NCBI GenBank assembly: GCA_013166775.1
Contig: JABLTJ010000008.1
Location: forward strand, 52,564-116,563
Reading direction: 5' to 3'
Source: Promethearchaeati archaeon
GTDB lineage: Archaea; Asgardarchaeota; Heimdallarchaeia; Heimdallarchaeales; Heimdallarchaeaceae
Length of the DNA stretch: 64,000 nucleotides
Both the position numbers and the translations under genes were made by a program. Every line of letters starts with the position of its first letter. The first letter of the stretch is position 1. Below, piece after piece: positions 1-64,000 of this stretch. The notes under the pieces were generated by a model. That model saw nothing but the letters and a program-made list of their open reading frames with translations, ran no database searches and had not been told where the DNA came from.

Positions 1-43
1 AAAAACTTAATTTATTTTTATCTCAACCACTGCTAGTGGTTTT

Positions 44-961
44 ATGAGTAACAATCCAGAAGAACCTGAAGAAGAGCTTCAAGAAGAACCTGAAGAAGAG
101 CTTCAAGAAGAACCTGAAGAAGAGCTTCAAGAAGAACCTGAAGAAGAATCTCAAGAAGAGCCTCAAGAAGAGCTTCAAGAAGAGCCTCAAGAAGAATCTC
201 AAGAAGAGCCTCAAGAAGAATCTCAAGAAGAATCTCAAGAAGAATCTCAAGAAGAATCTCAAGAAGAATCTCAAGAAGAATCTCAAGAAGAATCTGAGGT
301 AGAAACAAAGAAAGAAAAGAAAAAATATGTTCACAACTGCACAAAGTGTGGTTCTTGTTGTGAAAAATGGCAAGAAATTCCCATCTACATAGAAGATATG
401 CAAAGATGGCTTATCGATGGTAGCATTCAATATATATTACCATTTCTTCAAGTTAGAATTTCTCCTCCAGCTTATGTCCGTCTAGTTCTGCAAAAACCTT
501 CAGTTGAAGGAGAAGATCCAAATCCCTCCGGATGCCCTCTCTATGACTTTGAGAACAAGATATGTAACTTGTACTCTTCTATGCCTTTACACTGTGCCTC
601 ATATCCCCTAGCTTTTAATGGAGAAAATTTCTATCTTGTTGATTCGGAATCTCCTGGGTTGGGAAACGAAACAATGACAGCTGAATCTCTAGAATCAGCT
701 AGAAATGTAGCTAAAGAACACTTTTCAGCTCTCTCATCATCGAGTGCTCTCTTACCTGTGCTTTACAATATTATCTTGATGAACATAATGCAACAGAGTC
801 AAGAAGCTATGAAAGCTCTATCAGATGAAGATAAAGAACAGTTAGAAAAACTTCTTTCGAAATCAAATGAGGATACTGAAGAAATTACTGAAGAAATTAC
901 TGAAGAAATTACTGAAGAAATTACTGAAGACGATGCTGCTCCAAGTTCAGATGAAGAATAG
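44..961 (+). CDS. YkgJ/FliB-family cysteine-cluster (CxxCxxCC) protein with long acidic low-complexity N-terminus
   Basis: CTKCGSCC motif, later GCPLYD...ICNLYSSMPLHCASYP typical of the family; Glu-rich tandem repeats at both ends. Confidence 0.8.
   Translation: MSNNPEEPEEELQEEPEEELQEEPEEELQEEPEEESQEEPQEELQEEPQEESQEEPQEESQEESQEESQEESQEESQEESQEESEVETKKEKKKYVHNCTKCGSCCEKWQEIPIYIEDMQRWLIDGSIQYILPFLQVRISPPAYVRLVLQKPSVEGEDPNPSGCPLYDFENKICNLYSSMPLHCASYPLAFNGENFYLVDSESPGLGNETMTAESLESARNVAKEHFSALSSSSALLPVLYNIILMNIMQQSQEAMKALSDEDKEQLEKLLSKSNEDTEEITEEITEEITEEITEDDAAPSSDEE
59..296 (+). repeat. In-frame tandem repeat array of 12-bp units (GAAGAACCT/GAGCTTCAA/GAATCTCAA variants; 24-bp higher-order period at the start)
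   Basis: Directly visible; encodes EEPEEELQ then EESQ/EEPQ repeats. Confidence 0.95.
875..930 (+). repeat. 12-bp tandem repeat ACTGAAGAAATT, 4 full copies plus a partial (TEEI repeats)
   Basis: Directly visible. Confidence 0.95.
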
Positions 962-968
962 TCTAATT

Positions 969-1649
969 TTATTCCTCATCATCTTGACAGTACATCGCGC
1001 CTGATTCCATTAGATGACCATCTTTAGCTTTAGTATCTAAGTATTTTTTATTGTATACATTCGGTGTGATTGCAACAGGGATTCTATCTGTAACATTAAC
1101 TCCACTTTCACAAAGTCCTGCAACTTTAGTTGGGTTGTTGGTTATCAATTTTAGAGATTTAACTTTCAAAGATTTTAGAATATCTACTGCAACCAAATAA
1201 GACCTCTCATCAGCTTTGAAGCCCAGCAATTCATTTGCTTCATTTGTATCATACCCCATCTCTTGCAGAGAATAAGCTTTTAGCTTGTTAAACAACCCTA
1301 TTCCTCTACCTTCTTGTCTTAGATAAATTAAAATTCCATCATCTTCTTTTGATAGAATATTTAATGCATATTCCAATTGTTCTCTGCAGTCACATCTCAA
1401 AGATGTAAAAACATCACCTGTTAGGCACTCAGAATGAATTCTAACTGGTATGTTTTCTTTATTAAATGGGCTCCCTCGATAAATAACGGTATGTTCTTTC
1501 ATATCCCTTAGGCTAAGAACACCAATAATTTTAAATTCACCAAATCGTGTTGGTAATTCGGCAAGGGATCCAAAATGTATTAATTCTGTATCCTCTAAAC
1601 CCAATTCGATGATTTTAGTCCGTACCTTTTTCTCAACGTCTTCTGTCAA
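969..1649 (-). CDS. ribA: GTP cyclohydrolase II
   Basis: LPTRFGEF, VRIHSECLTGDVFTSLRCDCREQL, YLRQEGRGIGL, ITNNPTK motifs. Confidence 0.95.
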   Translation of the reverse strand: MTEDVEKKVRTKIIELGLEDTELIHFGSLAELPTRFGEFKIIGVLSLRDMKEHTVIYRGSPFNKENIPVRIHSECLTGDVFTSLRCDCREQLEYALNILSKEDDGILIYLRQEGRGIGLFNKLKAYSLQEMGYDTNEANELLGFKADERSYLVAVDILKSLKVKSLKLITNNPTKVAGLCESGVNVTDRIPVAITPNVYNKKYLDTKAKDGHLMESGAMYCQDDEE

Positions 1650-1705
1650 AGCAGTTCCTCTCTCAACTGAATAATGTTTTTAGCTTTTTTAATCTTAAGT
1701 TCTAA

Positions 1706-2008
1706 CTAATAAGTTATTTTGAAGTTGGGTAGATCTTCCTTTGAATCTTCCCACTTTACATCTGTATTGTAAACTTTAGCAGAAGGAGGTCCTACTCTTG
1801 CAAAAGAAATCAGTTTAGTCAAATCCTCTTCCTCACCTTCCGCAACAATTTCTACTGAACCATCTCTCACATTTCTGACTGTCCCTTTTAAACCAAGTTT
1901 TTGAGCGAAATCACGAGTATTAGCTCTGAAAAAAACACCTTGAACCATTCCATATACTTGAATTGTCACTCGTTTTTTATTATTTGTCATTTCCATCACT
2001 TCTTCCAA
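1706..2008 (-). CDS. acyP: Acylphosphatase (true start may be the ATG at 1990)
   Basis: GMVQGVFFR, GTVRNVRDGSVEIVAEG, GPPSAKV. Confidence 0.93.
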   Translation of the reverse strand: MEEVMEMTNNKKRVTIQVYGMVQGVFFRANTRDFAQKLGLKGTVRNVRDGSVEIVAEGEEEDLTKLISFARVGPPSAKVYNTDVKWEDSKEDLPNFKITY

Positions 2009-2777
2009 CTTTCTGAATAATCTTATCTACAAATTCTGGTAAAGTTTTTTCACACGGACCATAAATAGAATAATCACTTAAATCAGATATAGGTGTTTTT
2101 TCTATATTGAATTCTATAATAACGGATTCGTTACGTTTTGCTAGATAAGGTAAAGAAGCAACGGGATGCACTATTCCTGAAGTTCCGATAATTAACAAGA
2201 TTTGTGCTTGCAAAGTCCAATCGAGAGCTATGCTCCAATTATTGCTTTCTAAAGTCTCCCCAAACCAAACAACATCAGGTCTAAGCAAATTTTCCTTGCA
2301 TTCAGAACATAAAGGTGGTTCCATATCTTTTTGAGCTAATTCTAGCTTATCCCATCTTTCAATGTGTGAACAAGAGGTGCATCTGGCATATCTTATTCTC
2401 CCGTGAATTTCTACATAGTTTTTAATACCTGCAATTTCATGTAGACCGTCAACATTCTGAGTGATGACTCCAGTAGCAAGATTAGCTTTCTCTAGTTTTT
2501 TTAGAGCAATATGGGCAGGATTTGGTTTAGCATTCAGTAAAATTCTCATTCTAGCTCTATACCATTCCCAGACTAGTTTAGGATCTCTAGCAAAAGCATA
2601 GGGTGTTGCTAAATCTTCTGCTCTATATTGATTCCATAATCCATCTTCACCACGAAAGGTTGGCATACCAGAAGCTTTGGAAATACCAGCTCCTATTACT
2701 GAAACTATACTATGATCTACTAATTCGAGTTTTTCAACAACGGAATCAATATTCATATCCTCAATAATATCTCCCAT
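1980..2777 (-). CDS. cobB: NAD-dependent protein deacylase, Sir2/CobB family
   Basis: GAGISKASGMPTFRG, ITQNVDGLH, IHG, CxxC...CxxC, RPDVVWFGE, IGTSG. Confidence 0.95.
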   Translation of the reverse strand: MGDIIEDMNIDSVVEKLELVDHSIVSVIGAGISKASGMPTFRGEDGLWNQYRAEDLATPYAFARDPKLVWEWYRARMRILLNAKPNPAHIALKKLEKANLATGVITQNVDGLHEIAGIKNYVEIHGRIRYARCTSCSHIERWDKLELAQKDMEPPLCSECKENLLRPDVVWFGETLESNNWSIALDWTLQAQILLIIGTSGIVHPVASLPYLAKRNESVIIEFNIEKTPISDLSDYSIYGPCEKTLPEFVDKIIQKVGRSDGNDK

Positions 2778-2834
2778 AAATAAAAATGTATAGTGAAAAG
2801 ATAAAATGAGATTACTATCGTATCTTTGATGATT

Positions 2835-3938
2835 TTAGATATTAAATTTACGTTTCTTTCCTGTAATCTCTTGATATAGTTTGTCGATACTATTAGCATA
2901 CTCAGGATACCTAGTATATGCAATTTGGAATGCCATATCTAATTCGGATTCTTCTAGATTAGCAAATTGCTGTTTTGGATTTGTTGTTAAAGCATAATAC
3001 TGTGAGATTATACTTGTGCCTGAATATCTGATGATTTTTACAACTTCTTCCTCTAATTTTCTGACTACTGCATCTATTATATCTTTGTGAGCATATCCTC
3101 CGCCTTCTGCGTCAGCTTGTATTCTTTGTATAATCTTCTTAGAGAAATCACTCTCTTCTCCTCCTTTTGCTGAACCAACCGTCAAATCACAAATAACATT
3201 TGCAGGATAATTTGATAGAAGTTCCGGAGTTGCGAATAAAACATCGAACTGATCAGGTGAAACATATTCAGGTGGGAATAGTGATACTAGTAATTCTCTT
3301 CTAGGTTGAAATGATTGGAGAGAAGATAGAAATGGTTTAACCATCTCTTTTGAGCACATTACTATTACTGGTTTTCCATTTAGTAATGCATGAACTACTC
3401 TATCCTGTCCTTTGATGATTAGTCTCATAAAGAAATAAGGGGACGCGGCAGATCTTACTATTTCTATTGTCTGAACACCAGCTGCAAGATCCTGTTTACT
3501 TTCTAATATAGAATTGAGATTTGTTGCCCAATTGAATACTCTAGTCTTTAGTGATTCATCCATTTGATAGCCTGGCTCATACAAAAGAAGACCTGATATT
3601 TGTTTTGCTGTGTTTGAACTGTGATAATTGAAAACTGGCACTTTTGTGTATAATTGTGATTGTAATTCTTCTGGGATAATAAAGGTAAGACAAGCCATTG
3701 TTATGGGAGATCTCTTGCTTTTGCAAGGAACACCAAAGAAGAAAGAGTAAGAAACTCCACCTATGTCATGAAGTGGCATAACTGCACTCGCTTCTCTTAA
3801 AATATCAGTAGCTGCAGCTCCCATAAGCATACGAATAGATATCTTCTGAGATTCTTCTTCAGATAGATTATCAAAGTATATTGCTTTTGTTCCAACTGTA
3901 TCATCAAATACGCTAAAACAAACTTTGTTTACCATCAA
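2835..3938 (-). CDS. Probable DENN-domain (uDENN/longin + cDENN) protein
   Basis: N-terminal FSVFDDTVGTK resembles the uDENN F-x-x-F-D/H-x-x-x-G-P start; central VHALLNGKPVIVMCS...FLSSLQSFQP resembles the cDENN core. Confidence 0.55.
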   Translation of the reverse strand: MMVNKVCFSVFDDTVGTKAIYFDNLSEEESQKISIRMLMGAAATDILREASAVMPLHDIGGVSYSFFFGVPCKSKRSPITMACLTFIIPEELQSQLYTKVPVFNYHSSNTAKQISGLLLYEPGYQMDESLKTRVFNWATNLNSILESKQDLAAGVQTIEIVRSAASPYFFMRLIIKGQDRVVHALLNGKPVIVMCSKEMVKPFLSSLQSFQPRRELLVSLFPPEYVSPDQFDVLFATPELLSNYPANVICDLTVGSAKGGEESDFSKKIIQRIQADAEGGGYAHKDIIDAVVRKLEEEVVKIIRYSGTSIISQYYALTTNPKQQFANLEESELDMAFQIAYTRYPEYANSIDKLYQEITGKKRKFNI

Positions 3939-4098
3939 TCTTTATTGGCGTTAAGTTTCTATTAAATGTATTGTTGAGGGAAATCAAGAATTGAGTAGTT
4001 GGCGTTTAAGAACCTTAAAATCTTGAATGTAGAACAAGAAGAAACATATTGTTTTTAAAGGCTATTTACATAGATAAAATACCTATCCGGTGATATGA

Positions 4099-4428
4099 GT
4101 GGTAGAAAATGGAGAAATTCAAAAAGAACTAACTGAACGGTTAGGTAGAACAAAACGACTAATTCTCATAGAGCTTTCGAAGGGAGCTGCCGGATATAAG
4201 AAACTTTCAAAGAAGCTGAAAATCGGTTTAGACACAATACGTTCTCATGTTAAAACAGGTAAGCATTCAAAATCACTAACGCAACTCGGTCTGATAAAAC
4301 AAGAGGAAAGGGGATGGTCTGTAACTGATTTAGGTTTTGATGTATTGGAATTATTGAAGAGAGATCCAGAATTTGCTCCCTTCTTTGTCGTTGACCCAAC
4401 TTTAAAAGAAAAAGAACTTGATTCCTAA
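4099..4428 (+). CDS. Winged helix-turn-helix DNA-binding protein
   Basis: ILIELSKG...LSKKLKIGLDTIRSHV HTH followed by LGLI...WSVTDLG wing. Confidence 0.75.
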   Translation: MVENGEIQKELTERLGRTKRLILIELSKGAAGYKKLSKKLKIGLDTIRSHVKTGKHSKSLTQLGLIKQEERGWSVTDLGFDVLELLKRDPEFAPFFVVDPTLKEKELDS

Positions 4429-4474
4429 GAATCGATTTTTCTTCTTTTTTTTCTCTTTTTAAAGAAAGGGAACC

Positions 4475-6124
4475 TCAATAACACTCTAAAGCTTTTTCCA
4501 AAAACTTGATTGTCTTTTCTTTACTAAGTGCATCTATCAAGGTTCCTGCTCTTGGACCAAATTTCTTGCTAAGAACGGATACATATAATGCTCTAAAGAA
4601 GTTTGCAGTTTTGATTTCTTTTTCTTTAGCTATCTTATACAAGTATTGAGTAATATCATCACCATGAAGATTATCTGGAAGTTCTTTGATAGCAGCAAGT
4701 AGGTTTTCATAAATTCCTTGTTCTAACTGATTAACCATATCACAATCTGTCTTTTCTGAGATGCTGAATTTAAAATTGTCATTTGCATAGTTATCTAGCC
4801 AATATTTTGTTCGAGTAAAATTTTGTTCAAATGTTACTTCAAGTTGTTTGGAGTCTTCTATTGAGGATCGTTCAACCATTTTCTGAAATGTTTTGTCTCT
4901 GTCGAACATGAAGACTTGCATCAGTGTAGCTAGATGTCCTATTTCTATAGGTAGTTGATTTGAAACAGAGTCTTTATCGATTAGTGCAAGTTCAAAAGCT
5001 TTCCAAGTTTTTTCCTTTGACTTCTGATGATCTACGCCTTCACCATAGATATACACTTCTCTTGCTTTAGAAAATTCTGAAGCAATTTTCGGGAGATCAT
5101 TTTTGACATCAAAATCAAAATCTGTTCTCAGATTATGCCTATAAATTAAATATAGGAAAATCTCTGGATCAAGCATCTTATGGAACTCAGAGACAGGTAC
5201 TCCGCTTCCTACACTTCCACTTGCTTTTTTTCCACCAACTGTAAGAAAACCATGTTGAATCAATAATGGGAGCTTTGTTTTTCCAAAGATTTTTTCATGA
5301 AATGCAAGGGATGTATCAATTGATCCTCCTGCGGCACCGTGGTCTTTACCTGAAGATTCAACTGAAACACCAAAGAAATCTTGTCTAGCTGCCCAGTCCA
5401 ATCTCCATTTGAGCTTCCAAGTAGTGTCACCTAACATTATCTTTCCTTGAAAACCACACCCATTTTTCTCCTTTTGACAGAGAATTTCCATTCTGATTTT
5501 ACTGTTTTCTATTTCTGCACTCAATGTTTTTGGAGCATCTATATTCTTACATTTTGGACATTGAATCATGAAGAAATCTTCCATTCTAGATCCTGTGATT
5601 CGCTCTGTTATCTCATAAACTTCCTCCTTTTTTTCTATGAAGAGTTTTGCATATTTGTCATAATCTCCCTTTTTGTAGTATTCTGATATAATTGTTGGTT
5701 CAGGATTGACATCGAAATTATGCATGATATTAAGAGCATCGTCGATAAAGTGCCCCGCGTAAGAATCATGGCATCCTAGCGGATCTGGTACTTCATTAAT
5801 AGGATATCCTAAATATGGTTCTAATTCTTTTTCGAATTTCTTAAAGAATGAAGGGATTCTATCAAATGGATCTTGATCATCAATATTAATTATAAATCTG
5901 GGATTTGTGCCTAGATTATCTAATTCTCTTGCAATGGCTCTGCATGTTACACCCTCTCTGAAATTTCCAAGATGATAATATCCACTAGGAGACCACCCTG
6001 TACAAACAGTTTGTTTTTGACCAAAAAGCTCTATTGCTTTTTCACTAATTACTGTTGCCCAGTGTTTAAAGGTCATATCTTCTGCTTCTTCTTGCTCTGA
6101 CATAATTGAAAGACATTTGATCAA
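4475..6124 (-). CDS. lysS: Class I lysyl-tRNA synthetase (start probably a few codons downstream)
   Basis: TGWSPSGYYHLGNFRE, KLKWRLDWAARQ, GKDHGAAGGS, C-terminal GPRAG anticodon-binding region. Confidence 0.95.
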   Translation of the reverse strand: MIKCLSIMSEQEEAEDMTFKHWATVISEKAIELFGQKQTVCTGWSPSGYYHLGNFREGVTCRAIARELDNLGTNPRFIINIDDQDPFDRIPSFFKKFEKELEPYLGYPINEVPDPLGCHDSYAGHFIDDALNIMHNFDVNPEPTIISEYYKKGDYDKYAKLFIEKKEEVYEITERITGSRMEDFFMIQCPKCKNIDAPKTLSAEIENSKIRMEILCQKEKNGCGFQGKIMLGDTTWKLKWRLDWAARQDFFGVSVESSGKDHGAAGGSIDTSLAFHEKIFGKTKLPLLIQHGFLTVGGKKASGSVGSGVPVSEFHKMLDPEIFLYLIYRHNLRTDFDFDVKNDLPKIASEFSKAREVYIYGEGVDHQKSKEKTWKAFELALIDKDSVSNQLPIEIGHLATLMQVFMFDRDKTFQKMVERSSIEDSKQLEVTFEQNFTRTKYWLDNYANDNFKFSISEKTDCDMVNQLEQGIYENLLAAIKELPDNLHGDDITQYLYKIAKEKEIKTANFFRALYVSVLSKKFGPRAGTLIDALSKEKTIKFLEKALECY

Positions 6125-6165
6125 AGTAACTTAAAAATTGTGGTTTCCGAGCTAAAAATATGGAA

Positions 6166-7566
6166 TCAAATTTTCCGATATAGTTTTTCCATCTCATCTC
6201 GCCATTCAAGAAAATTATTAGGAGATTTTGGATAATTTTTACAGAGTATATTAGTTTTTTTGCTAATATCAATAGCTTTTTTCATTAGTAGTAATAAGTT
6301 GTATCTTGGAAAACATCGCAAAGCTATTCCTAGATATGAGAAAATGGAGCGTTTTTTCAGTATACCTTCTGAGGTTAGATCTTCTTGCTTTACAACTTTT
6401 CTTTTGAGTAAAAATTCCAATTTCTTAGGACCTAGTTTATTAAGGGCTATTGTTAATATTCTCCTTCTAACATGTTTTGAGCCAAAATCTGAGAAAATGA
6501 GTTCATTATATTTCCAGAGATCCTTTGTTTCAAATCTTTTATTTACTATTGCTTCTTTTGCAATTTCACCCGCAAAACAACCTGCAATCAGAGCAGGACC
6601 ATGTCCTTCTGCTGTTAAAGGATCTGGGTGATATGCAGCATCACCTGCAATAATTAGACCAGGAGCGACTGAATTCCATAGAGGAGGTCTAATTGGTACA
6701 CATCCACCTCTACCATCTATTGTATCATACGTACCTTTTGGATAATATTTCTCCATAGCTTTGAAATATACTGATTTTACTCCTTTATCTAAGTTCTTTT
6801 CTTCTTTGATAAAACCCGTTCCACAATTTACTTTTCTATCACCATCGGCAAAAAACCAAATGTAACCTGGTTCTGGTATATCCTCTTCATATTGAAGAAC
6901 AATCTTTCCTTTCAAATCATGTTCCTTGTCCAGCTTAATGATCTCTCTGTAACAAGATGCATAATCAGCTTTTGTTAATTCTTTATCTAATAAAGGCTCA
7001 AAATCCTTCGGAAGATTAGTTCTAATTGCTGCAAGAACACCACTGCAATCAATAACCATTGAAGAAAGTAATTCTTTTTCCTCATTTTTACTGCTTCTTA
7101 CAATGACTCCACTAACTTTGTTTTTTTGGATTATTGGTTTGAGTGCTTTGGTTTCAGAAAACAACTTAACTCCACTCTGGAGTGCATCTTTCAATAACCT
7201 CTGTCCATATAAATGACGATTAATCATATATCCTACAGCAGGAAGAGTTATGTGATCAATTGGAAGCAATGTCCTTAGAGCTAGAACTTCTATATTTGCA
7301 TTAATTTCATTTTCTAGTGGAGGTTCAACATTTACTTTTTCAGAGAATCGATGTGAGGTTTTTTTTGATATTGCTTCACCACAGACTTTTTCACCAATAT
7401 CTTCCCTTTTCTTTTTGTCAATCAGAAGTACATTCAAACCTTCTCTCCTGCAACTAAGAGCTGAGCTAACACCTGCAGGTCCCGCACCTATAACAATCAC
7501 ATCGAAAGTCTCTGTCATCAAGTTATTAGGATATAACTCCAATATAAATTTAATGAGATACAACAA
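6166..7566 (-). CDS. Geranylgeranyl reductase family FAD oxidoreductase (likely start MTETFDV)
   Basis: DVIVIGAGPAG, KVCGEAI, PGYIWFF, GDAA...DPLTAEGH. Confidence 0.85.
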   Translation of the reverse strand: MLYLIKFILELYPNNLMTETFDVIVIGAGPAGVSSALSCRREGLNVLLIDKKKREDIGEKVCGEAISKKTSHRFSEKVNVEPPLENEINANIEVLALRTLLPIDHITLPAVGYMINRHLYGQRLLKDALQSGVKLFSETKALKPIIQKNKVSGVIVRSSKNEEKELLSSMVIDCSGVLAAIRTNLPKDFEPLLDKELTKADYASCYREIIKLDKEHDLKGKIVLQYEEDIPEPGYIWFFADGDRKVNCGTGFIKEEKNLDKGVKSVYFKAMEKYYPKGTYDTIDGRGGCVPIRPPLWNSVAPGLIIAGDAAYHPDPLTAEGHGPALIAGCFAGEIAKEAIVNKRFETKDLWKYNELIFSDFGSKHVRRRILTIALNKLGPKKLEFLLKRKVVKQEDLTSEGILKKRSIFSYLGIALRCFPRYNLLLLMKKAIDISKKTNILCKNYPKSPNNFLEWRDEMEKLYRKI

Positions 7567-7578
7567 TGAGAAATCTCA

Positions 7579-9156
7579 TCAGAATAGGAGATCAAAGTTG
7601 TATGCTAATAATTCTCTTTCAACATTAGTCTCTTTTTCAAGAATTTCTACTTCAGTCTTTTCTCCTAATTGCACAGAAAATATCTCAAACAATGGTTGAG
7701 TATCTCCAGACACTGTTAATATCACAGTAATATCTTGATTTCTTTCTGGAGGATTTGTAACCCATGTTAGAGATTTTTGATTCTCATCTCTTATCTCTTC
7801 CATAATTTGAGCTTCAGCTGGTTCGGTGTTTACTAATACATGATTTGCTGGGATTCTATCTGAAAAGGAAACCATATCCTCTAGATGTTCCAGAGCTCTG
7901 ATAACATAAACAATCTTATATCCAGATCCTCTCGTTGAAGGTTGAAGAATTTTCAAGCATTTCATAATATCTCTATTTTCTTTATCTTTTACTAGTTTTT
8001 TACCTCGATATAGATATGGGAAGTAATCCAAGTGATAAGATTTCTCGATTAATTCTTTTGGTTTTACAGAAGTATGTTTCCACCTTACAGTAATTCCTTT
8101 CATTTTTGCTCTCTCAATGATGCCTTGCGGAGCAATTGCTTCAGGGATAGTACGTAGAATATTGAATTCAGGTGGAATAGTATCCGCAATATATAGCTCT
8201 TTAATTTGATCTTCATGAGAATTTACATATTTGGTGTATGCTCTATATTCCAAATCTGATGGATTAATATTTTCGAAAGTTTTTAGTACAGTAATGTCAT
8301 TCTCTGTAAATTCTAATATTATTCTGTTTATTCTTCGCTTAACATAATAAGTAATATTAACTCTCTCTTTGGGACCTAGTTCAGAAAGTTTCCATCTCAT
8401 GAGTAAAGAGTCTTCACCCTTAGATTGCTCTTTCTTAGCTTCTTTGTTATCACACTCTACCATTAACACATTGTAGCTGTATGGTATTTGATCAACAACA
8501 TCAATATCTTTTATGGGTTCATCATATCTGTTTATAATAGTTGAAATTATTGAGTAGCTTCCAATAGTATCTCCAACATTGATGTTTTTCTCTATCTCCA
8601 CGCTCTTCTTCTCATCCCCCAGATTGAATTGATGAACTCCTTTAATTCTATTTGGAACTACTACTTGATGTCCATCCAAAACCCTTTGAACTAGTTCATT
8701 TATCACCAATTCGTCTTCAGGTAACTGCTGAAGCTTAATTAATCTGCCAATTATTACAGTATTTTCATCAATTCCCAGAAGATCAGATAGATGATCAGTT
8801 GGTATTTTCAAAGTTTCAAGTATTATTTCCTCTAATTGCTGTGTAATCATTTCTTCTGATCTAATTAATCGTAATAATAAAGAATAATCACTTCTGATTC
8901 CCATATTCTCAAAATACTCTTCAATCCATCTTGCAACTCTTGTTTCATGAGGAGCTAGAATTGTTGCCCAAAAATCATATACTGTTCTAACTAGTTCATG
9001 AAGATTGATGCATTCTTTTTCATTTATTAAATCCCTTGTATCATAAAATGATACCAAACCACTCATTGCTGTACTAAAAAGATTAGTATCTGGTTCTATT
9101 TCAATGAAATACCTTGATGATCCCCATACTGGTTTTCTTTCAGCCATTTTACTCAA
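7579..9156 (-). CDS. Hypothetical protein with helical N-terminus and three DUF11-like Ig repeats, no signal peptide
   Basis: Three repeats of N...D-x-IP...W pattern (DVVDQIPY..RWKL; IADTIPP..RWKH; FSDRIPA..TWVT). Confidence 0.55.
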   Translation of the reverse strand: MSKMAERKPVWGSSRYFIEIEPDTNLFSTAMSGLVSFYDTRDLINEKECINLHELVRTVYDFWATILAPHETRVARWIEEYFENMGIRSDYSLLLRLIRSEEMITQQLEEIILETLKIPTDHLSDLLGIDENTVIIGRLIKLQQLPEDELVINELVQRVLDGHQVVVPNRIKGVHQFNLGDEKKSVEIEKNINVGDTIGSYSIISTIINRYDEPIKDIDVVDQIPYSYNVLMVECDNKEAKKEQSKGEDSLLMRWKLSELGPKERVNITYYVKRRINRIILEFTENDITVLKTFENINPSDLEYRAYTKYVNSHEDQIKELYIADTIPPEFNILRTIPEAIAPQGIIERAKMKGITVRWKHTSVKPKELIEKSYHLDYFPYLYRGKKLVKDKENRDIMKCLKILQPSTRGSGYKIVYVIRALEHLEDMVSFSDRIPANHVLVNTEPAEAQIMEEIRDENQKSLTWVTNPPERNQDITVILTVSGDTQPLFEIFSVQLGEKTEVEILEKETNVERELLAYNFDLLF

Positions 9157-9754
9157 TCCTCACTATCTCTTTAACGGAAATCACTTCGTATTCTTCGAGG
9201 GTCTCAGTAGTCATTCTAAGTTCTTCAGTATTCTCCAATTTATGATTGAAAATAGTTATTGAGTATGATCCTTCTGGTAAATCGTTAAGAATAAAATTCC
9301 TTACTTGAGTATTGTTTTCAAAGAGCACGTTTGGAGAAGTTACTGTAGTAGTGAAATCCCCGAAAATATCCTTTTTACCAATTTCAACTATCTCTTTGTC
9401 TGTTCTAGTTTCAGTTCTTCTTTCATAGATAGTTCTAACAGTATCTAGATGAAAGCTATGAAGATCCTTCTTGATGGATTTTTCATAAGTTTCTTTTGCC
9501 TTGCTTAAATCTACTAAAAGTAGATATCTGCTTATCAATTTGCTATAAGCATATGCAAGATAATCTTCTTCCTCGAATTTTTCCATTGTATCCTCAAAAA
9601 AGTGCCACAAAATAACTGATTCTAGCAATTGATCCTTTTTTTCAAGTTCAATAGTTCTGGTTTCAAGAAACTTCACGAAATCCTCAACGGATTGTTTAGC
9701 TAAGATATCTTTGGCTTCACGGATAGTAACTTGGACTGTATCCTCAGTGCTCAC
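9149..9754 (-). CDS. Hypothetical protein, TPR-like helical N-terminus; overlaps downstream gene by 8 bp
   Basis: 201-aa ORF, amphipathic helices, overlap suggests translational coupling. Confidence 0.6.
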   Translation of the reverse strand: MSTEDTVQVTIREAKDILAKQSVEDFVKFLETRTIELEKKDQLLESVILWHFFEDTMEKFEEEDYLAYAYSKLISRYLLLVDLSKAKETYEKSIKKDLHSFHLDTVRTIYERRTETRTDKEIVEIGKKDIFGDFTTTVTSPNVLFENNTQVRNFILNDLPEGSYSITIFNHKLENTEELRMTTETLEEYEVISVKEIVRIE

Positions 9755-9964
9755 TTTAAATCACATTCCACAACTTTACTTACAATTAATTATGTTTGAA
9801 ACTTATTATTATAATGTTTTGTTCGTTTTCGCATTTAATGTTTTTCTGTGTTTCAATAAGAAACTGAAGATGATTATAGTTGTTGGATTTTCATTCAAAT
9901 AAAGAGTTTTAAGAAAATGACAAAGGAGATAAAGTTAAAAAAACCCTAATTTTGATATGTTAAT

Positions 9965-10981
9965 ATGATTGAAAAAGATAGAGCAGAATTTTGTGCTTTC
10001 CATTATACAAATGAAACAGACGGGAAGTGCACCTTATGTGGTCTTACACTGTGTAATTTAGATCAGCAATATAATATTGCAGCTGAAAGAATCTGCCAGC
10101 TTTGTTATAATATTTCCAGAGCCAGAAAACTAATAAAATATTTCCAATTCGGTCTTTGGGGTATTGCAATAGCGATTTTTATTATAATTTGGCAAGTTAC
10201 TGATGAATTAAATCTCTTTGCTCTAATCCCACTACTTCTAGTACTAGTGTTCCCCTATCTTATGAGACCATTAATCATGAAACTTTACTTTAGAGAATTA
10301 TCGCCCAAAGAATCTGTGTTACCTATCATACGATATTTTGAAGCATCAGGGAATCAAGATCATTACAAGATATTCATGAAAATCCTGAGTAAGCTTCCAG
10401 AAGAAGAAAAGAGTGAAATTAAAACCAAGTTATTTGATTACTTAGTACCAGCTTTAGCATTCAATTATGCAAAGCTTCCAGAAGAATGGGATACTGAATT
10501 GGTTGAAAAACTAAAAATGTCAAAGGATGAATTTGTGGGGATTCTTCTTAGTGAATACAGAAAAACTCTGATACAAACTGCTGTTCATAATCCACAAGAA
10601 AATTTTTCAAAATTCCTCATCTATCTAAGTGAAAAGGCTCAAGATAAAGATTTACTCAAAGAATATATCAATGAAATAACATCTAAAGATGTAATCTCTT
10701 CAACAGATGAAGAGCTAAATACTATTTACAACAAACTTCTTGAGGAATTATACCTGTATGAAGAAAAATTCAATGAAATCTGTGACGAACTCAAACTTAC
10801 AAAACAGAAAGATCTGATTGCTCAATTACTAGAACGTTATGAACCTCCTCCTGTTCCAAAGAATCAGATTGAAGCAGTTTTAACTATTGACCAGCTAAAG
10901 GAAAAGCGAAGAAAGGAAAACGAGCAACCACAAGTTGTTATCTCTAATCCAAACGATGAACAACAGATTGTGATAGAATAA
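9965..10981 (+). CDS. Membrane protein with N-terminal B-box-like zinc finger, 2 TM helices and helical C-terminal domain
   Basis: CAFH-x8-CTLC-x4-C...CQLC, then two hydrophobic segments. Confidence 0.65.
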   Translation: MIEKDRAEFCAFHYTNETDGKCTLCGLTLCNLDQQYNIAAERICQLCYNISRARKLIKYFQFGLWGIAIAIFIIIWQVTDELNLFALIPLLLVLVFPYLMRPLIMKLYFRELSPKESVLPIIRYFEASGNQDHYKIFMKILSKLPEEEKSEIKTKLFDYLVPALAFNYAKLPEEWDTELVEKLKMSKDEFVGILLSEYRKTLIQTAVHNPQENFSKFLIYLSEKAQDKDLLKEYINEITSKDVISSTDEELNTIYNKLLEELYLYEEKFNEICDELKLTKQKDLIAQLLERYEPPPVPKNQIEAVLTIDQLKEKRRKENEQPQVVISNPNDEQQIVIE

Positions 10982-11055
10982 GAATAATATTCTTCCCCTA
11001 TTTTTAATTTTTGTCAGCAATAAGAACTAATAAAACACACATTTGTTTTATAAGC

Positions 11056-11134
11056 TGAGAATAGTGGACATGAAGAATAATAACAACCACTGAGTTTGTG
11101 ATTTACCTAGCTCACTCTGATTACACTATTCTCA
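11056..11134 (+). ncRNA. Probable C/D-box methylation guide sRNA
   Basis: 11-bp perfect terminal stem (11056-11066/11124-11134); box C ATGAAGA 11070-11076; D' CTGA 11090-11093; C'-like GTGATTT 11098-11104; D CTGA 11117-11120; guides of 13 and 12 nt. Confidence 0.75.
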
Positions 11135-11201
11135 TTTTCATCGAAACTCTTAATAGCAATTTTTTTTCTCAATTAGATGAAAGGTTCAGTGGTCGCTTTT
11201 A

Positions 11202-12839
11202 ATGGATGAAAAGAACTCCCAAAAACAGCATAAGTCTAGATTTTGGAGAATAACAGGCACATCACTTTATTTCTTCACACTAGTTGTCTTAGTTGTTGGT
11301 TTAATTTACCTCATATGGTCTTCGAGATTAATCATAATGGAGAGAAGACTTTTTCCAAATGATTTTTCAATTGGTGCAGTCATACTGAACTTCTTATCAC
11401 TACTTGTTGAGGTTATAGGAATTCTCTACACTGTTATGCTCTTCAAACATATAGGAACAACAAGTTACCACTCTCCCATTGATGTTAACCAAAAGAGTAT
11501 TACTATCGAAGAATATCCTCAAGTAAGTGTATTAATTCCTATTCATGAAGCCATCCCTAGTATTTTGGAATTAACTCTAAAATCAGTAATAAATTCCAAT
11601 TATCCAAGAGAAAAAATAGAGATTATATTAGGCGATGATACGAACGAAAATTATGACAAACTTCCTCAAATCAGAGAATTAGCATCAAGATATGATTCTT
11701 CTTACATACATGATATCTCCAACTTGAATTTTAAGGCGGGAATGCTAAACATTATGTTAAAAGAGATTAAATCAGAATTCATAGTTTTCCTTGATTATGA
11801 TCATAAAATGTCCAAGAACTTTCTAAAACAATCTATTAGTATTTTAGTTGAAGATGATAAATTAGCATTTGCTCAATCTAAAGTGAATTTTTACAATATT
11901 CAATCAAAACTCCAAATATGGGAATCAGTAATGTATGCGCAGTTTTTCGAAATTTTCCAGCGTTCAAAGAATCAAAGACAAACAGTACTCTTTAATGGTT
12001 CAACTGCCTGTTTTCGTAAAAAAATCTTGGACGAAATTGGAGGAGTACCTATCAACACGTTTACTGAAGACATAGATCTTTCGATACAAATATTGTCTAA
12101 AGGCTATTCATCTAGATTAATAGATGATTATGGAAGTTTAGGATTAATTCCCGCTAACTTTTCTTTATTGCTATCCCAAATATTACGCTGGGCAAAAGGT
12201 AGTATGCATACGCTGAAGAAAAGATGGAGAAAAATACTTTTTTCCAAATTATCATTTTATGATAAAGTGGATCTTTTCTTTAGTACCTCTCTCTTCTTCA
12301 TAGCGTCCTCTATGTATTTGACGATTTTATTCTACGTAATTATGTTTTTCACAGGGAACAAAGCGGTAAGATTACCTATACAGGATTTTCTCCCTTTAAT
12401 CATAATGCCTATATCCTTCGTTATTGCCTATCAGATTTCTGGTTTAATTGCAATAATTTTTGCAAGAAAAAATGGCTTAACCCACATGAAAATTTATGAT
12501 TTAGTATTATTCTCAATTATTGCTTTAGCCCTAAATCCATTTACAGTATATGCCGTTTTAAAGACTGTTTTTAGAGTTAGACCACCAGAAAAAGGAAGAG
12601 ATACTTGGAATGAAAAAATTCCAATTATTCCATTTTCATTACTCTTTACATTATTGGGAGTTGGAATACTGATTATTGCATTCTTTGATTTCTTTGGAGG
12701 AACTAAAACACTATGGTTAGTCCTGTTTTTACTAGGGTCATCGTTAATAGCAACTTTTCCTGTCTCCCTTTATTACCACCTTACAACTCGCCATAACAAA
12801 CCTTATTTTTACCAACATTTATCACAAGATATTGAGTAG
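11202..12839 (+). CDS. Processive GT2 glycosyltransferase, cellulose synthase (BcsA)-like
   Basis: GDDT, FKAG, DYD, FNGSTACFR, TED, QILRW motifs; 2 N-terminal and several C-terminal TM helices. Confidence 0.9.
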   Translation: MDEKNSQKQHKSRFWRITGTSLYFFTLVVLVVGLIYLIWSSRLIIMERRLFPNDFSIGAVILNFLSLLVEVIGILYTVMLFKHIGTTSYHSPIDVNQKSITIEEYPQVSVLIPIHEAIPSILELTLKSVINSNYPREKIEIILGDDTNENYDKLPQIRELASRYDSSYIHDISNLNFKAGMLNIMLKEIKSEFIVFLDYDHKMSKNFLKQSISILVEDDKLAFAQSKVNFYNIQSKLQIWESVMYAQFFEIFQRSKNQRQTVLFNGSTACFRKKILDEIGGVPINTFTEDIDLSIQILSKGYSSRLIDDYGSLGLIPANFSLLLSQILRWAKGSMHTLKKRWRKILFSKLSFYDKVDLFFSTSLFFIASSMYLTILFYVIMFFTGNKAVRLPIQDFLPLIIMPISFVIAYQISGLIAIIFARKNGLTHMKIYDLVLFSIIALALNPFTVYAVLKTVFRVRPPEKGRDTWNEKIPIIPFSLLFTLLGVGILIIAFFDFFGGTKTLWLVLFLLGSSLIATFPVSLYYHLTTRHNKPYFYQHLSQDIE

Positions 12840-12845
12840 ATCTGT

Positions 12846-14495
12846 ATGAAATGGAAAAAAGTACTTTGGTATAGTTTAACCATTTTGTTACTTGGTTTTC
12901 TAACATACTACATTATTTTCAGTACTGTTCACATAATTAGAGAATTTTCCAGAACAGATGCTATCTGGAAACAGGTTATTACTCTTATTTGTAATTTTAT
13001 CATTCTCTTAGCAGAACTTTTTTCCGCCTTTTATTCAGTCTTTATTTATTATTTTATTGGTTCTTCTTCCAATTATAAAATAATAAAAGATGAAAAGAAT
13101 TCTTTTCTTACTCAAGACCCTCTTCCAAAAGTTGTTGTTGCAATCCCATTGTATAAAGAACCTTTAGCAGTTGTATCAGAAACTATCAAGGGAGCATTAC
13201 AGATTGATTACCCAAAGGATAGGTTTGAGGTAATAATTTTGGATGATAGTCCTCCTGACCATTCAACAGATATTGAATTCTTCTGCAAAGAAAATGGTGT
13301 GGGTTTTGTACAAAGAAAATCAAGAAAAGGTTTCAAAGCAGGTGCAATCAACAATCTTCTGAAACAGATTGAATGCGACTTTTTCAGTGTTCTTGATTCT
13401 GATCACATTCCTACTCCTAATTTCATAAAAACATGCTTATCTGGCTTTGTTTCTGATGATATAGTGCTAGTACAGGGAAAACCAATGTTTGTCAACCAAG
13501 ATGATTATTTGATGAGAAGCAGTGCATATATTCATACTCAATTCTTCCATATCTACCAAAAAAGTAGGGGAACTAGAGGTGGGGTGATTTTTGCAGGAAC
13601 AACTGGTATGTTTCGTGCTGATTTATTAAAGCAATTTGGAGGTTTTCTTGAAGACACTTTGGCTGAAGACACAGATACATCTTTTGCTCTAATGTCAGAA
13701 GGATACAAGACAAACTACATTCATGAAATTTGTTCTAAGGGTTTAGTACCTTGGAATCCGATCAGTATGATTAATCAAGTTTGGAGGTGGACTAACGGAA
13801 TTACCTCGATTTTTCGAAAGAGACTCCTTAGAATTCTTAGAGGAAAAAATTCATTCATTAATAAATTAGACATTATGAGCACAATTTCCACCCCCATAAT
13901 AGGTGTATCAATATGGTTTGTTAACCTATTGCTCTATATAATGTATAAGACAGGAATAGAATTTCTTAGACCCGATTTAGCTCAAACTATACCTCTCTTA
14001 TTGCTTGCTCCTATTCTAATTTCATTTGCAAGTTTGATTATGGCATTAGTGTCCTGGCGAAGAGAAGAAAAAGAAGATCGGATGATACGACTTCGAGGTT
14101 TCTTTGGAATGATATGGACAATATTAGCATTTTATTTACTAATGCTTACAGCTCAATCATTCCTTGTTTGGGCAGTTTTGAGTGCTTTATTTGGAGTTAA
14201 GAAGGATTTTGATAGAACAGTGAAAGAAAAGACCATTACCATGGGGAAGATGAGTCAGAAACTTAAATATACTATTTGGTCTTTAGGATTGTTAGGATTG
14301 TCAATATTATACTACATTGCAAGCTGGGAAACATTCAAAGCTGGAAATGCTCTCTTTGGATGGTTTATTATAGCTGCAATTTCAATAACTATACCAATAA
14401 TTATAACCATTACACAGTTTAGAAAATTAGAAATAATGAAAATATTTGCAGCGACAAAAACTGCTGCTGATGTTGAAAAAGAATACGGGGAATAG
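12846..14495 (+). CDS. Second processive GT2 glycosyltransferase, cellulose synthase-like
   Basis: DDS, GFKAGAIN, DSDH, FAGTTGMFR, AED, QVWRW; same TM layout. Confidence 0.9.
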   Translation: MKWKKVLWYSLTILLLGFLTYYIIFSTVHIIREFSRTDAIWKQVITLICNFIILLAELFSAFYSVFIYYFIGSSSNYKIIKDEKNSFLTQDPLPKVVVAIPLYKEPLAVVSETIKGALQIDYPKDRFEVIILDDSPPDHSTDIEFFCKENGVGFVQRKSRKGFKAGAINNLLKQIECDFFSVLDSDHIPTPNFIKTCLSGFVSDDIVLVQGKPMFVNQDDYLMRSSAYIHTQFFHIYQKSRGTRGGVIFAGTTGMFRADLLKQFGGFLEDTLAEDTDTSFALMSEGYKTNYIHEICSKGLVPWNPISMINQVWRWTNGITSIFRKRLLRILRGKNSFINKLDIMSTISTPIIGVSIWFVNLLLYIMYKTGIEFLRPDLAQTIPLLLLAPILISFASLIMALVSWRREEKEDRMIRLRGFFGMIWTILAFYLLMLTAQSFLVWAVLSALFGVKKDFDRTVKEKTITMGKMSQKLKYTIWSLGLLGLSILYYIASWETFKAGNALFGWFIIAAISITIPIIITITQFRKLEIMKIFAATKTAADVEKEYGE

Positions 14496-14498
14496 AAA

Positions 14499-17273
14499 AT
14501 GGAAATAATTGATACAAGAATCATTCTTCCGATAATTTCAATTCTAGCTGTTGGTTTCTTGGAGGTCGATATAATCAAAAAATGGTTATTGAAAATCAAA
14601 ACCTCGAATACATTCCTCGAATATCTTCTCGAATCATTAGTTATGGGAACGCTTTCATTAGTCATTCCAATGCTAGCTCTTGGGATTTTAGCTGATCGCA
14701 TTAATAGTAGTAAGTTACTAGAACGATTTGTTTACGTCTATTTTGCAATAGGATTATCCTATATGGTTTTCAAAATATATATTTGGATAAGGAGAAAATT
14801 ACCAAAATTTGTTCTAAGTGAAAAAGAGAAAATCCCAAGAACAGTTGAAACTTTATTGATAATCATAGCATTATTAATGTTATTCTTCTATACTTTGCAA
14901 GGGTTAGTTTATCCTTTACGAGGTTGGGATTTTTTGCATTTCTACCTACCAAATTCATTTAGACTATATTTAACTGGACAATTAGGAGAGATTAATGAAT
15001 TAAACTTCTATCCCCAGTTTAAGCCACCCCTAAATGTTTTATTATATGCATACGTTTTCTTTGTTACTCAATCAGAAATGTTACATTTGATTCCAATTAT
15101 GTATCTTGCAGGTACAGTTTACCTTTGTTATAAGATTGCAAGATTTGAAGGAATATCAAAACGTAACTCACTTATCGCTTCTATTGCATTCTTGGCGACA
15201 CCATTTGTTTTTTTCCTAGTGTATGAATTTCAGTACTATCAAGAAACGTATGTGATGTTTTTTACGACTGCTGCTTTTTACTTCTTCAGAAGGTTTTTCA
15301 AAGAAAGCAAAACGAAGAATAAATTCTACTTTGCAATTTTAGTCTCACTATCTCTTTCTGGATGCATTCTTAGTAAAGTTAGTGGTTTCATTATTCCTAT
15401 TGTTTTATTTGTAGCAATGCCATCTGACAAAATAGGAAAAGTATTTCGAATTCTAATTGTTGCTGGCATCTCTTTTCAGTTAGTACGCAAATCTATTTTC
15501 GAGATATATCTAGGCACTAGCATACTAATTTCGTTGCTTGCCATTTATTGTATATTTTTAGTAATTAAAAGTAAAACTTTATCTTTCTCTTACAAACGAT
15601 GGAGTTTTATTCTAGGCATATATCTCCTCCCTCTTACCATTGGAATCTTATGGGGGGTATACATACTCACAATTCCAGGAGTTCAAGATTACTTATTTGA
15701 TCTCTATGTAAATCTACAATACAATCAAGTAAGATTTCAATGGCCTGGTATTGCTATACCTGAAGCTTCAACTTATCTAGAAAATGCCCATACTGCAACA
15801 TTCGTTTCATCATCATTTTCTATACTGTTTGCGTCAATGTTTGCGGGGACATGGGCTTTATTTAAGATTGTAGGTTTCATTAAATCTCATGGAAAATACA
15901 ATGAACTTCTTTTATGGTTAGTTTTCTTCTTTGTTATTTGGCAAGGTTTTTTCGCTAAAGGTTCAATAAGATATATGTCTCCAATAATTGTTCCCTTATC
16001 CATAGTTTTTGTTATAGGATTAACTTCAGTTGTTGAATTCTTTAATAAAAGGGATGGTAAAGACAGAGATGGCTTTTTAGCTATTATTTTTATTATCGCA
16101 AGTGCTTATCTTTCTCTTTATCCGATAATGCCTTTTGAAATAGTAAAAGAGAATTTTCATCTTCGATGGTATTATGCTCATTATAAGATAGGTTCACTTA
16201 TCGGATATGTTCTACTATTTAGTTTGTTTACTATCTTTCTGATATGGCAAGAAAAAAGGTTGAAAATAAGCTTTTCAATGATATATTCGAAGAAGTTTAA
16301 TTTTAGGAAAATACTTTCTGGTTTTCTTATATTCATACTCTTCTTTGTTCCTTTTGGTGCTCAGGCTGCTCTTCTTATTTATGTAAACTTTGATCTCAAT
16401 GCATTTCAGAGTGAGTATTGCCACTATACTAGAACAGAATACATGGAATTAATTGATGCCATTAATAGATTAGGATTTACTGATGATCAAGTAGTTTTTT
16501 CGCTCAATACACCAGGTTTAGAATATTATGCATCACAACCTGTGATTGATATGTTCATGCTGAGTATAATTAAAGAAGCCGGACTCGGTAATACGACGTT
16601 TCCATTGAGCATAAGAAATGTCACGAAAATGTTGGGATTCTTTGAAACTTATAACGTCGCAATATTTGTTACTCTAAATACGACACATGATTGGTATCCA
16701 GCTTTCCTAGTTCAATACTACTGGCAATATTTCATATACCGTTTCTTATACAACAATCTCTATTTCAATTTAAGATTCTCAAATTCGGAATTTATGATGT
16801 TTACTATAAACTCATATGATCCATATATTGGACCAGTTGATATTCAAATCGTAGGAGGAACTGATAAAGAAAGTCTCCTGGCTCCGAATCCTAACCCTGT
16901 TCATGTAAATGCTAATACTTCCACAATTGATGCTTTATTCGATTTAACTTCAGTACCAAGTACAAAACCTGTGAACGTTAGTATCGAAACTGGATACTCA
17001 ACTTCCTCTAATAGCACTCCTAGAACTCAAACCAGTTTTTACAGTAATGCAAAACCAACTGAAGAAGATTTTACTATAATTCATCTATTTAGTTTACCAG
17101 CAGAGACTGTTATGTTAATGTACATTGATATCTCTATAATCTATGAAGATTATGAAGGAGTTGTTGAAGAAGTGAATTATCTCCTAGCTCCAATGTTTGG
17201 GAGTTCGGTGAATATTACACGACAAGCTAATTCTTGGAATTATACCGGATATTATGGTTTCACCTTTCATTAA
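14499..17273 (+). CDS. Large polytopic GT-C-fold glycosyltransferase (PMT/ArnT-like) with C-terminal extracellular domain
   Basis: GWDFLHFYLP first loop, FKPPL, LSKVSG, SIRY motifs; many TM helices. Confidence 0.7.
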   Translation: MEIIDTRIILPIISILAVGFLEVDIIKKWLLKIKTSNTFLEYLLESLVMGTLSLVIPMLALGILADRINSSKLLERFVYVYFAIGLSYMVFKIYIWIRRKLPKFVLSEKEKIPRTVETLLIIIALLMLFFYTLQGLVYPLRGWDFLHFYLPNSFRLYLTGQLGEINELNFYPQFKPPLNVLLYAYVFFVTQSEMLHLIPIMYLAGTVYLCYKIARFEGISKRNSLIASIAFLATPFVFFLVYEFQYYQETYVMFFTTAAFYFFRRFFKESKTKNKFYFAILVSLSLSGCILSKVSGFIIPIVLFVAMPSDKIGKVFRILIVAGISFQLVRKSIFEIYLGTSILISLLAIYCIFLVIKSKTLSFSYKRWSFILGIYLLPLTIGILWGVYILTIPGVQDYLFDLYVNLQYNQVRFQWPGIAIPEASTYLENAHTATFVSSSFSILFASMFAGTWALFKIVGFIKSHGKYNELLLWLVFFFVIWQGFFAKGSIRYMSPIIVPLSIVFVIGLTSVVEFFNKRDGKDRDGFLAIIFIIASAYLSLYPIMPFEIVKENFHLRWYYAHYKIGSLIGYVLLFSLFTIFLIWQEKRLKISFSMIYSKKFNFRKILSGFLIFILFFVPFGAQAALLIYVNFDLNAFQSEYCHYTRTEYMELIDAINRLGFTDDQVVFSLNTPGLEYYASQPVIDMFMLSIIKEAGLGNTTFPLSIRNVTKMLGFFETYNVAIFVTLNTTHDWYPAFLVQYYWQYFIYRFLYNNLYFNLRFSNSEFMMFTINSYDPYIGPVDIQIVGGTDKESLLAPNPNPVHVNANTSTIDALFDLTSVPSTKPVNVSIETGYSTSSNSTPRTQTSFYSNAKPTEEDFTIIHLFSLPAETVMLMYIDISIIYEDYEGVVEEVNYLLAPMFGSSVNITRQANSWNYTGYYGFTFH

Positions 17274-17282
17274 AAACGATAC

Positions 17283-20200
17283 TTATCTTCTTGTATAAGT
17301 AATCTTCTTGATTTTCTTTGTTTTTCTTGCAATTAGAATTGAGGATATTAGAGCAGTTAATAGAATCAAAGCCATGTTTAGCAAAAACAGACCACCACCA
17401 CCTGAAGGTGAAAAAGTGTGACCAAAGAACACAGTTTGATTTACGTTAGCTAAAAGTTTTATAACCGCTGTTCCAATTCCATAACCAATTAACGATGCTA
17501 TTAATGAAACAAAACCTATTCGAGAGAATATAGCCATTATAGTATTAAGATTTGTCCCCCCTATCATCCTTACAATAGTAGTCTCACGTCTACTCTCTTT
17601 AAACACATTTTGTAGAATTGAATACATATTTACTATAACTACCAGAAGGATCAGGATGACCTCTGCGTATGCTAGTGTGTAAGTAAATAATAATGATCCT
17701 TTAAGATAATAGTCCATATATTCCAATGACGCTGAAATAATAAAAGCAAAACCTGCAATCGGTTTAAATGGTATCTTTAACCATTGTTCCTCAGTAACTG
17801 TTGGAAGTATAATTGTAATTGTCTCCTTTCCTGGTTCAAATGATCTCCTTAATTCGAGAATCTCCCCTGATTTTAGGGTAACAGTAACATTAACTAAGCT
17901 ATAAGAAATCCAGAGTGACACACCTGAATAAAGACCAGTTGTAGTGTGAATCTCTCCATCTATTGTTGTATTGAAAATTAATGGAATGTTGTACACCAAA
18001 GATCCATTATCATATCTGAAATCAAAAAATACCTCTCTTTTCGGTGATATAATTTTTAAGTATACTTCTTGATTGTTGGAATAGATTTGAAATGGTATAG
18101 AATATATTTTGCTTTGTATTTTGTAATAGCAAATGTAATCACCATTAAAGAACTGAGTGAAATATTGACCATTACTGTCTGTTACCAGTGTTCTTATTCT
18201 ATTACCTGAAGTATCTCTGATTACTAAAGATACATGATTCATTGGATAATTTGCATAAATATCTTGAACATTTATTGTTGCATTTAACCTACCAACTGAA
18301 ATCTCTCTCGTTAATCCTTCAGAGGTTTTTAGTTCATACATATATTGTTTACTTTTGTAGTTGAAACTTACATTATATTTACCAGTGAAGATATCAAAAG
18401 AAATCACTCCTTCTTCGTTTGTAATCCCTTGCCAGACAGTATCATTATAATAACTCTTTATTGAAATAGTAAGATCTTGAAGTGGAACAAATAAATCCCC
18501 GATTATCTCTTGGAGAGTTAGGTTAACATTAGCATAAGTTAACCCAGTTATAAATGAGTAACTAACCATCCGCTGATTGTAGTAAGAATCTGTAAGGGTG
18601 AATTTTAAGGTATGCTTTCCGTCTACACTATACTCCAAATAATAGAGTCTATCATAGACATAAACAGTATCTTCATTATCTAATTGAAAAAGAATTTCTG
18701 TTGCATCACTATCAAGATCAAGAAGAACTATAGATTCACCTTCTCCTTTTTGAGGGGAATTTATTTTGATTTGTGGTAAAGTTGTATCAATTATCAACCA
18801 TTGTTCATGTATATTTTCAATCATTCCAATTTGATATGAAATTGCAAAGAAATTACCATCAGTTAGGTGTAAAGATGTTTCGCCGTCTATTGTTTCATTA
18901 TAATCATAATATGGGAAGTATATACTAATATCTCCTGAATAACTTGAATTAACCGTAGTTGAGTATAGATATGATGAATTGAAACCATCAATTATTGTAA
19001 AACTCCATTTCCTTGCTCTGCTTTCAAATATATTTACTGCATATTTGATAGTGAGATTGTAATCACCTGGAAATAGATAAATCCTCTTTGGTTGTTCCAA
19101 GAGCCCCTGCACAGTAATAGAACCTTCAATTAGATATTCGATAGTAAAAACTGGTGTATTTGAGAAAACCTCAATATCAATAAATCCCTGGCTTATTATT
19201 CCATCAAGTTCATACAATAGATAAAAATCAATTGGCGTGCTACCCGTGAAATTCTCTGTGGTGAATTCATAATAGTATTTTACAATATTCCCAGCAAGAT
19301 CACATGCTGTAATGTTTAAGCTATGAACACCATTTTCTACTGGTACTTTTATTTTATTTTTATAATCAAAAGAGTAAGGTAAACTGTCCCATGAATACTT
19401 TAACCAAGATAAAGTTTCATTACTATCATAGAATATATTTTCTCCTGCCTCTAAGATCGTTTGATTCACATATGAAAGTGTAATATTGGGTGCAGAATTA
19501 TCTATAGTCAAATCATATGATCTATTGTGCCATTGGGATAGAACGTAAACTGAAAGGTATAAGGTATGATTACCTTCGTTTAAACTAGCTGTTGGTATGG
19601 TAAAACCAGGAGGAATTGAGGTATCTAATTGAGTGTCCCAACGGTATTGTGCAATTGTCGCTGCAAATTCATACCAAACATGCAGTTCTTCTCCTCCCAT
19701 AATTTGATAATGAATTGGTAATCCAATAAGTCCAATCTTCTGCGGACTGTTTTCTATAATAAAGAAAAATATCCATTCTTTACTTTCAGTTCCAGTTGCT
19801 GCTTTTACTATCAATTTATGAATACCAATCTCTGATGGACTTTTGATTTCATAACCTGTAAGTATATTCCATGCTTCATTATTCCATTTGTAAATTGCAG
19901 TTTGACAAACACAAAGTGATGTATTTAGAAATAGTGTTGTTGAAGGTGGTAAATGAGTACCATTAACAGCATTTGAAAATATTAGATTTTCAGGAAGACT
20001 ATGAGATACTGAAAAGAATACTGTCGTTTCTCCATAATTCTTACTCCTATCTTCGCTTCCTGGATAATCTTTATTGAATACAATAACTGTGATGGAATGG
20101 ACTCCCTCATCAAAAGGGACTAAGATTCCTGGAGGAGCAATCTCTCCTTCTTCAGCTATATAATATTCTCTCAGATCTCCAAAGTTTCCATCTGCATAGT

Positions 20201-21596
20201 AGTAAATAGAATATCCTCTCGTTGCAGAGATAGAAACATTCACTTCATTACCTATGGAAATGCTGTAGTTTTTTGGATTTCTTACATTTATTGATGGATG
20301 ACGACTAATTAGTTCTACTTCTATATTATTTGTCTCACTCGTTGTAAACGCTATTGATTTCCCGTAGACCTCATATTCAAATTCAGCGAAATAACTTCCA
20401 TTACTTACAGAGATAAATGCTTCACCGTTCTCATCAGAATAAGTACGATATGTTTTCGCACCTGTTACTTTTTCATGTTTATCTTGACTAAAAACATCTA
20501 TTTCCACTCCTTCTATTGGCTCATCTTCATCAGTAATTACTCTAAAATTAAGGTTTCTTTGAATATATGGAACAAGAACTGTAATTATCCTGTCAATTCC
20601 TAAAATTAATTCCATAGGTTCAGAAAGTAATCCTTCCACATCCGCTTGTATTTCGTACTCACCAAATGGAAGAGTAACAGAAATCGAATTGGAATTGAAA
20701 ATGATTTCTTCTTTGATTACATTACCTTTTCCACTCCTGATGTATACGGTTGCATTTAAATTCACTATATTATTAGGTGTAGCAATATTCACAGTGAGTT
20801 GATATTCACTAGTTACAATTTCCCTGACTCTTTCTTTTGATACCTGATTTAGATCAATTTTAACACGTATGTGAGTTATATAGTTTGAAGATTCGAATGC
20901 AAAGAATTGTCCTATCCAGAGCGGGGCAATAATCTCATCATCTAGAAGTGTATTTGTTACAAAGATCGATTTGATTTTGAATTCCATCACTGCATTTGAT
21001 CTTGTGGAGTACACTACAAATAAATCACCTACTTCCAAATTATTCCTACTAGCGAATTTGGTCCCTATACTGATTTCATAGGTATCATTGCGGTCTAGAG
21101 GTGCTCCATCAATATAGTTAACATCCGTAAATTCCCAGAATTTGTTTATATCTACACCGCGAAAGTAAACTGCTTTATCTTTGTACACTGCAGCTGTCAT
21201 GACTTCTGGACTTACATCCATAACACCTGGAACTGTTCTAACTGTTTCAGCTAATTCTAAAGGCAATATACTTGTATAAGGAGTAGAAGCTAGAGGATTA
21301 GATATTACAAGAATGTTCTCACTTTCTCCAAGATAAGATGAAGTCGCATCTATTATACTATCCATGAGAATAGCTCCACCTGTTATTATAGTAGAGCTTA
21401 TGAGAAAACCTAGAAATGCAATGAAGATTCTTTTCTTTGGAAGAATGTTGTATAAGAAGATCTGGTGTAAGAACTGTTGAAAAGTGTCGATAAGATAGTG
21501 AAAAGCATGGAAAATTCCGCGGAAAACGGGACGAATAAGGGAGTAAAAAATATAGCGGAAAAAGACCTTGATAGGTATAAGTAAATCAGTCATCAT
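17283..21596 (-). CDS. Giant FtsX/MacB-family ABC permease with about 1000-aa extracellular insert of Ig-like repeats
   Basis: MacB-type periplasmic core (VMDVSPEV, FRGVD, ITHIRVKI), beta-rich repeats (DNSAPNI, DLAGN), C-terminal ESRRETTIVRMIGGT FtsX motif. Confidence 0.8.
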   Translation of the reverse strand: MMTDLLIPIKVFFRYIFYSLIRPVFRGIFHAFHYLIDTFQQFLHQIFLYNILPKKRIFIAFLGFLISSTIITGGAILMDSIIDATSSYLGESENILVISNPLASTPYTSILPLELAETVRTVPGVMDVSPEVMTAAVYKDKAVYFRGVDINKFWEFTDVNYIDGAPLDRNDTYEISIGTKFASRNNLEVGDLFVVYSTRSNAVMEFKIKSIFVTNTLLDDEIIAPLWIGQFFAFESSNYITHIRVKIDLNQVSKERVREIVTSEYQLTVNIATPNNIVNLNATVYIRSGKGNVIKEEIIFNSNSISVTLPFGEYEIQADVEGLLSEPMELILGIDRIITVLVPYIQRNLNFRVITDEDEPIEGVEIDVFSQDKHEKVTGAKTYRTYSDENGEAFISVSNGSYFAEFEYEVYGKSIAFTTSETNNIEVELISRHPSINVRNPKNYSISIGNEVNVSISATRGYSIYYYADGNFGDLREYYIAEEGEIAPPGILVPFDEGVHSITVIVFNKDYPGSEDRSKNYGETTVFFSVSHSLPENLIFSNAVNGTHLPPSTTLFLNTSLCVCQTAIYKWNNEAWNILTGYEIKSPSEIGIHKLIVKAATGTESKEWIFFFIIENSPQKIGLIGLPIHYQIMGGEELHVWYEFAATIAQYRWDTQLDTSIPPGFTIPTASLNEGNHTLYLSVYVLSQWHNRSYDLTIDNSAPNITLSYVNQTILEAGENIFYDSNETLSWLKYSWDSLPYSFDYKNKIKVPVENGVHSLNITACDLAGNIVKYYYEFTTENFTGSTPIDFYLLYELDGIISQGFIDIEVFSNTPVFTIEYLIEGSITVQGLLEQPKRIYLFPGDYNLTIKYAVNIFESRARKWSFTIIDGFNSSYLYSTTVNSSYSGDISIYFPYYDYNETIDGETSLHLTDGNFFAISYQIGMIENIHEQWLIIDTTLPQIKINSPQKGEGESIVLLDLDSDATEILFQLDNEDTVYVYDRLYYLEYSVDGKHTLKFTLTDSYYNQRMVSYSFITGLTYANVNLTLQEIIGDLFVPLQDLTISIKSYYNDTVWQGITNEEGVISFDIFTGKYNVSFNYKSKQYMYELKTSEGLTREISVGRLNATINVQDIYANYPMNHVSLVIRDTSGNRIRTLVTDSNGQYFTQFFNGDYICYYKIQSKIYSIPFQIYSNNQEVYLKIISPKREVFFDFRYDNGSLVYNIPLIFNTTIDGEIHTTTGLYSGVSLWISYSLVNVTVTLKSGEILELRRSFEPGKETITIILPTVTEEQWLKIPFKPIAGFAFIISASLEYMDYYLKGSLLFTYTLAYAEVILILLVVIVNMYSILQNVFKESRRETTIVRMIGGTNLNTIMAIFSRIGFVSLIASLIGYGIGTAVIKLLANVNQTVFFGHTFSPSGGGGLFLLNMALILLTALISSILIARKTKKIKKITYTRR

Positions 21597-22768
21597 AGAT
21601 CCTCCCTTATAACCTTGATTTTTGCAGCTTCAATTGAAGGATAAATTCCTGATACTATGGATAAAGAAACCGAGAGAAGGAAAATTATTCCTATGAGACT
21701 CCCATTAATGTTTAACGCTATAAATGGCAGCCCAGTTATAGCTGATACAACAGCTACAATTCCGCTTACACTTAGGTAACCTACTATAATCGCAAGAATA
21801 CCTGCAATCACTCCAATAAATAAGGATTGTATCATAAAGAGGAGAATAATGTGAAATTTAGTTGAGCCTATAGACCTTAAGACAAATATCTCTTCTTCAC
21901 TTTCTTTAACCAAAGTATAAATGCTGTAAGTTATCGAAACCAGCATTAAAACAAAGAATAGTATCTCTAAGAGTGTAAGTGTTCTAATAACCTCATCTGT
22001 AGCGTAAATTATGAAATTTTGAGTTTGTTTTTCTTCAGTTAGCTCTAAATTTTTAAATTCAGCTTGAATTTCACTTATGATTGTTCCTACCTCTCTGGTA
22101 TCCATAATATATAATTCAATAAAAGATACAAAATTCAAGGCTGTATTAAACTCAAAATTGTCTATAGAAGCTAGTATTTCAATATCGAATTCTTGGCCTG
22201 ATTCAATAATATTCGTAATAGTGAAACTATCATTCACTACTGTATCAGCAATTTCGTTTAGCTGAATTACATCGCTTTTGACCTCTATTTCTGCTCCTAC
22301 TCCTGCTGATAGCATACTCTTTAATTGTTGTCCCATAATTATTTCATCTTTATCAGGTGTAATTAGGGTATACGAGTAACTATGTCTCTGATACAGTTCG
22401 AACGTTGTGAAATTCAATAGTCTTAAATGTGTATTAATTTTCTTTTCCGTTTCTCCTACGACTGAAACCTCAAAATACAATTGGGGAAGAATAATATCAA
22501 CATTTGGAGTTTTTTCTGAATATTCCTCTAAAAAGCTTAAAACTTCCAAATCGATTCTACTCTCTGAAAGACTTTGACCTCCTTCTGTTATCAGAAGAAA
22601 GTTGGATGGTTGAACAATAGAAGCCATACCACTTATATTGGCTGCATAACCCCCAACTAGAAGTACAGTAGCGATATATATCACTAATGCTAAGGTAAGT
22701 GTAATTATTGCTTGAAATGTCCTCTTCCTATTATGAAAAAAGAACCGTACAACAAATCTTAACATCAC
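21593..22768 (-). CDS. FtsX/MacB-family ABC permease
   Basis: EEEIFVLRSIGST, 4-TM layout, SGIYPSIEAAKI; overlaps next gene by 4 bp. Confidence 0.88.
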   Translation of the reverse strand: MMLRFVVRFFFHNRKRTFQAIITLTLALVIYIATVLLVGGYAANISGMASIVQPSNFLLITEGGQSLSESRIDLEVLSFLEEYSEKTPNVDIILPQLYFEVSVVGETEKKINTHLRLLNFTTFELYQRHSYSYTLITPDKDEIIMGQQLKSMLSAGVGAEIEVKSDVIQLNEIADTVVNDSFTITNIIESGQEFDIEILASIDNFEFNTALNFVSFIELYIMDTREVGTIISEIQAEFKNLELTEEKQTQNFIIYATDEVIRTLTLLEILFFVLMLVSITYSIYTLVKESEEEIFVLRSIGSTKFHIILLFMIQSLFIGVIAGILAIIVGYLSVSGIVAVVSAITGLPFIALNINGSLIGIIFLLSVSLSIVSGIYPSIEAAKIKVIREDL

Positions 22769-22858
22769 TAATCACATTGCTCTTCCTACTATCTAAAAAC
22801 TGTCGATATAAAAGTTTCTAAAAGAGAAAAAGATTGGTTATCCTCCCAGGTATAATGA

Positions 22859-24181
22859 TCACATCGGAGCTACTAATACAAAGTAAATTAATCTTTGAAT
22901 TATTAGTGTCAAATAGATTGCTACACCAACAGCAAAAAGTGATGGGACTCTTGTTTTTGATGGAGTTACTCTGTTTACTCCCAGACCTAAGTATAACAGA
23001 AAACCATAGAAGAATATATTCACAGGAATACCTGTAATCAGCTGATAGAGAGCAGTTATTTGTTCTGTTCTCCAAATCTCTCTATCTCTCGGATGAAATC
23101 CTACTGCTTCAAGATACTTAACTCCTGCAAAAATATAACATATTATTAGGATGAACATAGCAATGGATGCTATGTAAACAGCATTTCTGTATATTTTTCT
23201 CCACTTTCTTTCTCCCAATAAAAGTGAATAAATTAGTGGAAAAACAAACACCCAAGTAGCCCAAGTTAGTAGTCCAATTATCATCTGATCTAATATATCA
23301 CTAGAAAGGGGATCTGCGAAATTAAAAGGTTGGTCCAATTCTGGAAATAGCCCTCCTGGAAAGAGTGGAAACACTGTTAATTCAGTGAAATATCCTCCAG
23401 AAAATATCATAAAGCTTGTATAAATCAGAAACGAAACAAGAATTGTAAACAAGAAGTAATTTGGAAGCAATTCCGAATAGCTTGCTCTTGTTGGTCTAGC
23501 TATATAATCTCTTGAGAATCTAAAAATATCTTTAACATGTGTAAACTTGAACAACAAAAACACTGCTATAGCTGGAATCGCTACTACTGCTATCAGTAAT
23601 AAAAGGTATAACACAAAGCCGACTGGGTCACCAATTTTAATCAGCAAATTATCCCAAACAAAAGTCTTAATGCCGAATTCTGGCATTCCTAGGATTGGAG
23701 GAGAACCAAAAATTAATAATGTATACCAGCATAAAGCTAATGTTACAAAAACTGTTGAAAGATAATCCCAAATCCTAAATTTCCGTTTTTGTGTATCAAG
23801 ATACCAGAGTTTCTTGTAGATGATTTCAGTAGCATCAACTTCAAAATCTGTTAAAACTAGCCCATCGATTCGGAGCTCACCATACTTTTCAAAGAATCTT
23901 TTGGAAATCATACCAAGAAGTTCGTATGTATCCTTAACATCCATTCTCTTATCTACAGTGAGAACGAAGAGTAAATCACCTTCTTCCTCTTGGAAAATAA
24001 TTCTAGAGGTAATAAGCTCGAACTCGGAAATTTTTTCTCTTTGAGTTTCAGAAGCCATGGAGTAAATCGCACTCATCAACCCTCCAGTCAGTGCAACATC
24101 AACAGCTTCTTCAGTTTTTTCAAATTCTTGACTATAAAATATCTGACCATAAGTTGTAAGAATCAGAAGATTTTTTATCAC
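22859..24181 (-). CDS. Longin-domain protein fused to about 7 TM helices
   Basis: MIKNLLILTTYGQIFYSQEF...LTGGLMSAIYSMASE...LLFVLTVD...ISKRFFEKYG is a sedlin/sybindin-type longin pattern; seven hydrophobic segments follow. Confidence 0.75.
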   Translation of the reverse strand: MIKNLLILTTYGQIFYSQEFEKTEEAVDVALTGGLMSAIYSMASETQREKISEFELITSRIIFQEEEGDLLFVLTVDKRMDVKDTYELLGMISKRFFEKYGELRIDGLVLTDFEVDATEIIYKKLWYLDTQKRKFRIWDYLSTVFVTLALCWYTLLIFGSPPILGMPEFGIKTFVWDNLLIKIGDPVGFVLYLLLLIAVVAIPAIAVFLLFKFTHVKDIFRFSRDYIARPTRASYSELLPNYFLFTILVSFLIYTSFMIFSGGYFTELTVFPLFPGGLFPELDQPFNFADPLSSDILDQMIIGLLTWATWVFVFPLIYSLLLGERKWRKIYRNAVYIASIAMFILIICYIFAGVKYLEAVGFHPRDREIWRTEQITALYQLITGIPVNIFFYGFLLYLGLGVNRVTPSKTRVPSLFAVGVAIYLTLIIQRLIYFVLVAPM

Positions 24182-24242
24182 AGTTTATTCCCCTTTCTTA
24201 TATCTCTCTATATGAAAACTCTAGGCTAAAAATCTTGTGGCG

Positions 24243-24268
24243 AAAAAAACAACATGTGTGAGTTGTTT
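24243..24268 (-). terminator. Possible terminator after ahcY (7-bp hairpin plus T-run)
   Basis: On the minus strand AAACAAC-tcacacat-GTTGTTT followed by TTTT. Confidence 0.35.
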
Positions 24269-24294
24269 ATTAGAAGAGGAGAAAGTGGAGGAAA

Positions 24295-25548
24295 TTATGT
24301 TCCTTCAAAATATGCATCTTTATATTTTTCTTGTTCTGATGAAAGTTTATCTATTTTATACCCCATCAATTTTAGTTTCAAACCAGCAATCCTTTCATCT
24401 TGTTCTCTTGGAATATCATAAACGATATTTTCTAATTTTTTCCCCGATTCAGCAAGATAGATTAAGCTCAGTAACTGATTTGCGAAAGACATATCCATCA
24501 CCTCTGAAGGGTGTCCTTCAGCTGCAGATAAATTAACGAGTCTTCCTTTTGCAAGCAGATAGATTTTTCGACCGTCCTCCAGAGTATATTCTTCATTATT
24601 TTCTCTTAATTCTCTTTTTGATTTTGATAGATTTTCAAGTTCCCCAATATTAATTTCAACATCATAGTGACCTGTATTGCAAATTATAGCTCCATCCTTC
24701 ATCTTTTCAAAATGCTTACCTACAAGAATATCTTTCATACCAGTTGCTGTAATGAAAAGATCACCCTTGCTGGAAGCTTCATCCATTTTCATGACTCTAA
24801 ATCCATCCATAGCAGCTTTCAAAGCTTGAATTGGGTCTACTTCTGTTATGATTACATCAGCTCCCAAACCTGAAGCATTTTTAGCTAATCCCCTTCCACA
24901 ATGTCCATAGCCTGCAATTACAACTATTTTTCCTGCAATAATAATATTAGTTGATCTTAATACACCATCTAAAGTTGATTGACCTGTACCATAGTAATTG
25001 TCGAAATCACTTTTTGTCTCAGCATCGTTAACCGCAACAATTGGGTAAAGTAATTTTTTTGCTCTATCCATAGCTCTCAATCGATGGACGCCCGTTGTGG
25101 TTTCCTCTGTTCCCCCAATGATACCTTCTGCTAACTCTTGAAAATCTGAATGCACTCTAAAAATAAGATCTGCTCCATCATCTAACGTTAATGTGGGTTT
25201 GAATTCTAGAACTTTATCTATTGCCCAGTAAAAATCTTCAGTTGTCATTCCATACCAAGCAAAGATTGGAATATCCTCAGCTGCAAGAGCAGCTGCTATA
25301 TCATCTTTTGTTGATAAAGGATTGCAACCACTCCATGCTACTTCAGCTCCAGCTTTAGTCAATGTTTCTACAAGAACTGCGGTTTCTTTTGTAACATGAA
25401 GACAACCAGCAATCTTCATTCCTTTGAGCGGTTTTGTTTCGCTAAATTTCTTACGTAATTCCATTAAAACAGGCATTCTTGATTCTGCCCAATCAATTTT
25501 CTTTCTTCCTTGTTCAGCTAAATTTATGTCCTTTATCTTATAGACCAT
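24295..25548 (-). CDS. ahcY: Adenosylhomocysteinase
   Basis: GCLHVTKETAVL, CNPLST, LDDGADL, EETTTGVHRL, FDNYYGTGQS, GRLVNL, GHPSEVMDMSF. Confidence 0.98.
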   Translation of the reverse strand: MVYKIKDINLAEQGRKKIDWAESRMPVLMELRKKFSETKPLKGMKIAGCLHVTKETAVLVETLTKAGAEVAWSGCNPLSTKDDIAAALAAEDIPIFAWYGMTTEDFYWAIDKVLEFKPTLTLDDGADLIFRVHSDFQELAEGIIGGTEETTTGVHRLRAMDRAKKLLYPIVAVNDAETKSDFDNYYGTGQSTLDGVLRSTNIIIAGKIVVIAGYGHCGRGLAKNASGLGADVIITEVDPIQALKAAMDGFRVMKMDEASSKGDLFITATGMKDILVGKHFEKMKDGAIICNTGHYDVEINIGELENLSKSKRELRENNEEYTLEDGRKIYLLAKGRLVNLSAAEGHPSEVMDMSFANQLLSLIYLAESGKKLENIVYDIPREQDERIAGLKLKLMGYKIDKLSSEQEKYKDAYFEGT

Positions 25549-25645
25549 GATTTAAACAAATATTAGTTTCTTAAAAATATGTCGAGAACAGTGATGTGTA
25601 CTAGTAAACATAACATTAATTTAATACTGTTTTCAGCTGAACGTA

Positions 25646-26356
25646 ATGATAGAGAAAACTTCACCACTTATTATAGCGCATAGAGGTTCATCAGAAGAAG
25701 CTTATGAGAATTCAATGGAAGCTTTCAATCTTGCAGTTTCACAGAAAGCTGATATGATAGAATTAGATTCTCATTTAACTAGTGATGGTATTTTCATAAT
25801 ACACCATGATAAAAATATTGTATTTGAAAATAAAAAATATCTAATAAAAGAAACTCCATTCAAAGTTATAGAAAAGATACAATTGCCAAATGGTGAGAGT
25901 ATTCCAATTTTGGAAGACGTTTTAAATGATTTATTACCAAACATTCAATTTAACATTGAGATCAAGTGCAAGATAAACAAGCAAGAACTAGATATTTTAC
26001 TCAAGAGAGTTGGACAAGATAATACCAGAATTGTCGTCAGTTCTTTTAGAAGAGATGTTATGCATGAATTGAAATCTTCAAACATGGAATACAGATTAGC
26101 TTTTCTTTATATGATTCCAAGTACTGTAAGTAGGAGAATGTCTGATAAAAGTTATATTCACTCCTTGAATGCTTATCACAAATTCCTTTCCTCCAGAATT
26201 ATTGAACTATATCACAAAAAGAACAAAGAAGTAAACGCTTGGACAGTCAATAGGGAAGATGACATTAAGAAGTTTGTAAGATTGGGAGTAAACGGTATAA
26301 TTACAGATCATCCACCTAGAGCTATGAAAATAATTAAATCAATTAATCAAGTCTAA
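25646..26356 (+). CDS. Glycerophosphodiester phosphodiesterase
   Basis: IAHRG, EN, IELD, HHD, NIEIK, WTVN, GIITDHP. Confidence 0.93.
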   Translation: MIEKTSPLIIAHRGSSEEAYENSMEAFNLAVSQKADMIELDSHLTSDGIFIIHHDKNIVFENKKYLIKETPFKVIEKIQLPNGESIPILEDVLNDLLPNIQFNIEIKCKINKQELDILLKRVGQDNTRIVVSSFRRDVMHELKSSNMEYRLAFLYMIPSTVSRRMSDKSYIHSLNAYHKFLSSRIIELYHKKNKEVNAWTVNREDDIKKFVRLGVNGIITDHPPRAMKIIKSINQV

Positions 26357-27069
26357 TCTTCAATTCTCTTGATTAAAGAGAACGTATATTCTTGCCAATC
26401 TGTGATAGAATTTATCCTTTCGAAAGTTTTTTTCATATCAACATCTTCTACATAAAATATCATACTAACGATTTCAGGAGTGAAGCCATTCTCTATGACA
26501 CCTCGGTAATCTTTAGGCTCTTCAATAATCTCTAGTTGATATGTGTCATTCTTTGAAACCATCAGCTCAATGAGCTCAGGTTTGATTCCCTTTTCAATTG
26601 TATTGTAAATTTGTATGAACTCTGTTTTCTTAGCTAGTTCTTTGCTGACCCTAAGCATTGAGGAGGAGTACCCCCCCTCATCAATGAAACTTGGGATTAA
26701 CCAAAACGATTGACTTGGAAGAGTTATTTCTATATTGGAAACCTTGTTCTTATCTTTGATACTCTCTATATCCTGTATCAGTTGATTAGCGGTAGTAATA
26801 TTTTGGTGAGTTTTCATAATTACTATCTCATCAACAATTAGAGAATCGATTGTTTTCTCTGATTCTTCATCTTGTTCTTTTTCTAGAAACCAGATAAGAT
26901 ATCCTATTTTTTCACTGTCTTGCTTAATCAAGTTAATTTTTGCTTTCTTTGTAAGAAAAGTAGAATCAATCAAATCTTGTGGTGAAATGTCCTTCCCATA
27001 AATCTCTTTGAGTACGTTCTTTAAATCAGTAGAAGCTTCTGGATTGGAAAGCTCTTCTAATGTCATCAA
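26353..27069 (-). CDS. Hypothetical protein with degenerate GNAT-like N-terminal domain
   Basis: KIGYLIW...LIVDEIVIMKTHQN...LIQDIE...IEIT secondary-structure pattern; acetyl-CoA loop not conserved. Confidence 0.45.
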   Translation of the reverse strand: MMTLEELSNPEASTDLKNVLKEIYGKDISPQDLIDSTFLTKKAKINLIKQDSEKIGYLIWFLEKEQDEESEKTIDSLIVDEIVIMKTHQNITTANQLIQDIESIKDKNKVSNIEITLPSQSFWLIPSFIDEGGYSSSMLRVSKELAKKTEFIQIYNTIEKGIKPELIELMVSKNDTYQLEIIEEPKDYRGVIENGFTPEIVSMIFYVEDVDMKKTFERINSITDWQEYTFSLIKRIED

Positions 27070-27181
27070 AAACTTGTAACGCTTTTAATAAATAAAGGTG
27101 ACCATTCAATCTAATTCAATTCTTTAAGTGAACTGAATTTTGAGATAATCAAAAGAAAGGAAAAAAAGGGTTTTACTCCGC

Positions 27182-27589
27182 TTATGATGGAGTAAATACT
27201 GCTGTACCTATTGCTGTACTTTCACCAGAAGAGAAGTTTATTGTTAATGTATATTCTATTCCAATTGTAAAAGATCCAGTAAAAACTATCTGTTTTGTAG
27301 CACCGTTTGATATCGAAAACGGTTCTGTTGAATCTAATACAAGATACGATACTATTGGAGATGCAGATACATCCGTATACAGTATATCGTTACCTTCAGC
27401 TTGGATTGTAATAGTGACTGTATAGTTTAAACCATCACCTGCTAAAACAACGTTGGATTCTTGAACAATTGCTTTTGGTGCTGGATTTAGCATAGGTATA
27501 ACAACTAAAAATACAATTGCTGCTGCAGCTGTTACCAGAGCAATAAGTAGAATTGTTGCGATTACTGGAGATACACCACGTTTTTTCAT
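27182..27589 (-). CDS. Archaeal type IV pilin (class III signal peptide)
   Basis: MKKRG/VSPVIATILLIALVTAAAAIVF N-terminus. Confidence 0.9.
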   Translation of the reverse strand: MKKRGVSPVIATILLIALVTAAAAIVFLVVIPMLNPAPKAIVQESNVVLAGDGLNYTVTITIQAEGNDILYTDVSASPIVSYLVLDSTEPFSISNGATKQIVFTGSFTIGIEYTLTINFSSGESTAIGTAVFTPS

Positions 27590-27640
27590 AAATTTATACT
27601 CCTTTAGATTTTAAAGTAGTCAATTCTTTTTATGTTTCTT

Positions 27641-27658
27641 GTTACTTAAAAAAGTAAC
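27641..27658. promoter_or_regulatory. Palindrome GTTACTT-aaaa-AAGTAAC in divergent promoter region
   Basis: 7-4-7 perfect inverted repeat around a TATA-like tract about 55 bp upstream of the pilin start. Confidence 0.4.
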
Positions 27659-27731
27659 GATAGTATTAAGCGAGCATTTGGACAAAGTCTCTAATTCACG
27701 GTCTTTTGCTAATTAACAATGGTTTATATTA

Positions 27732-28454
27732 GTGTATGTGTTAAGATTATTGAAGAAAATGGACACTACTGCTAATATAATTTTTAGATCAATTAGCGCG
27801 ATATATGAAAGCGCAATTAGTGGTAGTGCTCTTTATCCAACTTTATATTTTGAAGATAATGAGAGAGACAATACATACTATGGTTTTAGATTAAATGAGG
27901 TTATTCCTACTAGATTAATAATACGAACATATGAAGAAGGAAAAAGTTGTTTTGTTGATATGCTGTGGTTTGTGGATGATTCCAAGATCGAAGGTAAAGG
28001 TTGTGTAACATTTTACCCAAAAAGTAATGAGATCGCTGTGAAAGGAGATTCGAAGGATTTTATTTCTAAACTTCAATCTGATGCAACAATTGAAGCATGT
28101 TACAAAGATCTTATTGAACCATCTGGATTTCTGAATAAAGTAATTGTGGGTACTAAGAACTCTTGTCCTTCAAAACTCCAAAACGAAACTAAATTGAATC
28201 TTAGTAATTTACCAACAAATCTATTTGCTTTTTCCAGATCTACTTTGAATCTAAAGAAAATCAAAGATGAATCTTATCAAGATGTTGCTATTAATGGTTT
28301 TCTTGCTGTAATCGATTTATTACACAGATCATTGGAAATACTCAGCTCTCATGCTCAGACAAAACTAGATAGCAAAACATTCTGCATACGATGTGGTGAA
28401 AAACTCCCAACAGATTCATATTTCTGCCCAATTTGTGGAACAAAACAGGGATGA
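27732..28454 (+). CDS. Hypothetical protein with C-terminal zinc ribbon
   Basis: FCIRCGEKLPTDSYFCPICG. Confidence 0.75.
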   Translation: MYVLRLLKKMDTTANIIFRSISAIYESAISGSALYPTLYFEDNERDNTYYGFRLNEVIPTRLIIRTYEEGKSCFVDMLWFVDDSKIEGKGCVTFYPKSNEIAVKGDSKDFISKLQSDATIEACYKDLIEPSGFLNKVIVGTKNSCPSKLQNETKLNLSNLPTNLFAFSRSTLNLKKIKDESYQDVAINGFLAVIDLLHRSLEILSSHAQTKLDSKTFCIRCGEKLPTDSYFCPICGTKQG

Positions 28455-28471
28455 GTTTTCCGCAATATCTT

Positions 28472-28807
28472 TTAAGTGTGATATAATATCTCTGCTTTTT
28501 CAATTAGTTCTAAAGTATCAGTTTGATTAGCTAGATCCCTTGCATTAGGTGAAAAATTATTTGCTACTACAAAACCTCCACTAAGATTTGATCTTTGTAT
28601 TATACGTTCTATGTGAATTATTTTATCAGTACCCACAGACCTTTTCCAATCTAAAATCCACACCCCTACGAGAAGTTCTTTGATTATTATTATAAATTCG
28701 ATTGAATGTTTAGGAGGTCCCTGAATCAAGGATAAATTATGAGTAATATTTCCAAAATTCTTCAAGTATTCTAGAGCTAATTCGATTAGAGGTTTATCTC
28801 GGTCCAT
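28472..28807 (-). CDS. Small Mrr/restriction-endonuclease-fold protein, probably inactive
   Basis: WKRSVGTDKI...GGFVVANNFSPNARDLA resembles the Mrr_cat C-terminal half. Confidence 0.55.
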   Translation of the reverse strand: MDRDKPLIELALEYLKNFGNITHNLSLIQGPPKHSIEFIIIIKELLVGVWILDWKRSVGTDKIIHIERIIQRSNLSGGFVVANNFSPNARDLANQTDTLELIEKAEILYHT

Positions 28808-28914
28808 AAGTCACACGCAGACAAAGTTAACAACTATTAAAATATTTGTATGAATTATTTCGAATTTTGTCGGGATTTTTATTGAATTTACATGACTTTT
28901 AGTTCTCTTAAATT

Positions 28915-29241
28915 CTATTCCTCAACTTCAATCTCTATACTTTTAGTATTGCAATGAACCGTCCACTTTCCACCTGATAAAAATGTAAGTAAAAATTCTT
29001 TCTTAAAATCCTTTATTACTTGAATAGCAATAGTATTTGGTTCCTTCTTTGCAAATAATCGAATTTTAACTATTTTTCTATCTTCATCAAAATCCAGAGT
29101 TTCAGGTAATAATTTCCATGAAGGATCACCTAGATATCCTTTAACAATTAGAGTTGTTTGAACTCCTCTTTTTATTTCTTCTTGAAAAATCAATTCTGTA
29201 ATACTAGCTGCTTTCTGAAATTTTTTCATCAAAAGAATCAA
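28915..29241 (-). CDS. Hypothetical beta-rich small protein
   Basis: 108-aa ORF filling the gap; no recognised family. Confidence 0.6.
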   Translation of the reverse strand: MILLMKKFQKAASITELIFQEEIKRGVQTTLIVKGYLGDPSWKLLPETLDFDEDRKIVKIRLFAKKEPNTIAIQVIKDFKKEFLLTFLSGGKWTVHCNTKSIEIEVEE

Positions 29242-29339
29242 GAAAACTCTGAATATAAATTTAGTTATCGATTTTTGTAAAACAACACGCTATCTAATAA
29301 AAGGAAATGTTTTATAGTATCTGATATACAAAAAGAATA

Positions 29340-30524
29340 ATGTCTTCATCTTTGTCTAAATTTCTGAAGAAAATTGATATCAAAGAAACTGCAATTATGA
29401 TTGTTATTGCAATCGCTTTATTCTTTCTTGTTAAGATGATGTTTGGTGGTGTTTTAGGAGTATCATTGGTAGTCATAGAAAATGGACCATGTCCAAATTC
29501 TTCAATGTGTCCTACATATGATCAAGGAGATATGTTTCTCATATTCAAAAATAAACCAGAAAACATTCAACTTGGAGATGTAATTGTTTATGAATCTGCA
29601 ACAGTATATAGCAGAGGAACTTTAATCATTCACAGAGTTGTTAATATTACAGTTATAACTGATACTGAGGGTGATCACTATTATTTTCTAGTAAGTGGAG
29701 ATAATCCATCTTCAAATAACTATATAGATTATTATGACTCAACAACTCACTTTATACCCTATGAAGCTGTTTTAGGGAAAACAAAACTTATCATTCCCAA
29801 ACTTGGGTACGTAAAACTCTGGTTATCCATTCCAGATTTTATCTGGCTACGTTATGTTTTAATTGCAGTACTTCTAGGCCTAGCAGTATATTTGATATTC
29901 GCACCTGATGATAAAGATAAGAAGAAGAAAGATGAAGAACAAGAGAAAACAGATGCTGAAGTAACAAAAGAAGAATCCAAAGAAGAAGATTCAAAATTTA
30001 GTTTTAAAGACATACTTAATACTTTCTGGATTAAAACAAAGAAATTTTTTGTCGAACTTGTTACTGTTCGCAAGAAAAGAATTAAGTTAATTATTACTGC
30101 TTCAGTAATCATCTTCCTAATAATTTTCATACCGGTGCTTGACACTTTGATTAAATCACCTGGTGTCGAAACAGGAATCGATAATGTTGTTCTCTTATCA
30201 GCTACAAGCTTTATTGGAGAAGATATTGTATTTCTCCCATTCAACATCTATTTCAAACACGATGGTTCATGGAACACAGTTCTAAAGAGTTTTGAAGTGA
30301 TTGGAATACAAAATGGTTCTATTTTGGCAACAATGAAATGGGGATCGTACACTCAAATTGAAGGTGATAATATCATAGGAGGCTCTTTAATTTTCGATTC
30401 AAATCAGTTTAATGCCAATGAATCACTTACAATTAGCATTTCTTATATTATACATTACAGATTTGGTTCAGATGTACCTCAAGTATTTGAGGATATTTTT
30501 GACCCGCCCTATTTGCAAATTTAA
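29340..30524 (+). CDS. sec11: Signal peptidase I (Sec11/S26B type) with C-terminal TM plus beta-sandwich extension
   Basis: SSMCPTYDQGD (catalytic Ser), GDVIVY, IIHRVV (His), GDN, IPKLGY. Confidence 0.9.
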   Translation: MSSSLSKFLKKIDIKETAIMIVIAIALFFLVKMMFGGVLGVSLVVIENGPCPNSSMCPTYDQGDMFLIFKNKPENIQLGDVIVYESATVYSRGTLIIHRVVNITVITDTEGDHYYFLVSGDNPSSNNYIDYYDSTTHFIPYEAVLGKTKLIIPKLGYVKLWLSIPDFIWLRYVLIAVLLGLAVYLIFAPDDKDKKKKDEEQEKTDAEVTKEESKEEDSKFSFKDILNTFWIKTKKFFVELVTVRKKRIKLIITASVIIFLIIFIPVLDTLIKSPGVETGIDNVVLLSATSFIGEDIVFLPFNIYFKHDGSWNTVLKSFEVIGIQNGSILATMKWGSYTQIEGDNIIGGSLIFDSNQFNANESLTISISYIIHYRFGSDVPQVFEDIFDPPYLQI

Positions 30525-30561
30525 AAAGAAAGCTCCCTCTACTCTATATTACTATAAAACA

Positions 30562-31428
30562 TCATATATTCTCTTTTATCTTTAATGGAATTTCATTAGG
30601 GGTTTTTACAGTGGTTATACCTGCTTCACTAAGTATTCTCATCTTTTCTTGAGCTGTGCCTGATTTACCATGAACAATAGCGCCAGCGTGACCCATTTGT
30701 TTTCCAGGAGGTGCTGTCTGACCGGCAATAAATCCATAAACTGGTTTAGAAATTTCAGTTTTAACTAAATCTGCTGCTTCTTGTTCTCCTGTTCCACCAA
30801 TCTCCCCAACTAGAACGATGTGCTCTGTCTGTGGATCTTCTTCAAACCATTTCAAGCATTCATTAAATCCTATCCCTTTTATTGGATCACCACCTAATCC
30901 TACACAGGTTGATTGACCAAAATCATTGATTGTTAGATTCTGAATAATTTCATAGGTTAATGTTCCACTTCTACTTACTATTCCAACATTACCTTGTTTG
31001 CATATTTCTCCTGGAATTATACCTATCTTACTCTCTCCTGGAGTGATTATACCAGGGCAATTGGGACCAATCATTATTACATTTTCTTCCTGTACTCTTT
31101 GTTTGATTTTAGCGGTATCCTTGATTGGCACTCCTTCAGTAATAACGGTAAGCAATTCAATCCCTGCATCAATTGCTTCTAAAGCAGCAGAATAGGTGAA
31201 TCTTGCAGGAATGAAAATAACAGAAGCTGTTGCTTGTGTCTCTTTGACTGCTTCTTTCATGCTATCATAAACAGGAACTCCCAAATGCTCTTGTCCCCCT
31301 TTTCCTGGAGTTACTCCTGCTACAACTTTTGTTCCATATTCTATCATAGACCGTGCATGAAAAGTTCCTTGTTTTCCTGTGATGCCTTGAACAATAACTC
31401 TTGTGTTTTTATCTAATATAATTGCCAT
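30562..31428 (-). CDS. sucD: Succinyl-CoA synthetase alpha subunit
   Basis: VQGITGKQG, GPNCPG, SRSGTLTYE, GEIGG, MGHAGA. Confidence 0.97.
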   Translation of the reverse strand: MAIILDKNTRVIVQGITGKQGTFHARSMIEYGTKVVAGVTPGKGGQEHLGVPVYDSMKEAVKETQATASVIFIPARFTYSAALEAIDAGIELLTVITEGVPIKDTAKIKQRVQEENVIMIGPNCPGIITPGESKIGIIPGEICKQGNVGIVSRSGTLTYEIIQNLTINDFGQSTCVGLGGDPIKGIGFNECLKWFEEDPQTEHIVLVGEIGGTGEQEAADLVKTEISKPVYGFIAGQTAPPGKQMGHAGAIVHGKSGTAQEKMRILSEAGITTVKTPNEIPLKIKENI

Positions 31429-31429
31429 T

Positions 31430-32572
31430 TTAGTTTCCTCCTTTTACAAGTTCAACAATTCTTTTTGCTGCAGGTTCCATTTTTCCATAAGCGTTAATAC
31501 CATTTTCTTCCAGTATCTGAATGCCCAGATCATCATTAGTACCAACAAGTCGTATCACCATTGGAACTTTAATTTCATATTTTTTTGATGCATTGATAAT
31601 CCCATTTGCAACGTCATCACATCGAGTTATTCCCGCAAAGAAGTTTACAAAAATTCCTTTGATATTCTGCCTTGAAAGAATTTCCAGAGATTTCTCAATT
31701 TTAGTTTCATCAGCACCACCACCAACATCTAGAAAATTAGAAGGTGAGCTTCCATAAAATTCCAGCAAGTCACAAGTTGCCATTGCAAGTCCAGCACCAC
31801 CAGATATTATTCCAATCTCTCCGTCAAGTTGTACATAACTTATACCTGATTGATCAGCTTCAAATTCTAAATCGGTATGTCTGTCTCTTTGAGATTTAAG
31901 ATTTGCAATATCAAGTTGTCGATAATCAGCGTTTCCATCGATAACAACTTTTGAATCAGCAGCAATTATCTGCTTATCAGGAGTTAAAATCAAGGGATTA
32001 ATTTCTATAAGTGTAAGGTCTCTTTTTTGTGCCATTTTAAACATGTTAGTCATAATATTGGTGAACGAGGTTAGAGTTCGAGCTTCAAATCCAAGTTTTT
32101 TTCCAAGGTCTATGAACATGTAAGGCTGTGGTTCACTAAAAACAGAAAAATAATCTTTGTAAATTTCATCAGGATATTTTTCTGCTACCTCTTCAATGTC
32201 AACTCCACCTCGTGAACTAGCTAAAACCAGATATTTGCTAGATGCATTATCAAGCATTATAGACAAATAATACTCGTTTTCAATTTCCATTGGTTCTTCA
32301 AGCATGACTAAATCGACAGGTTTTCCTCTATGATCTCTACCAAGTATACTTTGAATATAGTCTTCTGCTTCAGATGTTTTAACTTTTTTTATCAACCCAG
32401 CTTTTCCTCTTCCTCCTGAAAGAGCTTGAGCTTTAGCCATCATGATGTCATTACCTAATTCTTCAGCAAAAGTCTTGATACTGGAAACTCCATCGTAAGC
32501 TTTGAATTTCGGAACAGGAATTCTGTTCTCTTTGAATAATTGTTTTCCCTCAATTTCATAAAGCATTGGCAT
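31430..32572 (-). CDS. sucC: Succinyl-CoA synthetase beta subunit
   Basis: GGRGKAG, GGVDIEEVA, EINPL, GAGLAMAT, NFLDVGGG, GITRCD, IRLVGTN. Confidence 0.97.
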   Translation of the reverse strand: MPMLYEIEGKQLFKENRIPVPKFKAYDGVSSIKTFAEELGNDIMMAKAQALSGGRGKAGLIKKVKTSEAEDYIQSILGRDHRGKPVDLVMLEEPMEIENEYYLSIMLDNASSKYLVLASSRGGVDIEEVAEKYPDEIYKDYFSVFSEPQPYMFIDLGKKLGFEARTLTSFTNIMTNMFKMAQKRDLTLIEINPLILTPDKQIIAADSKVVIDGNADYRQLDIANLKSQRDRHTDLEFEADQSGISYVQLDGEIGIISGGAGLAMATCDLLEFYGSSPSNFLDVGGGADETKIEKSLEILSRQNIKGIFVNFFAGITRCDDVANGIINASKKYEIKVPMVIRLVGTNDDLGIQILEENGINAYGKMEPAAKRIVELVKGGN

Positions 32573-32691
32573 ATTGTAACCAACTGGCTTTGAAGTCTTT
32601 TTAAGGTCTTTGAAGTAAGCTCATAATATGTTCAAGGAAAATATGTTCAATACTCTCTATATCGATTGTAAAATAGAAAGAGATTGTTAAG

Positions 32692-33003
32692 TTATTTTAC
32701 GAATTCAACTCTTTTAGTTCGTGGATATGATAATACCCATTTCTTACTACATTCTGGGCAAGTAAGTCTTAAATCCACCTTTTTAGAGGTTTTAGAAGCC
32801 ATCTTTGTTTGAGTGACTGGTCTCTTACTAAATCTGCCTTTATTACCATACCCTCGTCTCTTACGCTTCTCTCTTCTAGACATTGCGGAAAATCCTCCTT
32901 TTCTTCTAGCACTTTTTTCTTGCTTTACTTTCATACTTTGGTGTTTTCCACAATTTGGGCAGTATTTATTCATTATTTCTGGTATTTTAACCATTTTCGT
33001 CAC
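32692..33003 (-). CDS. rpl44e: 50S ribosomal protein L44e (eL42)
   Basis: YCPNCGKH, RGYG, KTSKKVDLRLTCPEC. Confidence 0.93.
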   Translation of the reverse strand: MTKMVKIPEIMNKYCPNCGKHQSMKVKQEKSARRKGGFSAMSRREKRKRRGYGNKGRFSKRPVTQTKMASKTSKKVDLRLTCPECSKKWVLSYPRTKRVEFVK

Positions 33004-33066
33004 TCACCATAGTGCTTGGACTAGTATTTTTATTTGTTTCCTTTTGTGAGTATGATGAAGGAAATA

Positions 33067-33384
33067 TCAAACTTCTCTAAGAGCTTGAATATCTCTTAGT
33101 TTTTGCAAAGGTATAACCTGAAAGGTTCTGTTAGGCATTTCTCGTCTTATACTCAACGGAAGAATTTTAGCTCTTAATTCCATCTCTGCAATTACAAGAG
33201 GTGATTTTGCTTCAAGATTTTCCATTTGTAGAAGAACGGGAGCTCCCATACTTAGTTGGAGTGCACGAGCACCGACAATTCTTGCTCTTTCAAAGCGAGT
33301 AATACGATCAGGACCAACCTTCACTGATTTCGATACAATTTCTAACTCCTTCTCTGTTGCGTCCTCATCTGTAATAAGTGCCAT
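33067..33384 (-). CDS. rpoK: RNA polymerase subunit K (Rpo6)
   Basis: [28 protein letters not shown]. Confidence 0.96.
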
Positions 33385-33727
33385 AATCGTTCACCAAAAC
33401 CTATCAACTGAGATTACAAATTCAGACGCTTGTCTCATCTTAAAAATATTTAGTTAGATGGGAAATTAGAGGGATACTTAATAAAAACTTTATTGTAATG
33501 CTTTGCTGATAAAAATATGTGCAATTGGAAATATTTTAATACCGACACAAAAGCAGAAAACTGATGGAATTTGAAGTGATTGGGCTCTAGAACTGTGAAA
33601 GTTCATTTGCATATCTGGAAAAACTTTAATAAGAAATTAACACCGAATTAAACAGACAGAGCGAGAAGAAAAACAACACTTATAAAACCACTACGAAAAG
33701 TAAAATAATAAAACGGAATGTCAGTAC

Positions 33728-34294
33728 ATGAGCATGTTTGGTTCGTTTTCCTCATGGTTGAGAGCAAAACTAAAGAAAGAGCAAAAGGCTAAAATATTGA
33801 TATTAGGGCTGGATGCAGCAGGTAAAACAACCTTAACTCGATTTATGAGATTTGGTAGATTTGCAGAAAACCTCACACCGACCATCGGGCAAAACATTGA
33901 GTCGTTTGAATTTGAAGGATGGACTATAACAGCTATAGATGTTGCAGGACAATCACATTTTCGTTTCCTATGGGAAGCACATTATCCAGGATGTAGTGCT
34001 GTTATTTTTGTTATTGATGCAGCTGATATTGAGCGTCTTCCTGAAGCAAGAGACGTACTCAAGACTCATGTTTTTAACAACCCTTACATGGAAAATGTGC
34101 CTACATTAATCATGGCAAACAAGCAAGATCTCCCTGGAGCAGTAGAGGCCCCATTATTAATACAAATGTTAGGGTTGCATCTTGATTTGAAAGATAGAAC
34201 ATTCGCTGTTTTTGATACTAGTATTCTACATGGGAAGGGAATTAAAGAAGCATTTACTTGGCTTGTAAATGAACTAGATACACATCTAGAATAA
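33728..34294 (+). CDS. Arf-family small GTPase with N-terminal amphipathic helix
   Basis: ILILGLDAAGKTT, PTIG, DVAGQ..FR.LW..HY, FVIDAAD, ANKQD. Confidence 0.92.
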   Translation: MSMFGSFSSWLRAKLKKEQKAKILILGLDAAGKTTLTRFMRFGRFAENLTPTIGQNIESFEFEGWTITAIDVAGQSHFRFLWEAHYPGCSAVIFVIDAADIERLPEARDVLKTHVFNNPYMENVPTLIMANKQDLPGAVEAPLLIQMLGLHLDLKDRTFAVFDTSILHGKGIKEAFTWLVNELDTHLE

Positions 34295-34315
34295 TTCTTT
34301 CAAAATAATTCTGAT

Positions 34316-35602
34316 TTACTTTGTTTTCTGTTTAAATTTAAATTTAGCAAGAAAACCACCAATATTGCCAGTTTCAATAGGATCCAAAAAAATTGATGAA
34401 TTTCTTAAATCCAACGAGATTCCTTTTGTATCTATAACTGGAACTTCCCTAGATTTGAATATTTTCTTTGATTGAAGGATTCTTATTTCCTCTGGAAAGC
34501 TCTGACTCTCATAATATGCTTTCTCCAATATTTTCTTGAATATTCCTTCATTCTCTAAATAATCCATAGAATGAGTAGTATAAGTTACTGATGCATTCTC
34601 ATGCAGGCATCTATAAAGGTAGGTAATTATGTTCGCCTGTGCTTTCGTCATCTCTCTCAATCTTCCTGCACTAAGATTTGAAGAAAAAACAGGTTTAACA
34701 GCAGTTCTTGAATTCTGTAATCCAAGATATACAGAGCTATATTTCATTTCATGAATCTCTCTCAAAAAGGAAAGAAAGGGAACATGTAATAATCTAATTG
34801 CTCTTGTTTTGATTCTTTCAATTTGCCTTGATATAGCTTTAACTTGTAACTCATTTTGAGCTATAACCGTTATAGGTGTTTTATGATTTGTTAGCTCTGC
34901 AATATAACATGCAACTTCACCTCTATCGCTTGAAGCTACAAGGATATTATCTAATTTATCTAAATATAATGATTTTACTCCAAGTGCTTGAACTGGGGTT
35001 AATATATTAAAGAAACCTCTTCTGTAAAAACTAAGTTCTGTTAAGGGAGGTGCATATCCATGAGAATCTGTTACTTTTACAACAGTCATTTGGTGAAGTG
35101 AATGAATCTCCTTACTGTTTACCTCTGCTGTTCCTGCTGCAATTATGCTCCCTGTGTGGTCTAGTATCTTTACTTTGTCACCAGAGACAAACTTGTCATT
35201 CTTTACTATTGAAGCTGTATGGACATCTTTTCCTAAAGAAATATTCGAAGAAGATTCGATATCAACTATAACAGAAGGAATTTCAGAATCCTTAATTGAG
35301 AAATCTCTCTTCTCTACTTTGACCTCGAGAAAATCATCAAACAAGTGATGTTTTTGTACATTATACTCCATATCCTCGAAAATTATACGAAGAGAATCAA
35401 AATCAATTCTACTTGTATTCACTTGAACCCAAATAGTGTCATATGGGTTTCTTAGATTCTCTATAATCTGCAGAGTTTTGTCCAATCCAAATGATGTAAT
35501 CCAATGATTCAGCAAGCTATCTGCATAATCATATTTTTTTACAAGTTCTCTAGATAATTCTATTGAATCATCTGGTTCTTCTGGAGATGACATATAATGC
35601 AA
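34316..35602 (-). CDS. PUA-domain RsmB/NOP2/NSUN6-like m5C RNA methyltransferase homologue, catalytic motifs degenerate
   Basis: WVQVNT N-terminal domain, PUA-like GDKVKILD...IAAG, C-terminal ENE and GGFLAKF; motif cysteines absent. Confidence 0.7.
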   Translation of the reverse strand: MHYMSSPEEPDDSIELSRELVKKYDYADSLLNHWITSFGLDKTLQIIENLRNPYDTIWVQVNTSRIDFDSLRIIFEDMEYNVQKHHLFDDFLEVKVEKRDFSIKDSEIPSVIVDIESSSNISLGKDVHTASIVKNDKFVSGDKVKILDHTGSIIAAGTAEVNSKEIHSLHQMTVVKVTDSHGYAPPLTELSFYRRGFFNILTPVQALGVKSLYLDKLDNILVASSDRGEVACYIAELTNHKTPITVIAQNELQVKAISRQIERIKTRAIRLLHVPFLSFLREIHEMKYSSVYLGLQNSRTAVKPVFSSNLSAGRLREMTKAQANIITYLYRCLHENASVTYTTHSMDYLENEGIFKKILEKAYYESQSFPEEIRILQSKKIFKSREVPVIDTKGISLDLRNSSIFLDPIETGNIGGFLAKFKFKQKTK

Positions 35603-35711
35603 TATGCTTTCAGTTTTCTAGCTTTAAGAATATTTTTGAAACAGTGTAAGTTAAAGCCTCATCAAAAAATTGAAAAACAAGCTCAATTCTGAACCCTATA
35701 GAGGATAATTA

Positions 35712-36209
35712 ATGGAACAGAAATCCTTTATTAGACAAGCGGATTTAGGAGACATAAATGCAATAATAAAGATAAATAGGCAATGTCTCCCCGAGAACTA
35801 TTCCTTTGATTTCTTCTATAGAATTATAACTGATTTTGGTTTTGCATGTGTGGTTGCAGAACAAGATGGTAAAGTAATTGGTTATCTCCTCTCCAGATTA
35901 GAACGTCCTTTTTCTTCCTTTCTTGGCATGAATCCAGCAAAAGGCCATGTAATCTCAATCGCAGTATTACCTAAATATCGACGGCAAGGATTGGGTTTTG
36001 AGATTATGAAATATGGTATGAAGAAATTAATTGAACAGAAGGTTTCATCAGTTTATCTTGAAGTAAGAGTTTCCAATATTGCTGCAGTTGAAATGTACAA
36101 AAAATTAGGTTTTTACATAAAAAGGGAACATAAGGAATATTATAGAGATGGAGAGTCTGCGCTCGTAATGGAATGGGGTAAAAGAAAAGAAAATGAAGAC
36201 AATTTATAA
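35712..36209 (+). CDS. N-alpha-acetyltransferase, Ard1/RimI family
   Basis: CLPENY, GHVISIAV, RRQGLG, LEVRVSN, YYRDGESA. Confidence 0.93.
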   Translation: MEQKSFIRQADLGDINAIIKINRQCLPENYSFDFFYRIITDFGFACVVAEQDGKVIGYLLSRLERPFSSFLGMNPAKGHVISIAVLPKYRRQGLGFEIMKYGMKKLIEQKVSSVYLEVRVSNIAAVEMYKKLGFYIKREHKEYYRDGESALVMEWGKRKENEDNL

Positions 36210-36244
36210 TAATAATTCATCTCAATGACACTCAAATATATATA

Positions 36245-39200
36245 GTGAAAAACTTACCTAAAAGTAACATAATGACTCTGCATTATCTTGACCAGCCTTC
36301 TACAACAGGAGATATATTCTCCTTTCTTGCTGAGGAAATAAAAGATTGGTTTACATCTAGCTTTCCTAGTGGATTTACTCTACCTCAGTTGTATGCTATT
36401 CCATCCATACACAATAGAAGAAATACTCTGGTTTTTAGTTCGACAGGATCAGGTAAAACTTTTGCAGCATTCTTAGCTGCGATAAACGAACTATTTGTGG
36501 AATCTAAGAAAGGTACTTTGAAAGATCAAATTTATGTTCTTTATATCTCTCCCCTCAAAGCATTGGGTAATGACATAAGAAAAAATTTAGAAGAACCCTT
36601 ACAAGGAATTCAAGATTTAGCTGCAGCAAATAATATAGTTATCCCCAAGATAAGAGCAGAGGTGAGGACAGGAGATACAACTCAAGCTGAAAGAACTCGA
36701 ATGCTGAAAACACCCCCACATATATTGATTACAACACCTGAGAGCTTAGGTTTAATTCTCACATCACCAAAATTTTCTCAACATCTAAAGAGTGTAAGGT
36801 GGATAGTACTAGATGAAATTCATGAAGTAAGCTCCAACAAAAGAGGAGTATTCTTGTCTCTTTGTTTGGAATACCTTCAAGCAGAAATTACTAATCAAAA
36901 AGTTACAAAAATAGGATTGTCAGCAACTCAAGCACCAATTGAAGAGATTGCTAGATTTTTAGTGGGTTTAGATGATGATGGAAAAGAGAATGAGTGTTAC
37001 ATAGCTAATTTACCTCCACAAAGAAAGCTGGATTTGGAGGTTAAAAGTCCAGTTAAAGATCTTCTGCACACACCTTATGTTATGGCCCAAGAAGGAATTT
37101 ACACTATACTTTCAGACCTAATTCTTGATCACGAAACTTCTATTATTTTTACTAATACAAGAAAAGGAGCTGAAAGTGTTGCTTTTAAACTAAAAGAGTT
37201 TCTTGGTGATGAATACTCATCTTTAATAGCTGTTCATCATTCGAGTTTATCTAGAGAGATAAGACTTGATGTTGAAGATAGATTAAAAAACAATGAATTA
37301 TTGGCAGCTGTAACCTCAACATCTCTAGAATTGGGTATAGACATAGGAAGTGTAGAGCTAGTAGCACAGATAGGCTCTCCAAGAACTGTAGCAAAGTATA
37401 TGCAGAGAGTTGGACGAAGTGGGCACTCTCTTGATAGATTTGCAAAAGGAAGGTTAATTGTTACAGACAGGGATGATGCAATAGAATGTGCTGTAATAAA
37501 TAAAAGCACTTATAGTCGTGACATAGATAAAGTTCAAATCCCGAGAAACTGTTTGGATGTCCTTGCACAATTTGTTGTTGCTATGTCAATAAACAAAAGG
37601 TGGCAAGTGGATGAAGCTTATCGATTAATAAAGAGATCTTATAATTTTCAATCACTTAAATTTACAGATTTTATTAATGTCCTTGAATATCTGGGAGGTC
37701 ACAATCTTGAAATGGAGGAAAGGAAGGTATACAGAAAGATATGGTATGATCACCAGGAAAAGGCATTTGGAAAGAAAAGAAATACACGCATGATATTTTA
37801 TACAAATGTAGGAACAATCCCAGATAGTTCAGATTTCAGAGTTGAATTGGAAACATATCGAACAAGACTAGGAATGCTTTCTGAGAAATTTGTAGAAAGG
37901 TTAACTCCAGGAGATATATTTGTTCTTGGAAGTCATACATACCAGTTCAGAAGAACTGTTGGATCTAGAGTTGTGGTCTCAGAAGCGTTTGGAAGAAGAC
38001 CAACTATACCAAACTGGATAGGAGAAGACCTACCTAGATCATTTGAGTTATCACAACAGATTGGTAGATTCATTGAAGTAGTTGCTCAAAAAATCCAAAA
38101 AGAAGATGATGTTGAAGTCAAAGATTGGGTAATAAGGTCTTTTCAAGTTGATGAAATAGTAGCTCAGACAATAGTCGACTATGTCAGAGAACAATTACTC
38201 TTCTTGAATACTGTTCCAAGTGATAAAAGATTGTTAATTGAATCTTTCATCGATCCACAAGGAAGATTGAATCTTATCTTTCATTGTTATTATGGAAGAA
38301 GAGTAAACGATGCGTTATCTAGATCTTTCGCATATGCAATAGGAAAAAAGATTGACGCGGATGTAGGTTCCGCAGTAAACGACAATGGTTTTCTATTAAT
38401 GCTCCCCTTGAATAAAATGATTGATACAGCAATCATTCCAGATTTGGTATCTTCAGAAAATCTTGAAACAATACTCAAACAAGCTATAATTAACACCGAA
38501 CTCTTTCAAACAAGATTCAGACATGTTGCAAATAGAGCATTAATGATTCTTAGAAGGAATGTAGATCGAAATGTTCCTGTTTCCAGACAATCTATGTACG
38601 CAAAAAGAATCTTCACAGTAATTAAAGATCAAGAAAATTTCTGTATAATTAAAGAGACATATAGAGAAATATTAAGAGACTATATGGATCTAGAAAATTC
38701 AATAAATGTTCTCAACAAATTAGAGAAAGGGCTTTTCAAATATGAAATCACACCTCTTTCTGACATTTCTAGCCCCTTCTCTCATGGTATAGTGTTGTTG
38801 GGAGTAGCAGATATCGTGCAAATTTCAGATCGTAGTGCTTTACTTAGAGAATTACATCAACAAGTTCTTGCTAAAGTATTTGGAAAAGAAGGAACTAAAG
38901 AAATTCTCTTCAGCAAAGAATTAGTTACTAGAATCTTTGATAATAGAAGCTACAAAAATGACGAATTACCCATTTCTACACTAAAACAATTAAGAAGTGC
39001 AATTAAAGCACTAGCTCCAATCAGAACAATTGAAAGTGTTGATCCCAGTATCTATCATTCATCTATTTCAGATTCCAAACAGATAAAAAAATGGGTTCTT
39101 TCTCTCCATAATAGTAAGGAGCTTTTAGAGATTCACATTGCTAAAGGAGAAAGAAGAACCATACTCGTTAATGATTTTCAGATTTTCTGGAATGTGTATG

Positions 39201-41995
39201 GTAAATCTATTGAGCTAACAGATATAGATAAGAAAATCCTGAAACTACTGAAGACCAAACATCCACTAGATTCTGAGGATATTGTAGAAGAAATAGATGA
39301 ATCCAAGGATGTTTTAGAAAAGAGATTAAATGTTCTAGAAAGCGCAATGCTTGTTGTAAGAACTGATTTCGAACTCTTTGGAGGAAGAGAAAAATGGAAG
39401 TATTGTTTAATCGATGAGATTATCCCAGAGGATTTGAGAAAACAAGCAAAACGATTAGATCCGGAGGAATGCTTGAAGAAACTCCTGTTAAGATATCTTA
39501 AGGTTCATGGCCCATCCACAGCAAAAGAAATAGTAGAATATCTAAGAGTAGAGGAAGAGAAAATAGTAAGAGCTTTAACTGAGTTAGAACAGAAGAGTGA
39601 AATACTCAAAGGTCAGATAATTGAAGCTTCAGTTGAACCTCAATATATAAGATTAGCAGACAGGGAGCTGTTAAGAAACTTAAGCAATAGAAAACCTGAT
39701 TCTCTGATATTGACTCCAGAAGAATTAAACTTCATTCATTACTATTTTACTGTTGAGACATATCTTGTTCAAGAAACTAAAGGACAAGAAAGTATTATTG
39801 AAATCTTGGATACTCTGGGATCAATTGAGGAATTGAGTTCATTAGCAGTGAGAATTCAAGATTATGATATCGGTTGGGTAAGAGATTATATTGAGAAGAA
39901 TGAGATTATAAGGGGAAGATTCAGTCACGGAAGAATCGCTTATGTTACAACATCAATGTTTCCCTATTACTACACTGCATATCGAGAACACTTTAAACTA
40001 ACTCAAGTTGAGGATAAAATACTTTCAGCAATAAGGAAATATGGACCTCTGACGAAAAGAGAAATTATTGAATTCACAGAATTGGATGATGATGTTGCAC
40101 AAGAAAGTATCATGATACTTGACAAAACTCTTCAACTGGTGAGGAAATCACTTACAACAGACTCATTCCTACCTAAACAATTTATACCCAATGTCTATGA
40201 TATCTCTTCAAGATATCTACCTTCAGGAAATCTTCCAAGTTATGAAGAAAGCCAAAAATATATCCTACTCAAATTTATTGAGTCGTTGGGGCCAGTTTCT
40301 CTTATAGAACTTACTCACATTCTAGGATTTAGATACAGCGATATCGAGAAAATAATTAAGGACCTTCTTCAGAAGAAGAAGATTATTGAAAAGAAATTAA
40401 CTGAAAGAGAAACAAATTACTATATGACAAAGAACCGATTCGACGATATTTCCAAAATTAAAGAATCTCTGATTTATACTGCATTAAGAGAAGATGAAAA
40501 AATATTAATTCTACCAAGAAACGATCCCTTCACGAAGTTAGGACTTAGGCTTCATTTAAGAGATGTGTATGGAGAGGGACTTATAGATCCGCTGTTGTTA
40601 GATGGAGGAGTTGTAGGATCAATAGAATATAAGCTCTATAAAGGTCAATATCTACAAATCTATGATTTAAAGATAAATGATGAAATTTTTTTCAATCCAA
40701 TAATTTTGCAGAAGATTGCTGCAGAACTGGTCAAATATACAAGAAGAATTCATAGGGTTTTAAGTTTACAAATAGAGGATATTAATGGAAAGTCTGTTTT
40801 ATCAAAATCAAACAAGTTTGTTACATCAACTCTAGTTAAGACAGGATTTAAGCTAATAAAAGACACTCTAGTTGGAGGGGATACGATTACTAGAGTTTTC
40901 AATAAGAAAACAGTTGATAATTATATCCTAGATAATCTGTGGTTAAAGAGACAAGTTCCAGCTTTGAATGCTGACTCATTGCTATCTTTGATAAACAAAT
41001 TTGGCTTCATCAGATTCAATGAGATTATAGCAAGATTCCCAGAAAGCATGACAACAGTGATTGTTTTTCTCATAAATCAACTACTTGAAGATAAAAGTAT
41101 CATCTGTCAAAATAATACACTTTACTCTCTTTCTTTTGCTCGTTATAGAAAATGTGGTCTGATCAAAAGAATGAAATTAAAATCAGAGTTTGATAAACTC
41201 TATAATCACATTCAAAAGGGACCCGTTAGTCTTTCCGAGCTAAATAGTAGATGGAAGGATTCTGATATAAGTATCAAATCTACTATATCAGCTCTTGAAG
41301 CTAATATGCTTATTGGAGTAAAATCAATAGATAATCAGTTCAAACCTTTGGAATATTGGGACATTAAGAACTTCATATCTAAAATTGATGCTGATCTAGC
41401 AGATATTAAGAAAAGATACATCAAACATTTAATGAACTGCTTTGGACTAGCATCAGAACAACAGATATCGGAAAGAGGTTCAATCCCTGGTGTTCTTACT
41501 AAGGTTAGAGTCAAAGAAATCTTGTCTTTACTTATTGATGATGAAGAGGTTTTAGGTGGTCGGTTCGTAGAGAATGATCTTAATTTCTATTATATTACAA
41601 AAGAAAATTATGATGAACTTGAAATGAGGGAAAAGAGAGAACAAGACGTCGAGTACACAACAAAAGAAGAGATGCAGAGATATTATCTTATTCACCCAAA
41701 TGACATAGCAAGTATTGTGTTTAATGGTAATTTACCTGAAAGATTCGATGTCTCATCTGACACTTATTTAATAGTCCTGAATATGAAGCTCGCAGCTCAA
41801 TGTAAACTAGAATCTTCTGATGAAAAGCAGACTAAGATAAAGAATCTAAACATAGCTCCGTGGCTTCAATCCGAAAGTTCCTTCAACTACATAATAAACG
41901 CTCTAGAGGATATTTCGTTGTTCCATGTGGGTGAAACTGAATCAATAATCATTGAGAGAATCAATGGACTTTCTACAAATAGGTTGGTGATCTAA
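36245..41995 (+). CDS. lhr: Large Lhr-family SF2 helicase with extended C-terminus containing two AlkZ/HTH_42-like modules
   Basis: STGSGKT, SPLKALGND, RTGDT, TTPESL, DEIH, LSAT, HHSSLS, TSLELGIDIG, QRVGRSGH; repeated GP-x-S/T winged helices in the last ~1000 aa. Confidence 0.93.
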   Translation: MKNLPKSNIMTLHYLDQPSTTGDIFSFLAEEIKDWFTSSFPSGFTLPQLYAIPSIHNRRNTLVFSSTGSGKTFAAFLAAINELFVESKKGTLKDQIYVLYISPLKALGNDIRKNLEEPLQGIQDLAAANNIVIPKIRAEVRTGDTTQAERTRMLKTPPHILITTPESLGLILTSPKFSQHLKSVRWIVLDEIHEVSSNKRGVFLSLCLEYLQAEITNQKVTKIGLSATQAPIEEIARFLVGLDDDGKENECYIANLPPQRKLDLEVKSPVKDLLHTPYVMAQEGIYTILSDLILDHETSIIFTNTRKGAESVAFKLKEFLGDEYSSLIAVHHSSLSREIRLDVEDRLKNNELLAAVTSTSLELGIDIGSVELVAQIGSPRTVAKYMQRVGRSGHSLDRFAKGRLIVTDRDDAIECAVINKSTYSRDIDKVQIPRNCLDVLAQFVVAMSINKRWQVDEAYRLIKRSYNFQSLKFTDFINVLEYLGGHNLEMEERKVYRKIWYDHQEKAFGKKRNTRMIFYTNVGTIPDSSDFRVELETYRTRLGMLSEKFVERLTPGDIFVLGSHTYQFRRTVGSRVVVSEAFGRRPTIPNWIGEDLPRSFELSQQIGRFIEVVAQKIQKEDDVEVKDWVIRSFQVDEIVAQTIVDYVREQLLFLNTVPSDKRLLIESFIDPQGRLNLIFHCYYGRRVNDALSRSFAYAIGKKIDADVGSAVNDNGFLLMLPLNKMIDTAIIPDLVSSENLETILKQAIINTELFQTRFRHVANRALMILRRNVDRNVPVSRQSMYAKRIFTVIKDQENFCIIKETYREILRDYMDLENSINVLNKLEKGLFKYEITPLSDISSPFSHGIVLLGVADIVQISDRSALLRELHQQVLAKVFGKEGTKEILFSKELVTRIFDNRSYKNDELPISTLKQLRSAIKALAPIRTIESVDPSIYHSSISDSKQIKKWVLSLHNSKELLEIHIAKGERRTILVNDFQIFWNVYGKSIELTDIDKKILKLLKTKHPLDSEDIVEEIDESKDVLEKRLNVLESAMLVVRTDFELFGGREKWKYCLIDEIIPEDLRKQAKRLDPEECLKKLLLRYLKVHGPSTAKEIVEYLRVEEEKIVRALTELEQKSEILKGQIIEASVEPQYIRLADRELLRNLSNRKPDSLILTPEELNFIHYYFTVETYLVQETKGQESIIEILDTLGSIEELSSLAVRIQDYDIGWVRDYIEKNEIIRGRFSHGRIAYVTTSMFPYYYTAYREHFKLTQVEDKILSAIRKYGPLTKREIIEFTELDDDVAQESIMILDKTLQLVRKSLTTDSFLPKQFIPNVYDISSRYLPSGNLPSYEESQKYILLKFIESLGPVSLIELTHILGFRYSDIEKIIKDLLQKKKIIEKKLTERETNYYMTKNRFDDISKIKESLIYTALREDEKILILPRNDPFTKLGLRLHLRDVYGEGLIDPLLLDGGVVGSIEYKLYKGQYLQIYDLKINDEIFFNPIILQKIAAELVKYTRRIHRVLSLQIEDINGKSVLSKSNKFVTSTLVKTGFKLIKDTLVGGDTITRVFNKKTVDNYILDNLWLKRQVPALNADSLLSLINKFGFIRFNEIIARFPESMTTVIVFLINQLLEDKSIICQNNTLYSLSFARYRKCGLIKRMKLKSEFDKLYNHIQKGPVSLSELNSRWKDSDISIKSTISALEANMLIGVKSIDNQFKPLEYWDIKNFISKIDADLADIKKRYIKHLMNCFGLASEQQISERGSIPGVLTKVRVKEILSLLIDDEEVLGGRFVENDLNFYYITKENYDELEMREKREQDVEYTTKEEMQRYYLIHPNDIASIVFNGNLPERFDVSSDTYLIVLNMKLAAQCKLESSDEKQTKIKNLNIAPWLQSESSFNYIINALEDISLFHVGETESIIIERINGLSTNRLVI

Positions 41996-42001
41996 ATTTC
42001 A

Positions 42002-44347
42002 GTGGATCATAAATTAACAATGACCCTTGAAATGCTAGCTATTTACCTTGCTGAGAAACAAGGGTTAACAACTGAATATAAAGGCATTAACTATGGACAT
42101 TCCGTTTCAATAGTTAAGAACACTGTATTGTTTCAAGATCCTGAATCACTCTTTGCTAGGATGAGAACCTTCTCCCCTACACTGATTCATTCTTTGATTA
42201 GAAACAAACATCTGATCCAAGCTCCTTTCAAAGAGAATAAATTAGCATATATTGGAAAAGAATTCTTACCTATTTTTTATTATTCGAATGTTAAGGATGA
42301 GATAGAGTATAAACGCTCTGAAACGCGTTCTGTTCTGGAATTCCTGAATGAAAAAGGTTCATCTACACGACAAAAAATAATGGAACAGTTTAAGCTGACA
42401 AAAGAACAAGTAATGGAAGTCTTAACAGAACTTCGAAACAATTTCCAAATCTTCATGTTCTATGACGGAACTAGATGGACTATTTATAGTTCTGATATCT
42501 TGTTAGATTCAAATCCAATAAGCAAAGCTTCTGCCGTTACTGAACTAGTTTATCAAACAATCAAAAGTTATGGACCAATCACTGTTCCACAAATTATGCA
42601 TATGTTGGAAATGTCAGGGGGACGTATTAGTACCAGCATTATAGAGTTGTACGAGAATAAGAAAATAATAAGAGGTTATTTTGTGGAAAACTCTAGTTAT
42701 GAAGCTTTTATTGCAGCAGATGAACTACAATATATGACCGAATATATAGAAAAATACACTCCTGAAGAGAAAAAGGAATTAATGATTATACCTTCATCTG
42801 ATTTTGTAGCGAGATACTGGTCATCAGCTGATTTTACAGTTTTGGAGGAAACTGAAAAGGAATTGGTTCTAATTTCAGGAAAACCCGTATGCACATTTGA
42901 CTACAAAGTCATTGGAGATAACTTGCATGTAATTAACCTTCGTAAAACATCTGAATATAGCAATTATGAGGATGAGATTAGGATTAAGATTCAAGAATTT
43001 GCTGAAAATAAAGGAAAGATGCTAGTTTTTCCTAAACTTGAATCAGAAGAAATTGAAACACAATCCAAAGAATTCGCAAGAGTATTGTCTCAAAGAGGAT
43101 ATTCTGCTCGAACTTCTGGTCTTGTCTATCATCTCTCAAAATTTGCTAAAAAAGAAGTTAGCAAGCGTTTAGTTACTTATGATGATGTTTTTCCCCTTCT
43201 CTTACACTTCCAGTTCATGAGTACTCAAAAACAATCATCATCAAAAAATGGATTAAGAAACAGCATCACTTCATTAGCTATCCCCTTATCTCTTCCTTCG
43301 ATTAAGCTTAGAGTAAGTTTAGGAAAAGAGCATCTAACGAATGAAATGGTCATTGAAAAACAACTTGCATTAGGGAAATTTGGTGGTTTTACAAGAGGAT
43401 ATGTATCTTCTGAATACTATCTTGTCTACTCCAAATTAAGTCCAACAAGACATCTGGGTGTTTTAGAAGAGAAAGCTGTTGGAATAATAAAAAGAAAGGG
43501 GAAGATAAATTTCAAACAGCTTAAAGAAGAGATGAGTCTTTCAGAGAGAGTCCTATTAGCAACTCTCCAACGATTAGAAATAGCTCATGAAATAATACAA
43601 ACTAAATCAGTTTCGAATCAAATCATTTGGTTACCTGTTTCTGATTTTCTAAAAAATATAAATGCAAAAAATGTAGAAACTCAGAGAGAAGCATGGATAG
43701 AGGTTGTACATCGGATGTTATCTTCCAATCTTCCTCTTACTATATCACAAATAGCTAATATCACTGGTCTATCAAACACCCAAGTTGAGGTATACCTCAA
43801 AGAACTAATAGCTTCTAGAGGGGTGAGATCAGGAAAGTACATTGAGGATGTCAATGAAATTCAGTTCACAGTTAAAGAAGTAGAAGAACTGATTGCAGGT
43901 TATATCTTACAAAAAGAAGAATCAAGTTCTAAAATTAAAGAAGCTTCTTCTTCAATTTATCTTCCAAGGAATGATCCAATAATAACTCTTTATCGAACAT
44001 ACTTATTAAAACGCTTTAAACTGCGCTCTCTTTTCTTAAGGAGTTTACCTACTGACTTTGCAGAGCTTATTCTAATTAATGGTTTACCTGCAGCAGCTTT
44101 ACATTTCAAAAAACAAGAGAATATTGAATTTGTTAATAACATAGAAATTTTACCTGAATATGCAGATTCACATTCCATCATGCTTCTCTTTAGTGCTATT
44201 CAAAATTATCTTAATAAAACAAAAGAAGAAGGAAAGAGACAATTGAGGATCAAACAGATTAACGGAATTCCATTATATTCCGAAGCTGGCAGGAAGTTTT
44301 TAACGCTAATGAAGGATATGCAAGTAGATTTTCTCATTCAACCATAA
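42002..44347 (+). CDS. Stand-alone paralogue of the Lhr C-terminal region (two AlkZ/HTH_42-like modules)
   Basis: Shares SLxxR, GP(I/L)T HTH, RG.F, LPRNDP, L.NG/SG and I..ING motifs with the Lhr C-terminus; 6 bp downstream of lhr. Confidence 0.7.
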   Translation: MDHKLTMTLEMLAIYLAEKQGLTTEYKGINYGHSVSIVKNTVLFQDPESLFARMRTFSPTLIHSLIRNKHLIQAPFKENKLAYIGKEFLPIFYYSNVKDEIEYKRSETRSVLEFLNEKGSSTRQKIMEQFKLTKEQVMEVLTELRNNFQIFMFYDGTRWTIYSSDILLDSNPISKASAVTELVYQTIKSYGPITVPQIMHMLEMSGGRISTSIIELYENKKIIRGYFVENSSYEAFIAADELQYMTEYIEKYTPEEKKELMIIPSSDFVARYWSSADFTVLEETEKELVLISGKPVCTFDYKVIGDNLHVINLRKTSEYSNYEDEIRIKIQEFAENKGKMLVFPKLESEEIETQSKEFARVLSQRGYSARTSGLVYHLSKFAKKEVSKRLVTYDDVFPLLLHFQFMSTQKQSSSKNGLRNSITSLAIPLSLPSIKLRVSLGKEHLTNEMVIEKQLALGKFGGFTRGYVSSEYYLVYSKLSPTRHLGVLEEKAVGIIKRKGKINFKQLKEEMSLSERVLLATLQRLEIAHEIIQTKSVSNQIIWLPVSDFLKNINAKNVETQREAWIEVVHRMLSSNLPLTISQIANITGLSNTQVEVYLKELIASRGVRSGKYIEDVNEIQFTVKEVEELIAGYILQKEESSSKIKEASSSIYLPRNDPIITLYRTYLLKRFKLRSLFLRSLPTDFAELILINGLPAAALHFKKQENIEFVNNIEILPEYADSHSIMLLFSAIQNYLNKTKEEGKRQLRIKQINGIPLYSEAGRKFLTLMKDMQVDFLIQP

Positions 44348-44391
44348 CTTTTCTGAGGGATATCTTTTTTATTTCTAACTCCAAAGTTATT

Positions 44392-45246
44392 TTGATGATA
44401 AGATCTGCTCAATATGCTGGTTCTTTCTACGCTAATAGACCTGATGATCTTCTAGCTTCACTAAAACATTGCTTTAAGGGTCCTTTTGGACCACAAAAAC
44501 TACCTGAGGATGTGGAAAAGATTGAAAAACTAGCTCCTTTCCTTTTAGTTCCTCACGCAGGCTATATTTATAGTGGTCCTGTAGCAGCTTGGAGTTATCT
44601 AGAATTAAGCAAATTCACTCATCCTGATACAGTTATAATTCTTGGTCCAAATCATACTGGATTTGGAGCTGAAATAGGAGTACCTAAAGAAGTAAGTGTT
44701 TGGAGTACTCCTTTCGGTGATGTTGAAATCGACCATACTATAATAGATAAAATGGTAAATATAAGTAAGCATATCTCAAAAAACGATCTCTCACATGCTA
44801 GAGAACATTCAATAGAAGTTCAACTGCCTTTTCTTCAATTTGTATTATCTGAACCTTTCAAGTTAGTTCCTATATCTTTATTAAATCAAGGATTGGACAC
44901 AGCGATACTCTTAGGAGAAATATTAAGCGATATCTGCTTGAACGAAAATGTTGTAGTTATTGCAAGTAGCGATTTTTCACATTATGAATCCCATGAAATA
45001 GCTAAAAGTAAAGATTCAAAAGTCCTCAAAGCAATAGAAAAACTTGACATAAAAGAAATGTATGATACAAAGTACAGTCAAAATGTTTCAATGTGTGGCC
45101 ATGGTCCTATAGGTGCTACAATAGAAGCTGCAAAAAAAACCAATAGAACAAAAAGCAAAATACTAAGTTATGCGACATCAGGGGATGTTTCAGGAATGAA
45201 AAATCAAGTGGTCGGGTATAGTGCTGCAGCTTTTTACAAAGAATAA
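44392..45246 (+). CDS. MEMO1 family protein (AmmeMemoRadiSam protein B)
   Basis: AGSFY, PHAGYIYSG, GPNHTG, EHSIEVQLPF, ASSDFSHY, MCGHGP, VGY. Confidence 0.95.
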   Translation: MMIRSAQYAGSFYANRPDDLLASLKHCFKGPFGPQKLPEDVEKIEKLAPFLLVPHAGYIYSGPVAAWSYLELSKFTHPDTVIILGPNHTGFGAEIGVPKEVSVWSTPFGDVEIDHTIIDKMVNISKHISKNDLSHAREHSIEVQLPFLQFVLSEPFKLVPISLLNQGLDTAILLGEILSDICLNENVVVIASSDFSHYESHEIAKSKDSKVLKAIEKLDIKEMYDTKYSQNVSMCGHGPIGATIEAAKKTNRTKSKILSYATSGDVSGMKNQVVGYSAAAFYKE

Positions 45247-45302
45247 TGAGAAAAGTGTCATTAAAGAAAAACATATCAGTAAAGTGAATATGACGTTACT
45301 GA

Positions 45303-45839
45303 GTGAGTAAAGTGCCAATGAAAATACATTCTACAAGCAAGATTGTTCTCATAGGTGATGCAAGGGTAGGAAAAACCTCGCTAGTAAGAAGGTTTGTTGC
45401 AAACATGTTTGAACCATCATACCAAATAACACTAGGAACAACAATAATGAAAAAGGACGTTGAATACTTAAATTATATCGTAACACTAGCAATTTGGGAC
45501 GTAGGCGGCCAGGAAGTTTTCAGACAAATTCGTAGTAAGTATTTTTTTGGTAGTAGTGGTGCTTTAGCTGTTTGTGATGTTTCCAATTCTAGATCTTACG
45601 ATAATCTTCCCTCTTGGATTGATTCTTTTAGGAATGTCGTTGGTGATAAACCTATTGTCTTTTTAGCTAATAAATGTGATCTGAAAGATTCACAAATTAC
45701 CGAAAAAGATGTTCAAGCTCTTATTGATAAATATGAAAATTCTGAATTTCTGTTTACTTCTGCAAAAGATGGGACCAATACAGAGAAGGCCTTCATTAAT
45801 TTAGTAAGATTGATGGTAGCTGAAGAAGATGTAATCTGA
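45303..45839 (+). CDS. Rab-like small GTPase
   Basis: GDARVGKTS, TLG, WDVGGQE, NKCD, TSAK. Confidence 0.92.
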   Translation: MSKVPMKIHSTSKIVLIGDARVGKTSLVRRFVANMFEPSYQITLGTTIMKKDVEYLNYIVTLAIWDVGGQEVFRQIRSKYFFGSSGALAVCDVSNSRSYDNLPSWIDSFRNVVGDKPIVFLANKCDLKDSQITEKDVQALIDKYENSEFLFTSAKDGTNTEKAFINLVRLMVAEEDVI

Positions 45840-45843
45840 ATTT

Positions 45844-46317
45844 TTAGCTTTCAACATTTTGTCGCAGAAGATAAAGAGCAATAGTTATTTCTCCCAAACA
45901 ACCAATTTCGTTCACTTTATCAAAATAAATCGGTTTTCCTAAATCTAGCTCTTGTTTTGTTAAACCTGGATCCGCACCACCGAATACCAAAAGAACTGTT
46001 TTTCCTGATAAGTATGATTCTGCAATTGAAACTGGATCGAAAGTTTCTTTTGAAAAAGGTCTTTTGATGAATAAATATATCTCGTTTGGAGAACATAAAT
46101 CAATTGAATCTTTTATTTCTTGTAGATAAAGAACATTGGCTTGATTTGAATGAGCCATTTTCTGAGCAATGGGGATACCTGTTGTAGCTGCTGTTCCTAC
46201 AGCCTTTGAAAAAACAATATCTCTAGCGCCTAATCCTAAAGCAATTTTAGTGAATTCTTTACATAAATTAATGCTACTGAAATTATGAAGTTGAACGATA
46301 AGCTTTCCTTCAGTCAT
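45844..46317 (-). CDS. Archaeal DUF2122/COG4080 SPOUT-like protein
   Basis: LHNFSS...FTKIALGLG...GTAATTGIP...LLVFGGADPGLTKQELDLG. Confidence 0.7.
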   Translation of the reverse strand: MTEGKLIVQLHNFSSINLCKEFTKIALGLGARDIVFSKAVGTAATTGIPIAQKMAHSNQANVLYLQEIKDSIDLCSPNEIYLFIKRPFSKETFDPVSIAESYLSGKTVLLVFGGADPGLTKQELDLGKPIYFDKVNEIGCLGEITIALYLLRQNVES

Positions 46318-46415
46318 AGGAAAGAAAGAATCTTACATAATAAAAAAGTAACCATCTTGATTATAGTAGAAAAGAAAATTCTTAAAAAGTAATAAATAGG
46401 ACAAAGATTAACTGA

Positions 46416-46506
46416 GCTCCGATAGTATAACGGTTAGTATTGGGGATTGTGGATCTTAATGAGCAAAATTCCCTAGGTGACGGTTCGATTCCGTCTCGGG
46501 GCACCA
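46416..46506 (+). tRNA. tRNA-His(GTG) with 16-nt intron (46453-46468), encoded CCA, discriminator A73
   Basis: Acceptor GCTCCGA/TCGGGGC, D arm, anticodon stem GGGGA/TCCCT, GTG at 46449-46451, T arm GACGG-TTCGATT-CCGTC; canonical BHB motif at 37/38. Confidence 0.95.
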
Positions 46507-46549
46507 AATTTCTCTTTTTTATATTTTTAGGAAAATTTAAAGGAAAGTA

Positions 46550-47053
46550 GTGTTCTCTTTAGATAATCAAGGTGATATGATGCCATGGGTAGATGAAGTG
46601 ATAATGGGAGGAACTTTTGATCATCTTCACCAAGGACATAAGGCACTTTTAGAAGCAGCAATAAGCATGGGTGAATTCATTAGAGTGGGAATAACTTCAG
46701 ATGAATTCGCTAAAAGTCTTAGACGAACTGATTCCCATATACATCTTATGCAACCATTAGCAATTCGAAAAGAAGAACTAGAAAAGTATCTTCTATCTAG
46801 AGGTTGTGAGAAATTTGAGATTATAGTGATAAATGATAGATATGGTTTTGCTCTTAACTCACCTGATGCCGAGGGAATTGTTGTAACTGAAGAAACATAC
46901 CCTACTGCTGTGGACATTAATAAGCTTAGAATAATGAATACTATGGATCAATTACTGATTCTAGTGATTCCTTTTGTTTTTGACGAAAAGGGGATAATTA
47001 TAAGTTCTAGAAGAATCCGACAACAACTAGCTGAAATGACTGAAAAAGAATAA
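46550..47053 (+). CDS. coaD: Phosphopantetheine adenylyltransferase, archaeal/eukaryotic type
   Basis: GGTFDHLHQGH, GITSD, IVVTEET, ISSRRIR. Confidence 0.92.
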   Translation: MFSLDNQGDMMPWVDEVIMGGTFDHLHQGHKALLEAAISMGEFIRVGITSDEFAKSLRRTDSHIHLMQPLAIRKEELEKYLLSRGCEKFEIIVINDRYGFALNSPDAEGIVVTEETYPTAVDINKLRIMNTMDQLLILVIPFVFDEKGIIISSRRIRQQLAEMTEKE

Positions 47054-47076
47054 ATGTGAAACATTATAGAAGGAAG

Positions 47077-47607
47077 TTAACTTCTTGTCTCTATTCCTCT
47101 AAGGATTTCTTCACCCATTGTTATGAAAGCATCAGGAACATTAGTACCTGTTTTTGCAGAAGTTTCTATAAAGCCAATACATCCCGACTCTTGAGCAAAT
47201 TTCTTTCCTTCTTCTGTAGAAACATCTCTAAGATCATCCAGATCATTTTTGTTACCTACTAACATTAACATGATTCTTGGACTTTCAGTTTTAGCTTCTT
47301 TTATCCATGTTTGTAGATTTTCAAATGATTGTCGTCTGGTTATATCATATGTAACTAAAGCTCCTAAACTCCCTTTGAAAAATATCTGACGCATAGAAGC
47401 AAAACGATCTTGCCCTGCTATATCCCAAAGCTGTAAACAAATCCTTGTATCTTTTATTGTTTCAAATCTAGAATATGGTTCCATTCCAATAGTCATAAGA
47501 TAGCCAGCTTGGAATTTGTTATGAATGAACCTTTGAACTAAGCTTGTTTTTCCTACAGCCCCATCGCCTAATAATAGTATTTTAAAGGTGTATTTGTAGC
47601 TAGTCAT
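47077..47607 (-). CDS. Rab-like small GTPase
   Basis: GDGAVGKTS, TIG, LQLWDIAGQDRF, YDITRRQSF, GNKND, FIETSAKTGTNV. Confidence 0.94.
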   Translation of the reverse strand: MTSYKYTFKILLLGDGAVGKTSLVQRFIHNKFQAGYLMTIGMEPYSRFETIKDTRICLQLWDIAGQDRFASMRQIFFKGSLGALVTYDITRRQSFENLQTWIKEAKTESPRIMLMLVGNKNDLDDLRDVSTEEGKKFAQESGCIGFIETSAKTGTNVPDAFITMGEEILRGIETRS

Positions 47608-47751
47608 TTTATAACAACTTCTTATCGTTCTTGTTTATAATCATTTTGTTAGAGTGTAATGAAATTGTAATATTTATTTTGTTTATTTGTTTGTGACATG
47701 TCGCTTTAAAGAAAGTTTAAAATCATTATTTTTTTCATACATTTAGTTGAT

Positions 47752-49704
47752 ATGTTAGAACCCAATAATCTCGATTTCATAAAACTAGGTTTTCATGCAG
47801 GTCTAGAGGTTCACCATCAGATTAAATCTGATCGCAAGCTCTTCTGCAATTGCCCTCCTATTTTAGAAGAGGATCCAGAAGCAATGGATTATAGTTTTTT
47901 CCGATATTTTCGACCCGTACTAGGAGAAATGGGTGATTTTGATCCTGGAATGTTGGTTGAATTTGAAAAAAATTACAAAGTCATCTATTTTGCTTGTGAG
48001 AGAAACACGTGTACGTATGAGATGGATGAAACACCACCCTTTAGTCCTGATATTGAAGCTATTAGAAAGGGTTTTCTTCTCTCTGCATATTTCAACTGCT
48101 CTGCCTATGCAGAAGAAATAGTTGTTAATCGCAAACAATATCTTGATGGTTCCATCACCACTGGTTTTCAGCGTACTTTTATTTGTGGAAGAGATGGATG
48201 GGTTCCTGTCAATGGAAAAAAAGTCAGAGTAACCAATGTATATATCGAAGAAGACGCAGCAAGGAGAGTTAATTGGATTGATACTTCAAGCAGGATAGTT
48301 TATTTTAATTTAGATAGATTGGGGGTACCTCTTACTGAAGTAATAACTGAATATACTGACGTTGAAACACCTGAAGAGCTAATTGAAACAGCTAAACAAA
48401 TAGGGCGTGTTCTAAGATTAAGTAGAGTTGGACGAAGAGGACTTGGCTCTGCTAGACAGGATGTAAATATTACAATTGAGGGTGGAGATCGGGTAGAAGT
48501 AAAAGGTGTTCAAGACCTTCATCTGTTCGATATCCTATGCAGACACGAGGTTGTCAGACAACATGCTCTTATTGGAATCATGGAAGAAATGAAAAAGAGA
48601 GGCATCAAAAAGGAGGATTTTGAACATACTTACATTGATATAAGTCATGTTTTAAATTTGGAAGAAGGATCAAAGGCTTTCGCTTCTGTTTTTCCTAAAA
48701 TGAAAGGGATTTTTGGTATTGAAGTACAACCAAACAAAGATTTCGGTTTGGAAATCTTTGAAAAGAGCATGTTAATAACTGGTATACCACGCGAGTATCA
48801 TTTTCATAGTGATCAACTTGAAGAAAATGCTGTAAGAAATAGGTCTGATTATCCTTGTAAAATTAACATTTCTCAGGAGAACTACCAGGAGATCTGTTCG
48901 ATTTTGAATCCTGAATCATCAGATGCAATCATTTTAGTTGTTGGTTCTGAAAGAAAAGCAATGCATTGTTTGAAGAAAATCGTTGAGCGTGTCAAGATTG
49001 CTATCGATGGTGTCCCTCAGGAAACAAGAAGACTAGTCCAAAATGGGAATACAGAATTTCTCAGAGTAATTCATGGGAAAGACCGTATTTATCCAGATAC
49101 AGACACTCCTCCAATAGTTATTTCCTTGGATAAAATACAAGAAATGACAAAGGATTTAAGAAAACGACCTTGGGAAGTGTTTGAAGATTTGAATGATAAA
49201 TATGGTTTCTTACAAGAAAAAATTGATCTTTTAATTAGAGATGAAAAAGTTGAGAAATTCTATGATTATACTGAAACAAAAAGGATTAATGCAAATCTAG
49301 CTTACAAGCTCCTAATAGATCTTCCACGTGAGAAAAGAAGAAGCGGTGTGATTCTTTCAAACAAAATAATTGATACTATAGCGGAATGGTTAGCGAAGAG
49401 GAATATAATAGCAGAACAAATCGGTATTTTGTTAAAGATTCTTTTAGAAAATCCTAATTTAACTTCAACAGAGATTAAAGCAAAATTAGGCACAAGACAG
49501 ATACCAATAAACGAATTGGAGGAGATGATACTTTCAAAATTGAAAGAATTTAATTTTGTTCCTTCAAAACAAGATGAAATCTATGATGACATACTTGTAT
49601 CAAAAGTAGTAGGTGTAATTATCAAAAATATTGGTTATGCTTACTCTGGCGAGTATCTAGTTGAAGCTGTGAAACATGTGATTTCTAAACAGGAGGATGA
49701 ATAA
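47752..49704 (+). CDS. gatE: Glu-tRNA(Gln) amidotransferase subunit E
   Basis: GLEVHHQI...KLFC, RKQYLDGSITTGFQRT, EEDAAR, LDRLGVPL, RQDVN, EVKGVQ, RIYPDTDTP. Confidence 0.96.
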   Translation: MLEPNNLDFIKLGFHAGLEVHHQIKSDRKLFCNCPPILEEDPEAMDYSFFRYFRPVLGEMGDFDPGMLVEFEKNYKVIYFACERNTCTYEMDETPPFSPDIEAIRKGFLLSAYFNCSAYAEEIVVNRKQYLDGSITTGFQRTFICGRDGWVPVNGKKVRVTNVYIEEDAARRVNWIDTSSRIVYFNLDRLGVPLTEVITEYTDVETPEELIETAKQIGRVLRLSRVGRRGLGSARQDVNITIEGGDRVEVKGVQDLHLFDILCRHEVVRQHALIGIMEEMKKRGIKKEDFEHTYIDISHVLNLEEGSKAFASVFPKMKGIFGIEVQPNKDFGLEIFEKSMLITGIPREYHFHSDQLEENAVRNRSDYPCKINISQENYQEICSILNPESSDAIILVVGSERKAMHCLKKIVERVKIAIDGVPQETRRLVQNGNTEFLRVIHGKDRIYPDTDTPPIVISLDKIQEMTKDLRKRPWEVFEDLNDKYGFLQEKIDLLIRDEKVEKFYDYTETKRINANLAYKLLIDLPREKRRSGVILSNKIIDTIAEWLAKRNIIAEQIGILLKILLENPNLTSTEIKAKLGTRQIPINELEEMILSKLKEFNFVPSKQDEIYDDILVSKVVGVIIKNIGYAYSGEYLVEAVKHVISKQEDE

Positions 49705-51097
49705 ATTGAGTGGTTCAGAAAATGAATTTGATCCTGAAGGATATAGAGGTCCATTAAGAGATCGATTATTAAAAGGTAAAATCAGAACCTGGAGTAAAGT
49801 CAGTGTTAAGAAAGGAGATGCAACTTATGAGGGTTTGTTACTTCCTAGAAGTCAACATACTGATGATAATTATATAACTCTAAAAGTTGATACAGGTTAT
49901 AATTTAGGGATTCTAATTGATGAAGAAACAATTATTACAGAAATTGGCTACCAAAAAGGTATATATCAGCTTCCTCATGTCGATGTTCAGTTTAAAGAAG
50001 AATTACCTAATGTAACTTTATTGGGAACAGGAGGAACCGTTGCTTCTAGGTTGGATTACAGGACTGGAGCAGTTCTTCCTGCATTTACGCCAGAAGAATT
50101 ATTTTCAGCTGTTCCAGAACTAACCTCTACAGTTAATTTAACCCCAAAGACATTATATCAGATTTTGAGTGAGAATTTCCAACCAGAGTACTGGGTGAAA
50201 ACAGCAGAAGCAATTGGAAGAGAAATAGAACAAGGAGCAAATGGAATAATCATAGGTCATGGTACAGACACTATGTGTGTGACAGGATGTGCGTTATCCT
50301 ATTTTCTTAGGAATCTTCCTGTTCCAGTTGTGTTAGTAGGTAGTCAAAGAAGCTCAGATCGTCCTTCATCAGATGGTCCACGGAATATTCTATTTGCGGC
50401 TAATTTAGCTGGGCATCAAGATTTTGCTGAAGTTGCAATTTGTATGCATGGGAGTTCAAGTGATAGTTATAATTTAATACATAGAGCAACCCGGTGTCGC
50501 AAAATGCATTCTGCCAGACGAGATACTTTTCGTACATTATCCGATATTCCACTTGGTAAAATTGATGAATCAGGTGTAACGTGGTTTAAAGATGATATTT
50601 CACCAAGAAAACCTATTGATGATTTCTATGTGGATACAAAAATCGATACTAGAGTGGGAATGCTGTATTTCTATCCTGGTATGAATCCTGATATGCTTAA
50701 TTCTATGGTCGATTTAGGATACCATGGAGTAGTAATAATAGGTACAGGATTAGCTCATGTAGGAACTGATGTATATCCTGCTTTGGAAAGATGTCAAGAA
50801 GAAGAAATACCTGTAGTTATGGTAGTCGAACCACTCTATGGTTTTGCTCAACTACGTGTATATGAAACAGGACGTGATATGTTAGCAAGAGGAGTAATAG
50901 AAGGTGAAAATATGCTACCATCAGCTGCTTATACAAAATTAATCTGGACACTTGGGCATACAAGGGATTTAGAAGAGGTTAAGAAAATTATGCTAACTCC
51001 AATAGCTGGTGAAATTACAAATAGAGAAAGCCCAAGAGGATTTATGATACTCCAAGGTATAGAAAAAGGAATAGAAAATATTCTAAAACATCTTTAA
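49697..51097 (+). CDS. gatD: Glu-tRNA(Gln) amidotransferase subunit D
   Basis: GYNLGI N-domain, TGGTVASRLDYRTGAV, HGTDT, GSQRSSDRPSSD, RKMHSARRD. Confidence 0.96.
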   Translation: MNKLSGSENEFDPEGYRGPLRDRLLKGKIRTWSKVSVKKGDATYEGLLLPRSQHTDDNYITLKVDTGYNLGILIDEETIITEIGYQKGIYQLPHVDVQFKEELPNVTLLGTGGTVASRLDYRTGAVLPAFTPEELFSAVPELTSTVNLTPKTLYQILSENFQPEYWVKTAEAIGREIEQGANGIIIGHGTDTMCVTGCALSYFLRNLPVPVVLVGSQRSSDRPSSDGPRNILFAANLAGHQDFAEVAICMHGSSSDSYNLIHRATRCRKMHSARRDTFRTLSDIPLGKIDESGVTWFKDDISPRKPIDDFYVDTKIDTRVGMLYFYPGMNPDMLNSMVDLGYHGVVIIGTGLAHVGTDVYPALERCQEEEIPVVMVVEPLYGFAQLRVYETGRDMLARGVIEGENMLPSAAYTKLIWTLGHTRDLEEVKKIMLTPIAGEITNRESPRGFMILQGIEKGIENILKHL

Positions 51098-51142
51098 TTT
51101 GTCAACTAAAACTTTATAGTAAGTGAGAAATTTCATAGATTA

Positions 51143-52498
51143 ATGTATATTAGTCACTATGATGTTCGATTATTTTACAAATGCCCAACACTGCTCTACC
51201 TTAATCTGCATGGACCTCAAGATGCAAAACAGATTCACCCAATAATACAAAGAAGAAAACGTTATACAAGAAACTCCTTTTTGGATTCAATTAATGTGGA
51301 ACAAGAAACTCAAAAAACTATATCTCAAATGGAAAAAGCAAAGAAATCAATCAATCAATGTTTGATAAGTACCAATAATCTTGTTGCAAAAGTTGATCGT
51401 CTTAATAAAGTAGACAATAATAGTAATTTAGGTTCATATTCCTACAGAGCTTCTTTTGCGAGAAATACTCTCACTCCTAAGAAACCTCTCTTAATGGAAG
51501 GAGTATTTGTTTCTTACATCCTTCAAAAAATATTGAACACTGAAATCAAAGAATTTTATGTCCAAAAACAAAATGATATCCAATCAATCAATATAGCAGA
51601 ATACTTTGCCGATTTTGAAAACGATCTAGTTTTAATCGATGAAATTATTCGAGGGGAGAAGGAAATATCACCTAATTACGTTCGTACTTGTAGAGTATGC
51701 GAATGGAGATTCTATTGTAAAAAAACCGCTGCTGAAAGTTCAGATCTAACTCTAATAAGCGGAATTGGTGGAAGAATCAAGAAGAAGCTGATTACACTTG
51801 GGATAGAAGATGTTCCAAGCTTAGCACAAGTTGATTTGAACAGCTTACCTAAGGATCTTACAAATAATGCAGATTTTGATTTTTTTGTCAAACAAGCAAA
51901 ATCATTAACTACGAAAGAAGCAATTGTAAGAGAAAGCATAAAATTCCCTAAAAATCGGATCGAGCTATTTGTAGATTTAGAAGGTTCTTCTCATCACAAT
52001 TTCGTTTGGATTATAGGTTGTTTAATGAGAAAAGAGGGAGAAGTAGATTATATTTCATTTCTAGCTAACACACCAAAAGAAGAAAAAGAAATGGTTGTTT
52101 CATTTTCAGATTTTATTTCAGATCTTGGGGATGATTTTACTCTTTATCATTGGTCATCTGCAGAACCACAGTATTTCAAGAATCTATTCACCAAATATTC
52201 CCTCCCATTCAAGATGCTAAATAAACTACATCATAACTCATTTGATCTTTTTCCAATTTTTAAAAGAAAGATTATCCTCCCATTGTTTACTTACACGTTA
52301 AAGGATGTAGCGAATTTTCTTGGTTTCCAATGGCACGATCCACTTGCCGATGGAGCAACAAGTATAGTACTCTTTGATAAATGGTACTTAGAGAAAGATA
52401 AGAAATCTCTTCAGAAAGCTATTTCTTATAATTCAGATGACTGTAAAGCCTTGCTTATCATAAAGGATTATCTATCTAAAAAACTATCAGCTGATTAG
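51143..52498 (+). CDS. TM0106-family RecB-like nuclease with C-terminal RNase H-like domain
   Basis: CRVCEWRFYC, HhH ISGIG, FVDLE, YHW, DLF, YTLKDVA, YNSDDC. Confidence 0.85.
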   Translation: MYISHYDVRLFYKCPTLLYLNLHGPQDAKQIHPIIQRRKRYTRNSFLDSINVEQETQKTISQMEKAKKSINQCLISTNNLVAKVDRLNKVDNNSNLGSYSYRASFARNTLTPKKPLLMEGVFVSYILQKILNTEIKEFYVQKQNDIQSINIAEYFADFENDLVLIDEIIRGEKEISPNYVRTCRVCEWRFYCKKTAAESSDLTLISGIGGRIKKKLITLGIEDVPSLAQVDLNSLPKDLTNNADFDFFVKQAKSLTTKEAIVRESIKFPKNRIELFVDLEGSSHHNFVWIIGCLMRKEGEVDYISFLANTPKEEKEMVVSFSDFISDLGDDFTLYHWSSAEPQYFKNLFTKYSLPFKMLNKLHHNSFDLFPIFKRKIILPLFTYTLKDVANFLGFQWHDPLADGATSIVLFDKWYLEKDKKSLQKAISYNSDDCKALLIIKDYLSKKLSAD

Positions 52499-52532
52499 TA
52501 TAACTTATGCTCAATGCAAAAAGATTATTAGT

Positions 52533-53534
52533 ATGAAATTTTTGTTTCTTTCGGTTAATATGTCTGACGATATATTCTATGGAGATTTAGGAATTATTGG
52601 AGGAGGAGTAGGGGGACTTGGTTGTGCAATCATAGCAGCTTACAAAGGACTCAAAGTAACTGTGTTCGAAGGAGGTCGTTTGGGTGGAATAGTAACAACT
52701 TTGTATGCAAGAAAGATTGTTGAAAACTATCCTGGAGCCCCCAGTATCTTAGGTAAAAGATTAATTGATGAATTTGTTATTCAAGCTCGAGAAGTTCAAG
52801 CTGAAATCAAAGATGAACGAGTTGTTAATGTTGAAAAACAAGATGATATCTTAACAATCATCACTAATGAAGGTAGATATAGTTTTAGAAGTATTGTAAT
52901 TGCAACAGGATCTCGACCCGCTGAATTGGGTATTCCTGGTGAAAGAAAATTCAGAATGAAAGATAAAGGAGTGTATAATTTCGTCACTGATCCTGACAGA
53001 TTCAAAGGAAGCGAGGTTGTTATTGTGGGTGGAGGAGATACAGCTATTGATGCAGTACATGCAATAAGCAATATTGCTAAGAAAATCTATTTAGTTCACA
53101 GAAGAGATAGTTTTCGAGCAGCTGAAACTAAGGTAAGTCAGATAGTAGATGATAATTTGGCTGAAATCTGTTACAATAATGTTGTTGCAGAGCTAAAAGG
53201 AGACAAAATGCTCGAGGAAGTTGTTCTGGAGAATGTTGATACTAAAATGAGAAGAGAAATATCAGCTGATAAATGTATCTTAGCTGTAGGTATGAGTACA
53301 AATCTAGATATCTTTGAAGATTTAGGTTTAGAAACTGATGGTAAATATATACGTGTGGATAAAGAAATGAGAACCAATATTCAAGGTGTATTTGCTATCG
53401 GTGATATAGCTACCCAATATCAGTTAATTGTTATAGCAGTTGCCCAAGGGGCTAAAGCAGCCCATAATGCATTTGGCATGATACGTAAACCATATTGGTA
53501 CAAAGACGAAGTATGGCCTACAGAAGATTGCTAA
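52533..53534 (+). CDS. Thioredoxin-reductase-like NAD(P)/FAD oxidoreductase lacking CxxC (possible ferredoxin-NADP reductase); likely start MSDDIF
   Basis: GGGVGG, IATG, VGGGDTAID, HRRDSFRA, FAIGD; VYNFVTD replaces the CxxC. Confidence 0.8.
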   Translation: MKFLFLSVNMSDDIFYGDLGIIGGGVGGLGCAIIAAYKGLKVTVFEGGRLGGIVTTLYARKIVENYPGAPSILGKRLIDEFVIQAREVQAEIKDERVVNVEKQDDILTIITNEGRYSFRSIVIATGSRPAELGIPGERKFRMKDKGVYNFVTDPDRFKGSEVVIVGGGDTAIDAVHAISNIAKKIYLVHRRDSFRAAETKVSQIVDDNLAEICYNNVVAELKGDKMLEEVVLENVDTKMRREISADKCILAVGMSTNLDIFEDLGLETDGKYIRVDKEMRTNIQGVFAIGDIATQYQLIVIAVAQGAKAAHNAFGMIRKPYWYKDEVWPTEDC

Positions 53535-53571
53535 TTTTACTTCTTTTCTTTTCCTTTTTCTAATTCTAATA

Positions 53572-54282
53572 TCATAATTCAAATAGAAGGAATGCTACAA
53601 ATGCTACCGATATCACAAGCGTCGTGTTATCAATAAATTTGTAATTAAATGCTTCTATTACCATTGCAACGAAACCAATAACCAATGCTTTCCACCAGAA
53701 TCCTGGTAATGGAAGCATATTATTAAAACCAAATGTAATGATGACCCCAATGAAGGTACCAAAAAAGACAAAGAATGATCCTTCAACACTTCTTTCTACA
53801 AAAATCTTGTATTTTATTCTCCCGTAAGGTCTTCCTATCATCTCTCCCAAACCATCCCCTAAAGCAACAGCTAGAACAGCAATAGTGTAGATATATACCA
53901 TGTCCCTATAAGCAAAGGCAAAGAATACTACAAACAAAGCAAAAGCAGATGAGAAAGTATTTAATATCAAATTGTATTTTTTTTCACCTTCCCTCGTACA
54001 ATCATCAAGGATTCTTTGAATGAAACTGAGTTTTGGTATTGCAGAAACTAATAGAAGAAGACTCGAAATTATTACAATTGTCACAATAACATCAAATATG
54101 TTCTCAGAGAAATAGGGGAAAAAAGCTAGAAATAAATGCAGTATCATATGCCCTAATTTTCGAACCCTCCATTTAGGCAATTTTAGTGCTTTAAAAAGGA
54201 AAACTAGATTCAAAATGATAAATGATAGAACTACTGAGACTACTACAAATACCCAATTAACTTGAGTAGTATCGAATATCAT
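53572..54282 (-). CDS. Polyprenol/phytol/dolichol kinase family membrane protein
   Basis: RKLGH, LGDGLGEMIGRPYG, RSVEGS, IDN. Confidence 0.85.
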   Translation of the reverse strand: MIFDTTQVNWVFVVVSVVLSFIILNLVFLFKALKLPKWRVRKLGHMILHLFLAFFPYFSENIFDVIVTIVIISSLLLLVSAIPKLSFIQRILDDCTREGEKKYNLILNTFSSAFALFVVFFAFAYRDMVYIYTIAVLAVALGDGLGEMIGRPYGRIKYKIFVERSVEGSFFVFFGTFIGVIITFGFNNMLPLPGFWWKALVIGFVAMVIEAFNYKFIDNTTLVISVAFVAFLLFEL

Positions 54283-54297
54283 TAAACCATTCCCTTA

Positions 54298-54918
54298 TTA
54301 ATTCGCTGGTTTACAAAGTAATTCTTTAATTTTCATGTCGAAGAAATTTTGAGTGTGAGCTGGTTTGATTACCCATGCAGTATCAGCCCCTCTTCCTGTT
54401 CCACTTACTGCAATCACATCATCCATTGTGATTACTCCTGCATCGGCAGCCATTGCAACTATCTCCGCACATACTTTTGTTCCTTGACCAAAAACTCTGA
54501 ATGTTTCAGCTATTAATTCTGCTATCATCCATGTTCCATGTTTTTTTCGTATTGCTCGATCAATACCAGCAAGTGCATGAGTCGCAGTTACAACTATAAC
54601 ATTATTCTCCTGAAGTTTTTCTATTGTTTCGAGTGGTATTTCCATCTCCCCAGGAGCCTGAAATCCTGCTTGATGTGTAACTGCTACTAGTTTTACATTA
54701 GAAAAATAGTTCATAGCCTTTAATGCTGAAGCTCCTGATGTTGTAGCGATTATTATCTGATTTATACCTCCTTTCTCCACCCTCTCCTTAACAATTTTTA
54801 ATACTTCATCAGTATAATTTCCTGGTTTATCAAAATAAACAACCATATCTATGAATAGTATGCCTTCCTTATATTTTTTTACTAACGTATAGACAATGTT
54901 GGAGCACATATTAAACAA
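54298..54918 (-). CDS. Pyruvate kinase C-terminal (alpha/beta)-like archaeal protein, COG1751 (likely start MVVYF)
   Basis: YFDKPG, ATTSGASA, VTHQAGF, FGQGTKVCAEIVAMAADAG, GTGRGADTA. Confidence 0.85.
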   Translation of the reverse strand: MFNMCSNIVYTLVKKYKEGILFIDMVVYFDKPGNYTDEVLKIVKERVEKGGINQIIIATTSGASALKAMNYFSNVKLVAVTHQAGFQAPGEMEIPLETIEKLQENNVIVVTATHALAGIDRAIRKKHGTWMIAELIAETFRVFGQGTKVCAEIVAMAADAGVITMDDVIAVSGTGRGADTAWVIKPAHTQNFFDMKIKELLCKPAN

Positions 54919-55045
54919 GAACTCCTTCCTTGTTTCATTATTCGAAACTATTATTTTGTAATGATGAAAAGTATTTCTCCAAAATACATCTTTTCCTTGC
55001 TTTCTTGAAAAACTTTATAGATAACAGTGAGTTAAGGTTTTTCAA

Positions 55046-55459
55046 ATGAGCGTTAGATTCGAGCTTGATCAAGGCAAAGTTAACGCAGTGAAAATAAGTA
55101 TTCGAAAAAGAATTCTGAACAAAAAACAAACAGAAATTATCGATACTTTTACAGATTGTATTATTAATGCTATGCCTAGTATAGTTAGAGACACATTAAG
55201 ATCTATTCTCATCTGTGCAACCAGAGATTGGGAAATGAATAGAGCACTCCCTCTTAATGACTTTAATTTCATGCATGTTAATGATAGAATTAAAGAATTT
55301 GACAGCATATATGGTTTCTTTATTGCGAGGATTCAAGATATTTTAATTGAGGAATTGGATGAGGAAACAATAGATTTTTTACGAAAAGCATCTCTTACAA
55401 ACTATAGCGATTTTCTAGGATCAGAAGGTTATGCAGTAGATTACTATAGCTTTAATTAA
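55046..55459 (+). CDS. Hypothetical protein
   Basis: 137-aa ATG-initiated ORF filling the gap. Confidence 0.55.
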   Translation: MSVRFELDQGKVNAVKISIRKRILNKKQTEIIDTFTDCIINAMPSIVRDTLRSILICATRDWEMNRALPLNDFNFMHVNDRIKEFDSIYGFFIARIQDILIEELDEETIDFLRKASLTNYSDFLGSEGYAVDYYSFN

Positions 55460-55539
55460 ATTTAATATCTATCACTCCTATTTTAGGTAAAAAATAAATA
55501 ATAGTAATAATCCCCCCTTGATAAACCTAAGGTGTTATC

Positions 55540-58161
55540 ATGAGAAAGAAACTATTCAATTTATTTGTAATTATTGCTTTATCTTTAATTCTCTTAAATA
55601 CATTCAGTAGTCGAACTAATGCTCAAGATTCTATTAATGTTCTTTTAGTTGGAACTGAGATAGAAGATGCTTTCTTTGCAAGGATACAACTAGATCCAAT
55701 TTTTGTGGTTTCTAGTCAAGAAAACATAGGTTCTGATTTATCAGGAATTGATTGTTTAATAATTCTCGATTATGCTCCTACTTGGTCTGAAGTATCTATA
55801 TTGGATACTTATGCTGGTGGATTAATCATTTTTGTTGGTGAAAACCTAGTAAATAATGCCAGTCTACTAGTTCAACTAGGTTTCAGTTCTACATCAGCTG
55901 GAATCCTTTATGATGATTATGCCTTACCCATCCCTACAGAAGCTGGAGAGGATCACTTATTCATCAACAATATTCAATGGAACTCTGTTCCCACATTATC
56001 AAATTACACAAGCCTAGATTTAACAGGAGAAATTTTAGTTGAAACAAGTTCTGATAGTGAAAATCCTGGTATTCCTCTAATAGTTGGCTCTTCTGATGAT
56101 GAACAAATAGTGTTTAATTTCTACCCTCAAATGACTTCTAATCATGAGATAATAGAATGGCCTTATTTCAATTATCTATTGTATTTAACCATGACTTCTA
56201 CCTCTGAAAATCCAAACCTTTCCTATGGAAAATGGGAGTATTCACCAGTTCCACATACACTAGAGACCACTATTTTAGGAGTATCAGTAATATTTACAAT
56301 TATAGCAACAGGTATTGCATTCTTTTATGCGAGAAAGTACTCAAAGAATACTCCTATTGAAAAGAAAGATCTAGATGAGATGAGTAAAGAAACAGAAACT
56401 AATGATAAATGGGAAGAGGTAGGAATGCATCGTCAATTAGGAGGATTTCTAGTTCAACTATTTATTGGCCTTCTCATTATATTACCAAATGTTGTTATGA
56501 GCGCTTTGGTTTTCCCATTAATTATTTTACCAAGTCCTCAAGCCGCAGGATTTTACGATTTTACAATTAGATTCTTTGAAGCTCTTTGGTTATTCTTTGA
56601 TATGGGAACTTCAATTGTGCTTGTCAAATTCTTTAGTGAACATAGAGTGAAGAGACCTCAACAAGCGATTAAGTATGTTCAGTTATTTGTTTGGTTCCAG
56701 ATGTTATCTGGTATTGCACAATTATTTCTATTTTCATTTTTAGGTTCAATGATATTCCCCCATACCTTTTTAGCACATATGACTTGGATTTTTGTAACTC
56801 ATGCATTTTTCCAGTGGCCAGCATTTTTCCTAGTTTTCATGTACCTTTTCCAAGCAATGAATCGAATAGATTATTATCAAGTACTCAACATACTACTTTA
56901 CGGGATTCTAAATATTTCACTGCAATATGTAGTGATAGTTCTTTTCAGATTTACTTTAGGTAAAAATCCGATTTTTGGGGATGGATTAGCTGGTGCAATG
57001 GGATATAGTATTGGATTTTATGTGATTCAAGTGACGTCTTTCTTGATTGGCTTATGGATGTTCAAAAGATTAGGATTTTCCTTGAAATCTATATTTAGAA
57101 TAGACTTTTCATGGGCTGAAATAAAAGAATCATTTAAATTCGGAATTAAATGGATGATGGGTGCAATTCTCCCCCCTCTCGGTTGGTTTATTCAGTTATA
57201 CTTATTGTCAGCTTTCCTACCTAACTATACTCAACAACAAGGATATTTCTCAATTGCTTGGAATTTTGCTATGATTGTGATGCTTGTTGGATTGTTTACT
57301 AATGGAATATTGCCAGCGGTGTCTGAATCCTTCCATGCAAAGAAGAAAACATTGACTCGGTACTATACTGTGAGTTCTCTAAAATGGAGTGCTTACTTTG
57401 ATTGGTATCTTGTTGCATCTTTATTAGCAGTGGGATGGCGATTTATCATAGGTGGTGCGGGAGCTGAATGGGCTGATGCTTCAGTCTTAATTGCTTGGTT
57501 CTTATTCTTTCATTCCATCGGCTACTTCTCATGGCTTGGAGATTGGATGTTTGCAGGCTCTGATAGACCTGGATGGGCGGCAACTAGCTGGGTTATAGAA
57601 CAAGTTTTACGAGCTTCAATCCTAGCGATATGTATTCCAAGATACGCTTTCTTTACTACGAACTTTGGTTCCCCGTTAGTAGCAGTTATGTTCGCATATT
57701 TTCCAGCTCTAATTGTTAAGATTATCTTCATGTGGTGGCAAATAAGACGTAATGAATACTTCAAATTCAAATGGAAGGATTTGTTATGGCAAGGTGTTGC
57801 AGCTCCACTTATTTCGGCAGCGATTCTATTCGGAATCTTCGAAGGATTATTTAGATTGGTATGGCAAGGAGAGATTATAACTTCAGTTGTAATCCTTCTA
57901 ATTGGAACTTTGTTGGGACTGTATCTTTTCGCATTTCTAGCCAGCTGGTTTGGAGCTTTTGATGATAACACTCTTGAAGAATTAAAAAGAGCAACAGGAA
58001 TGGTTAAAGGTTTTGGATTCATGGCTAAACCTCTGTATAAAATTACAGAATGGGCAGCAAAAATTTCCCCATTGCACAATAAATTTCCAATCTCAATATA
58101 TGAAGAAGCTGCTAAAGAAGCTACTGAATTAACACAAGAAAAAACCCAACTTGTAATTTAA
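55540..58161 (+). CDS. MOP-superfamily (MurJ/Wzx-like) flippase fused to an N-terminal secreted domain
   Basis: Signal peptide, ~210-aa soluble domain, TM, then a polytopic block with FFDMGTSIVLVKFFSE, SFKFG, QGYFSIA, LPAVSES. Confidence 0.7.
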   Translation: MRKKLFNLFVIIALSLILLNTFSSRTNAQDSINVLLVGTEIEDAFFARIQLDPIFVVSSQENIGSDLSGIDCLIILDYAPTWSEVSILDTYAGGLIIFVGENLVNNASLLVQLGFSSTSAGILYDDYALPIPTEAGEDHLFINNIQWNSVPTLSNYTSLDLTGEILVETSSDSENPGIPLIVGSSDDEQIVFNFYPQMTSNHEIIEWPYFNYLLYLTMTSTSENPNLSYGKWEYSPVPHTLETTILGVSVIFTIIATGIAFFYARKYSKNTPIEKKDLDEMSKETETNDKWEEVGMHRQLGGFLVQLFIGLLIILPNVVMSALVFPLIILPSPQAAGFYDFTIRFFEALWLFFDMGTSIVLVKFFSEHRVKRPQQAIKYVQLFVWFQMLSGIAQLFLFSFLGSMIFPHTFLAHMTWIFVTHAFFQWPAFFLVFMYLFQAMNRIDYYQVLNILLYGILNISLQYVVIVLFRFTLGKNPIFGDGLAGAMGYSIGFYVIQVTSFLIGLWMFKRLGFSLKSIFRIDFSWAEIKESFKFGIKWMMGAILPPLGWFIQLYLLSAFLPNYTQQQGYFSIAWNFAMIVMLVGLFTNGILPAVSESFHAKKKTLTRYYTVSSLKWSAYFDWYLVASLLAVGWRFIIGGAGAEWADASVLIAWFLFFHSIGYFSWLGDWMFAGSDRPGWAATSWVIEQVLRASILAICIPRYAFFTTNFGSPLVAVMFAYFPALIVKIIFMWWQIRRNEYFKFKWKDLLWQGVAAPLISAAILFGIFEGLFRLVWQGEIITSVVILLIGTLLGLYLFAFLASWFGAFDDNTLEELKRATGMVKGFGFMAKPLYKITEWAAKISPLHNKFPISIYEEAAKEATELTQEKTQLVI

Positions 58162-58174
58162 TCCTTCTTTTTTC

Positions 58175-58636
58175 TTATTTTTTTGTTTTTTTTGCAGATT
58201 GAATAGTTCTCTTTATCCACTCATCACTATTGGAATCATTCTCTAACTCTTCACAGTATTCCCAGTAATCTCCAGCAATCAAACCCATCAGAGATATTTT
58301 TTTGAACTTCCTAGGTTTGTTTGGTGTTGCAGTGAATAAGAATAATAGTCTTGCAGCTTTGGTTTTTAGTTTATTAACATCTAAAGAATAATCTAGCGGA
58401 ATTTCATCATCTTGAAGAGTAATGGCAACTTCTAATGATTCTGTGTTGATAGCTGCAAATTTAGTTAGAGCTAATAAACTGTAGTTTCTAATCCAGTCCA
58501 TTCTAGAAGAAGTTTGTGCATGGTTATATAGAGAGGTTAAGCATCCTTCCCTAATCAAATTCTGGAGTGCTTCTCTCCTAGCATCATCTCCAATCGAGGG
58601 AGATTCAATCAAACGATCATATTTCCTACAATCCAT
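58175..58636 (-). CDS. Hypothetical helical protein
   Basis: 153-aa ORF; no family recognised. Confidence 0.55.
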   Translation of the reverse strand: MDCRKYDRLIESPSIGDDARREALQNLIREGCLTSLYNHAQTSSRMDWIRNYSLLALTKFAAINTESLEVAITLQDDEIPLDYSLDVNKLKTKAARLLFLFTATPNKPRKFKKISLMGLIAGDYWEYCEELENDSNSDEWIKRTIQSAKKTKK

Positions 58637-58680
58637 TATATTATATTGTATTTACACCAAAATAAATGTTAACTATATGA

Positions 58681-59238
58681 ATGAGAAAATTTAAAACAAT
58701 CTCTATCCTCAAAAATTCAATGGATTCAGTAACTCATGGAAGTGTCTCTGTTTTAATAGGATTAATTTTCATTCAATTCTACGAAGATATTCCTTTATGG
58801 TTACTGATAATAGTAATGTTCGTTTTTGGGGTCTTGGTGGATTATGACCATGTTTTCTATTACAAAAGAAAATTTCCAGAAATAAAGCTGTGGAATATCC
58901 CTCAATTAATTAAAATCTACTTCAAAACATTAGATGATAGAGATGATTTTATTTATCATACTTGGATGCAAGAACCTGCAGGAATCGTTGTTGTAGGAGG
59001 AATAAGTTATTTATTATTTGGTGTAACAAAATTCTATCCTCCTGTAGCAATACTTGCAGTAAGTTGTTATGCTGGTCATTATTTGATTGATTTATTATCA
59101 GGGAAAATGAAACCCCTAGCACCATTCAATAGCAAAATTACTATTGACTTGAAATTTTTACCTCCTAATGCTTTTACAGCTGCAACTATCTCACTAGCAG
59201 CTTTTCTGATTGGTTTGATTATTTTTCTATATGTTTGA
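58681..59238 (+). CDS. Membrane-bound metal-dependent hydrolase (YdjM-like); likely start MDSVTH
   Basis: TH, DYDH, H, GHYLIDLL...PLAPF motifs. Confidence 0.75.
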   Translation: MRKFKTISILKNSMDSVTHGSVSVLIGLIFIQFYEDIPLWLLIIVMFVFGVLVDYDHVFYYKRKFPEIKLWNIPQLIKIYFKTLDDRDDFIYHTWMQEPAGIVVVGGISYLLFGVTKFYPPVAILAVSCYAGHYLIDLLSGKMKPLAPFNSKITIDLKFLPPNAFTAATISLAAFLIGLIIFLYV

Positions 59239-59299
59239 TTTTTATCAAAAAACTCCTTTTTCTCGATAGATTTTTGAATTTCAACGTAAATGTACATTA

Positions 59300-61696
59300 A
59301 TGTCTCATGAATATGTGGATAAAATTCCATTTTGGGTAGTGAAATTAGCTGTAAACAAGCTAGCACGAAAGAAAATGATGCGATACAATACTGTTGTTTT
59401 GCCAGAAGATCAAACAAAATGGGTAAAACTTGGACCCATTAAAACTCAGAAAACAAGAAAAACTGATATCGATTTCATTCTAGAAAATGGTATTTTAAAA
59501 ATCGCATCACTTGAAAACGGTATCCTTCGTATCCAATGTACGAGAGATCTTCAAGAAATTCCTGAGACTACTGCTGTAATTCTGAAAAGCAAAGCACCTC
59601 CTCCTCTCATTGTTGAGAAGGAAGAAGGAAAAATTAAGCTTCAACAAGAATCTGGACCGACTGCATTTGTGGTTATAGAAGTAGATAAAGAAAATGGTAC
59701 CATTCTTTTCAAAGATGGCTTTGGCTTTGGTATTTTTACTGAGGAATTACCAAGCTTTCATGAAGAAGGGTGGTATAAAGTAGAGAAGAAACCAGAAGTT
59801 GCTTGCGAAAATCATTATGGATTTGGGGAAAAAGGTGGCCCCTTAGATAAAAAGGGTGAAACAATCTCATTTTGGAATACAGATTCTTTTTCTTATAGTA
59901 CAAAGGACTCAAAATTATATCAAACTCAACCTATCCAAATAATTGTTCGATCCAATGGATTCTGTTATGCAATAGTGTATGATAATCCATACAAGAGTCA
60001 AATCATAATTGGAGAAGATGGAGATTGTTCATCAGAATATTATGTTGCAGGAGGGGGGATTAACTATTACTTGATCGTAGGACCAACAGTAAGGAAAGTG
60101 TTTACCAAATTATCAAATCTGTTAGGGAATGCACCATTACCACCAATATCGGCATTAGGTCATCATCAAAGTAGGTGGTCATACTATCCAGAATCAGTTG
60201 TTAGAGAACTTGCGGAAGAATTCAGAACTAGAAAGATTCCATGTGATTATATTCATCTAGATATTGACTATTTAGATGAATATCGTATCTTTACTTGGAA
60301 TAAGGAATATTTTCCAAATCCAGGTAAATTATCACAAGATTTACTAGAACAAGGATTTCGGTTAATGTCTATAACAGATCCTGGTGTAAAAGTTGATTCT
60401 AAATATAAATTATGTAAAGAAGGATTGAAAGATGGTCATTTCTGTTTGAACCCAGATGGTTCCGTTTATGTTGGACCGGTTTGGCCTGGTGATTGTCATT
60501 TTCCTGATTTCTCACAAACTAGAACTAGAGAATGGTTTGGAAGCCAATATAAGGTTTTGACTGACTCGGGAATAAGTGGTTTTTGGATTGATATGAATGA
60601 ACCTTCAGTCTTTGATGAGAAAGGAACAATAGGCGATGATATTGTTCACCCATCGGATGGCGCAAATAAACTCCATAAAGAGATTCATAACCAATATGGA
60701 CACTTGATGGCACAAGCATCATATGAGGGATTGCAAAAGCTATTACCAGATTCTCGAATCTATATCAATTCTCGTTCAGCATATCTTGGAACTCACCGTT
60801 ATGCTGGGACATGGACAGGTGATAACTTATCTGAATGGTCTCATCTTCAAATTTCAATACCAATGCTACTCAACATGGCAACTTCTGGACAAGTTATGGT
60901 AGGACCGGATATTGGTGGTTTTGGTGGTAAGCCATCATCAGAGCTGTTAATCCGATGGTATCAAGCTGGATGCTTTTATCCTTATTTTAGAAATCATACC
61001 ATAAGCGAAAAAAAATCTCAAGAACCATGGGCGTTTGGTAAGAAAACTGAAGCTATAATTCGAAAAGTAATCCAGTTTCGCTATTCCCTAATGGTCCATA
61101 TCTATAATGTAATTCGTCAAGCCTGCCTAACTGGTATTCCAGCTTTTCGTGCTTTATGGATAGATTATCCTAAAGATCCTATGGCACATCTACCAGAGTG
61201 GGCTGAATCTCAGTATCTTTTTGGGGATAATCTACTTGTTGTTCCAATTTTAAAGAGAGGAAAACGTAAAAGAGATATCTATCTTCCTTCAGGGAAATGG
61301 TACAGTTTTTGTGGTGAATTAATCCTAGATGGAGGTAAAATCCACGAAATTTCTGTTCCTCTAGATATTACACCTATTTTTGTTAAAGAAGGTTCCATAA
61401 TTCCCTATATTAATGAAGAAATACAACATACAGGAGAAATTAAAGATTCAAAAATATCTCTTAGAATTTACCCAAAAGATTCTGAAGCTAAAGGGGAAAT
61501 TTACTTAGATGACGGAGAAACTCTCAATTATGAAAAAGGAGAATTTGAATTAATCAAAATTGAGGTAGAGAAGAAAGCTAGGGATACTTGGTATGTGAAT
61601 ATTTCTAGAGAAGGTAAGAAGAAAAAATACATAGAAATTGGAGAGATTACTATACTTGGAGAGGAAAAATCAAACTATTTAGTATTTGAGAAGTGA
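59300..61696 (+). CDS. GH31 alpha-glucosidase
   Basis: QSRWSY, HLDIDY, WIDMNEP nucleophile, WTGDN acid/base, GPDIGGF, FRNH. Confidence 0.95.
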   Translation: MSHEYVDKIPFWVVKLAVNKLARKKMMRYNTVVLPEDQTKWVKLGPIKTQKTRKTDIDFILENGILKIASLENGILRIQCTRDLQEIPETTAVILKSKAPPPLIVEKEEGKIKLQQESGPTAFVVIEVDKENGTILFKDGFGFGIFTEELPSFHEEGWYKVEKKPEVACENHYGFGEKGGPLDKKGETISFWNTDSFSYSTKDSKLYQTQPIQIIVRSNGFCYAIVYDNPYKSQIIIGEDGDCSSEYYVAGGGINYYLIVGPTVRKVFTKLSNLLGNAPLPPISALGHHQSRWSYYPESVVRELAEEFRTRKIPCDYIHLDIDYLDEYRIFTWNKEYFPNPGKLSQDLLEQGFRLMSITDPGVKVDSKYKLCKEGLKDGHFCLNPDGSVYVGPVWPGDCHFPDFSQTRTREWFGSQYKVLTDSGISGFWIDMNEPSVFDEKGTIGDDIVHPSDGANKLHKEIHNQYGHLMAQASYEGLQKLLPDSRIYINSRSAYLGTHRYAGTWTGDNLSEWSHLQISIPMLLNMATSGQVMVGPDIGGFGGKPSSELLIRWYQAGCFYPYFRNHTISEKKSQEPWAFGKKTEAIIRKVIQFRYSLMVHIYNVIRQACLTGIPAFRALWIDYPKDPMAHLPEWAESQYLFGDNLLVVPILKRGKRKRDIYLPSGKWYSFCGELILDGGKIHEISVPLDITPIFVKEGSIIPYINEEIQHTGEIKDSKISLRIYPKDSEAKGEIYLDDGETLNYEKGEFELIKIEVEKKARDTWYVNISREGKKKKYIEIGEITILGEEKSNYLVFEK

Positions 61697-61705
61697 TATA
61701 ATTTT

Positions 61706-62410
61706 CTAATCAAGATAAAAGCAAGCTTTTCTCCAAAGTACTTTTTTGAAAACCTCTGCATATTCTACTCCCAAGAACATACCATTAACTGACATTTCTG
61801 AAACAACATATTTTCTAACTGGCCATTGACCATATGCCTCTTCATAAACATCAAAGCATTGCATTATTTTATCAAATTGCTTCGATACATCAATATAGAT
61901 GCTAGCATCAGATGTGCCTGATCCTTCAATTGGAGTGTATAGACTAACTGGTTCTCTGTGTGGAGGATATTCATCATCATTATTCTTGTATCTAGCATAA
62001 GATAGAGCATCCAAAGTAATAGTATGTGTATACCTGTGATCAGGATGTCCTAATCCTAAAGTCTTATACTCACCCCATGTTATTACGATATCTGGCTTTA
62101 ATTTTTTGAAGATGGTTGCAAGCTTTTTTGCGTTTTCAATAGATGGAGTAACACCTGAATCTGGTATGTCCATTAGAATATATTTACCATCAATGATTTT
62201 CTCAATTTTGCTTACATGTCCTTCTCTTGTCTTAGCAATTTCTTCTGGTGTTCCTTTTAAAGAAGAAGCATTTTCACCATGAGTGAGCATTACTACATAA
62301 ACATTATCTCCCCTCTCACTATGATTGGTAAGAGTACCTAGAATCCCCGCTTCATCATCTGGATGTGCAAATACTGCTACAACATTTAAAGGTCTTTCTT
62401 CGATTTTCAT
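61706..62410 (-). CDS. PIG-L family GlcNAc deacetylase
   Basis: AHPDDE, LTHGE, HPDH, YAEVF. Confidence 0.92.
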   Translation of the reverse strand: MKIEERPLNVVAVFAHPDDEAGILGTLTNHSERGDNVYVVMLTHGENASSLKGTPEEIAKTREGHVSKIEKIIDGKYILMDIPDSGVTPSIENAKKLATIFKKLKPDIVITWGEYKTLGLGHPDHRYTHTITLDALSYARYKNNDDEYPPHREPVSLYTPIEGSGTSDASIYIDVSKQFDKIMQCFDVYEEAYGQWPVRKYVVSEMSVNGMFLGVEYAEVFKKVLWRKACFYLD

Positions 62411-62476
62411 TGAATAACAAGCACTCTTAAGTTTAAAAAAGCAATCTTGTTACAAAAATAAGAGAAAGAGAGAAAT

Positions 62477-63991
62477 CTAGAATCCGTAGATCTCTGAATA
62501 TTTTTTATTTAGAAATTCAATTAGATATTTCGGATTAGGATATTCTCCTGTTACTTCTTTTACAAGTTCTGGTGGATCAAATAGATTTCCTTTCTCTTGG
62601 ACGTTCTTCTTCATCCAATCTGTCAAGATTTTGACATTACCCTTTTCAAGCTGAATGTTCCAATCGGGAATGTCTTTTACTAATTTTGCAAATAACTGTG
62701 CTGCATAAAGATTACCTAGTGAATAAGTAGGGAAATAACCAAAAGAACCACCGCTCCAATGAATATCCTGTAAAACTCCATCACTATCAGTTTCCACAGG
62801 TATTCCAAGTGTCTCTATCATTTTATCTTTCCATAAATGGGGTAAATCTGATATTTTGATTTTTCCTTCAAACAAATCTCTTTCTAATTCGAAACGCAGT
62901 ATTATATGAAGATTATATGTAACTTCATCTGCCTCCACTCGAATCAGTGAAGGTTCTACTCTGTTAATTGCAAGCAAGAAATCATCAAATTCCACATCTC
63001 CAAAAAGACTCCCAGTTAGCTCCTTAAACTTAGAGAGATAATAGAACCAGAATGATTTACTTCTACCTATAGTATTCTCATAGAATCTTGATTGTGATTC
63101 ATGCAGTCCCATTGAGCAATAATTGCCTACTGGTTGATAGCGTAATTCCTTAGGTAAATTCTGTTCATAACAACCATGTCCTCCTTCATGCATCAATGCA
63201 AATAGAGAACTGGTAAAATTATCTTCGATATATCTAGTTGTTATCCGAACATCATCATAAGCTCCTGTTGTAAATGGATGAGCAGCTGTATCTAGACGAC
63301 CTCTATCTAAATCAAAATTAATTCGAGACATAAGATCTCCCGATATTTTTTCTTGTATGTCTATTGAAACTTTTCTTAATATCAAGGTCTTATCCGGTTG
63401 TTTTGTTGCAGTTTTACATTTTTCTATTAAACCTATTGTTGCTTCTTTTAAGGGATCAAATATCTTATTGTAACTTTCAATAGACATTCCTGGTTCAAAA
63501 TCATCAAGTAAGACTTCATATGATGGTAAATCTGGATTAAGGTATTTTGTGTATTCTTTGGTTAACTCGAAAACTTTTTCCAAAAATGGTTGAAAAAGAG
63601 CAAAATCATTCTTTCTTCTAGCTTCTTTCCATTTTTCAACTGCACTCACTCTAGCTTTTGTATATTCTACTACAAAATCCGCGGGTAATTTTGTTTGTTT
63701 ATCATAATCTCTTTGGATAAGATGGATGTTTCTTTTCTCCAAAAGGGATAGTTTTTCATAATTGGTGTCGTTTTTGATTTCTTGTAGTAACTTGCCAATT
63801 TCTGTATCTGTCATTTTTCCGTGAATCAGTCTAGCCAGAAAAGCTTGTTGATTTCCTCTTTGTTCTATTCCCCCTTTTGGCATCATTACTTCTGTATCCC
63901 AGCCAGTAAGCATTGAAATTTGACTAATGACACTGATCTCTCTAAATCTTCTTAGAAGTTCATCGTATTTCTCTTTCATATTTTTTCCCAT
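62477..63991 (-). CDS. Carboxypeptidase M32
   Basis: HPF, DVRITTR, HEGGH, HESQS, IRVEADE, QDIHW, GYFPTY. Confidence 0.97.
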   Translation of the reverse strand: MGKNMKEKYDELLRRFREISVISQISMLTGWDTEVMMPKGGIEQRGNQQAFLARLIHGKMTDTEIGKLLQEIKNDTNYEKLSLLEKRNIHLIQRDYDKQTKLPADFVVEYTKARVSAVEKWKEARRKNDFALFQPFLEKVFELTKEYTKYLNPDLPSYEVLLDDFEPGMSIESYNKIFDPLKEATIGLIEKCKTATKQPDKTLILRKVSIDIQEKISGDLMSRINFDLDRGRLDTAAHPFTTGAYDDVRITTRYIEDNFTSSLFALMHEGGHGCYEQNLPKELRYQPVGNYCSMGLHESQSRFYENTIGRSKSFWFYYLSKFKELTGSLFGDVEFDDFLLAINRVEPSLIRVEADEVTYNLHIILRFELERDLFEGKIKISDLPHLWKDKMIETLGIPVETDSDGVLQDIHWSGGSFGYFPTYSLGNLYAAQLFAKLVKDIPDWNIQLEKGNVKILTDWMKKNVQEKGNLFDPPELVKEVTGEYPNPKYLIEFLNKKYSEIYGF

Positions 63992-64000
63992 CTAAATGAT

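Follow-up and report, generated by a model that had tools for sequence, protein, structure and literature searches.

Background

The eukaryotic signal peptidase complex (SPC), with its core of SEC11A/C and SPCS3/Spc3 (7P2P, 7P2Q and 9RJB), is the described system with which the protein reported here is best compared. SPCS3 is a glycosylated subunit made up of a type II transmembrane (TM) segment and a lumenal sandwich, the latter described for SPC22/23 as an extended ASF1-like sandwich, and it is thought to position the catalytic domain at the membrane in trans (10.1101/2020.11.11.378711). According to Liaci et al., the accessory subunits of the complex arose with the eukaryotes (10.1101/2020.11.11.378711). 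The 2026 SPC structure describes a C-terminal helix of ~20 residues (CTS) in human Sec11A that traverses the membrane (PMC13385932), from which it follows that eukaryotic Sec11 ends in the cytosol.

Two other arrangements are relevant. Ordinary archaeal Sec11 proteins (TIGR02228; the short Asgard forms) end soon after their second TM segment. In bacterial LepB, which uses a Ser-Lys dyad, a non-catalytic beta-sheet domain II that lacks a membrane helix of its own is inserted inside the catalytic domain.

Here we describe an archaeal Sec11 in which a TM segment and a beta-sandwich follow the peptidase on the same chain. A full-text literature search yielded no description of an Asgard counterpart of the SPC accessory subunits or of a fused Sec11 architecture, and within the scope of that search the protein is a real, conserved and previously undescribed Sec11 variant with an accessory module in cis.

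Results and discussion

One chain with three membrane segments

The window, by which we mean the whole stretch of 64,000 nucleotides that was analysed, has a G+C content of ~33% throughout. According to the ORF listing and the translation, positions 29340..30524 of the + strand form one uninterrupted ORF of 394 aa. The original prediction placed a Sec11 protease, a charged linker, a third TM segment and a beta-rich domain on this single chain, and all of these parts were recovered from the ORF, the hydropathy and the structural models. The features are as follows.

29340..30524, + strand: whole gene (P0001), three-TM Sec11-type signal peptidase I with a fused TM/beta-sandwich module (ORF and homologues)
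29340..29390, + strand: cytoplasmic N-terminal tail, residues 1-17, net charge +2 (charge count; helix 2-10 in the model)
29391..29459, + strand: TM1, residues ~18-40, signal anchor, N-in (hydropathy; model helix 14-35)
29460..29828, + strand: extracytoplasmic S26B/Sec11 catalytic domain, residues 41-163 (TIGR02228, profile, Foldseek)
29502-29504, + strand: catalytic Ser55 (SSM motif)
29631-29633, + strand: catalytic His98 (HRV motif)
29700-29702, + strand: catalytic Asp121 (GDN motif)
29832..29900, + strand: TM2, residues 165-187, counterpart of the eukaryotic Sec11 CTS helix (hydropathy; model helix; profile alignment)
29901..30080, + strand: cytoplasmic linker, residues 188-247 (disorder, charges, RING insertions in orthologues)
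30081..30149, + strand: TM3, residues 248-270, N-in/C-out (hydropathy, positive-inside charge, both models, conservation)
30150..30521, + strand: extracytoplasmic beta-sandwich, residues 271-394 (C-domain model)

The N-terminal tail may be equivalent to the short helix with which human Sec11A begins (PMC13385932). The linker carries 17 K/R and 16 D/E residues by charge count; its part from residue 189 to 222 is rich in K, E and D and disordered (pLDDT <50 in the full-length AF2 model), and residues 222-242 form a conserved helix. The third TM segment begins exactly at the predicted nucleotide, 30081, which corresponds to residue 248 (IKLIITAS...), and within it P265 and D268 are near-invariant in an alignment of 37 full-length homologues. 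Altogether ~55 full-length homologues with identities of 45-88% were found in the Heimdallarchaeaceae, and by the source names of homologues the window belongs to this family.

The N-terminal half is a Sec11-type signal peptidase

The N-terminal half is a genuine Sec11, i.e. an ER-type S26B enzyme of the Ser-His-Asp type. Residues 19-163 match the NCBIfam model for archaeal signal peptidase I (TIGR02228) with 56.9 bits against a cut-off of 51.85. The SSM, HRV and GDN motifs that had been read as catalytic are present and supply Ser55, His98 and Asp121, which are invariant, as is Asp130, in the 37 full-length homologues. With a profile of these homologues the best solved relatives are human SEC11C and SEC11A (E 6e-15 and 7e-15, respectively); the catalytic residues fall on the SM.P, HRV and GDN motifs of the human enzymes, and the alignment continues through TM2 onto SEC11C residues ~170-190. 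A Foldseek search with the whole model gave 7p2p_A as the top match (E 1.1e-4, TM-score by target 0.63, 24% identity), and 7p2q_A, which shares the SPase I fold of the outer domain, reached a TM-score by target of 0.65. No bacterial SPase was found among the top 50 matches of this search, nor did it return a chain spanning both domains.

In a six-frame scan of its own genome with TIGR02228 the Sec11 locus scored 59.8 bits and was the sole Sec11 match; that genome is 88.7% complete, so that a second peptidase is possible. Since no other Sec11 match was found at this completeness, the sequence evidence makes the protein very probably the housekeeping type I signal peptidase of this Heimdallarchaeaceae archaeon.

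Topology of the chain

In close orthologues, which are 488-489 aa long, each half of the query has its counterpart, and a RING finger lies between the two; in orthologue P0016 the zf-RING_2 model matches residues 233-276 with 35.5 bits against a cut-off of 27.3. RING-type zinc-binding domains are taken to be cytoplasmic, and these insertions therefore place the linker in the cytoplasm. With the linker in the cytoplasm the C-terminal sandwich comes to lie outside, on the same side as the protease. The N-terminal tail is basic and K-rich, and an RKKR motif directly precedes TM3. Like SPC22/23, the C-terminal module is thus a single N-in TM segment followed by an extracytoplasmic all-beta domain, as judged from the position of TM3 after RKKR and from the side of the linker that the RING insertions indicate.

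The extracytoplasmic placement of both outer domains also fits with conserved N-x-S/T sequons in each of them. The sequon N102-I-T of the catalytic domain is present in 35 of the 37 sequences. The C-domain has sequons at N325 and near N358-360, and about half of the Heimdallarchaeaceae set carries sequons at two C-domain positions; in the Hodarchaeales the C-domains have two sequon positions as well, occupied in 13/14 and 12/14 sequences. We consider a three-TM topology with protease and sandwich outside to be well supported.

The original prediction was that the fusion would reproduce the topology of the SEC11-SPCS3 core, with a TM segment and a beta-sandwich on the extracytoplasmic side; the RING insertions, the C-domain model and the CTS helix all agree with it. 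Because the C-terminal helix of Sec11A spans the membrane, the archaeal chain corresponds to the SEC11 and SPCS3 topologies joined at their cytosolic ends.

The C-terminal beta-sandwich

The model of the C-terminal domain shows a long TM helix and then a seven- to eight-strand sandwich of ~124 residues (domain pLDDT 87.6). Across all subfamilies W334 is invariant and G309 near-invariant, W334 being the sole invariant residue in the merged alignment. Foldseek ranked the lumenal domain of TMEM106B first (8b7d, E 4.9e-6), followed by AF_0446, ApaG and GH2 Ig-like domains, and the similarity of the LEA_2/TMEM106 type spans the whole domain. A shape search of the ESM Atlas returned TMEM106, LEA_2 and GH2 clusters together with archaeal and viral hypothetical proteins; SPC22 was absent from its results. 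In the feature search of the same Atlas the closest clusters consisted of archaeal hypothetical proteins of ~155-170 aa that stand alone, and among the clusters with a name an archaeal LEA_2 one came nearest; all of these scored 0.76-0.84 and are to be taken as leads only. On the strength of these models the module is predicted to be an Ig-like sandwich of a common kind, the LEA_2/TMEM106 type.

At the level of sequence the module is an orphan. No Pfam or NCBIfam model matched the C-domain at E<=10, and the Pfam models LEA_2 (PF03168) and TMEM106 (PF07092) gave no match at E<=10 for the C-domain or for members of its family. In this it differs from the TMEM106B lumenal domain (8B7D) and from LEA_2 domains (1XO8; AF_0446, 3BUT), which, moreover, are not part of a peptidase. 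A phmmer search with the C-domain against 1.8 billion representatives yielded 10 matches in total. Six of these, five of them strong (E<=1e-34) and the sixth of 425 aa, lie in chains with lengths of 398-524 aa; of the other four, one is a fragment of 83 aa and three are weak matches, in several stretches, to long proteins. A length-restricted profile search added three short entries only, which lie on small contigs or are marked partial, so that neither search produced a credible stand-alone form of the C-domain. The sequence family has been seen only in fused frames of ~370-450 aa.

Within the family the C-domains diverge very fast, to the point that subfamilies barely recognise one another. 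An hhalign comparison of subfamilies A2 and A3 gave a probability of 70% (E 4e-5), and comparison of A2 with the Njordarchaeales form and with the form of family f3 gave 24-29%.

Distribution of the fused and the short forms

An A2-type C-domain was found in 51 of 399 Asgard genomes (by family: f1 26/30, f2 1/1, f4 11/12, f7 11/12), always in frames of ~370-450 aa or in contig-end fragments, and single-contig genomes are included in this set. The family f5, which the source names of the homologues identify as Hodarchaeales, has its own divergent subfamily in 22/22 genomes, with frames of 369-423 aa. The forms from f3 (395-aa frame) and f24 (332 aa) show the same three-TM/sandwich layout; the f24 protein belongs to Candidatus Njordarchaeum / Njordarchaeales by an exact-sequence match. 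The fused form is thus present in nearly all of the 83 sampled Heimdallarchaeia genomes, and it has been kept in the Heimdallarchaeaceae, the Kariarchaeaceae, family f7, the Hodarchaeales and the Njordarchaeales despite the very fast divergence of its sequence.

This distribution bears on the trivial explanation that an assembly or frameshift error merged two genes. The same unbroken frame occurs in dozens of independent genomes, single-contig ones included, and on many metagenome contigs; the occurrence in 51/399 Asgard genomes and in the further 22/22 Hodarchaeales genomes refutes a chance or assembly fusion, and we regard the probability of such an artefact as negligible.

Elsewhere in the Asgard archaea most of the Sec11 frames listed measure ~190-270 aa. 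At the five Sec11 loci inspected (f9, f14, f20, f27 and f31) the order TM1-protease-TM2 is followed by a short acidic tail, and no gene for a TM-sandwich protein was found within 1.5 kb of the short Sec11 at any of them. The expectation that other Sec11 proteins would be short has thus been confirmed for these loci, and the lengths of the other frames agree with it. In these five other Asgard families the inspected Sec11 is short, and the module is absent both from its chain and from its flanks of 1.5 kb, which suggests that catalysis in general probably does not depend on the module. The fused form marks the Heimdallarchaeia and the Njordarchaeales. Published phylogenies point to this clade as the likely source of the eukaryotic branch.

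Comparison with described signal peptidases

Relative to ordinary archaeal Sec11, the protein has the same catalytic domain, catalytic residues, TM1 and TM2, but where the former end it continues with a cytoplasmic linker of ~60 aa, TM3 and an outer domain of ~124 aa. With LepB it shares the combination of a non-catalytic all-beta domain and an S26 catalytic core in one chain; here, however, the module follows the catalytic domain and has its own TM segment, and the active site is of the Ser-His-Asp rather than the Ser-Lys type.

The likeness to the eukaryotic core extends further. It comprises the ER-type Ser-His-Asp domain (E 6e-15, TM-score by target 0.63-0.65), an N-terminal TM segment together with a membrane-spanning C-terminal helix, and a second N-in/C-out TM segment with an all-beta sandwich on the active-site side. 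In addition, both outer domains here have conserved N-glycosylation sequons, and SPCS3 is glycosylated (10.1101/2020.11.11.378711). On the other hand, the archaeal protein is one chain instead of two, its sandwich has no detectable relation to PF04573 and is nearer to TMEM106B, LEA_2 and GH2 than to the ASF1-like SPCS3, and counterparts of SPC12 and SPC25 were not found in its genome.

Is the module related to SPCS3?

The original prediction went beyond layout, in that it took the C-terminal domain to be an SPC22/23-like subunit fused to Sec11. The identity of the enzyme, the layout, the side of the membrane and the shortness of Sec11 elsewhere agree with that proposal; likeness to SPC22/23 in sequence or in specific fold found no support: SPC22 was silent and TMEM106B, LEA_2, ApaG and GH2 domains all rank above SPCS3. 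The Pfam model SPC22 (PF04573) gave no match to the protein at E<=10, and it was equally silent at that threshold for 37 members from Heimdallarchaeaceae/Kariarchaeaceae, 14 from Hodarchaeales and the f3 and Njordarchaeales forms (>55 members tested). A six-frame scan of the protein's own genome with SPC22 gave no match, and the same scan of 83 genomes of the class gave sub-threshold matches only, all on contigs other than that of Sec11. Profiles of A2, of A3 and of both merged (A4) did not reach an SPCS3 chain among PDB sequences at E<=10. The tryptophan of the 'SWN' segment, one of those that had been lined up with SPCS3, is not conserved in the family, the Hodarchaeales having 'IFNN' at this place. 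The Pfam models for SPC12 and SPC25 produced only sub-threshold matches in the protein's own genome, similar to those in control genomes. In the Foldseek search with the C-domain, SPCS3 (7p2p_B) appeared at rank 33 with E 5.5e-3, TM-scores of 0.47/0.42 and an rmsd of 7.9, values that refer to a docked model at 4.9 Å; the alignment covers nearly the full length of SPCS3 in 174 columns at 14% identity. A better score for a generic LEA_2/Ig fold without an SPC22 signal had been named in advance as an outcome that would refute the prediction; the generic fold does outscore SPCS3, with no SPC22 signal, which speaks against that part of the prediction.

True homology may nevertheless be considered, in which the C-terminal TM segment and sandwich represent the archaeal ancestor of SPCS3, and SEC11 and SPCS3 result from a gene split in the cytoplasmic linker. 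A cut at this position would give exactly both eukaryotic topologies (PMC13385932; 10.1101/2020.11.11.378711). The fused form, moreover, is found in the sampled Heimdallarchaeia families, in 22/22 Hodarchaeales and in the Njordarchaeales, with five other Asgard families having a short Sec11 and no such neighbour. The case for a fission is built chiefly on this bracketing of the clade and on how exactly the topologies fit, and it is circumstantial. The archaeal subfamilies can barely be aligned to one another (hhalign 24-70%), so that one would expect any sequence similarity to SPCS3 to have faded as well. Likewise, SPCS3 does occur among the structural matches over nearly its full length, and scores against it could be blunted because 7P2P is a map of ~4.9 Å fitted with predicted models (10.1101/2020.11.11.378711). 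Against descent stand the silence of SPC22 for more than 55 members at E<=10, the location of its weak six-frame matches in the 83 genomes away from Sec11, the failure of all three family profiles to reach SPCS3 at E<=10, and the lack of an SPC12 or SPC25 signal above noise in the genome. The fold points in the same direction: TMEM106B, AF_0446, ApaG and GH2 Ig-like domains fit clearly better, the Atlas shape search did not return SPC22, and SPC22/23 has been described as an extended ASF1-like sandwich (10.1101/2020.11.11.378711). We therefore consider true homology unlikely. It is just as doubtful that the fused Sec11-linker-TM-sandwich protein was the ancestral core of the eukaryotic signal peptidase, from which SPCS3 would have been born by a split in the linker and then have drifted in sequence and fold. 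The module may be called SPCS3-like in layout and plausibly in function; its homology to SPCS3 is unproven, and the balance tips against it.

Possible role of the C-terminal module

The reading that we prefer, at a probability of roughly 0.55, is that the module serves as a built-in accessory: the sandwich would pack beside the catalytic domain and, in concert with TM3, would hold the active site and orient it at the surface of the membrane. Despite a disordered linker of ~35 residues, the full-length AF2 model reaches a pTM of 0.67, which suggests a defined mutual arrangement of the domains. When residues 1-190 and 241-394 were docked, each with its own alignment, the predicted complex scored 0.40 against 0.00 for the best of 3 controls, a result graded as weak support that may reflect likeness to the solved SPC. 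For calibration, 58 of 80 solved complexes reach the mark, as do 2 of 110 mismatched pairs; with scores <=0.60 it is only 7 of the 80 solved complexes that reach it, together with both of the passing mismatches. The docking runs agree in >=87% of the contacts with a partner pLDDT >=73, at a score in the weak-support range.

A competing reading is that the module is an unrelated add-on, a generic membrane-anchored sandwich of the LEA_2/TMEM106 kind that does a non-catalytic job and is not seated on the protease. Such jobs might be contact with the cell envelope or S-layer, recruitment of substrates or partners, or coupling to cytoplasmic factors via the linker. The top structural matches, TMEM106B and LEA_2-type domains, are what this explanation would lead one to expect, and the nearest Atlas feature clusters, stand-alone archaeal proteins and a named LEA_2 cluster, lend it some support, although scores of 0.76-0.84 make them leads only. 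The low docking score (0.40) is also in its favour, and so is the linker, which is long and variable and accepts a RING domain, features that suggest a cytoplasmic function of its own. However, neither the phmmer search of 1.8 billion representatives nor the length-restricted search found the domain family away from Sec11, and the Pfam models for LEA_2 and TMEM106 are without a match too. Furthermore, the fusion has been kept across deep lineages while the sequence has changed almost completely, which fits better with a structural partner that co-evolves with the enzyme than with a module that binds an independent ligand. For these reasons an unrelated add-on seems to us rather unlikely.

The following mechanism is proposed. 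By homology to Sec11A, TM1 and TM2, the latter as the counterpart of the CTS helix, would bind the h-region of the signal peptide, and the Ser-His-Asp site would cut signal peptides on the outer face of the membrane (PMC13385932). The flexible linker leads to TM3, which re-crosses the membrane and displays the ~124-residue sandwich on the side of the active site. There, TM3 and the sandwich could act as a brace in cis that positions the catalytic domain at the membrane, a proposal to which we give about even odds. The linker itself might serve as a cytoplasmic platform, which in some lineages has gained a RING domain; such RING-bearing variants are a hint that the processing of signal peptides and ubiquitin-like signalling may be connected in Asgard archaea.

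In the closest archaeal kin of the eukaryotes Sec11 thus already comes with a membrane-anchored beta-sandwich, which takes the place that SPCS3 has in the topology of the eukaryotic core. Irrespective of whether common descent or convergence has brought this about, the fused protein is a single chain and genetically simple, and therefore well suited to studying the contribution of such a module to a Sec11 peptidase; with it, the question of where SPCS3 came from becomes open to test. Should a gene split have taken place, an SPC accessory subunit would for the first time be traced to a prokaryotic source.

Genomic context and sequencing records

The gene neighbourhood, which indicates no functional link, consists of a pilin-like gene, genes for a zinc-ribbon protein and a small Mrr-like protein, sucCD and the gene for ribosomal protein L44e. 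The stretch, for which no RNA run is listed, was found in three DNA runs, all from a single metagenome study of marine sediment, and two of these runs are possible sources.

Variation in the linker and the termini of Sec11 proteins

A RING finger was found between TM2 and TM3, in the cytoplasmic linker, in some of the Heimdallarchaeaceae orthologues of the peptidase encoded at window:29340-30524 (P0016, P0018, P0020, P0021 and P0028; 488-489 aa). The zf-RING_2 match in this linker exceeds the cut-off (35.5 bits), and the insertion site corresponds to approximately window:29950-30000 in the window gene. The combination of a signal peptidase and an E3-ligase-like domain in one chain recalls the ER quality-control ligases. 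Open frames of 494-567 aa in the Asgard genomes G019, G020 and G013 may represent the same RING-bearing type. The charged linker of the homologue P0063 (524 aa), which carries about 110 extra residues at its N-terminus, yielded a Pfam Sec62 match below the threshold (18 bits vs 27.8) that is probably compositional.

Two other loci encode extended Sec11 proteins:

L014:1474-2469, + strand, Njordarchaeales Sec11, 332 aa (Candidatus Njordarchaeum, genome G284)
L018:1453-2955, + strand, Sec11, 500 aa (genome G078, family f6)

The Njordarchaeales protein has the order TM1-protease-TM2-TM3-sandwich, as in the window protein. Only some 10-25 residues separate its TM2 from TM3, so the architecture does not require the long acidic linker. 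The C-terminal extension of the f6 protein (about 300 aa) is different from the window-type module and much longer, and was matched by neither the Heimdallarchaeaceae/Kariarchaeaceae-type (A2) nor the Hodarchaeales (A3) C-domain queries. It contains numerous N-x-S/T sequons and a further hydrophobic helix, followed by a charged tail at the end.

Conserved sequons

Of the 37 full-length homologues, 35 share the sequon N102-I-T (window:29643-29651), which immediately follows the motif of the catalytic His. The C-domain of the window peptidase carries sequons at N325 and N360, and two sequons are conserved in the C-domains of the Hodarchaeales (13/14 and 12/14 sequences). The retention of N102 and of the Hodarchaeales sequons suggests that the peptidase is itself N-glycosylated.

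Genomic context

The peptidase gene has the following neighbours:

window:27182-27589, - strand, archaeal type IV pilin-like protein, 135 aa
window:27732-28454, + strand, protein with a zinc ribbon at its end, 240 aa
window:28472-28807, - strand, small Mrr_cat restriction-endonuclease-like protein, 111 aa
window:30562-32572, - strand, sucD and sucC, for the alpha and beta subunits of succinyl-CoA synthetase
window:32692-33003, - strand, ribosomal protein L44e

The zinc-ribbon and Mrr_cat-like proteins, encoded just upstream, have no evident link to the peptidase. The sucD and sucC genes are convergent with the peptidase gene and are followed by that for L44e. The pilin-like protein, whose Pilin_N N-terminal signal scores at the cut-off (25.2 bits), would be a substrate of a class III, not a class I, signal peptidase.

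What the first reader, a model, noticed from the sequence alone, without database searches (positions are those of the whole stretch)
46415..46506. tRNA-His with eukaryote-type identity: A73 and no genomic G-1
Seen: the 3' end is TCGGGGC-A-CCA (discriminator A at 46503) and the base before G1 is A (46415). Known: most bacterial and archaeal tRNA-His use G-1:C73. Eukaryotic cytosolic tRNA-His has A73 and receives G-1 non-templated from Thg1, and some alphaproteobacteria use A73 with no G-1. The D arm (GTATAACGGTTAGTAT) also resembles the eukaryotic form as I recall it. Inference: this archaeon needs either eukaryote-style non-templated Thg1 activity or a G-1-independent HisRS.
Basis: partly seen in the sequence, partly recalled or inferred. 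Interest (0 to 1): 0.75.

Follow-up and report, generated by a model that had tools for sequence, protein, structure and literature searches.

The report
Histidine tRNA without extra G
This Heimdall-group Asgard archaeon has one genuine histidine tRNA gene that lacks both near-universal marks of histidine tRNA (an extra 5' G and C at position 73). It always occurs with an enlarged, remodelled histidyl-tRNA synthetase, which points to a rewired recognition rule and not to the eukaryotic G-adding pathway.

Summary
Window 46416-46506 (+) is the genome's only tRNA-His(GUG). It has G1:C72, A73 (46503), an encoded CCA, A at -1 (46415) and a 16-nt anticodon-loop intron. Independent metagenome contigs and 48 further genomes show the same state. 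The eukaryote-style reading is not supported. No Thg1/TLP was found in this genome or in any of 83 Heimdallarchaeia genomes, two of them closed, although the same search finds Thg1 in 14 other Asgard genomes. The HisRS is also not of eukaryotic type. A73 without G-1 was seen only in lineages carrying one HisRS clade. That clade has about 500 aa, 55-65 extra helical residues in the acceptor-clamping insertion domain, an altered motif-2 loop, and mostly no glycine in the G-1 pocket. The lineages are Heimdallarchaeaceae, Kariarchaeaceae-like, two more Heimdallarchaeia families and Hermodarchaeia, where tRNA and enzyme are adjacent. In 23 of the 24 sampled short-HisRS genomes whose tRNA-His was read, Hodarchaeales included, C73 is kept. 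The most likely mechanism is G-1-independent charging, as in Caulobacter and Trypanosoma, evolved independently. No biochemistry or 5'-end data exist. I found no published description. Earlier reports of this scan noted the same thing in other Asgard genomes.

The parts
46416..46506 (+). tRNA-His(GUG) gene including encoded CCA
   Evidence: ARAGORN; Rfam RF00005 50.6 bits; own tRNA-His covariance models 105 and 74 bits; cloverleaf minimum-free-energy fold
46415..46415 (+). Position -1 = A, so no encoded G-1
   Evidence: Read directly. In 48 genomes with the same tRNA type where position -1 was read, it is T, A, C or (once) G, so it is not conserved
46416..46452 (+). 5' exon, tRNA positions 1-37; anticodon GTG at 46449-46451
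   Evidence: Read directly; Rfam alignment
46453..46468 (+). 16-nt intron at the canonical 37/38 site (boundaries may shift by one base)
   Evidence: Insertion relative to the Rfam model. Intronless orthologues exist in congeners. It folds as an extension of the anticodon arm
46469..46503 (+). 3' exon, positions 38-73; discriminator A73 at 46503
   Evidence: Read directly; unchanged in independent metagenome contigs
46504..46506 (+). Genome-encoded CCA end
   Evidence: Read directly; 47 of 50 tRNAs of this genome encode CCA
46390..46398 (+). A/T-rich TATA-like element 18-26 nt upstream of G1 (inferred archaeal promoter; implies a very short leader)
   Evidence: Sequence only. Weak evidence, because the whole region is AT-rich (genome 33% GC)
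46509..46528 (+). T-rich tract directly after CCA (inferred archaeal oligo-T terminator)
   Evidence: Sequence only

Best explanation
This is the functional, single-copy tRNA-His of a Heimdallarchaeaceae archaeon. RNase P most likely cuts its precursor at the ordinary +1 site, the splicing endonuclease removes the intron, and the mature tRNA starts at G1 with no G-1. It is charged by a derived 'long' HisRS (506 aa, on contig C87 of the same genome, outside the window) that no longer depends on G-1:C73. The enzyme has filled or altered the G-1 pocket, changed the motif-2 loop, and gained about 60 helical residues in the insertion domain that clamps the acceptor end. Specificity is then expected to come mainly from the GUG anticodon, perhaps with A73. 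Shown here: the gene anatomy, the lack of any Thg1/TLP match, the strict co-occurrence of tRNA type and enzyme clade, and the residue changes. Inferred: the mature 5' end, G-1-independent charging, and the use of the anticodon.
For: 1. Gene and state. There is one tRNA-His, with A73 and A-1. The state is stable across independent assemblies. RNase P RNA is present in the genome (163 bits).

2. No G-1-adding enzyme found. PF04446 and PF14413 give no match at E<=1 in the own genome. PF04446 matches 0 of 83 Heimdallarchaeia genomes. These include the closed genomes CP084166 and CP084167 (named). An Asgard Thg1 protein used as query finds nothing in five A73 genomes. As a positive control, PF04446 hits 14 of 151 phylum genomes, none of them in long-HisRS families.

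3. Co-occurrence. A full-length long HisRS occurs in families f1, f3, f4, f6 and f16. All 49 genomes of these families whose tRNA-His I read have A73. Of the 48 where position -1 was read, only one has G there. I read tRNA-His in 24 genomes with a short HisRS. Of these, 22 have encoded G-1:C73 (f5 6, f28 2, f8 1, f9 1, f10 8, f13 2, f18 1, f20 1). Two have C73 with T at -1 and also carry Thg1 (G049, G079). None has A73.

4. One origin. The long HisRS forms one clan (SH-aLRT 93). Hermodarchaeia (f16) is nested beside Heimdallarchaeia family f6 (SH-aLRT 96). In f16 the tRNA-His ends about 80 nt upstream of HisRS. In f6 the two genes lie 0.3-10 kb apart. This fits transfer as a pair.

5. Residues. 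The dipeptide aligned with T. thermophilus Gly72'Gly73' (the G-1 pocket) is EN here, and is ED, EE, DE, DD, KE or KK in most long enzymes. In Caulobacter a pair of aspartates at this site is held to block G-1 binding (PMC4357726). The residue aligned with Tt Arg115 (salt bridges to the G-1 phosphate) is an invariant Thr, and the loop reads R-(D/N)-E-T-x-Q-(R/K)-G-R-V. The nearest outgroups (Thermoplasmata, Gemmatimonadota) keep R-Y-E-R/E and a pocket Gly. Long-specific columns 217-239 and 243-275 lie in the all-helical insertion domain. That domain contacts C72-C75 in the Thermus complex (PMC4357726).

6. Nothing distinctive at the acceptor end. G1:C72 with A73 is shared with many tRNAs of this genome (33 of 50 have A73), and tRNA-Glu has a near-identical stem. 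Identity must therefore lie elsewhere.

7. The enzyme looks active. Motif 2 Arg, the HisA box (RGLEYYTG) and the HisB box (GGGRYD) are intact. It scores 332 bits to TIGR00442 and is the only HisRS in the genome.
Against: There is no direct evidence on the mature 5' end or on aminoacylation, and no RNA run was available.

The own genome is only 88.7% complete, so absence of Thg1 rests mainly on the relatives.

The residue signatures are not clean. Arg at the Tt115 position is present in only 5 of 11 canonical Asgard HisRS sampled. Family f6 and one f3 genome keep one Gly in the pocket. T. brucei HisRS is G-1-independent yet keeps GG.

The tRNA-His state was not determined for about a dozen families of the phylum (f7, f11, f12, f15, f17, f21-f27). 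An earlier scan note claims A73 in Loki-type genomes, which I did not test. The strict link to the long HisRS may therefore not hold across the phylum.

Co-occurrence among related genomes amounts to about two independent events, not 49.
Confidence: 0.7

Rival explanations
1. Eukaryote-style pathway: G-1 is added after transcription opposite A73, by an undetected or non-homologous guanylyltransferase, and HisRS still needs it.
For: A73 with G1:C72 and no encoded G-1 is exactly the eukaryotic cytosolic gene pattern (PMC3245924). Thg1 family members do exist in the phylum. The own genome is incomplete (88.7%).
Against: No Thg1/TLP in 83 of 83 Heimdallarchaeia genomes, including two closed ones, or in 19 of 19 sampled Hermodarchaeia. 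Archaeal-type Thg1 adds G-1 opposite C73 in a templated reaction and does not do so efficiently opposite A73 (PMC3245924). The HisRS has lost the pocket glycines and the phosphate-binding Arg. The HisRS is not of eukaryotic type.
Confidence: 0.08
2. Shared ancestry with eukaryotes: A73 arose once in a Heimdall-like ancestor, and the eukaryotic A73 descends from it. On this reading the trait is a true eukaryotic signature whatever the present mechanism.
For: A73 occurs in four Heimdallarchaeia families. [quoted passage not shown]
Against: Hodarchaeales, whose HisRS is nearest to human HARS (220 bits; names), have encoded G-1:C73. A73 tracks a derived HisRS clade that scores only 123 bits to human HARS and that was also passed laterally to Hermodarchaeia. 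The long-specific motif-2 loop and insertion were not seen in the nearest outgroups sampled.
Confidence: 0.1
3. RNase P cuts one base upstream, so the encoded -1 base is kept and serves in place of G-1.
For: Aeropyrum pernix HisRS is reported to accept A-1 or C-1 (PMC9976931).
Against: Position -1 varies among close relatives (T, A, C, G). It cannot pair with A73 when it is A, C or G (here it is A). The shifted RNase P cut described in bacteria depends on the G-1:C73 pair (PMC3245924).
Confidence: 0.04
4. Artefact or dead gene: an assembly error at position 73, or a pseudogene with the real tRNA-His unassembled.
For: The genome has 115 contigs and is 88.7% complete.
Against: The sequence is identical in the exons in contigs from other studies. 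The same state is found in 48 other genomes, including two closed ones where the next-best model hits are tRNA-Gly and tRNA-Gln. Cloverleaf, anticodon, intron and CCA are all intact.
Confidence: 0.01

Closest known systems
G-1-less tRNA-His / divergent HisRS pair of a clade of Alphaproteobacteria (Caulobacter crescentus; PMC3064791, Ardell and Andersson 2006)
   Same: A73 with no G-1. The tRNA co-varies with a HisRS carrying insertions. The conserved Gly-Gly of the G-1 pocket is replaced by acidic residues (DD in Caulobacter per PMC4357726; EN, ED, EE or DD here). There are signs of lateral transfer of the enzyme.
   Different: G1:C72 here versus the required G1-U72 there. The D-loop has 8 nt here versus 9 nt with U20a there. 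The Gln aligned with E. coli Gln118 is kept here, whereas Caulobacter has Gly118 (PMC4338351). This enzyme belongs to an archaeal (Thermoplasma-like) HisRS lineage, so the origin is probably independent. No biochemistry has been done here.
G-1-independent HisRS of Trypanosoma brucei and Acanthamoeba castellanii (PMC4338351, PMC3561963)
   Same: A73 and G1:C72 tRNA-His without G-1 in organisms lacking Thg1. The trypanosome enzymes are the second-best solved relatives of this HisRS (186 and 181 bits). They also lack Arg at the E. coli 116 position (Ala in 3hri).
   Different: The trypanosome enzyme keeps the pocket Gly-Gly, has a different motif-2 loop (E-A-I-T-R-G-R-R-R) and lacks the 59 long-specific columns of the insertion domain. 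It is a eukaryotic host enzyme, and its function has been tested experimentally.
Eukaryotic cytosolic tRNA-His system (A73, G-1 added by Thg1 without a template)
   Same: Gene-level pattern: G1:C72, A73, no encoded G-1.
   Different: No Thg1 found. The HisRS is not of the eukaryotic type. CCA is encoded.
Canonical archaeal tRNA-His (encoded G-1:C73, or C73 with G-1 added by a templated Thg1-like protein)
   Same: GUG anticodon, G29-C41, an archaeal splicing-type intron, and a HisRS of the same superfamily.
   Different: Position 73 is A, not C. No G-1 is encoded and no Thg1-like protein is present. Both canonical variants do occur elsewhere in the same phylum.

Membership tests
tRNA-His (any type) | Cloverleaf tRNA with GUG anticodon | tested here: met
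   ARAGORN His(gtg); Rfam tRNA 50.6 bits; cloverleaf fold
Canonical archaeal/bacterial tRNA-His | G at position -1 encoded in the gene | tested here: not met
   A at 46415; position -1 is variable in relatives
Canonical archaeal/bacterial tRNA-His | C73 discriminator | tested here: not met
   A at 46503, confirmed in independent contigs
Eukaryote-type tRNA-His identity system | A73 with G-1 absent from the gene | tested here: met
Eukaryote-type tRNA-His identity system | Thg1 guanylyltransferase present | tested here: not met
   No PF04446 or PF14413 match in the own genome. 0 of 83 in the class. An Asgard Thg1 query finds nothing in five A73 genomes. The control search is positive in 14 other Asgard genomes.
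Eukaryote-type tRNA-His identity system | G-1 present on the mature tRNA | not testable with these tools
   No RNA run holds the locus
Eukaryote-type tRNA-His identity system | HisRS of the eukaryotic cytosolic type | tested here: not met
   Best solved match is Thermoplasma 1wu7 at 246 bits, against 123 bits for human 4phc. Hodarchaeales HisRS scores 220 bits to the human enzyme.
Caulobacter-type G-1-less tRNA-His/HisRS pair | A73 and no G-1 in the gene | tested here: met
Caulobacter-type G-1-less tRNA-His/HisRS pair | G1-U72 wobble pair | tested here: not met
   G1:C72 (46416:46502)
Caulobacter-type G-1-less tRNA-His/HisRS pair | 9-nt D-loop with U20a | tested here: not met
   The D-loop AACGGTTA has 8 nt
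Caulobacter-type G-1-less tRNA-His/HisRS pair | Pocket Gly-Gly replaced in the HisRS | tested here: met
   D-R-E-N-R here. 21 of 25 long enzymes have no Gly at these two sites, whereas all 11 canonical Asgard enzymes keep at least one.
Caulobacter-type G-1-less tRNA-His/HisRS pair | HisRS descends from the alphaproteobacterial divergent clade | tested here: inconclusive
   No alphaproteobacterial record is among the 80 nearest loci of the species-genome collection, but that scan was seeded by two peptide patterns. The Caulobacter sequence itself was not available to align.
G-1-independent HisRS (functional class) | Charges tRNA-His lacking G-1 as well as or better than tRNA-His with G-1 | not testable with these tools
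   Needs an aminoacylation assay

The most novel reading that the evidence does not exclude
The A73, G-1-less tRNA-His of Heimdallarchaeia could be the ancestral state from which the eukaryotic A73 descends. On this reading the archaeal ancestor of eukaryotes had already given up G-1:C73, and eukaryotes later restored G-1 by recruiting Thg1 for non-templated addition opposite the inherited A73. This would explain why eukaryotes carry a mismatched G-1:A73.
Probability: 0.1. Interest if true: 0.85.

Novelty: new variant of a known kind. Interest (0 to 1): 0.6.

Why it matters
G-1 (with C73 in prokaryotes) is the textbook example of a nearly universal tRNA identity mark. Proven exceptions are one alphaproteobacterial clade and a few protists. 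Reviews still list C73 and position -1 as the archaeal rule, and they place the change to A73 in early eukaryotes.

This finding describes an archaeal lineage, within the group closest to eukaryotes, that has A73, no encoded G-1, no Thg1, and a matching remodelled HisRS that appears to have moved between classes as a tRNA-enzyme pair. If charging proves to be G-1-independent, it would be the first archaeal case. It would also be a third, independent solution to the same problem, and a natural candidate for an orthogonal tRNA/synthetase pair.

It also bears on the origin of the eukaryotic G-1:A73 mismatch. The evidence here favours convergence, because Hodarchaeales keep G-1:C73.

Tried and rejected
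**RNA evidence.** No RNA holder is listed for the locus, so expression and the 5' end could not be examined.

**Covariance models.** The two tRNA-His models (R1, R2) are not isotype-specific at phylum distance. In many families the top hits were tRNA-Glu, Gln, Gly, Asp or Cys. As a result the tRNA-His state stays undetermined for families f7, f11, f12, f15, f17 and f21-f27. A BLAST search with a canonical tRNA-His did not help either.

**False leads.** The first f16 candidates were tRNA-Glu with a D-loop intron. The real f16 tRNA-His was found only by scanning next to HisRS. A three-intron candidate beside the f17 HisRS proved to be tRNA-Asp.

**Tree.** The careful IQ-TREE run did not finish in time, so the quick tree (SH-aLRT support only) was used.

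**Eukaryote comparison.** No eukaryotic cytosolic HisRS sequences with names were obtained for a joint tree. The comparison with eukaryotes rests on scores against solved structures.

**Fold search.** It returned only HisRS and its paralogues and gave no separate match for the extra helices.

**Literature.** Full-text searches for Asgard with tRNAHis, G-1 or histidyl-tRNA synthetase found no description of this trait. Subscription journals are not covered.

**Earlier scan note.** The claim that Loki-type and cultured Asgard archaea share this state was not tested.

**Chance hits nearby.** Weak Rfam hits near the gene (sR20, a CRISPR repeat, Plastid-ycf2 on the opposite strand) were judged to be chance.

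Full report
**1. The observation**

The stretch 46416-46506 (+) is a tRNA-His(GUG) gene. ARAGORN calls it and Rfam tRNA scores 50.6 bits, E 1.1e-9. The coordinates below are read from the sequence.
- G1 is 46416 and the base before it is A (46415).
- The acceptor stem is GCTCCGA/TCGGGGC, giving G1:C72 and U3.G70.
- The anticodon is at 46449-46451.
- C72 is 46502, the discriminator A73 is 46503, and CCA is encoded at 46504-46506.
It missed a 16-nt intron at the canonical 37/38 site (46453-46468).

The precursor folds as a cloverleaf with an extended anticodon arm. A TATA-like A/T block lies 18-26 nt upstream and a T-run follows the CCA. Both are inferences from sequence in an AT-rich region.

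This is the only tRNA-His among 50 tRNAs in the 3.85-Mb, 115-contig, 33% GC genome. In that genome 47 of 50 tRNAs encode CCA and none has C73. Contigs from three other studies cover the gene and differ only at intron base 46458, so A73 is not an assembly error.

**2. Which organism**

The nearest HisRS relatives carry the submitter labels 'Candidatus Heimdallarchaeaceae' or 'Heimdallarchaeota'. Two closed genomes of the same GTDB family are Candidatus Heimdallarchaeum aukensis (CP084166) and H. endolithica (CP084167). The family codes below (f1, f3 and so on) are those of the genome search tool. The names I could attach are:
- f1 = Heimdallarchaeaceae.
- f3 includes Kariarchaeota FT_008 and RS678.
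- f5 = Hodarchaeales.
- f16 = Hermodarchaeota.

**3. Distribution of the tRNA state**

I read tRNA-His genes in 74 genomes of the phylum.

A73 occurs in 49 genomes, and only one of the 48 whose position -1 was read has G there:

| Family | Genomes |
|---|---|
| f1 | 27 (23 of them congeners) |
| f3 | 6 |
| f4 | 2 |
| f6 | 8 |
| f16 | 6 |

In these genes position -1 is T, A or C, and G in a single case.

Encoded G-1:C73 occurs in 22 genomes:

| Family | Genomes |
|---|---|
| f5 (Hodarchaeales) | 6 |
| f28 | 2 |
| f8 | 1 |
| f9 | 1 |
| f10 | 8 |
| f13 | 2 |
| f18 | 1 |
| f20 | 1 |

Two genomes (G049 in f14 and G079 in f19) have C73 with T at -1, and both carry Thg1. This is the known archaeal templated route. 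One genome (G025, f2) has U73 and A-1.

The tRNA-His of about a dozen further families could not be found, because my covariance models are not isotype-specific at that distance.

**4. No G-1-adding enzyme**

- The Thg1 families PF04446 and PF14413 give no match at E<=1 in the own genome, which is 88.7% complete.
- PF04446 matches none of the 83 genomes of the class, including the two closed ones.
- An Asgard Thg1 protein used as query finds nothing in five A73 genomes.
- The search works in this phylum. It hits 14 of 151 sampled genomes in ten families, but 0 of 13 in f1 and 0 of 19 in f16.
- RNase P RNA is present in the own genome (163 bits).

**5. The partner enzyme**

The genome has one HisRS, on contig C87. 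It is 506 aa and scores 332 bits to TIGR00442. The motif 2 Arg, the HisA box and the HisB box are intact. Its best solved relative is Thermoplasma acidophilum 1wu7 (246 bits; fold Z 34.6 with 422 of 506 residues aligned). Next come the trypanosome enzymes (186 and 181 bits). Human HARS scores only 123 bits.

Across the class and the phylum two forms separate cleanly.
- The long form is about 495-510 aa and aligns to the query end to end at 35-100% identity. It is found in f1, f3, f4, f6 and f16, and nowhere else in the sample.
- The short form is about 430-460 aa and aligns in two pieces.

In a search of 1.8 billion cluster representatives, only about six clusters match over the full length before scores fall to the short forms.

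In a quick maximum-likelihood tree the long form is one clan (SH-aLRT 93). Its outgroups are Thermoplasmata-type and Gemmatimonadota-type enzymes. Hermodarchaeia is nested beside Heimdallarchaeia family f6 (SH-aLRT 96). In all six Hermodarchaeia genomes examined, the multi-intron tRNA-His(A73) ends about 80 nt upstream of HisRS. In f6 the two genes lie 0.3-10 kb apart. This points to movement of tRNA and enzyme as a pair. In the present genome they are on different contigs.

**6. What changed in the enzyme**

In the Thermus HisRS-tRNA complex, the G-1 phosphate is held by Arg115 and Arg122 of the motif-2 loop. The base sits in a pocket made by Gly72'Gly73' of the other subunit. The helical insertion domain clamps C72-C75. 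Caulobacter HisRS has two aspartates in place of the glycines (PMC4357726).

In the long Asgard enzymes I see three changes.
- The dipeptide aligned with the two glycines is EN here. In 21 of 25 long enzymes it is ED, EE, DE, DD, KE, KK, SN or similar, with no glycine. All 11 short Asgard enzymes keep at least one glycine.
- The residue aligned with Arg115 is an invariant Thr. The loop reads R-(D/N)-E-T-x-Q-(R/K)-G-R-V-(K/R)-E, against R-Y-E-(R/E)-P-Q-x-G-R-Y-R-E in most short ones. The nearest outgroups keep the canonical loop and a glycine.
- There are 59 long-specific columns (residues 217-239 and 243-275). In the AlphaFold model (pLDDT 81) they form extra helices of the insertion domain.

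Three caveats apply. Arg at the 115 position is present in only 5 of 11 short Asgard enzymes. Family f6 and one f3 genome keep one glycine. The G-1-independent T. brucei enzyme keeps both glycines.

**7. Mechanism**

The best reading, at about 0.7, has four steps.
1. RNase P cuts at +1.
2. The intron is spliced out.
3. No G-1 is added.
4. The long HisRS charges a tRNA that starts at G1.

The acceptor end (G1:C72, A73) is shared with many other tRNAs of the genome, and tRNA-Glu has an almost identical stem. Specificity must therefore come from elsewhere, most plausibly the GUG anticodon, as shown for Caulobacter, Acanthamoeba and T. brucei (PMC3064791, PMC4338351). This last step is inference only.

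**8. The eukaryote question**

Hodarchaeales (f5), in the same class, have a short HisRS of the type nearest to human cytosolic HARS (220 bits, full length). Its motif-2 region is human-like as I recall the human sequence. They pair this enzyme with an encoded G-1:C73 and have no Thg1.

A73 therefore tracks a derived, laterally mobile HisRS clade and not the eukaryote-like enzyme. This favours convergence with eukaryotes. I leave about 0.1 for shared ancestry.

The comparison with eukaryotic tRNA-His itself rests on memory.

**9. Known or new**

Reviews give C73 and position -1 as the archaeal histidine identity set and rank C73 among the most informative archaeal tRNA positions (PMC9976931). 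[quoted passage not shown] Lack of an encoded G-1 is common in archaea but goes with C73 and Thg1-like proteins (PMC4338351).

I found no paper describing A73 tRNA-His or this HisRS form in Asgard archaea. The library does not cover subscription journals.

Earlier reports of this scan describe the same state in other Heimdall, Hermod and Loki-type genomes. I used them as leads and re-derived the Heimdall and Hermod parts independently. The Loki claim was not tested.

I class the finding as a new variant of a known kind: a G-1-independent tRNA-His/HisRS pair, here archaeal, of independent origin and with its own enzyme architecture.

Noticed in passing
L189-L194 (Hermodarchaeia genomes G148, G152, G096, G051, G114, G103), about 80 nt upstream of HisRS: The Hermodarchaeia tRNA-His(A73) genes carry one to three introns (D-arm, D-loop and anticodon loop) and sit directly upstream of the long HisRS as a tRNA-synthetase unit.
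   Followed up: partly
L204-L206 (Hodarchaeales HisRS) and L094-L099 (their tRNA-His): Hodarchaeales pair a HisRS of the type nearest to human cytosolic HARS (220 bits; motif 2 F-R-D-G-P-x-K-K-G-R-Y-R-E-F-x-Q-C-D) with a canonical encoded G-1:C73 tRNA-His and have no Thg1. The nearest non-Asgard relatives of that enzyme are labelled Woesearchaeota, DPANN and Clostridia-type Firmicutes.
   Followed up: partly
L150 (G025:C30:10846-10974, -) and L214: Family f2 of the same order has a two-intron tRNA-His with U73, A-1 and an encoded CCA. Its HisRS-like frame (462 aa) is very divergent and has one in-frame TGA.
   Followed up: no
L162 (G049) and G079:C1:161784-161854: Two other Asgard lineages have C73 with T at -1 and do carry a Thg1-family gene. 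This is the templated archaeal route, in the same phylum.
   Followed up: partly
L145 (G054:C123:14309-14407) and L300 (G068:C5:3493-3588): Canonical G-1:C73 tRNA-His genes with an intron inside the T-arm or T-loop.
   Followed up: no
own genome, all contigs: 47 of 50 predicted tRNAs encode their CCA end and no tRNA has C73. tRNA-Glu has an acceptor stem almost identical to that of tRNA-His.
   Followed up: partly
own genome C35:47450-47542 (-) and C45:3259-3912 (-): ARAGORN reports a tRNA-SeC(tca) with a 16-nt intron, and a 'tRNA-Stop(tta)' with a 561-nt intron. The second is probably a false call.
   Followed up: no
window 46571-46622 (+) and 46851-46887 (+): Weak, sub-threshold Rfam matches to the C/D-box sRNA sR20 (19 bits, E 0.27) and to a CRISPR repeat model (E 0.85). 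Both lie inside the ORF at 46550-47053 and are probably chance.
   Followed up: no
L254-L294 (Gemmatimonadota, Vicinamibacteria and Verrucomicrobiia records): The closest non-Asgard relatives of the long HisRS in the species-genome collection are short (about 420-430 aa) enzymes of Gemmatimonadota and a few other bacterial phyla, plus Thermoplasmata. They share the N-terminal G-F-R-D-F-Y-P-E-D motif. This suggests an archaeal-type HisRS circulating in those bacteria.
   Followed up: partly
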